Of a DNA stretch of 27,207 nt, positions 1 to 27,207 are shown piece by piece. Where the stretch lies: positions 1 through 27,207 of the forward strand of contig JACPCX010000152.1 in assembly GCA_016184305.1 (NCBI GenBank). The letters are read 5' to 3'. Positions within the stretch are counted from its first letter, which is position 1. Every line of letters begins with the position of its first letter. Made by a program: the position numbers and the translations under genes. Source of the stretch: Candidatus Rokuibacteriota bacterium. GTDB taxonomy: Bacteria > Methylomirabilota > Methylomirabilia > Rokubacteriales > CSP1-6. The notes beneath the pieces were generated by a model. That model saw nothing but the letters and a program-made list of their open reading frames with translations. It ran no database searches and was not told the DNA's origin.

Positions 1-2657
1 CGTAGGCGACGGCGAGCCCGAGACCCGTGCTCTTCACGCCCTTGGTGGTGTAGAAGGGCTCGAAGACCCGCCGCTTCACCTCGCTGGACATGCCGACACC
101 CGTGTCCTTGACGGAGACGACCGCACGATCCCCGTCCCGCATAGTCCGGATGTGGATTCGCCCGCCCTTCGGCATGGCGTCCACGGCATTGAGGATGAGA
201 CTGGTGATGACCTCGCGGAACTCGGCAGCCCGCCCCGAGATATTCGGCAGCGGCCCGGGCTCGAACACGACCTCGATGCCCGCGCCCTTGCCCTTGGCCT
301 CCTGCTCCCAGCGTGGCCGGGTGATCTGGACACCCTCGCGGATCACCGCGTTGAGATCCACCTCCGGGGACAGCGCCTCGCCCCTGTCGGTGCGGCTGAA
401 GGCCTGGATGCGCCGGACGGTATCGGCCGCGTCCACCACCGCCCGCTCGATGGTCTTGAGGCTCTGGATCATCTGCTGGGGCGGCTCGCGCATGAGGGTG
501 GGCGGCGCCTGCCGCCAGCTCGCCCACGGCCCGGAGCGTCGCGCCCTGGACCACGGTGTCCTGGGCGGCCTTGAGGTCCTCCAGGGTCCGCCGCAGATCG
601 CTCACGAGCCGGGCATTATCCATGGCGATGGCGGCCTGGCGCGCCAGTGCGGTGAGCAGGCGGATCTCGCGCTCGTCGGGCGCGTGCACGTCCTGCCAGT
701 ACACACAGACCGCTCCGAGCGCTGTCTCGCGGCTGATGATCGGCACCCCCAGGATGCCGCGGTAGCCGTGACCACGGACCGCCTCGCCGAAGGTCGTTCC
801 GACCTCCTCCACCATGAGGTCAGAGCCGGGCAGCGGCTGGCTCAGGATGTCAGCGCTCCACACGGGCGCATGGGTGAGGGCCGCGGCTCCGACGGCGCCC
901 TGGCCGAGCCTCACGGGAAAGCCCACGGCGACCGGCGCGCCGCGCACCGCCCGCGCCCGCAGGCAGGCGGCCGCCTCGTCCAGCTCGAACACGGCGGCGC
1001 GCTGCGCCCCGATCAGGGTGACCGCGGAATCGGCGATCGCCTCCAGCACCCCCTGGATGTCGAGCGTCGAGGCGAGGGTCGCGCCCATGGCGGACAGCGT
1101 CTCCACCTCGGCCGCGCGCCTCGTGGCGGCCTCGTACTGGTGCGAGCGGTCCACGGCCAGCGCGACCTGGGCGGCGATGGTCATGGCCAGGTCCACCTCG
1201 GACGGGCTCCACTGCCGCGGGCCGCGGGTGTCGTCCAGGAACATGACCCCGATCACCTCGTCCTTGGCGATGAGGGGCAACACCAGCGCGGCGCGCATCC
1301 TGAAGGCTTCGAGCCAGATCGCGGGAATGAGATCGCTCTGCGCGGCGTCCTCGACGCCCACCGGCCGCTTGGTCCTCGTGACCTCCTCCACGGCCGGCAC
1401 ACGGTCCCAGCCCCCCTTCCGCATGCCCTTCAGGCTGGCCCACATGTCGGGCCTGGCGCGGCCGTCGGCGAACTGGGACATCAGCGGAACAAGATGGCCG
1501 TCCCGCCACAGGCTGACGGTGCAGCGCTCCACCCCGACGGCCAGCGCGGCGTGGCGCGACACCTCGCCGAGGAGCGGCTTCAGGTCCAGCGTCGTACTGG
1601 AGGCCCGCGCGATCTCCAGAAGCGCGGCGTTCTCGCGGGCCCGCCGCCGCTCCTCCTCGAAGCCCCGGGCCTTCTCCATGGCGACGGCCGCCTGCAGGGA
1701 GAAGCGCGCCAGCCGGTCCTCGTGGGTCGCCGTGAAAAGGCTGTCGCTCCGGTTGAAGGCCCACAGGAACTTGATCTCCTGGGCGCGCGCCCAGGCGTCG
1801 AACTCGGGGATCCGGACGAGGCGCGCATCGGCGAAGTAGTCGTCAGTCCGCACGGGCCGGCGCGCGGCGAGCGCCTCCCCCCCGAGCCCGGCGCGGGAGG
1901 CGACCCGGTAGCGGGGCAACCCTTCCGTCTCCACCCCGAGGCCGACGACCCGGCCGGTCCGCTGGGCTGAGGGTTCCACGAGCGAGCAGACGGCGGCATC
2001 GGCCGCGAGGAGGTGCTGGGTCTCTCTCACGATGGCCCGGAGCACCGTCTCGAGATCGGGGGAGGCCAGAGTCTCGGCGGTCACCCGCTGGAAGGCCTGG
2101 ATCTCCTCGAGCCTCGCCAGGGCGTCGGCATGGATGCCGGCGTTCCTGACGGCCTGCGCCGCCGGGGCGGCGACCGCGCCGGCCAGGGCCACATCGCCGG
2201 GCGAGAACTCGCGGCGCGATCGGGTCGCGCAGGCGAGGATCCCGATGGGGGCATTGTCGAGCACGATGGGCACGAGCATCATGGACACGAGGCCCTCGGC
2301 CTCGAACCACAGCCGGTTCTTGAGCCTCGGATCGGTGATCACGTCGGAGAGGGCAATGGGCTCCGCCGTCGCCATGACCGGCCCCAGCAGCCCTTCGCCC
2401 GAGGCGAGCCTCGTCTGGAAGACGACGTCCTGACGCCGGGTGCCGGTCTGCGCGCGCAGGATCAGGTCACCCGGCGCCTCGTCCCGCAGCCAGATCCTCA
2501 CCACGTCCACCCCGAGCCGCGCCCGCGCGATACCGGCCAGACGGTCCAGCACCTCGCCGAGGTCGAGGGTGGAGGCGACGAGCCGCGAGGACTCCACGAA
2601 AACTTCGAGCTCGCGCATGCGCTGATCCGTCGAGGGGCGCGACTCCTCGGGCGTCAT
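1..2657 (-). CDS. Multi-GAF (four GAF repeats) sensor histidine kinase; 3' end beyond the window; frameshifted at ~497 as sequenced
   Basis: Not in the ORF track because it has no stop in the window. Manual translation from ATG 2657: MTPEESRPSTDQRMRELEVFVESSRLVASTLDLGEVL..., with four GAF-type repeats ending in AVRNA, AMEKA, AVDRS and AMDNA helices, then the H-box start TLRAVGELAAGAAH. After a frame change at ~497 it reads LMREPPQQ...LILNAVDAMPKGG (N box), VKDTGVGM (G1), FEPFYTTK (F) and TGLGLAVAY (G2). Confidence 0.85.
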   Translation of the reverse strand, partial: MTPEESRPSTDQRMRELEVFVESSRLVASTLDLGEVLDRLAGIARARLGVDVVRIWLRDEAPGDLILRAQTGTRRQDVVFQTRLASGEGLLGPVMATAEPIALSDVITDPRLKNRLWFEAEGLVSMMLVPIVLDNAPIGILACATRSRREFSPGDVALAGAVAAPAAQAVRNAGIHADALARLEEIQAFQRVTAETLASPDLETVLRAIVRETQHLLAADAAVCSLVEPSAQRTGRVVGLGVETEGLPRYRVASRAGLGGEALAARRPVRTDDYFADARLVRIPEFDAWARAQEIKFLWAFNRSDSLFTATHEDRLARFSLQAAVAMEKARGFEEERRRARENAALLEIARASSTTLDLKPLLGEVSRHAALAVGVERCTVSLWRDGHLVPLMSQFADGRARPDMWASLKGMRKGGWDRVPAVEEVTRTKRPVGVEDAAQSDLIPAIWLEAFRMRAALVLPLIAKDEVIGVMFLDDTRGPRQWSPSEVDLAMTIAAQVALAVDRSHQYEAATRRAAEVETLSAMGATLASTLDIQGVLEAIADSAVTLIGAQRAAVFELDEAAACLRARAVRGAPVAVGFPVRLGQGAVGAAALTHAPVWSADILSQPLPGSDLMVEEVGTTFGEAVRGHGYRGILGVPIISRETALGAVCVYWQDVHAPDEREIRLLTALARQAAIAMDNARLVSDLRRTLEDLKAAQDTVVQGATLRAVGELAAGAAHPHARAAPADDPEPQDHRAGGGGRGRYRPAHPGLQPHRQGRGAVPGGGSQRGDPRGCPDHPATLGAGGQGQGRGHRGRVRARAAAEYLGAGCRVPRGHHQSHPQCRGRHAEGRANPHPDYAGRGSCGRLRQGHGCRHVQRGEAAGLRALLHHQGREEHGSRARRRL

Positions 2658-2831
2658 GGACTGGTGCCGAGTGCGCAGGGGGCGGCCGGCCCCGGCGGCC
2701 AGCCGGGGATGGATTCGGGCTCTGTCGGTGCCATGGGTACCTCGGGGACGGCCCTCGTCGGGTCGGACGGGACTTCGCCCCCAACCATAGCGCAAAGGCG
2801 GCCCAGGCGCTCGGCTTTATCCGGGGCGCAC

Positions 2832-2860
2832 TTGACGGCGCGGGGCGGCGGCCCTAAGAT
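2832..2860 (+). promoter_or_regulatory. sigma70-type promoter for the riboswitch-thiC transcript
   Basis: TTGACG (2832-2837), 17-bp spacer, TAAGAT (2855-2860), about 10 nt upstream of the TPP aptamer. Confidence 0.75.
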
Positions 2861-2871
2861 TTCACTGTCAG

Positions 2872-4605
<1,734 letters not shown>

Positions 4606-4620
4606 CCTGCGCCCGAGACC

Positions 4621-4649
4621 GCCAACGCAGCAGATGGGCCTTTTTCAGC
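4621..4649 (+). repeat. Fragment (right end) of the hairpin/MITE-like repeat
   Basis: GCCAACGCAGCAGATGGGCCTTTTTCAGC matches the right end of the full copies at 4655-4842 and 20655-20839. Confidence 0.7.
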
Positions 4650-4654
4650 CCTCG

Positions 4655-4842
4655 CAGGCCGCTCAAGAAGGTCCAGATGCAAGGCGGCGCCCGACGGCCG
4701 CACGCGAGGCGTACTCGGCTTGGCGATCCGAGCCGGAGGCGAGGTGAGCGGATCCGGAGATCCGGGCGAGCGTGAGCGAGCCACGTTGAGGTTGCGGCCG
4801 AGGGCGCCGTACCTCCGCAGATGGGCCTTTTTCAGCGGCCTG
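4655..4842 (+). mobile_element. MITE-like palindromic repeat, copy 1
   Basis: Terminal inverted repeats CAGGCCGCTCAAGAAGGTCCA and TGGGCCTTTTTCAGCGGCCTG (18 of 21 paired), internal paired arms, flanking CTAG at 4843-4846 that holds the ntrC stop, no transposase, and a homologous copy at 20655-20839. Confidence 0.75.
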
Positions 4843-6270
<1,428 letters not shown>

Positions 6271-6280
6271 GACGGGTGAC

Positions 6281-7366
6281 CTACCTTGCCACCGGGAGAA
6301 AGCACGACACCGTGGTCCCCCGCTCGGGCTCGCTTTCCACCTGGATCGTGCCCTTGTGCTCCTCGAGAATGCGGTGGCACAGGGCGAGCCCGAGCCCGAG
6401 CCCCCGGTCCTTGGTGGTGAAGAAGGGCGTGAACAGCTGGGCGCGCGTCGCCTCGGGGATCCCCTGGCCCTCGTCCACGAACTGCACCTCCGCCAGGCTT
6501 CGTGGGCCCTGCCCCAGGTCCACCTTGGAGAAGAGCGGGCTCATGCTGAGCCGCGTGATGAGCGTGAGCCGGCCGCCCGCGGGCATCGCCTCGAGCGCGT
6601 TCCGCACCACGTTGTGAAAGACCTGCAGCATCCGATCCTCGTCGACGAGGATCGGGGGCAGGCTCGGGTCGTAGCGCCTGATGATCTGCACGCCTTGCTG
6701 CGCCGCCATCTCCTGGGAGAGGAGCGCAACGCGCTCGAGGAGCTGGTGGAGATTGAGGGGCGCCAGGCGCAAGGTCACGGGACGGCCGAGGTCCAGCAGC
6801 CTCTCGATGATCCGGTTGACGCGGTTGACCTCGTTGAGCAGGACCTCCGTGTACTCGCCAAAGCGCCCGTCGTCGCCAAGCTCGCGCTGCATGAGCTGCA
6901 CGGCGCCGCGGATGGCGGAGAGCGGGTTCCGGATCTCGTGGGCGAGCCCCATCGCCATCCGCCCCACCGCCGCCAGCGTCTCGCCGCGGCGCACCTCGGC
7001 CTCGAGCTGGTGCAGGCGTGTCATGTCCCGGATCACGGCGACGGCGGCCTCGACGGCGCCGCTGCGTGAGGCCAGAGGCGCCGTCATCACACTGACGTGG
7101 ATCGGCCGGCCGTCGCCCCCGTCCAGCGCCGCCTCCGACTCCGAGCGGCGTTCGCCCGTCGTGAGGGTGCCGGTGAGATGGCGAACCAGGGAGGTGTCCG
7201 GCGGGAAAACGTCCTTCAGGGTCCGGCCGAGCACCCGGCGGGCCGAGCGGCCAAGCAGCGCCTCGGCGGCCGGGTTCCAGAGGACGATCCGCAGCCCCTC
7301 GTCCACGCCCACCACGGCGTCCGGGAGGCCCGCCAGGAGCGCTTCGTAGTCCAGCCGTGCGGTCAT
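6281..7366 (-). CDS. ntrB: PAS-domain sensor histidine kinase, NtrB/GlnL-like
   Basis: N-terminal PAS (WNPAAEALLG), H-box LAHEIRNPLSAIRGAVQL, YDPSLPPI, DEGQGI, FTPFFTTK and GLGLGL. Cytoplasmic, 361 aa. Confidence 0.85.
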   Translation of the reverse strand: MTARLDYEALLAGLPDAVVGVDEGLRIVLWNPAAEALLGRSARRVLGRTLKDVFPPDTSLVRHLTGTLTTGERRSESEAALDGGDGRPIHVSVMTAPLASRSGAVEAAVAVIRDMTRLHQLEAEVRRGETLAAVGRMAMGLAHEIRNPLSAIRGAVQLMQRELGDDGRFGEYTEVLLNEVNRVNRIIERLLDLGRPVTLRLAPLNLHQLLERVALLSQEMAAQQGVQIIRRYDPSLPPILVDEDRMLQVFHNVVRNALEAMPAGGRLTLITRLSMSPLFSKVDLGQGPRSLAEVQFVDEGQGIPEATRAQLFTPFFTTKDRGLGLGLALCHRILEEHKGTIQVESEPERGTTVSCFLPVAR

Positions 7367-7379
7367 CGGCCGAGCACCC

Positions 7380-8381
7380 TCATCCGAGCGCCAGGTCGGG
7401 GATCGCGTTCATCGTGAGCGGCGCCCGCTCGCCCGCCACGAGACGGTCGTGGCCCGCGGCGGCGATCATGGCGGCGTTGTCGGTACAGAGCGCGCGCGAG
7501 GGTACGTGGAGGTCCCACCCGCGCGCATGGCACTCCTGCTGGAGCGCCTCCCGCAGCGCCCCGTTGGCGGCCACACCACCGGTGAGCACGATCCGCCGCA
7601 CGTGGTTGCGCTGGGCGGCCCCGACGGTCTTGCTCACCAGCATCTTCACGGCCGTGGCCTGGAAGGAGGCGGCCACATCGGCCACCTGCCGGGAGGCAAG
7701 CGGAGCGTGGCGCTTCACGTGGAGGGACACGGCTGTCTTGAGCCCGCTGAATGAGAAGTCCGGCGCGCCGTCGCTCATCTGCGCCCTCGGCAACCGGATG
7801 GCCCTCGGGTCGCCCAGCCTCGCCGTGGTTTCGATGACGGGACCGCCGGGATAGCCGAGGCCGAGGAGCTTGGCCACCTTGTCGAAGGCCTCGCCTGCGG
7901 CGTCGTCGCGCGTCTGGCCGATGCGCTCGTAGCGCCCTGCCCCGCGGGCGAGGTAGAGCGCCGTGTGGCCGCCCGAGACGACGAGGGCGAGGAAGGGATG
8001 AGTGGGCGCGGGTTCCTCGAGGAATGCGGCGTAGATGTGGCCCTCGAGATGGTTGACTCCCACGAGCGGCAGCCCGCGGGCGTAGGCCATGGCCTTGGCC
8101 ACGGAGCAGCCGATGAGAAGCGAGCCCACGAGCCCCGGTCCCTGGGTGACGGCCACCCCGTGGAGGTCGGTGAGCCCAAGGCCGGCCCGGGCGAGAGCCT
8201 GGGTTATCACCGGCAGCACGACCTCCAGGTGCCGCCGCGAGGCAAGCTCGGGCACGACGCCACCGTACGGAGCGTGCACCGCATCCTGGGACGCGACCAC
8301 GCTCCCCAGGATCTTGCGGCCCCCGTCCAGCACGGCCGCCGCCGTCTCGTCGCAGGACGTCTCGATGCCCAGGACGATCAT
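7380..8381 (-). CDS. tsaD: tRNA N6-adenosine threonylcarbamoyltransferase TsaD
   Basis: VLGIETSCDET, GGVVPELASRRH, NHLEGH, VSGGHT, DDAAGEAFDK, FSFSGLKT and CTDNAAMIA. Start moved to ATG 8381. Confidence 0.97.
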   Translation of the reverse strand: MIVLGIETSCDETAAAVLDGGRKILGSVVASQDAVHAPYGGVVPELASRRHLEVVLPVITQALARAGLGLTDLHGVAVTQGPGLVGSLLIGCSVAKAMAYARGLPLVGVNHLEGHIYAAFLEEPAPTHPFLALVVSGGHTALYLARGAGRYERIGQTRDDAAGEAFDKVAKLLGLGYPGGPVIETTARLGDPRAIRLPRAQMSDGAPDFSFSGLKTAVSLHVKRHAPLASRQVADVAASFQATAVKMLVSKTVGAAQRNHVRRIVLTGGVAANGALREALQQECHARGWDLHVPSRALCTDNAAMIAAAGHDRLVAGERAPLTMNAIPDLALG

Positions 8382-8389
8382 GTCCGGAT

Positions 8390-9280
8390 CTACCGCACCA
8401 CGTGGGACACGGGCACCATCCTTACCCCTGCGGTTTCCCACCGGGGAATGTACTCCTTCAGGAGCCGGATCGTGAGCGGATGGCCGCGGGCCAGGGCGAT
8501 GGCCTCCCCTCGGCCCACCGCCAGGCGCCCCGCCTCCTCCCAGCGGGCCCGGAGCGCATCCTCGCCGGCCGAGGCGTCGATGGACACCTGGCGGCGCCCG
8601 GCGCGCAGGCCCAGCGCTCTCGCCTCATCGTAACCGACCGACAGGTTGCTTGTGAGAGCATCGACGAACAGGAGCCGCCGGGCGCGGAGTGGCTCGAGGA
8701 CGGCTCGCATCCGCGCGCGATCCTCGGTCATGCGGGAGCCCATGTGGTTGGTGACACCCACCACCCCCGGCAGGGCCATCAGGTGTTTCGTCAGGATCCG
8801 CGCCGCCGTCGCGGCATCCATGGCCATCATGAGGGCGCCCGGGCCTGGATCCAGCTCCGGGTAGCGGTACGGCTCCATCGGCAGATCCAGCAGGACCTCC
8901 ATGCCCAGTCGCGCGGCTTCCCCGGCAATCCACTGGGAGAGAGGCAGATCGGGCAGGATCGCCACCGCCACGGGCCGGCCAAGATCCTTCAGCAGATCGA
9001 AGACGTCACGCCGGCTGCCCAGGCCATCGACGATGACGGCAAGCCGGGACGTAACGGCGGTGGGAGGCGGGGCCGGCGACAGCGTCGGCTGGAGAGGCCG
9101 GGATGCCCTTGCGGAGCCGGGCGCCCGTGTTGCCCCCTGCGTCGCGGGGGCTGCGGTGAAAAGCGAGAAGCCCAGCAGGCTCGGCTCGCCCTGACGTGCC
9201 TGCCACTGGTCCAGGGCGATCACGGCCAGGAGGAGACCGACGATGATGCCGGCCAGAGCCTTCCAGACTCCGGCCGGCAT
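8390..9280 (-). CDS. Divergent polysaccharide deacetylase family protein (YibQ-like) with an N-terminal membrane anchor
   Basis: LPMEP and NHMGS motifs, N-terminal hydrophobic helix, and the conserved position after envC-ctpA. Confidence 0.85.
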   Translation of the reverse strand: MPAGVWKALAGIIVGLLLAVIALDQWQARQGEPSLLGFSLFTAAPATQGATRAPGSARASRPLQPTLSPAPPPTAVTSRLAVIVDGLGSRRDVFDLLKDLGRPVAVAILPDLPLSQWIAGEAARLGMEVLLDLPMEPYRYPELDPGPGALMMAMDAATAARILTKHLMALPGVVGVTNHMGSRMTEDRARMRAVLEPLRARRLLFVDALTSNLSVGYDEARALGLRAGRRQVSIDASAGEDALRARWEEAGRLAVGRGEAIALARGHPLTIRLLKEYIPRWETAGVRMVPVSHVVR

Positions 9281-9298
9281 CCCTCCCCGCCCCGCTCG

Positions 9299-10594
9299 CT
9301 AGCGGACCTGCGCCTGCGTCCCCGCGGGAGTCGGACGCGTCCGATCGAGGATCCGCATCGCCTTGAGCAGGTCCAGCGCCCGCTGCAGCTGCGGATCGCG
9401 CTTGAGATCGTCCTGCGGCTTCGTGTCCACGGTCTGGCCCGAGGGCTTGGCCGGCGCCGGCTGCTCTGCGGGGGCCGCGGCCGCGGTGACCCTGGGCACT
9501 TCGACGATGATGTCGGGCGTGACGCCCTTGCCGTGGATGGAGCGACCCTTGGGCGTGAAGTACTTGGCCGTCGTGAGCCTGAGACCGGACCCGTCCGACA
9601 GCGGAATGATCGTCTGCACCGACCCCTTGCCGAAGGTCTGCGTGCCCAGCACGACGGCCCGGCCATGGTCCTGGAGCGCCCCGGCGACGATCTCGGAGGC
9701 GGAGGCGCTGCCCTGGTTCACCAGCACGACGATGGGGAAGTCGGCGTACACGCGCTTGGCGTTGGCCTGGAACCGCATGTTCTGGTTGCGCACGCGCCCC
9801 TCGGTGTACACGACGAGTTTCCCCGTCTCGATGAACCTCTCCGACACCTCCACCGCGGAGGTGAGGAGCCCGCCCGGATTGTTGCGCAGGTCCAGCACCA
9901 GCCCCTGGATCTTGTCGTTTTTCGTGAACTTGTCGAGGGCGGCCTCCATGTCCTGGGCCGTCTGTTCCTGGAACTGGCGCAGGCGGATGTACTCGATCCC
10001 CGGCTCGAGCGGCATGGCGCGCACGGACTGGACGTGGATCTGCTCGCGGGCGATCTCGAAGTCCTTCGGCTCCGTGAAGCCCTCGCGCATGATGCTGATG
10101 ATGATCTTCGTGCCCGGCTTGCCGCGCATGCGCTTCACCGCGTCGGTCAGCTGCATGTCCTTGGTGGTGAGACCCTCGATCTTCACGATGCGGTCCCCGG
10201 ACTGGATCCCCGCGCGGTAGGCCGGCGTGCCGTCGATGGGCGCCACGACCGTGAGCACGTCGTCGCGCAGCGTGATCTCGATCCCGAGGCCCCCGAAGCT
10301 GCCGGTGGTCTCCACCTGCATTTCCCGGTACATCGCGGGATCGAGGAACGACGAGTGCGGGTCGAGGCCGCGCAGCGTTCCCTTGATGGCGCTGTAGATG
10401 ATGTCCTTGGCGGCCACCTCGTCCACGTACTGGCTCTGGACGATGGACAGCACCTCGGTGAACAGCCGGAGGTTCTCGTAGGTCGCCGCCTGGTCATTCC
10501 CCTTGCTCGCCACGCCGCCGCCCACGGACAGCGTGAGCACCAGCAGCAGCGCCGAGGCCAGCGCGACCCTCTTGATGTGCCGAATCGGACCCAT
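9299..10594 (-). CDS. ctpA: Carboxyl-terminal processing protease, S41 family (CtpA)
   Basis: LDPHS, PDZ GGLGIEI, DLRNNPGG, SASASEIVAGALQD and FGKGSVQ, with a signal-like N-terminus. Start set at ATG 10594 behind GGAGGAGG. Confidence 0.93.
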   Translation of the reverse strand: MGPIRHIKRVALASALLLVLTLSVGGGVASKGNDQAATYENLRLFTEVLSIVQSQYVDEVAAKDIIYSAIKGTLRGLDPHSSFLDPAMYREMQVETTGSFGGLGIEITLRDDVLTVVAPIDGTPAYRAGIQSGDRIVKIEGLTTKDMQLTDAVKRMRGKPGTKIIISIMREGFTEPKDFEIAREQIHVQSVRAMPLEPGIEYIRLRQFQEQTAQDMEAALDKFTKNDKIQGLVLDLRNNPGGLLTSAVEVSERFIETGKLVVYTEGRVRNQNMRFQANAKRVYADFPIVVLVNQGSASASEIVAGALQDHGRAVVLGTQTFGKGSVQTIIPLSDGSGLRLTTAKYFTPKGRSIHGKGVTPDIIVEVPRVTAAAAPAEQPAPAKPSGQTVDTKPQDDLKRDPQLQRALDLLKAMRILDRTRPTPAGTQAQVR

Positions 10595-10626
10595 GTGCCC
10601 CACCCTCCTCCGGTGCCGTTGCCCTG

Positions 10627-11841
10627 TTAGCCCCGAGGCCTCAGCCACTGCTCGGGGTCCTGCGGCTTGCCCTGGTGCCGCACCTCGAAGTACAGGCGCG
10701 GCCCCTGGAGCGAGCCGGTGTCCCCCACCGTACCGATGATCTGTCCCTGCTTGACGTCATCGCCCTCCGCCACCCGGATGTCGGCGGCGTGGGCGTAGAG
10801 CGTGTAGTAGTCGTTGCCGTGGTCCACGATGATCAGGTTGCCGTACCCGCGGAACCACCCCGTGTACATCACGTGCCCCGGGTACACGACCACGATGTTC
10901 GTCCCCTCGGCCACCTCGATATCGATGCCGTTCCGGAACGTCTTCGTCCCGAACCGCGGATGCACCTGCGTCCCGAACTCCGCGACCACCTTCCCCTCGG
11001 CCGGCCACGTGAGCCGACCGCGCAAGGCGCCGAGCCCCACGCTGGGCCCGATGTCTCCCGGCGCGGGTCGAGCGCGGCCCGCCGGAGGCGTCCTGGCCAC
11101 CCGCCGCTGCTTCGCCTGGAGGTCCCGGATGAAGGCTTCGAGCCGGCGCGTCGCCTCGGACAGCTCGAGGACCATCCGGTCGTGATAGGCCCGCTCGTCC
11201 TTGACCTTGGCGAGCAGCCCCCGCCGCTTTGCGGCCTCCCGGTCGGCCTCGACTCGCTCGCGATCGGCCTCCGTGCGAAGCGCCGACAGCTCCTTGCGCC
11301 GCGCCTCGATCCGGACCCTGCGCTCCTCCAACCCCTCGGAATTCACACGATACTCTCGAATCGTCCGTGCGTCCACCGTCGCCAGGGTGGTCAGATGGCG
11401 CAGGCGCACGGCCTGGGCCACCGGATCGGCGCCGGAGAGGACCAGCGGCAGCACGCCACCCTGGGCCTCCAGCTGGTACATCACGCGGAGCCGGCGGGCC
11501 AGCGCCTCTTCCTGCCCGCCGCGCTGCGTTTCGAGCCGCCCGATGTCCGCCTGAAGCGTCGCGATGTCGGACTGGGCCCGCTTGATCCGGGCATCCAGCG
11601 CGGCGACCTGGCGCCGCTTCGCCGCCAGGCGTTTCTCCGTTTCCTCGAGCTCGGCCAGGAGTGAGGCCTCGCGGTTGCGCGCCGCTACCGCCTTGGCGCG
11701 CTCCTCCCGGAGCTGGCGCTGCGTCTGCTGGAGGGTGCGCTCCTTGTCGCCAAGCTCGGCGCCGTCCTTCCTCGGCTGGGCCCAGGCGGCCGGGCCGAGC
11801 ACCAGCAGGACCAGCAGCGCCACGAGGCCCTGGCGCCTCAT
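10627..11841 (-). CDS. envC: Murein hydrolase activator EnvC (coiled coil plus degenerate M23 domain)
   Basis: Signal peptide MRRQGLVALL...AWA, long coiled coil, and an M23-like domain (NGIDI, GYGNLIIVDHG, YAH, LYFEVR). ATG 11841 overlaps the ftsX stop (ATGA). Confidence 0.9.
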   Translation of the reverse strand: MRRQGLVALLVLLVLGPAAWAQPRKDGAELGDKERTLQQTQRQLREERAKAVAARNREASLLAELEETEKRLAAKRRQVAALDARIKRAQSDIATLQADIGRLETQRGGQEEALARRLRVMYQLEAQGGVLPLVLSGADPVAQAVRLRHLTTLATVDARTIREYRVNSEGLEERRVRIEARRKELSALRTEADRERVEADREAAKRRGLLAKVKDERAYHDRMVLELSEATRRLEAFIRDLQAKQRRVARTPPAGRARPAPGDIGPSVGLGALRGRLTWPAEGKVVAEFGTQVHPRFGTKTFRNGIDIEVAEGTNIVVVYPGHVMYTGWFRGYGNLIIVDHGNDYYTLYAHAADIRVAEGDDVKQGQIIGTVGDTGSLQGPRLYFEVRHQGKPQDPEQWLRPRG

Positions 11842-12722
11842 GCGAAGCTGCGTCCCTTCGCGAGCACGCCCCCGAGCGCGCCCAGCCCGGCCCCGCCCCC
11901 CAGCAGGAGCAGCATCTCGGGAGCGGACAGGAACGCCGCGCGGCTGAGCCCGAGCGTCAGCGTGAGGAGCGGCTCGAGCCGCGGCGCCAGGAGCGCATGG
12001 GCCGCCTCGAGGCCGCCCAGCGCGATGAGCGCTCCCAGGAGCCCCTGCACCATCCCCTGCAGCAGGAGCGGAAGCCGGATCACCCGCTCCGTCGCGCCCA
12101 CGAGGCGCATGATCTCCATCTCGTCCCGCCGCGCGTGCAGCACGAGGGTCGTCGCCGTCGTCACGGTGAGGATGGCCGCCAGGGCCAGCACCGCCCCCAC
12201 GGCCAGCCCCGTCAGCTGGAAGAGCCGCCGCCACTGGGCCAGGCTCTCGACCCACTCGGCGCCGCCCTGCACTTCCTCGACCTCATGCAGGGCCGTGAGC
12301 CGCTGGACCAGCTCGCGGGTACCCTCGGGCGTCGCCGTGACCTCGTCGGGCGTCACCTCCACCGACGCGGGGAGCGGGTTGCGGGGGAGCTGGTCCACGA
12401 CGCTCGACTGGGCCCCGAGCGCGCGCTTCAGGGACTCGAGCGCCTCGCCTCTCGAGACGTAGCGGACGCGCTGGATGCCGCCCACCGCCTGCACCTTGCG
12501 GACCAGCTCGGCCACGGCCTCCGGCCGGGGCTCGTCACGCAGGTAGGCGACGACGCGCAGCCGCTCGCGCCACTGGGTGACAGCCCGCTCGAGGTTGATC
12601 GAGACGAGCCAGAAGGCGCCGAGCGCCGCCAGCGAGAGGGTGATCAAGAGGACGGCCGAGAGACCGACCCGGCCGGCCCGCCGGAGATCCCGCACCGCTT
12701 CGCCCACGAGAAAGCTAAACAT
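11838..12722 (-). CDS. ftsX: Cell division permease FtsX
   Basis: N-terminal TM, NPLPAS, ARRDEMEIMRLVGAT, three C-terminal TMs, located between ftsE and envC. Confidence 0.93.
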   Translation of the reverse strand: MFSFLVGEAVRDLRRAGRVGLSAVLLITLSLAALGAFWLVSINLERAVTQWRERLRVVAYLRDEPRPEAVAELVRKVQAVGGIQRVRYVSRGEALESLKRALGAQSSVVDQLPRNPLPASVEVTPDEVTATPEGTRELVQRLTALHEVEEVQGGAEWVESLAQWRRLFQLTGLAVGAVLALAAILTVTTATTLVLHARRDEMEIMRLVGATERVIRLPLLLQGMVQGLLGALIALGGLEAAHALLAPRLEPLLTLTLGLSRAAFLSAPEMLLLLGGGAGLGALGGVLAKGRSFA

Positions 12723-12728
12723 CGCTCC

Positions 12729-13400
12729 TCACCCCTCGTCCTTCACGAGGCGGCCGGCGCGGAGGGTGAGCGTGCGGCGCTTGAGCTGGGCGGCGAGCGC
12801 TCCCCGGTGAGTCGCCAGGAGGACGGTGGTGCCGCGCGTCCAGATCTCCTTGATCAGCTCCAGGATCTCGGCGGCCATGTCCTCGTCCAGGTTGCCCGTG
12901 GGCTCGTCGGCGAGGAGAAGCGCGGGAGCCTTGACAATGGCGCGGGCAAGCGAGGCGCGCTGGGCCTCCCCCTGCGAGAGCTGGGCGGGATAGGCCTGGG
13001 CGCGAGCCGAGAGCCCCACGGCCTTCAGCGCCTGGAAGGCCCGCGGAATGATCTCGCCGCGAGGGGTTCCCAGCACGCGCAGGACAAAGGCCACGTTCTC
13101 GAAGACCGTCCGCCCGGCGAGGAGCTTGGCATCCTGGAAGACGATGCCGATGGAACGCCGGAGGAGGGGAATCCCGGAGCGCCGGAGCGTGACGAGGTCG
13201 AATCCCGCCACCTCGATATCGCCCTCGGAGGGACGCTCGTCCCGGTAGAGAAGGCGCAGGAGGGTGGTCTTTCCAGCCCCACTCGGCCCGGCCAGAACGA
13301 CGAACTCGCCCTTGTCCACGCTGAACGAGACGTCGGTGAGGGCCGGCAGGGCAACCGGGCCGATATCGTACAGCTTCGCCACATGGTGGAGCCGGATCAT
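12729..13400 (-). CDS. ftsE: Cell division ATP-binding protein FtsE
   Basis: GPSGAGKT, IGIVFQD, signature LSQGEAQR and LLADEPTGNLD. 223 aa, upstream of ftsX. Confidence 0.93.
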   Translation of the reverse strand: MIRLHHVAKLYDIGPVALPALTDVSFSVDKGEFVVLAGPSGAGKTTLLRLLYRDERPSEGDIEVAGFDLVTLRRSGIPLLRRSIGIVFQDAKLLAGRTVFENVAFVLRVLGTPRGEIIPRAFQALKAVGLSARAQAYPAQLSQGEAQRASLARAIVKAPALLLADEPTGNLDEDMAAEILELIKEIWTRGTTVLLATHRGALAAQLKRRTLTLRAGRLVKDEG

Positions 13401-13411
13401 TGGCTGCCACC

Positions 13412-13440
13412 ATTCTACTTAACCCTTTAACCTTTCGGAA
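13412..13440 (-). promoter_or_regulatory. Putative internal sigma70 promoter for ftsEX
   Basis: Minus strand TTCCGA-17 bp-TAGAAT in an AT-rich patch. The -10 ends 11 nt before the ftsE ATG; the -35 is weak. Confidence 0.4.
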
Positions 13441-14881
13441 GTTTTTCCCCCAGCAGCTGATTTACCAGCGCCGGGTTGGCCCGTCCCAGCGTCGCCTTCA
13501 TGACCTGGCCCACCAGGAAGCCCAGGGCGGCCTTCTTTCCCCCACGCCAGTCCTCGACGACCTTGGGGTGCGCCGCCAGGACCTGGTCCACGACTCGCGT
13601 CAGCTCGCCGGCTTCCGCGACCTGGATGAGCCCCTCTCGCAGGACGATGGACGGGGCGTCCTGGCCGGTCCGGTACATCGTCTCGAAGATGTCCTTGGCC
13701 ATCTTGCCGCTGATGGTCCCGTCGTCGATCAGCCGGAGGAGCCCGGCCAGGTTGCGGGGTGGGATCGGACAGGCCGCCACCCTGCGGTCATCGTCCGCGG
13801 GCATCTCGCGCAGGAGCTCGTTGAGCACCCAGTTGGCGACGATCTTGGGCTTGTCGTACTCCCTCACCGTCGTCTCGAAGTAATCGGCCAGCGTCCGTCC
13901 CTGGGTGAGAAGGTCGGCGTCGTACGCCGATAATCCGTAATCGCCGGCGAAGCGCCGGCGGCGCGCGGCCGGCATCTCCGGAAGAGTGGCACGGATCGCC
14001 TCGACCCACCGGGCCTCGACCTGGAGCGGCGGCAGGTCCGGCTCCGGGAAATAGCGGTAGTCGTGGGCATACTCCTTGGAGCGCATGGAGACGGTCCGGA
14101 CGCGCTCCGGGTCCCACAGCCTCGTCTCCTGGACAATCTTCTGGCCCTCGGCGAGCGCGCGCTCCTGCCGCTTGACCTCGTACTCCAGGGCATGCTGGAC
14201 GTTCCGGAAGGAGTTCATGTTCTTGATCTCGACCTTGACACCGAGCTCCTGGCTCCCCGCGGGGCGCAGCGAGACGTTGGCGTCGCAGCGCAGCGACCCC
14301 TCCTCCATGTTCCCGTCGCAGACGCCGAGGTAGACGACGATGGTCCGGAGCGTGCGCAGGTAGGCCGCGGCCTCCGCGGGGCTTCGCATGTCGGGCCTGG
14401 AGACGATCTCCATGAGGGGGACGCCGGCCCGGTTGAAATCCACGGTGCTCGACTGGGCCGTCTCGAGCGGTCCCTCGTGGATGAGCTTGCCCACGTCCTC
14501 CTCGAGGTGAAGCCGCTGGATGCCGATGGTGCGCGAGGAGCCGCCGACCTCGATGTCGAGGACGCCGTGCTCGGCCAGCGGCTCCTCGTACTGGCTGATC
14601 TGGAAGTTCTTCGGCATGTCCGGGTAGTAGTAGTGCTTCCGCGCGAAGCGGTGGTGCTCGTTGACCCGGCAGCCCACCGCCAGCGCGGTCCTGATCCCGA
14701 ACTCCACCGCGCTCCGGTTGATCACCGGCAGCGCCCCCGGCATGCCCTGGCACACGGGACAGGTCTGGCTGTTGGGCGCCGCGCCGAAGGCCGTCGAGCA
14801 GCCGCAGAACATCTTGCTGCGGGTCAGGAGCTGGGCGTGGACCTCGAGCCCGATGACGGTCTGGAGCGCGGGGGCGGTCAT
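13427..14881 (-). CDS. gatB: Asp/Glu-tRNA amidotransferase subunit B
   Basis: [50 protein letters not shown] and GQVMKAT. ATG 14881 overlaps the gatA stop (ATGA). Confidence 0.97.
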
Positions 14882-16247
14882 GGGAGGGTGGGCTTTCTCA
14901 GGTGCCAGTCGGTGGCCTGCTGGTAGGCGTGGGCGGCGCGCAGCACGGTGGACTCGTCGAAGGCCCGCCCGATGAGCTGCAGCCCGATCGGGAGCCCCGA
15001 CGTCGTGAAGCCCGCGGGCACTCTGCAGGGGATCCGTCTTCTCGCCCAGCGTGAACGCCACACCCGGCGTGGTGGGCGCGGCGAGCACGTCCACCCGCTC
15101 GAAGGCCTCCTGGAAATCCCGCCGGACCAGCGTCCGCACGCGCTGGGCCTTTCCGTAGTAGGCGTCGTAGTAGCCCGCGGACAGCGCATAGGTGCCGAGC
15201 ATGATCCGGCGCTTGACCTCGGCCCCGAAGCCCGCCGCCCGCGTCCGGCCGTACATCTCGATCAGGTCGCGTCCGCCCGGCACCCGGAGCCCGTACTTCA
15301 CGCCGTCGTACCGAGCCAGGTTCGAGGAGGCCTCGGCGGGAGCGATGACGTAGTACGCGGCCAGCCCGTACCGGGTGTGCGGGAGCGACACGGCTTCCGG
15401 CCGCGCTCCGAGGCCGCGAAGCACCTCGATGGCCGCCTTCACCGCCGCCTCCACCTCGGGATCGATCCCGTCGATGAAGTACTCGGCGGGAATCCCGACC
15501 CGGAGCCCCTCGATTCCCCCCTCGAGCGCCGCGCGGTAGTCGGGCACGGGGACGTCCACCGAGGTCGAGTCCCGGGGGTCGGCGCCGGCGATGACCCCCA
15601 GGACCAGCGCCGCGTCGGCCACCGTCTTCGCGAAGGGGCCGATCTGGTCCAGCGATGAGGCGAAGGCGATGAGGCCGTACCGCGAGACGCGCCCGTAGGT
15701 GGGCTTGAGGCCCACCGTCCCGCAGAAGGCCGCCGGCTGCCGGATGGAGCCGCCGGTGTCCGACCCGAGCGTCGCCGCGGCGAGGTCGGCGGCGGCCGCG
15801 GCCGCCGAGCCGCCGGACGAGCCCCCGGGCACGCGCTCCAGATCCCAGGGGTTCCGCGTGGGGAAGAAGGCCGAGTGCTCCGTGGACGAGCCCATGGCGA
15901 ACTCGTCCATGTTGAGCTTGCCGAGGAGCACGGCGCCCGCCGCGCGGAGCCGCGCCATCACCGTGGCGTCGTACGGCGGCACTGGTGCGGATCCCCCGCG
16001 TGCAGAGCAGGTCCTTGAGGGCAATGGGGACGCCGTCGAGCGGCGAGAGCGGCCGGCCGGCCGTGAAGCGCGCGCCGGCCTCCGCCGCCTGGCCGAGCGC
16101 CGCCTGCCGCGTCACCGTGAGGAAGGCGTTCACGCGGCCGTCGAGCGCCTCGATGCGCTCGAGGTACGCCGCCGCCGCCTGACTCGGCGTGGCCTCGCCC
16201 CGGCGGAAGCGGGCCCCCAGCTCCTCGATGGTGAGGCGCGTGAGCAT
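14878..16247 (-). pseudogene. gatA: Asp/Glu-tRNA amidotransferase subunit A with two frameshifting deletions (probably assembly errors)
   Basis: Three frames: MLTRLT...[15 protein letters not shown], then VPPYDATV...[13 protein letters not shown]...GGSSGGS...[11 protein letters not shown]...EVKRRIMLG...DPLQ, then VPAGF...[10 protein letters not shown]. Junctions at 15983/15982 and 15022/15021. Confidence 0.9.
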
Positions 16248-16250
16248 GCC

Positions 16251-16550
16251 CTACTCTTCGATGATCCTGGGCACGCGGAAGAACTCGCCGCTCGGATCGG
16301 GCGCATTCGCCAGCATGTCCGTCTGCGGCACGGAGGGGCGGGGCTCGTCCTCCCGCATCACGTTGGTGAGCGGGACGGCATGCGAGGTCGGCTCGACACC
16401 GTCAGTCTGAAGCGCCCGCAGCGTGTCGATGTAGGACAGGATGCCGTCGAGCTCGCGGCGCATGCGCTCCTTGTCGGCCGCGGAGAGCTCGAGCCGCGCC
16501 AGGCGGGCCACGTGCTCCACCTGCGACAGCGAGATCTTCGGCTGAGTCAC
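16251..16550 (-). CDS. gatC: Asp/Glu-tRNA amidotransferase subunit C
   Basis: VEHVARLARL, VEPTSH, NVMRED and NAP...FFRVPRIIE. The GTG start overlaps the pcrA stop. Confidence 0.96.
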   Translation of the reverse strand: MTQPKISLSQVEHVARLARLELSAADKERMRRELDGILSYIDTLRALQTDGVEPTSHAVPLTNVMREDEPRPSVPQTDMLANAPDPSGEFFRVPRIIEE

Positions 16551-18739
16551 TCGATCTCCTCGAGGTGCGCGTACTGGAGCGACAGGCGCTTGCGCCCGAC
16601 GCTCGCAAAGTGCACGGTGGCGATCACGTCGGCCCCTTCCCGCTCGATCCCCACCAGGAGCCCCTCGCCCCAGCGCGCGTGCCGGAGCCTGGCGCCCACG
16701 CGGAAGGGCAGATCGTCGTCCGGCTCCACCTCCTGCGGCATGGGTCCGGTCGGGCGCGACGGCATGCGCGGGTCGGCGGCGCGGGAGTTGAGGAGCGTCA
16801 GGGCGTCCTCCGGGATCTCCAGGAGGAAGCGCGAGGGCTCCCCGAGCCCGTACCCGTGCAGCCGCCGGTGGAGCGCGTAGGACAGGAAGAGACGCTCCTT
16901 GGCCCGCGTGAGACCGACGTAGCAGAGCCGCCGCTCCTCCTCAAGCTCCTCCGGGTCGTTCATGGAGCGCGAGTGGGGGAAGATCCCTTCCTCCATGCCC
17001 GTGAGGAACACGGCGGGGAACTCGAGCCCCTTGGCGGCGTGCAGCGTCATGAGGGTGACCCCCGTGGGGTCCTCCTCGATCTCATCGGTGTCGGCCACGA
17101 GCGAGATGGAGTCGAGGAAGGCTTCCAGCGCACCCTCGCCCGGGGGCTCGGCCGCCCGGGACTGGAGAAACTCCTCGGAGGCCGCGACGAGCTCCTCCAG
17201 GTTCTCGATCCGCGCATCGGCCTCCGCCGTGCGCTCGGCCTTGAGCGCCTCGCGGTAGCCGGAGGCGGCCAGCACCTCGTCGATGAAGGCCGGCAGCGGC
17301 AGCGCGGCGCGCCGCTCCCCGAGACGGACGACGAGCCCGGCGAAGTTCTGGAGCGCCTTGCGCGGCTTGGCCGTGATCTCGGGCGGGAGCGCGTCGCAAC
17401 CGGCCAGCAGGCCCAGCGCGCTGCGGCGCGCCAGGGCATCCAGATGGTCGAGCGTCGTCCGGCCGATGCCGCGGGAGGGCGCGGCCACCGCGCGGCGAAA
17501 CGCGATGTCGTCCCTGGGGTTCACCACGAGGCGGAGATACGCCACCACGTCCTTGATCTCTCTCCGCTCGTAGAAGCGGACGCCGCCCACGATGAGGTAC
17601 GGGAGGCTCGCGCGGCGGAGCGCGTCCTCCAGGACCCGCGACTGGGCGTTGGTGCGATAGAAGATCGCCGTGTCGCGGTACTCCCCGCCCCGGTCGTGGA
17701 GGTCGCGGATCGCGCGGGCCACGAAGCCTGCCTCCTCGTTCTCGTCCCACGCCCGGTACACGGCCGCCGTCTCTCCTTCGGCGTTCTCCGTCCAGAGCGT
17801 CTTGTCCTTGCGCGCCGTGTTGTGCTGGATGACCGCCGAGGCCATCCGGAGGATGCGCTTCGTGGACCGGTAGTTCTGCTCGAGCGCCACCACGCGGCAG
17901 TCCGGGAAGTCCTTCTCGAAGTCGAGGATGTTCCGGAGATCCGCGCCCCGCCACCGGTAGACCGACTGGTCGGGATCGCCCACGACACAGAGGTTGCGGT
18001 GTTCCTGCGTCAGGAGCCGCACCAGCTGGTACTGGGCGCGGTTGGTGTCCTGGTACTCGTCCACGAGCACGTGCTGCCAGAGCTCCCGGTACCACGCGAG
18101 GGTGTCCGGCGCGGCCTCGAAGAGGCGCACGCCCAGGAGCAGCAGGTCGTCGAAGTCCACCGCGCCGATCCCGTGCAGCCGGCCCTCGTAGAGTCGGTAC
18201 AGCGAGGCGATGCGCTCCTCGCGCGGCGTCCGGGCGACGCGCTCGACCTCCTCCACCGAGAGCATCTGGTTCTTGGCGTGGCTGATCCGGTACACGGCCG
18301 CGGTCGGCGTGAGCTCGCGCTCGTCCAGCTTGAGCTCGCGCATGGCCTCCCGGACCAGGGTGAGCCGGTCCTCCTCGTCGTAGATCACGAAGGAGGGGGT
18401 GAGGCCCACGCGCGGGGCATGCGCGCGGAGCAGCCGGACGCACATGGAGTGGAAGGTGGCGATGAGGGGCGGGCGGATCCCCGCGGGCAGCACCAGCTCC
18501 TCGACGCGCCGGCGCATCTCGCCGGCGGCCTTGTTCGTGAACGTGACGGCGAGCACGTGGCGCGGATGGACCCCCTCGACGCCGAGGAGATAGGCGATGC
18601 GGTGGGCGATGACGCGCGTCTTGCCGCTCCCCGCCCCCGCCAGGACGAGGAGCGGGCCCCGGGTGGCCATCACGGCTTCCCGCTGCACCGGATTCAGCGG
18701 GCCGAGGATCGCCTCGCGGCTCACTTCCGAGCGGAGCAT
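16547..18739 (-). CDS. pcrA: ATP-dependent DNA helicase PcrA/UvrD
   Basis: AGAGSGKT, TFTNKAA, VDEYQDTN, VGDPDQS, EQNYRST, YRTNAQSR, LHAAKGLEF, EEERRLCYVG and a C-terminal Tudor-like domain. Start is uncertain (18757, 18739 or 18724). Confidence 0.95.
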   Translation of the reverse strand: MLRSEVSREAILGPLNPVQREAVMATRGPLLVLAGAGSGKTRVIAHRIAYLLGVEGVHPRHVLAVTFTNKAAGEMRRRVEELVLPAGIRPPLIATFHSMCVRLLRAHAPRVGLTPSFVIYDEEDRLTLVREAMRELKLDERELTPTAAVYRISHAKNQMLSVEEVERVARTPREERIASLYRLYEGRLHGIGAVDFDDLLLLGVRLFEAAPDTLAWYRELWQHVLVDEYQDTNRAQYQLVRLLTQEHRNLCVVGDPDQSVYRWRGADLRNILDFEKDFPDCRVVALEQNYRSTKRILRMASAVIQHNTARKDKTLWTENAEGETAAVYRAWDENEEAGFVARAIRDLHDRGGEYRDTAIFYRTNAQSRVLEDALRRASLPYLIVGGVRFYERREIKDVVAYLRLVVNPRDDIAFRRAVAAPSRGIGRTTLDHLDALARRSALGLLAGCDALPPEITAKPRKALQNFAGLVVRLGERRAALPLPAFIDEVLAASGYREALKAERTAEADARIENLEELVAASEEFLQSRAAEPPGEGALEAFLDSISLVADTDEIEEDPTGVTLMTLHAAKGLEFPAVFLTGMEEGIFPHSRSMNDPEELEEERRLCYVGLTRAKERLFLSYALHRRLHGYGLGEPSRFLLEIPEDALTLLNSRAADPRMPSRPTGPMPQEVEPDDDLPFRVGARLRHARWGEGLLVGIEREGADVIATVHFASVGRKRLSLQYAHLEEIE

Positions 18740-18809
18740 GGGCCTGTACGATACCACACGGGAGCGCGCGCACCGGGGGGAGCCTGGATGCGGGCTCCGC
18801 GGGCGGCGG

Positions 18810-20648
<1,839 letters not shown>

Positions 20649-20654
20649 GGCTAG

Positions 20655-20839
20655 CAGGCCGCTGAAAACGGCCGATCTGCGTCGTTGGCGCCCTCGGCCG
20701 CCCGCTCGACGTGACTCGCTTGCGCTCGCCGGATCTCCGGATATGCTCGCCTCGCCTCCGGCTCAGCTCGCCAAGCGGAGTACGCCTCGCGCGCGGCCGT
20801 CGGGCGCCGCCTCGCATCTGGACCCTTTTGAGCGACCGG
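20655..20839 (-). mobile_element. MITE-like palindromic repeat, copy 2 (inverted relative to copy 1)
   Basis: The reverse complement aligns end to end with 4655-4842 (GGTCCAGATGC.AGGCGGCGCCCGACGGCCGC.CGCGAGGCGTACTC...TTTTCAGCGGCCTG-CTAG). It fills the glmU-glmS spacer. Confidence 0.75.
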
Positions 20840-20858
20840 AGAACTCCGGAGCATCGGG

Positions 20859-22268
20859 CTAGTCCTGGCCCGCGGGCTTCTCTGTGTCGCGGCGGCGCGC
20901 GGCCTGGCGGCGAGCGGCCCAGCCCTCGCGTATCTCCTGCCGGCCCCGCGCCACCGCCAGCGCGCCGGGCGGGACGTTCTTGGTGATGACCGAGCCCGCC
21001 GCCACGTAGGCGCCCTCGCCGATGGTCACCGGGGCGACGAGGCTCGCGTTGGTGCCGATGAAGGCCCGGTCGCCGATCACCGTCTCGTGCTTGGTCACGC
21101 CGTCGTAGTTGCAGGTGATCGTGCCCGCGCCCAGGTTGGCGCCCTCGCCCACCGTGGCATCCCCCACGTAGGAGAGGTGGGGCACCTTGGCCCCGCGCCC
21201 GATGCGCGACTTCTTGATCTCCACGAAGTTGCCGATCTTCGCCGCCGGGCCCACGTGCGAGAGCGGCCGCAGGTGGCAGAAGGGGCCGAGCTGCGCGCCG
21301 TCCTCCACGCGCGCCTCGGTGAGCACGCAGTAGGGCTTGAGCGCCACGCGATCGCCCAGCCGGCTCGACACGACGTGGCAGCCCGGCCCCACCACGCACT
21401 CGCTGCCGATGACGGTCTGCCCCTCGAGGATCACTCCGGGATAGAGCACGGTGTCCGCCCCGATCCGCACGGTGTCGTCCACGAAGGTCGAGGCCGGGTC
21501 GAGGACGGTGACGCCCTCGGCCATGAGACGGTCGAGGATGCGCCGGCGCACGATAGCCGAGACCTGGGCGAGCTGCTTCCGGTCATTGATACCGAGGCAC
21601 TCGGCCGCATCGGGTGCGACCACGGCCTCGATCCGCTGCCGCTCGCGCTGGAGAATCCCGATCACGTCGGTGAGGTAGTACTCGCCCTGGTCGTTCTGGG
21701 GCGTCACCTGCGAGAGCGCCGGCCAGAAGCGGCGTGCCTCGAAGCAGTAGACGGAGGTGCCGATCTCGCGGATGGCGCGCTGCGCTTCCGTCGCATCGCG
21801 GTGCTCGACAATGGCGACGGGTCGCTCGCCCTCGCGGACCACCCGCCCGTAGCCGGTGGGATCGTCCAGCACGGCCGTGAGCAGGGTGGCGGCGGCGCCG
21901 GTGGCGCGGTGATGCTCCACGAGGCGGCGCAGCGTGGGCTCGGCGAGCAGCGGCTGGTCGGCGGGGATCACGAGGACAATCCCCTCGTCGCCCCCGCAGG
22001 CGCCGCGCGTCTGGAGCACCGCATGCCCCGTCCCGAGCCGCTCCTTCTGCTCGACGAAGGTCAGGTCGTCGGCCTCACCGACCGCGGCCCGCACCTCGTC
22101 GGCGGCGCGTCCCACGACCACCACCACGCGGGCCCCCAGCGCCCGGCACACCGCCACGGGATAGGCGATCAGGGGCCGGCCGCAGAGCGGGTGGAGAACC
22201 TTTGGGCGGCTCGAGCGCATGCGCTTGGCCTCGCCCGCCGCGAGAATGACCGCTATCAGCTTCTTCAT
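20859..22268 (-). CDS. glmU: Bifunctional UDP-GlcNAc pyrophosphorylase / glucosamine-1-phosphate acetyltransferase GlmU
   Basis: ILAAGEAKRMRS..PKVLH, LGTGHAV, GYGRV, EYYLTD, hexapeptide repeats, GNFVEIK, HLSYVGD and ITCNYDG. Confidence 0.98.
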   Translation of the reverse strand: MKKLIAVILAAGEAKRMRSSRPKVLHPLCGRPLIAYPVAVCRALGARVVVVVGRAADEVRAAVGEADDLTFVEQKERLGTGHAVLQTRGACGGDEGIVLVIPADQPLLAEPTLRRLVEHHRATGAAATLLTAVLDDPTGYGRVVREGERPVAIVEHRDATEAQRAIREIGTSVYCFEARRFWPALSQVTPQNDQGEYYLTDVIGILQRERQRIEAVVAPDAAECLGINDRKQLAQVSAIVRRRILDRLMAEGVTVLDPASTFVDDTVRIGADTVLYPGVILEGQTVIGSECVVGPGCHVVSSRLGDRVALKPYCVLTEARVEDGAQLGPFCHLRPLSHVGPAAKIGNFVEIKKSRIGRGAKVPHLSYVGDATVGEGANLGAGTITCNYDGVTKHETVIGDRAFIGTNASLVAPVTIGEGAYVAAGSVITKNVPPGALAVARGRQEIREGWAARRQAARRRDTEKPAGQD

Positions 22269-22277
22269 GCTTGATCG

Positions 22278-22298
22278 ATTCTAGCACGCGGCGTGCCA
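22278..22298 (-). promoter_or_regulatory. Overlapping sigma54 (-24/-12) and extended -10 sigma70 promoter motifs upstream of glmU
   Basis: Minus strand TGGCACGCCGCGTGCTAGAAT: GG-N10-GC with TGGCACG and TGCT, and also TG-n-TAGAAT. Confidence 0.55.
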
Positions 22299-22360
22299 CA
22301 GGGCCTGACGGGCCCCGGGGCGCGGGGGAAACGGGGCTGACGCGCCCTTCCGGCCCACGG

Positions 22361-22383
22361 TCAACATGGCCCCACCATGTTGA
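22361..22383. promoter_or_regulatory. Perfect palindrome: possible activator/operator site or RNA stem
   Basis: TCAACATGG-N5-CCATGTTGA, directly after the rluD stop and about 100 bp upstream of the predicted glmU start site. Confidence 0.45.
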
Positions 22384-23340
22384 TCATGGCGACCTGTGGC
22401 GCAGGCGAGACAGCAGGCGCTCCATTCTGTCGGGCAAAGGAGACAGGAGATCCACGGGGGCCCCGGAGCCCGGATGAGTGAAGGCCAGCCCCGCGGCGTG
22501 TAGCGCCACGCCGTCGAGCTCGCGGATGAGCCGGGCCAGCTCGAGGTCCCCGACAGGAGCCGCGCGGCGCCGGCCGTAGGTCTCGTCACCCAGGAGCGGG
22601 TGGCCGAGCGAGGCCAGGTGCACGCGGATCTGATGCGTGCGGCCGGTCTCGAGCCGGCACTCGAGGAAGCTGACGCCCGGAAAGCGCTCCAGGACGGTGA
22701 AGCGCGTCACCGCCCGCTTGCCTTTGCCCTCCCGGGCCACCGCCATGCGCACCCGCGAGCGCGGGTCGCGTCCGATGGGCGCGTCGATCACTCCGCTCTG
22801 CCGCGTGACCGTCCCGTGGACGAGACAGAGGTAGCGGCGGTTGACGCTCCGGCGCGCCAGCTGTGCCGTCAGCGCCTCGTAGGCGCGTTGCGTCTTCGCC
22901 AGCACGATCAGGCCCGAGGTGCCCTTGTCCAGCCGGTGGACGATCCCCGGCCGGCGTGGTCCCCCGACGCCCGCGATCCCGGGGGCATGGGCCAGCGCCG
23001 CCGCCGCCAGGGTGCCGGTGCGCTGCCCCGCCCCCGGATGCGTCACCATCCCCGCGGGCTTGTCCACCACGAGCACGTCCTCGTCCTCGAAGACGATGCG
23101 GAGCGGGATCGCTTCCGGGGCCATGGTCTCGAGAGGCGGCGGAGGGATGAGAACCTCGACGCGCTCGCCGGCCCTGAGGCGATGCGCCGCCTTGACGGCG
23201 TGACCGCCCACGCGGACCTGACCGCCATCGATCAGCGCGCGGAGCCGCGTACGCGAGAGATCCGGGAGGCGCCCGGCCAGCCAGCGGTCCAGCCGCGTCC
23301 CGGCCTCGGCATGGGCGACCGTGGCGGTCCAGGTCTTCAA
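22384..23340 (-). CDS. rluD: 23S rRNA pseudouridine synthase RluD
   Basis: S4 domain (RLDRWL...SRTRL), VVDKPAGM, RPGIVHRLDKGTSG, LETGRTHQIRVH, GDETYG and ALHA. TTG start. Confidence 0.92.
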   Translation of the reverse strand: MKTWTATVAHAEAGTRLDRWLAGRLPDLSRTRLRALIDGGQVRVGGHAVKAAHRLRAGERVEVLIPPPPLETMAPEAIPLRIVFEDEDVLVVDKPAGMVTHPGAGQRTGTLAAAALAHAPGIAGVGGPRRPGIVHRLDKGTSGLIVLAKTQRAYEALTAQLARRSVNRRYLCLVHGTVTRQSGVIDAPIGRDPRSRVRMAVAREGKGKRAVTRFTVLERFPGVSFLECRLETGRTHQIRVHLASLGHPLLGDETYGRRRAAPVGDLELARLIRELDGVALHAAGLAFTHPGSGAPVDLLSPLPDRMERLLSRLRHRSP

Positions 23341-23560
23341 CTGCCGCCCGCGCGAGTTCGCCAGCCGGGCCTCCCGTCACCGACCGCGACATGACGCGGA
23401 GGGAACCTGCGCGCGCGGCGGGCACGCGGTCGGCTCGGCCGGGAGCTCAGGGGCCAATCCCCTTGCTCCATGGCGCGCAAGACCCAGAAGGCGGCCACCA
23501 GGACCAGGAGCGATCGGCCGAGGCCGGTGGACGGAAGGTCATGCGAATGGGCGAACGAGA

Positions 23561-23567
23561 GTTGGGC
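23561..23567 (-). other. Remnant attC R'' box (GCCCAAC) after the last cassette
   Basis: GCCCAAC matches RYYYAAC and lies 9 nt after the toxin stop, but no complementary arm follows. Confidence 0.35.
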
Positions 23568-23576
23568 AGCGTCGTT

Positions 23577-23870
23577 TCAGAGCCGTGACCGCCGGTAGCC
23601 GGGTCGACGGTGAAGGTGCATGACCGCCACGATGTAGATGCGCTCAGGCTCGACACGATACAGGAGGCCGTAGGGACACTTCGGAACCAGAAGACGCCTG
23701 AGCCGGCGACCAAACGGCGGGCCGCTGGCAGGAAACTCGAGCAGTCGTTCGTACGTGCGCTGAACCGTGAGGAGGAAGTCCAGCCCGAGCCCACCCGCTT
23801 GGCTCTCGTAGAACTGCGCGGCCGAAATGAACTCGTCCTGTGCCTCGGGATAAAACTCAACGCTTCTCAC
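23577..23870 (-). CDS. Type II toxin, RelE/ParE superfamily
   Basis: 97 aa with F.PEAQDEF..A.QFYE...GLG.DF and PYGLLYRV...IVAVMHLHRRPGY. The GTG start overlaps the upstream stop (GTGA). Confidence 0.88.
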   Translation of the reverse strand: MRSVEFYPEAQDEFISAAQFYESQAGGLGLDFLLTVQRTYERLLEFPASGPPFGRRLRRLLVPKCPYGLLYRVEPERIYIVAVMHLHRRPGYRRSRL

Positions 23871-24337
23871 CGAAGCGCGGAGCGAGCCTTCTTGATCACC
23901 TTCTCGGCAGCAATCCCGACGGCCTCTCCGGACTTGAGCTGGCCCAGGCGACGCTCCGCCTCCTCAAGCCAGAGTTGCTCAGCATCCGCATCTGCTTCCT
24001 GATCGAGGCTGGAGAGGAGGCGTTGCGCGAGGCGGGCGCGGTCCCGGCGCGAGAGCTTCAGGGCCTTCGATTCGAGTCCGCGCGCCGGCTCGCGGCGCGT
24101 CCGTGTTGAGCGGGTAGTCGGGCGAGCGGAGGACTTGCGATCGCGAAGCAGCCCTCGCAGCGCCTTGTTGACGGCACGATCATTTGGAAACGCCTTGGCG
24201 ACCTTCGGATCGAGGACGACCACATTCGTGGCTTCAATGACCCGGTGTGCGTACTTGCCGCGAACCAACGTCCCAAAGTCGGAACGCTTGTACTCGGACC
24301 GCAGATCCTCAGTCGCTCTTCGGCTAGCCTTGTTCAT
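23867..24337 (-). CDS. In-frame fusion, as sequenced, of a BrnA-like antitoxin and an addiction-module antitoxin lacking its own start
   Basis: ATG 24337 behind GGAGG. The N-part is DLRSEY..SDF...RGKYA...VVLDPKVAKAFPNDRAVNKALR. The linker PTTRSTRTRR is read through half an attC. The C-part is ALKLSRRDRARLAQRLLSSLD...WLEEAERR....SGEAVGI, typical of antitoxins preceding ParE/RelE. Confidence 0.75.
   Translation of the reverse strand: MNKASRRATEDLRSEYKRSDFGTLVRGKYAHRVIEATNVVVLDPKVAKAFPNDRAVNKALRGLLRDRKSSARPTTRSTRTRREPARGLESKALKLSRRDRARLAQRLLSSLDQEADADAEQLWLEEAERRLGQLKSGEAVGIAAEKVIKKARSALR
24080..24123 (-). other. Truncated attC site (left half only)
   Basis: Minus strand GCCCGAC-TACCC-GCTCAACA-CGGAC-GCGCCGCGAGCCGGCGCGC gives R'', a 5-nt spacer, an L''-like box and the central hairpin, then jumps abruptly into coding sequence. 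L' and R' are missing. Confidence 0.6.
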
Positions 24338-24596
24338 AGATCCTCCTTTCACTTGGTGTCGCTGGCCGTGCCCTGATGATCCTGATTGTATCGTCACCTT
24401 TGGTGTGAGCGATGGCCAGAAGGCCGCCGCGGGTCGAGATGCCGAAGGTGACGAACCGCTCTTCGTCGACTGAATGGTCAGGGTCTGCGCCAGTTGCCGA
24501 CAGGACGTCGCGGAACACCGTTGCCGCTTCTTCGAACGAGACGCCATGTCTGGCAAGATTCTCCGCCGCCTTGCCGGGATCCCATTCGAAGCGCAA
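24324..24596 (-). CDS. BrnT family ribonuclease toxin
   Basis: MRFEWDPGKAAENLARHGVSFEEA..VF, DPDHS..EERF..G and IRIIRARPAT..ERRIYE. TTG start with GGAGG 5 nt upstream; overlaps the antitoxin start. Confidence 0.92.
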   Translation of the reverse strand: MRFEWDPGKAAENLARHGVSFEEAATVFRDVLSATGADPDHSVDEERFVTFGISTRGGLLAIAHTKGDDTIRIIRARPATPSERRIYEQG

Positions 24597-24621
24597 TCAC
24601 GCCTCCCTCCCTTGATCCGCC

Positions 24622-24706
24622 GCCCAACGGGGGCGGCGGATGAGCGGCGGGCGGCCCTGCGAGCAGGTTCGCAGGGCCGCCCGTCCGCTCCAGCCGCATG
24701 TTAGCT
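24622..24706 (-). other. Integron attC recombination site (85 bp)
   Basis: Minus strand AGCTAAC-ATGCG-GCTGGAGC-GGAC-GGGCGGCCCTGCGA-ACCTGC-TCGCAGGGCCGCCC-GCC-GCTCATC-CGCCGCCCCC-GTTGGGC. It shows R''/L''/L'/R' architecture, a 14-bp perfect core stem, expected unpaired bases, and the upstream gene's TAA inside R''. Confidence 0.82.
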
Positions 24707-25645
24707 GGCTCCTCGTCGGCGTCCGTCATGCGCTGCCCCCTCGACTCTGATCGCGGGTTCGGGTCGGTCAAAGGCCGGAGGCTCGCCCGCGTACTGCCGC
24801 CATCGCTCCTCGTACTGTGCACGGTCGAGAAGCTGGATGTCATCGGTGTCTCCATGATCCCCTTCGTCCAGTCCCACTCCGAAGATCACGCCGCCGAGGT
24901 CGGTCAAGATGTAGCGGTTGTGCAGGCGCTCCCCGCCCGGGCGCTGGCGCAACCGGACCATCTCCACGCGCAGGCCGATCGGGATGCAGACGGGAAGTCG
25001 CTGACGGCATTCATCGCAGAAGAACGCCGTTGTCGACCCGCCATCCGCTGAGGACTGCACTTCGAGCCGCCGCGGTGCCTCGCCCGGTCGCGCGTCAACA
25101 ACCGAGCGAAGAAACCGCTCCAAGGGCCGGCGGTGGCGGCCGTTCTCGGGACCGAAGTGCGGATCCACGAACACCAGGACGTCGGCGATGCGGAGCATGC
25201 TCGCGACGGCCGCGGCCATGTCCATCGCCGTCCGGGGAACCGTACAGCCGCGGGGAACCCCCCAGAGCGGCGTCGCGTCGTCGATCTCGTCAGCGACCAG
25301 CACCATTGTGAGCCCGCGCGGGTTGCTCCTGGCCAGAATCGCGTGGAACGGGACGCGCGCGTGCTCGTCTTCGGCGTTGTGGAGCCAGGCAGCGCTCGGA
25401 TCCCAGCGGCCGTCCCGGCGCTTCACCATGGTCTCTCTCAGGCGCTCGAGCAGCTCCGTCATTCGCGCACGCTCAACGTCGTTGCCGCTCGTGAACGCCT
25501 CCCAGACGAGCCTCTTCCAGCGTTTGGGATACCGCGACACGATGCGAGGCTGCCCGAGGCCGAACTTCTCGATGAAGTAGCGCCCGACGCCACGGTCGAC
25601 CCAGGTGGCGACGAGCTCGGGTTCGAGGGCGTACTCGTGGATCAT
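24701..25645 (-). CDS. Uncharacterised 314-aa protein with C-terminal MIT_C/PLD-like motifs (putative nuclease effector)
   Basis: Starts 3 nt after the ATPase stop. Motifs VFVDPHF and LHNRYILTDLGGVIFGVGLD resemble the DPY...HDRxI..D.G..I.lGrGLD pattern of MIT_C PLD-like domains (recognised by eye). The stop lies in the attC. Confidence 0.7.
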   Translation of the reverse strand: MIHEYALEPELVATWVDRGVGRYFIEKFGLGQPRIVSRYPKRWKRLVWEAFTSGNDVERARMTELLERLRETMVKRRDGRWDPSAAWLHNAEDEHARVPFHAILARSNPRGLTMVLVADEIDDATPLWGVPRGCTVPRTAMDMAAAVASMLRIADVLVFVDPHFGPENGRHRRPLERFLRSVVDARPGEAPRRLEVQSSADGGSTTAFFCDECRQRLPVCIPIGLRVEMVRLRQRPGGERLHNRYILTDLGGVIFGVGLDEGDHGDTDDIQLLDRAQYEERWRQYAGEPPAFDRPEPAIRVEGAAHDGRRRGAS

Positions 25646-25648
25646 CGC

Positions 25649-27207
25649 TCAGAAGAGCTCCCGTGAGCGCTCCGGGAAGAAACCCTCCGGCCAGGGCCGT
25701 TCGAACTCGCCGTCTGCGGTCACCGGGATGTGGATCACCTCGGCGCCATCGCTGCCCGGTTGCACGTAGAGCACGGACACGTCCTCGGGTCGGGCGGTCG
25801 GGGCTCCCTCCGGAAGCTCGCCGTCGGTCGTCTCCCGGATGCGCCGCAGGATGCGGAGGATCAGGTGTTCGCTGTGCGTTTCAAGCAGGAAGGTGTTCCG
25901 CTGCTCCCCGAGGGCGGAGGCGAGGAACACGTCGCCGAGCTCCGCCTGCAAGGCCGGGTGCAGGTGGATCTCGGGCTGCTCGATGGCCACGAGCTGGTCG
26001 CGGAAGGCGTAGGCCGACACAAGCACGGGCAGCACCTGGCTGACACCGATACCGACGTCGCGATGGCTCACCGGTGTCCCCGTCCGCTTGTCGATCAGCA
26101 CGAGGTCCTGGATCGCCTCCGCGCGCGCCTCGACTAGCTCTTCGGCCCAGCGCTCGGCCAACGCTTCCGAATCGGTGGCCGCGGCGACGAGCGCCTCGAT
26201 CTCGGGAATTGTGTCCTCGACATTCTCATGGTCGAGGTCGGCGACCTGTTCGGCGACCTCGCCGGCCAGGGTCACCAGGCCCGGCTGCTCTTCCCCGTGG
26301 AGCGTGGCGAGCATCGACCCCGCGAGGTCGTGCAGCGCCTTCGCGATCTTCGGCGGCAGCTCGTTCGCCATCGCCACGGCGGGCAGTAGCTCGCGCACCA
26401 CGAGTTCGTACGGCGACTTGAGTCGGGCCGAGTCGCCGAGCCAGTCGTTCACCTGCCGGCGGATCTCCTCGCGCGTGCGGACCACGTCCCAGGCGTAGCC
26501 CCCGCCGGCGAACCAGTTCGGGTCGTGGTGCTGCGCGAAGGAGAGGTGGCGCGGGGGATAGGAGCGCAGCGGCCCGAGGTAGCGCAGGCGGCGCATCTCG
26601 TGTTCAACCGCGGCGCCAACGCCTCCGACCAGATCGCGGAGCGCGCCGGGCAGGAAGAGCCGGGCCGCTCGGGCAAGGTCCTCCTGACGCCTCCCGCGGC
26701 TCACGGGGAGCAAGCCCGCCGGTGCTTGTCGCTCTTGAGCTTCGACCTCCTCCTCGAGCCGGGGCAGGAGGCCGCGGCATCGAGCGGTGATGCGCGGCAC
26801 GAGCTCGTCGAGGATCTCTCCCAGCCCCGCGAAATCGTCCTCGCGCACATCCTCAGTCGTAGTGGCGAATGTCACGATTCCGCGTAGCAGTTCCCGGAAG
26901 GCCGGGTGCTGGTGATCCAGCCGGTCGAGGCGCAAGAGCCCGCCCGGACGCGCGCTCATAGAGAGGAGCGGCACGCCGTCGACTATCAGCCCGAAGCGCT
27001 CCACGCGCACGCCGCCCTCGCGGTCGAGCTCGCGGGCGAAGTCTCCGAAGAGCGTTCGCTGCTCGCTCGCGAATCCGGCGCCGATGGCCAGCTCCACGGT
27101 CACCCCGCGCGCCGAGCGCAGAAGCTCCGCCACCCGCCCGGAGAGGCGCCCCGGGTCGATCTCGAACGCGATCTCGACCTGCCGGCCGCGTTCGCGCCGG
27201 TGGACGT
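25649..27207 (-). CDS. ABC/AAA-type ATPase (AAA_15/AAA_21-like) with a DUF3696-like C-terminus; 5' end beyond the window
   Basis: The frame is open to the window edge. It contains YLGPLRSYP, signature DVGIGVSQVLPVLV, Walker B/D-loop VAIEQPEIHLHPALQ, H-loop LETHSEHL and tail DGEFERPWPEGFFPERSRELF. Walker A is outside the window. Confidence 0.85.
   Translation of the reverse strand, partial: VHRRERGRQVEIAFEIDPGRLSGRVAELLRSARGVTVELAIGAGFASEQRTLFGDFARELDREGGVRVERFGLIVDGVPLLSMSARPGGLLRLDRLDHQHPAFRELLRGIVTFATTTEDVREDDFAGLGEILDELVPRITARCRGLLPRLEEEVEAQERQAPAGLLPVSRGRRQEDLARAARLFLPGALRDLVGGVGAAVEHEMRRLRYLGPLRSYPPRHLSFAQHHDPNWFAGGGYAWDVVRTREEIRRQVNDWLGDSARLKSPYELVVRELLPAVAMANELPPKIAKALHDLAGSMLATLHGEEQPGLVTLAGEVAEQVADLDHENVEDTIPEIEALVAAATDSEALAERWAEELVEARAEAIQDLVLIDKRTGTPVSHRDVGIGVSQVLPVLVSAYAFRDQLVAIEQPEIHLHPALQAELGDVFLASALGEQRNTFLLETHSEHLILRILRRIRETTDGELPEGAPTARPEDVSVLYVQPGSDGAEVIHIPVTADGEFERPWPEGFFPERSRELF

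Follow-up and report, generated by a model that had tools for sequence, protein, structure and literature searches.

The two genes at the end of this stretch raise the question of whether an ABC-type ATPase and a partner of no annotated family form an anti-phage system and, as the initial annotation had proposed, a new one carried in an integron cassette. The window, by which we mean the whole stretch of 27,207 nt, is a complete contig. ORF calls over it found two minus-strand ORFs, the ATPase (gene 1), which runs open at the window end, and its partner (gene 2). The features referred to below are as follows.

25649..27205, minus strand: gene 1, C-terminal 518 aa of an ABC-type (OLD/NsnB-like) ATPase, 5' end cut (ORF, Pfam, PADLOC)
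26036..26059, minus strand: signature-like motif DVGIGVSQ with GxG in place of SGG, aa 383-390 (sequence)
25955..25993, minus strand: Walker B LVAIEQPEIHLHP with an EQ dyad replacing DE, aa 405-417 (sequence)
25865..25882, minus strand: H-loop ETHSEH, aa 442-447 (sequence)
25658..25789, minus strand: DUF3696 C-terminal tail, aa 473-516 (Pfam)
25676..25693, minus strand: WPEGFF within the DUF3696 tail, aa 505-510 (sequence)
25646..25648, minus strand: intergenic gap of 3 nt (GCG) from the ATPase stop to the gene 2 start (sequence)
24701..25645, minus strand: gene 2, 314-aa candidate effector with a PIN-like N-domain and an MIT_C/PLD-like C-domain (ORF, AF2 model)
25256..25645, minus strand: PIN-like three-layer alpha/beta N-terminal domain, aa 1-130 (predicted structure)
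24731..25255, minus strand: PLD-superfamily C-terminal domain of MIT_C type, aa 131-305 (predicted structure)
25154..25165, minus strand: DPHF motif, aa 161-164, with D161 after a beta-strand (sequence, model)
24866..24922, minus strand: HNRYILTD...GVGLD, a single H-x-R-(x)4-D followed by G-x-G-L-D, aa 242-260 (sequence)
about 24600..24712, minus strand: GC-rich imperfect inverted repeat 3' of gene 2 with attC-like boxes AGCTAAC/GTTGGGC (sequence, folding)

Gene 1 matched AAA_21 (8e-12), AAA_15 (2e-10) and DUF3696 (1.3e-4) in Pfam, the last with 22.6 bits, barely above the cut-off of 22, and the fragment was matched by the PADLOC models PDC-M55A (5e-31), NsnB (1.6e-26), HEC-03B (5e-25) and AriA (3.5e-13). 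Full-length relatives of the ATPase scored 120-152 bits against NsnB and PDC-M55A and 81-120 bits against HEC-03B. The ABC-ATPase signature, Walker B, H-loop and WPEGFF tail first described for this gene were all present and contained residues that were invariant in 37 ATPases: G385, G387 and Q390 of the signature-like motif; E409, Q410, P411, E412, H414 and H416 of Walker B; E442, H444, S445 and E446 of the H-loop; and W505, P506, G508, F509 and F510 of the tail. Walker A is absent from gene 1 because approximately 75 N-terminal residues fall past the contig end, and the orthologue at locus L014 (593 aa at full length, 76% identical to gene 1) carries GANSAGKS. In the L014 pair the gene 2 counterpart is 62% identical to gene 2. 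Recovery of the full ATPase had been put forward as a check; it did not succeed, and a tblastn search with the 593-aa orthologue as query located the missing N-terminus on no other contig of the same genome.

No match to gene 2 was found in Pfam, NCBIfam or PADLOC. A Pfam search at E<=10 with gene 2 and 62 relatives gave nothing useful and left the MIT_C model (PF16565) unmatched, and the best match of the gene 2 family profile to PDB sequences had an E value of 0.077 and was irrelevant. The family comprises 903 homologues, and 1913 representative clusters at 50% identity. Structure comparison of an AF2 model (pLDDT 96.2) placed the C-terminal domain in the PLD fold with MITD1/MIT_C as the nearest relative and with 2YMB, 6EHI and Tdp1 as the best structural matches, in agreement with the PLD-like half and single H-x-R motif that had been predicted. 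The DPHF and HNR-type motifs, also recognized at the outset, were conserved in 63 aligned relatives: position 161 was acidic in 63/63, P162 was present in 62/63 and F164 in 59/63, while H242 was found in 62/63, R244 in 63/63, G258 in 61/63 and D260 in 59/63, and position 249 was acidic in 81%. The segment H242-N-R244-YILT-D249 is one copy of a motif with HKD spacing in which Arg replaces Lys, and is a candidate catalytic motif. The PIN-like N-terminal domain had been overlooked. Its PIN fold match is modest, and the only conserved acidic positions in the alignment are E4, E8 and E94; the D-E-D-D set of PIN nucleases was not found in gene 2, which has no conserved acidic residue at 105-125.

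The 3-nt gap between the two genes was exact. ATPase similarity was found directly upstream of gene 2 in all 42 related loci with upstream DNA, and in 41 of these the genes abut, separated by -4 to +3 nt. The pairing far exceeds chance, which bears out the proposal that the two genes co-occur as one tightly coupled, conserved unit. Related loci span more than 10 phyla and come from Acidobacteriota, Desulfobacterota, Chloroflexota, Myxococcota, Planctomycetota, Binatia, Latescibacterota, Gemmatimonadota, Pseudomonadota and others. Families were assigned to neighbouring genes by scanning 144 of 167 neighbour-cluster representatives. At 17/43 loci type I restriction-modification (R-M) genes came immediately before the pair; hsdS, hsdM and hsdR were present upstream on the same strand in 17/43, 15/43 and 14/43, and R-M genes were absent at about 26/43. 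Other defence neighbours included OLD-TOPRIM, TIR-SLOG, SIR2-STALD, GASH/DO-GTPases, nSTAND, Cap15, KAP and UvrD-PDDEXK, so that the expected clustering of relatives with defence genes was observed for hsdRMS, SIR2, TIR, GTPase, STAND and helicase neighbours. On a Methylocella tundrae plasmid, for example, the RefSeq annotation reads helicase, methyltransferase, S subunit, AAA ATPase, hypothetical, SIR2 and DUF87; RefSeq labels the pair only as 'AAA family ATPase' and 'hypothetical protein'. Besides this plasmid copy, intact orthologous pairs occur at L014 and in Pantoea sp. Cy-639 (L052). The linkage of relatives to type I R-M had escaped the initial annotation.

In the window itself the neighbours of the pair are BrnT and ParE toxin-antitoxin genes and housekeeping genes only, because the window holds no DNA upstream of the ATPase. 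A search for hsdS-like genes found no type I R-M link for the pair in its own genome, as the sole hsdS-like gene sits mid-contig on another contig (C120).

The pairing had been described as unrecognized. This does not hold, as a 2025 paper, in its available part, reports this architecture for NsnB-NsnC of Menshen (Li et al., NAR 2025, PMC12065111). In that text NsnB is a DUF3696 ABC ATPase with a GxG signature, NsnC has an inactive-PIN (inPIN) N-domain followed by an effector that may be an MIT_C-like PB-PLD1 C-domain, in PB-PLD1/MIT_C beta2 is followed by D/E and beta5 preceded by H-[DN]-R, and AlphaFold 3 models of NsnB-NsnC have the NsnB DUF3696 tail binding inPIN. By Pfam and PADLOC gene 1 is an NsnB-type ABC ATPase with a C-terminal DUF3696 tail, and like NsnB it departs from the usual Walker B dyad and has a GxG signature. 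The gene 2 model resembles NsnC in its PIN-like N-domain and nuclease-type C-terminal effector, and the predicted PLD fold of that effector is MIT_C-like; it carries an acidic position behind beta2 and H-[DN]-R ahead of beta5, and its best structural matches are those reported for Menshen. Type I R-M and BREX are frequent neighbours of the two systems alike. The differences are that NsnA (ParB-DUF262 + ParBDB) was found neither in the related loci nor in the pair's own assembly, that a sample of about 400 genomes gave no co-occurrence of NsnA with gene 2 homologues, and that the gene 2 motif is HNR, not HDR. Gene 2 matches no PADLOC model, NsnC included, and its kinship with NsnC is therefore drawn from fold and architecture only. 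The absence of PADLOC hits, which was to have supported novelty, thus held for gene 2 and failed for the ATPase, which matched PDC-M55A, NsnB and HEC-03B. Most likely the pair is an unnamed, two-gene relative of Menshen and not a wholly new kind of system.

Other systems share parts of this arrangement. HEC-03, which comprises an ABC ATPase and a PIN protein, protects E. coli with both genes required and lies embedded among other defence systems, according to the available part of the preprint (Payne et al. 2024, bioRxiv 10.1101/2024.01.29.577857); its ATPase, named HEC-03B in PADLOC, is HEC-03A there. It resembles the pair in this two-gene composition and in the match of its ATPase model to gene 1 (5e-25), but its partner is by description in the same text a VapC-like PIN protein with no PLD domain, gene 2 is unmatched by HEC-03 models, and type I R-M takes the place of Hma as the embedding host. 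The PADLOC candidate PDC-M55 provided the top match of the ATPase, at 5e-31 with the fragment and at up to 150 bits with full-length relatives. The partner models of PDC-M55 and HEC-03 were unmatched at E<=1 by gene 2 and 62 aligned relatives, and the name 'PDC-M55' was not found in a literature search.

In PARIS, Septu and Gabija, too, an ABC ATPase controls a nuclease, and nuclease release by PARIS is mentioned, through a citation, in the available part of PMC12065111. The initial annotation had placed gene 1 close to the ATPases of these systems; this was upheld at the level of a DUF3696-type ABC ATPase with weak HMM matches to AriA (3.5e-13), GajA and PtuA. Their effectors are however TOPRIM or HNH proteins while that of gene 2 is of predicted PLD type, their ATPases lack the DUF3696 tail and their partners a PIN-like adaptor. 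Specifically, no AriB TOPRIM (DUF4435) partner was found, gene 2 having a PLD fold in the model and no PADLOC AriB match. The C-terminal domain of BrxL and eukaryotic MITD1 have, like gene 2, a PLD-like fold and a motif of H-x-R / G-x-G-L-D type. The gene 2 family profile matched the BrxL MIT_C region with E 9e-9, the matched BrxL regions are MIT_C by Pfam at 1e-45, and MIT_C is present on 13% of members in one Atlas neighbour cluster. The N-terminal partner differs, being a Lon-like ATPase in BrxL and an MIT domain in MITD1. PrrC and RloC are ABC-ATPase-controlled nucleases within type I R-M loci that come into play as a second line once restriction has been blocked. They may be functional analogues of the pair, as R-M-embedded ATPase-controlled nucleases, but each is one polypeptide chain with an anticodon-nuclease domain and has neither PLD nor DUF3696. 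The HEC-03 preprint names both. No name for the pair was found in the literature search or in PADLOC v2.0.0 (2023); Krishnan et al. 2020 or the Menshen supplement could list the family.

Taken with the conserved pairing, these comparisons lead us to consider it probable, though well short of certain, that the two genes encode a nuclease module under ATPase control, of the Menshen/HEC-03/PARIS type, which most likely acts against phages in the style of abortive infection. By analogy with relatives and from genomic context, defence is the most likely role. In the scheme that we propose the DUF3696 tail (WPxGFF) would clamp the PIN-like N-domain of gene 2, holding the effector in a latent state, where the docking role of the tail and the adaptor role of the PIN-like domain are suggested by the NsnB-NsnC AlphaFold 3 models in the available part of the Menshen paper (PMC12065111). 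By analogy with the same models a stoichiometry of about 4:2 would be expected. On an infection cue the ATPase, in binding or hydrolysing ATP, would release or re-position the effector. The gene 2 C-domain would act as a single-motif MIT_C-type PLD phosphodiesterase through D161 and H242-x-R244-(x)4-D249, would need to pair with a second gene 2 copy for a complete active site like other one-motif PLD nucleases and, once freed, would presumably cut nucleic acid. The cue may come from anti-restriction proteins or from the failure of a neighbouring restriction system, given that type I hsdRMS genes directly precede the pair in relatives. A complex prediction with two copies of ATPase aa 330-518 and gene 2 aa 1-135 gave scores of 0.42, 0.02 and 0.02 and carries no weight either way.

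A further proposal concerns mobility and is compatible with a defence role: an integron integrase would move the pair as a gene cassette by way of the attC-like repeat. The R''-like box AGCTAAC includes the TAA stop of gene 2, GTTGGGC agrees with GTTRRRY, the repeat has bulged bases, and a fold with paired R''/R' does exist at -39 to -41 kcal/mol. The MFE structure on either strand is however two separate hairpins (-50.9/-51.7 kcal/mol), with GTTG placed in the loop of the second, and the R''/R'-paired fold is 11-12 kcal/mol worse. Of the attC said to close the pair, the boxes and the stop codon overlap are retained and the single attC hairpin as best fold is not. GC and GC3 of the island around the pair are lower than those of the adjoining core genes, and a second copy of the repeat, 87% similar, was found in a region rich in other toxin-antitoxin genes and IS elements (C224:23224-23291), but that copy has no good R boxes. 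Two integron-integrase-like fragments occur in the genome, one with its N-terminus at a contig end (C170, 75 bits) and one covering model positions 65-160 (C229, 122 bits). All integrase matches fell below the TIGR02249 cut-off, and after the C170 fragment come a transposase-like frame (judged by eye) and then a housekeeping-type gene, not cassettes. No integrase, attI or array of attC-like sites was found within the window, nor was there a second attC-like site after the following genes (23300-24760 searched). AAC with GTTRRRY, even loosely defined, followed gene 2 in only 1/42 related loci and a comparable hairpin in none, and a neighbourhood scan did not situate related loci in integrons. 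With a two-hairpin MFE, no adjacent intI and an element missing in relatives, we do not find the integron-cassette framing supported and consider it unlikely.

Instead of immunity, the pair might serve nucleic-acid processing induced by stress, or addiction, whether as an ATPase-restrained toxin stabilizing the island or in repair or turnover under sigma-54 control. The BrnT and ParE genes adjoining the pair would fit such a role, as would several Binatia and Latescibacterota loci where the neighbours are mostly metabolic together with a sigma-54 activator. An activator of this type was found nearby in 13/43 loci, and five loci have a TGGCAC-N5-TTGC promoter of textbook form 56-64 nt ahead of the ATPase start; inducible expression, however, fits immunity as well. 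The MIT_C domain of MITD1 is a membrane binder, and to our knowledge enzymatic activity has not been demonstrated for any MIT_C domain. Against a non-immune role, of the closest characterized relatives HEC-03 protects against phages and Menshen reportedly does so too, and the dominant conserved neighbours of the pair are type I R-M and recognized defence genes. We regard a non-immune function as unlikely.

That the pair is an ordinary three-gene Menshen with nsnA (the ParB-DUF262 sensor) just past the contig end is very improbable: any gene upstream of the ATPase is hidden because the window stops inside it, the ATPase scores for NsnB about equal those for any other PADLOC model and gene 2 has the architecture of NsnC with PB-PLD1 as given in the available part of PMC12065111, but no related locus had DUF262/GmrSD_N upstream of the ATPase among the neighbour-cluster representatives scanned, the sole such match being a GmrSD-type gene that lies downstream (L050), the pair's own assembly (88.8% complete) had no PF03235 and no PADLOC NsnA match, and in the class-level sample of about 400 genomes none of the 17 with strong NsnA (E<=1e-54) had a gene 2 homologue and none of the four with non-BrxL gene 2 homologues had a co-located NsnA.

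The reading as an ATPase-controlled immune nuclease can be taken one step further, tentatively, to an NsnA-independent module guarding restriction systems, in which the ATPase possibly monitors type I R-M or its phage inhibitors and releases the MIT_C-type PLD enzyme, and which in some lineages may be inducible by sigma-54 and an enhancer-binding protein. If this is correct, gene 2 would provide the first demonstration of a catalytically active MIT_C domain, and an enzymatic role would be implied for the BrxL C-terminus and perhaps for eukaryotic MITD1. Activity of the PB-PLD1/MIT_C type is termed a hypothesis by the Menshen authors in the available text (PMC12065111), and the pair offers a compact test case of whether MIT_C-type PLD domains such as those of BREX BrxL and human MITD1 are enzymes. 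An NsnB-NsnC-like Menshen core that is free-standing, as two genes behind type I R-M operons, bears also on sensor swapping among ABC-ATPase defence systems. The family is large and found in many phyla, yet its effector has no Pfam or PADLOC model. As to phage carriage, no match was found among 50,697 phage records. Four IMG/VR contigs matched, with the match near the contig end in three, and there were four plasmid records.

The two genes lie at the right end of the window, which is the whole of contig C108 (27,207 bp) in an assembly of 239 contigs (3.2 Mb, 88.8% complete, GC approximately 70%), and are followed by a toxin-antitoxin cluster (window 23577-24596). The features are:

25649-27205, minus strand: gene 1, a DUF3696-type ABC ATPase, long open reading frame at the right end of the window, open at the contig end
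24701-25645, minus strand: gene 2, long open reading frame of 314 aa
24324-24596, minus strand: BrnT toxin
23867-24337, minus strand: 156-aa open reading frame between BrnT and ParE, C-terminus an Unstab_antitox domain
23577-23870, minus strand: ParE toxin

The TGA stop codon of gene 1 is separated from the ATG of gene 2 by GCG (3 nt). Every motif quoted in the initial annotation was found in the translated open reading frames: DVGIGVSQ, LVAIEQPEIHLHP, ETHSEH and WPEGFF in gene 1, and DPHF and HNRYILTD..GVGLD in gene 2. Gene 1 is short of approximately 75 N-terminal residues, Walker A among them; its orthologue at the related locus L014 (593 aa, 76% identical) has GANSAGKS. A tblastn search with this orthologue, aimed at the full ATPase whose recovery had been proposed, matched none of the remaining contigs of the assembly. 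Pfam matches of gene 1 were to AAA_21 (8e-12), AAA_15 (2e-10) and DUF3696 (1.3e-4, 22.6 bits vs a cut-off of 22). It also matched the PADLOC models PDC-M55A (5e-31), NsnB of the Menshen system (1.6e-26) and HEC-03B (5e-25), the matches to the AriA (PARIS), GajA (Gabija) and PtuA (Septu) models being much weaker. Seven full-length relatives scored 120-152 bits against NsnB and PDC-M55A and 81-120 bits against HEC-03B, and in 37 aligned ATPases a G-x-G-x-x-Q signature, E-Q-P-E-x-H-x-H-P, E-x-H-S-E and W-P-x-G-F-F were invariant.

Searches of Pfam, NCBIfam and PADLOC with gene 2 were all negative, and its family profile matched no PDB sequence. Absence from PADLOC had been offered as a sign of novelty; this held for gene 2 whereas the ATPase was recognized by three models. 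A word-indexed search found 903 homologues of gene 2, and an exhaustive search gave 1913, 1355 and 538 representative clusters at E<=1e-3, 1e-10 and 1e-30, respectively; family members carrying any source name were all called "hypothetical protein". An AlphaFold2 model built from 63 sequences was very confident (pLDDT 96.2, pTM 0.92), with a PLD fold predicted for residues 131 to approximately 300. Foldseek comparison of the model with the PDB returned six matches at E<=1e-3 (FAM83, TrmBL2, PLD, Nuc, SauUSI and MITD1), in agreement with the PLD-like C-terminal half that had been expected. Across the same 63 sequences D161 was acidic in all, H242 was kept in 62 and R244 in 63, D249 was acidic in 81%, G258 and D260 were almost invariant, and the PIN acidic quartet was not conserved. 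The spacing of H242-N-R244-Y-I-L-T-D249 is identical to that of PLD H-x-K-(x)4-D with Arg replacing Lys, and the motif is present in a single copy. The Pfam MIT_C model itself matched neither gene 2 nor its relatives, even at E<=10. In approximately 400 gammaproteobacterial genomes, however, the family profile matched two proteins of 675-690 aa (E 9e-9 and 2.6e-5) which were BrxL, whose matched C-terminal region is Pfam MIT_C (1e-45 and 3e-41); 2 of the 63 family members matched the PADLOC BrxL model at 1e-5. One neighbouring protein-atlas cluster carried MIT_C on 13% of its members.

A locus scan limited to one genome per species gave 43 related loci, and as one (L050) begins inside gene 2, 42 were left for upstream comparison. 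In all 42 a tblastn match to the window ATPase lay directly upstream of the gene 2 homologue, and in 41 the end of the upstream reading frame and the start of gene 2 were -4 to +3 nt apart (29 nt in L049), confirming that the coupled pair is real and strongly non-random. The abutting reading frame was short (165-261 aa) in L011, L032, L039, L040 and L049, and in L011 the N-terminal ATPase motifs were on a separate reading frame just 5' of it; the ATPase is therefore split or frameshifted in some copies. Record titles assign the loci to Acidobacteriota, Desulfobacterota, Chloroflexota, Myxococcota, Planctomycetota, Binatia, Gemmatimonadota, Latescibacterota, Schekmanbacteria, Elusimicrobia and Pseudomonadota. 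The pair was found on four plasmids (Deinococcus, Methylocella x2, Azotobacter) and in no phage record; four IMG/VR contigs matched, and in three of these the match was near a contig end. Some genomes had a second, diverged ATPase or the whole pair in tandem (L041:3491-6150 and 6352-8951; L021/L022:~3650-5250; L037:~10030-10460).

Reading frames called around the pair gave 250 neighbours in 167 clusters, of which 144 representatives were scanned against Pfam (the remaining 23 were all <110 aa). The three biggest same-strand upstream clusters were HsdS (Methylase_S, 17/43 loci), HsdM (N6_Mtase and HsdM_N, 15/43) and HsdR (HSDR_N/ResIII/EcoEI_R_C, 14/43), so that hsdR-hsdM-hsdS-ATPase-gene 2 is the commonest gene order. 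The same order was found independently on a Methylocella tundrae plasmid, where SIR2 and DUF87 genes follow (RefSeq annotation). Recognized defence components identified by Pfam beside the pair, by related locus, were:

L014: OLD-type TOPRIM ATPase
L016: UvrD-PDDEXK
L017: KAP NTPase, UvrD
L023: Cap15
L024: TIR-SLOG
L032: nSTAND1-WD40
L036: GASH and double GTPases
L050: CHAT/nSTAND, GmrSD
L051: SIR2-STALD

Further members of this group were SNF2/DEAD helicases, REase-ARP, YhcG, integrases and transposases (Pfam). The defence-gene neighbourhood anticipated for relatives was observed, although metabolic neighbours in several Binatia and Latescibacterota loci count against a defence context. That the pair is a probable defence system is well supported by its relatives and context. 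Its position behind hsdRMS suggests that it may serve as a back-up when restriction is blocked, which is the role of PrrC.

In two Latescibacterota genomes hsdS and the ATPase are separated by a protein of approximately 1505 aa that matched no Pfam family (L029:1534-6048; L034:1611-6131). A textbook sigma-54 promoter (TGGCAC/TGGCAT/TGGTAC-N5-TTGC) precedes the pair in relatives from Desulfobacterota and Binatia, its distance to the start of the ATPase being 56-64 nt in L012, L018, L038, L047 and L048. Sigma-54 activators were present in 13/43 loci and in L059, the enhancer-binding protein often lying directly upstream or divergent, with no Pfam match to its N-terminal ~220 aa. This promoter and the adjacent enhancer-binding protein suggest that expression in these relatives may be inducible and activator-controlled.

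The initial annotation had put the pairing forward as a candidate new system; it is not a categorically new one, since the Menshen study (PMC12065111) describes the same architecture for NsnB-NsnC. There, NsnB is an ABC ATPase bearing a DUF3696 helix, NsnC has an inactive-PIN N-domain and one effector domain out of 15, and in AlphaFold 3 models an NsnB dimer clamps the inPIN domain with its two DUF3696 tails. The gene 1 family shares the GxG signature and altered Walker B dyad of NsnB (section 15), and gene 2 agrees with NsnC point by point (D161, H242-N-R244, same top structures). HEC-03, according to the preprint 10.1101/2024.01.29.577857, is a two-gene system of ABC ATPase and PIN protein embedded in another system, which protects E. 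coli and requires both genes; its ATPase, HEC-03B in PADLOC, is HEC-03A in that source. Unlike Menshen, the pair studied here is without NsnA. Among the 144 cluster representatives no DUF262/GmrSD_N was upstream of the ATPase, the sole match being downstream in L050, and the assembly (88.8% complete) had no match to PF03235 or to PADLOC NsnA or NsnC. In a class-level sample NsnA-like matches at E<=1e-10 occurred in 38/401 genomes, 17 being strong (E<=1e-54); the 38 include one genome flagged unpublished (G144), on which no conclusion depends. The gene 2 profile matched in 6/400 genomes of this sample (four family members, two BrxL), and the two sets overlap only in genome G117, on different contigs. 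The description that fits the pair best is Menshen without NsnA: a free-standing module resembling NsnB-NsnC, often located behind type I R-M. The mechanism proposed for it is drawn by analogy from the NsnB-NsnC models and from PARIS and Septu (as presented in section 19 of PMC12065111): an ATPase oligomer would hold the gene 2 protein through a DUF3696-PIN-like contact, and its release or activation would depend on nucleotide state; two copies of the single-motif PLD domain would together make up an active site and cleave nucleic acid.

Gene 2 is followed by a GC-rich imperfect inverted repeat, with the gene 2 stop within AGCTAAC and GTTGGGC ~78 nt downstream. In its minimum-energy fold (DNA parameters; -50.9 and -51.7 kcal/mol) each strand formed two independent hairpins, with GTTG in the loop of the second; with AAC/GTT pairing enforced the values were -39.2 and -41.0 kcal/mol. 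No integrase was found in the window, and elsewhere in the genome only pieces below the TIGR02249 cut-off were matched:

C170:2-~320, minus strand: typical IntI N-terminus running off the contig end, then a reading frame judged by eye to be transposase-like
C229:~6400-6800, plus strand: internal IntI segment inside an unrelated open frame

A loose AAC...GTTRRRY pair followed gene 2 in 1 of the 42 related loci, and a hairpin of comparable stability in none. Beyond the repeat the order is BrnT, the 156-aa protein, ParE, then rluD and other core genes, and no further repeat was found after any of these. Given the two-hairpin fold, the window without integrase and the relatives without comparable hairpins, the integron cassette originally proposed was not substantiated; integron carriage at this locus is unproven, and the gene family as a whole does not show it. 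The stretch C224:23224-23400 contains a second copy of the repeat (87% over 68 nt), with poor R boxes, and an additional GAGCGG-stem-CCGCTC unit. It is flanked by HicB-, MazF- and BrnT-like frames, with IS110-like and ISAzo13-like transposase frames close by (all named by eye).

GC was 0.65-0.70 at 23400-27207 vs 0.70-0.74 in the adjoining core genes (glmU, glmS, pcrA, gatCAB, rluD), and GC3 was 0.82-0.87 in the pair, <0.75 in the toxin-antitoxin genes and 0.88-0.96 in core genes; these lower values are consistent with horizontal acquisition of the island. The N-terminal ~93 aa of the 156-aa protein had no Pfam match. This protein is possibly a fused or chimeric antitoxin, since it occupies the place where BrnA-type and ParD-type antitoxins would both be expected. 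An 865-aa open frame at 13427-16024 (minus strand) combines Amidase (GatA, profile positions 66-390 only), GatB_N and GatB_Yqey, and is either a gatA-gatB fusion, a frame disturbance or an assembly artefact.
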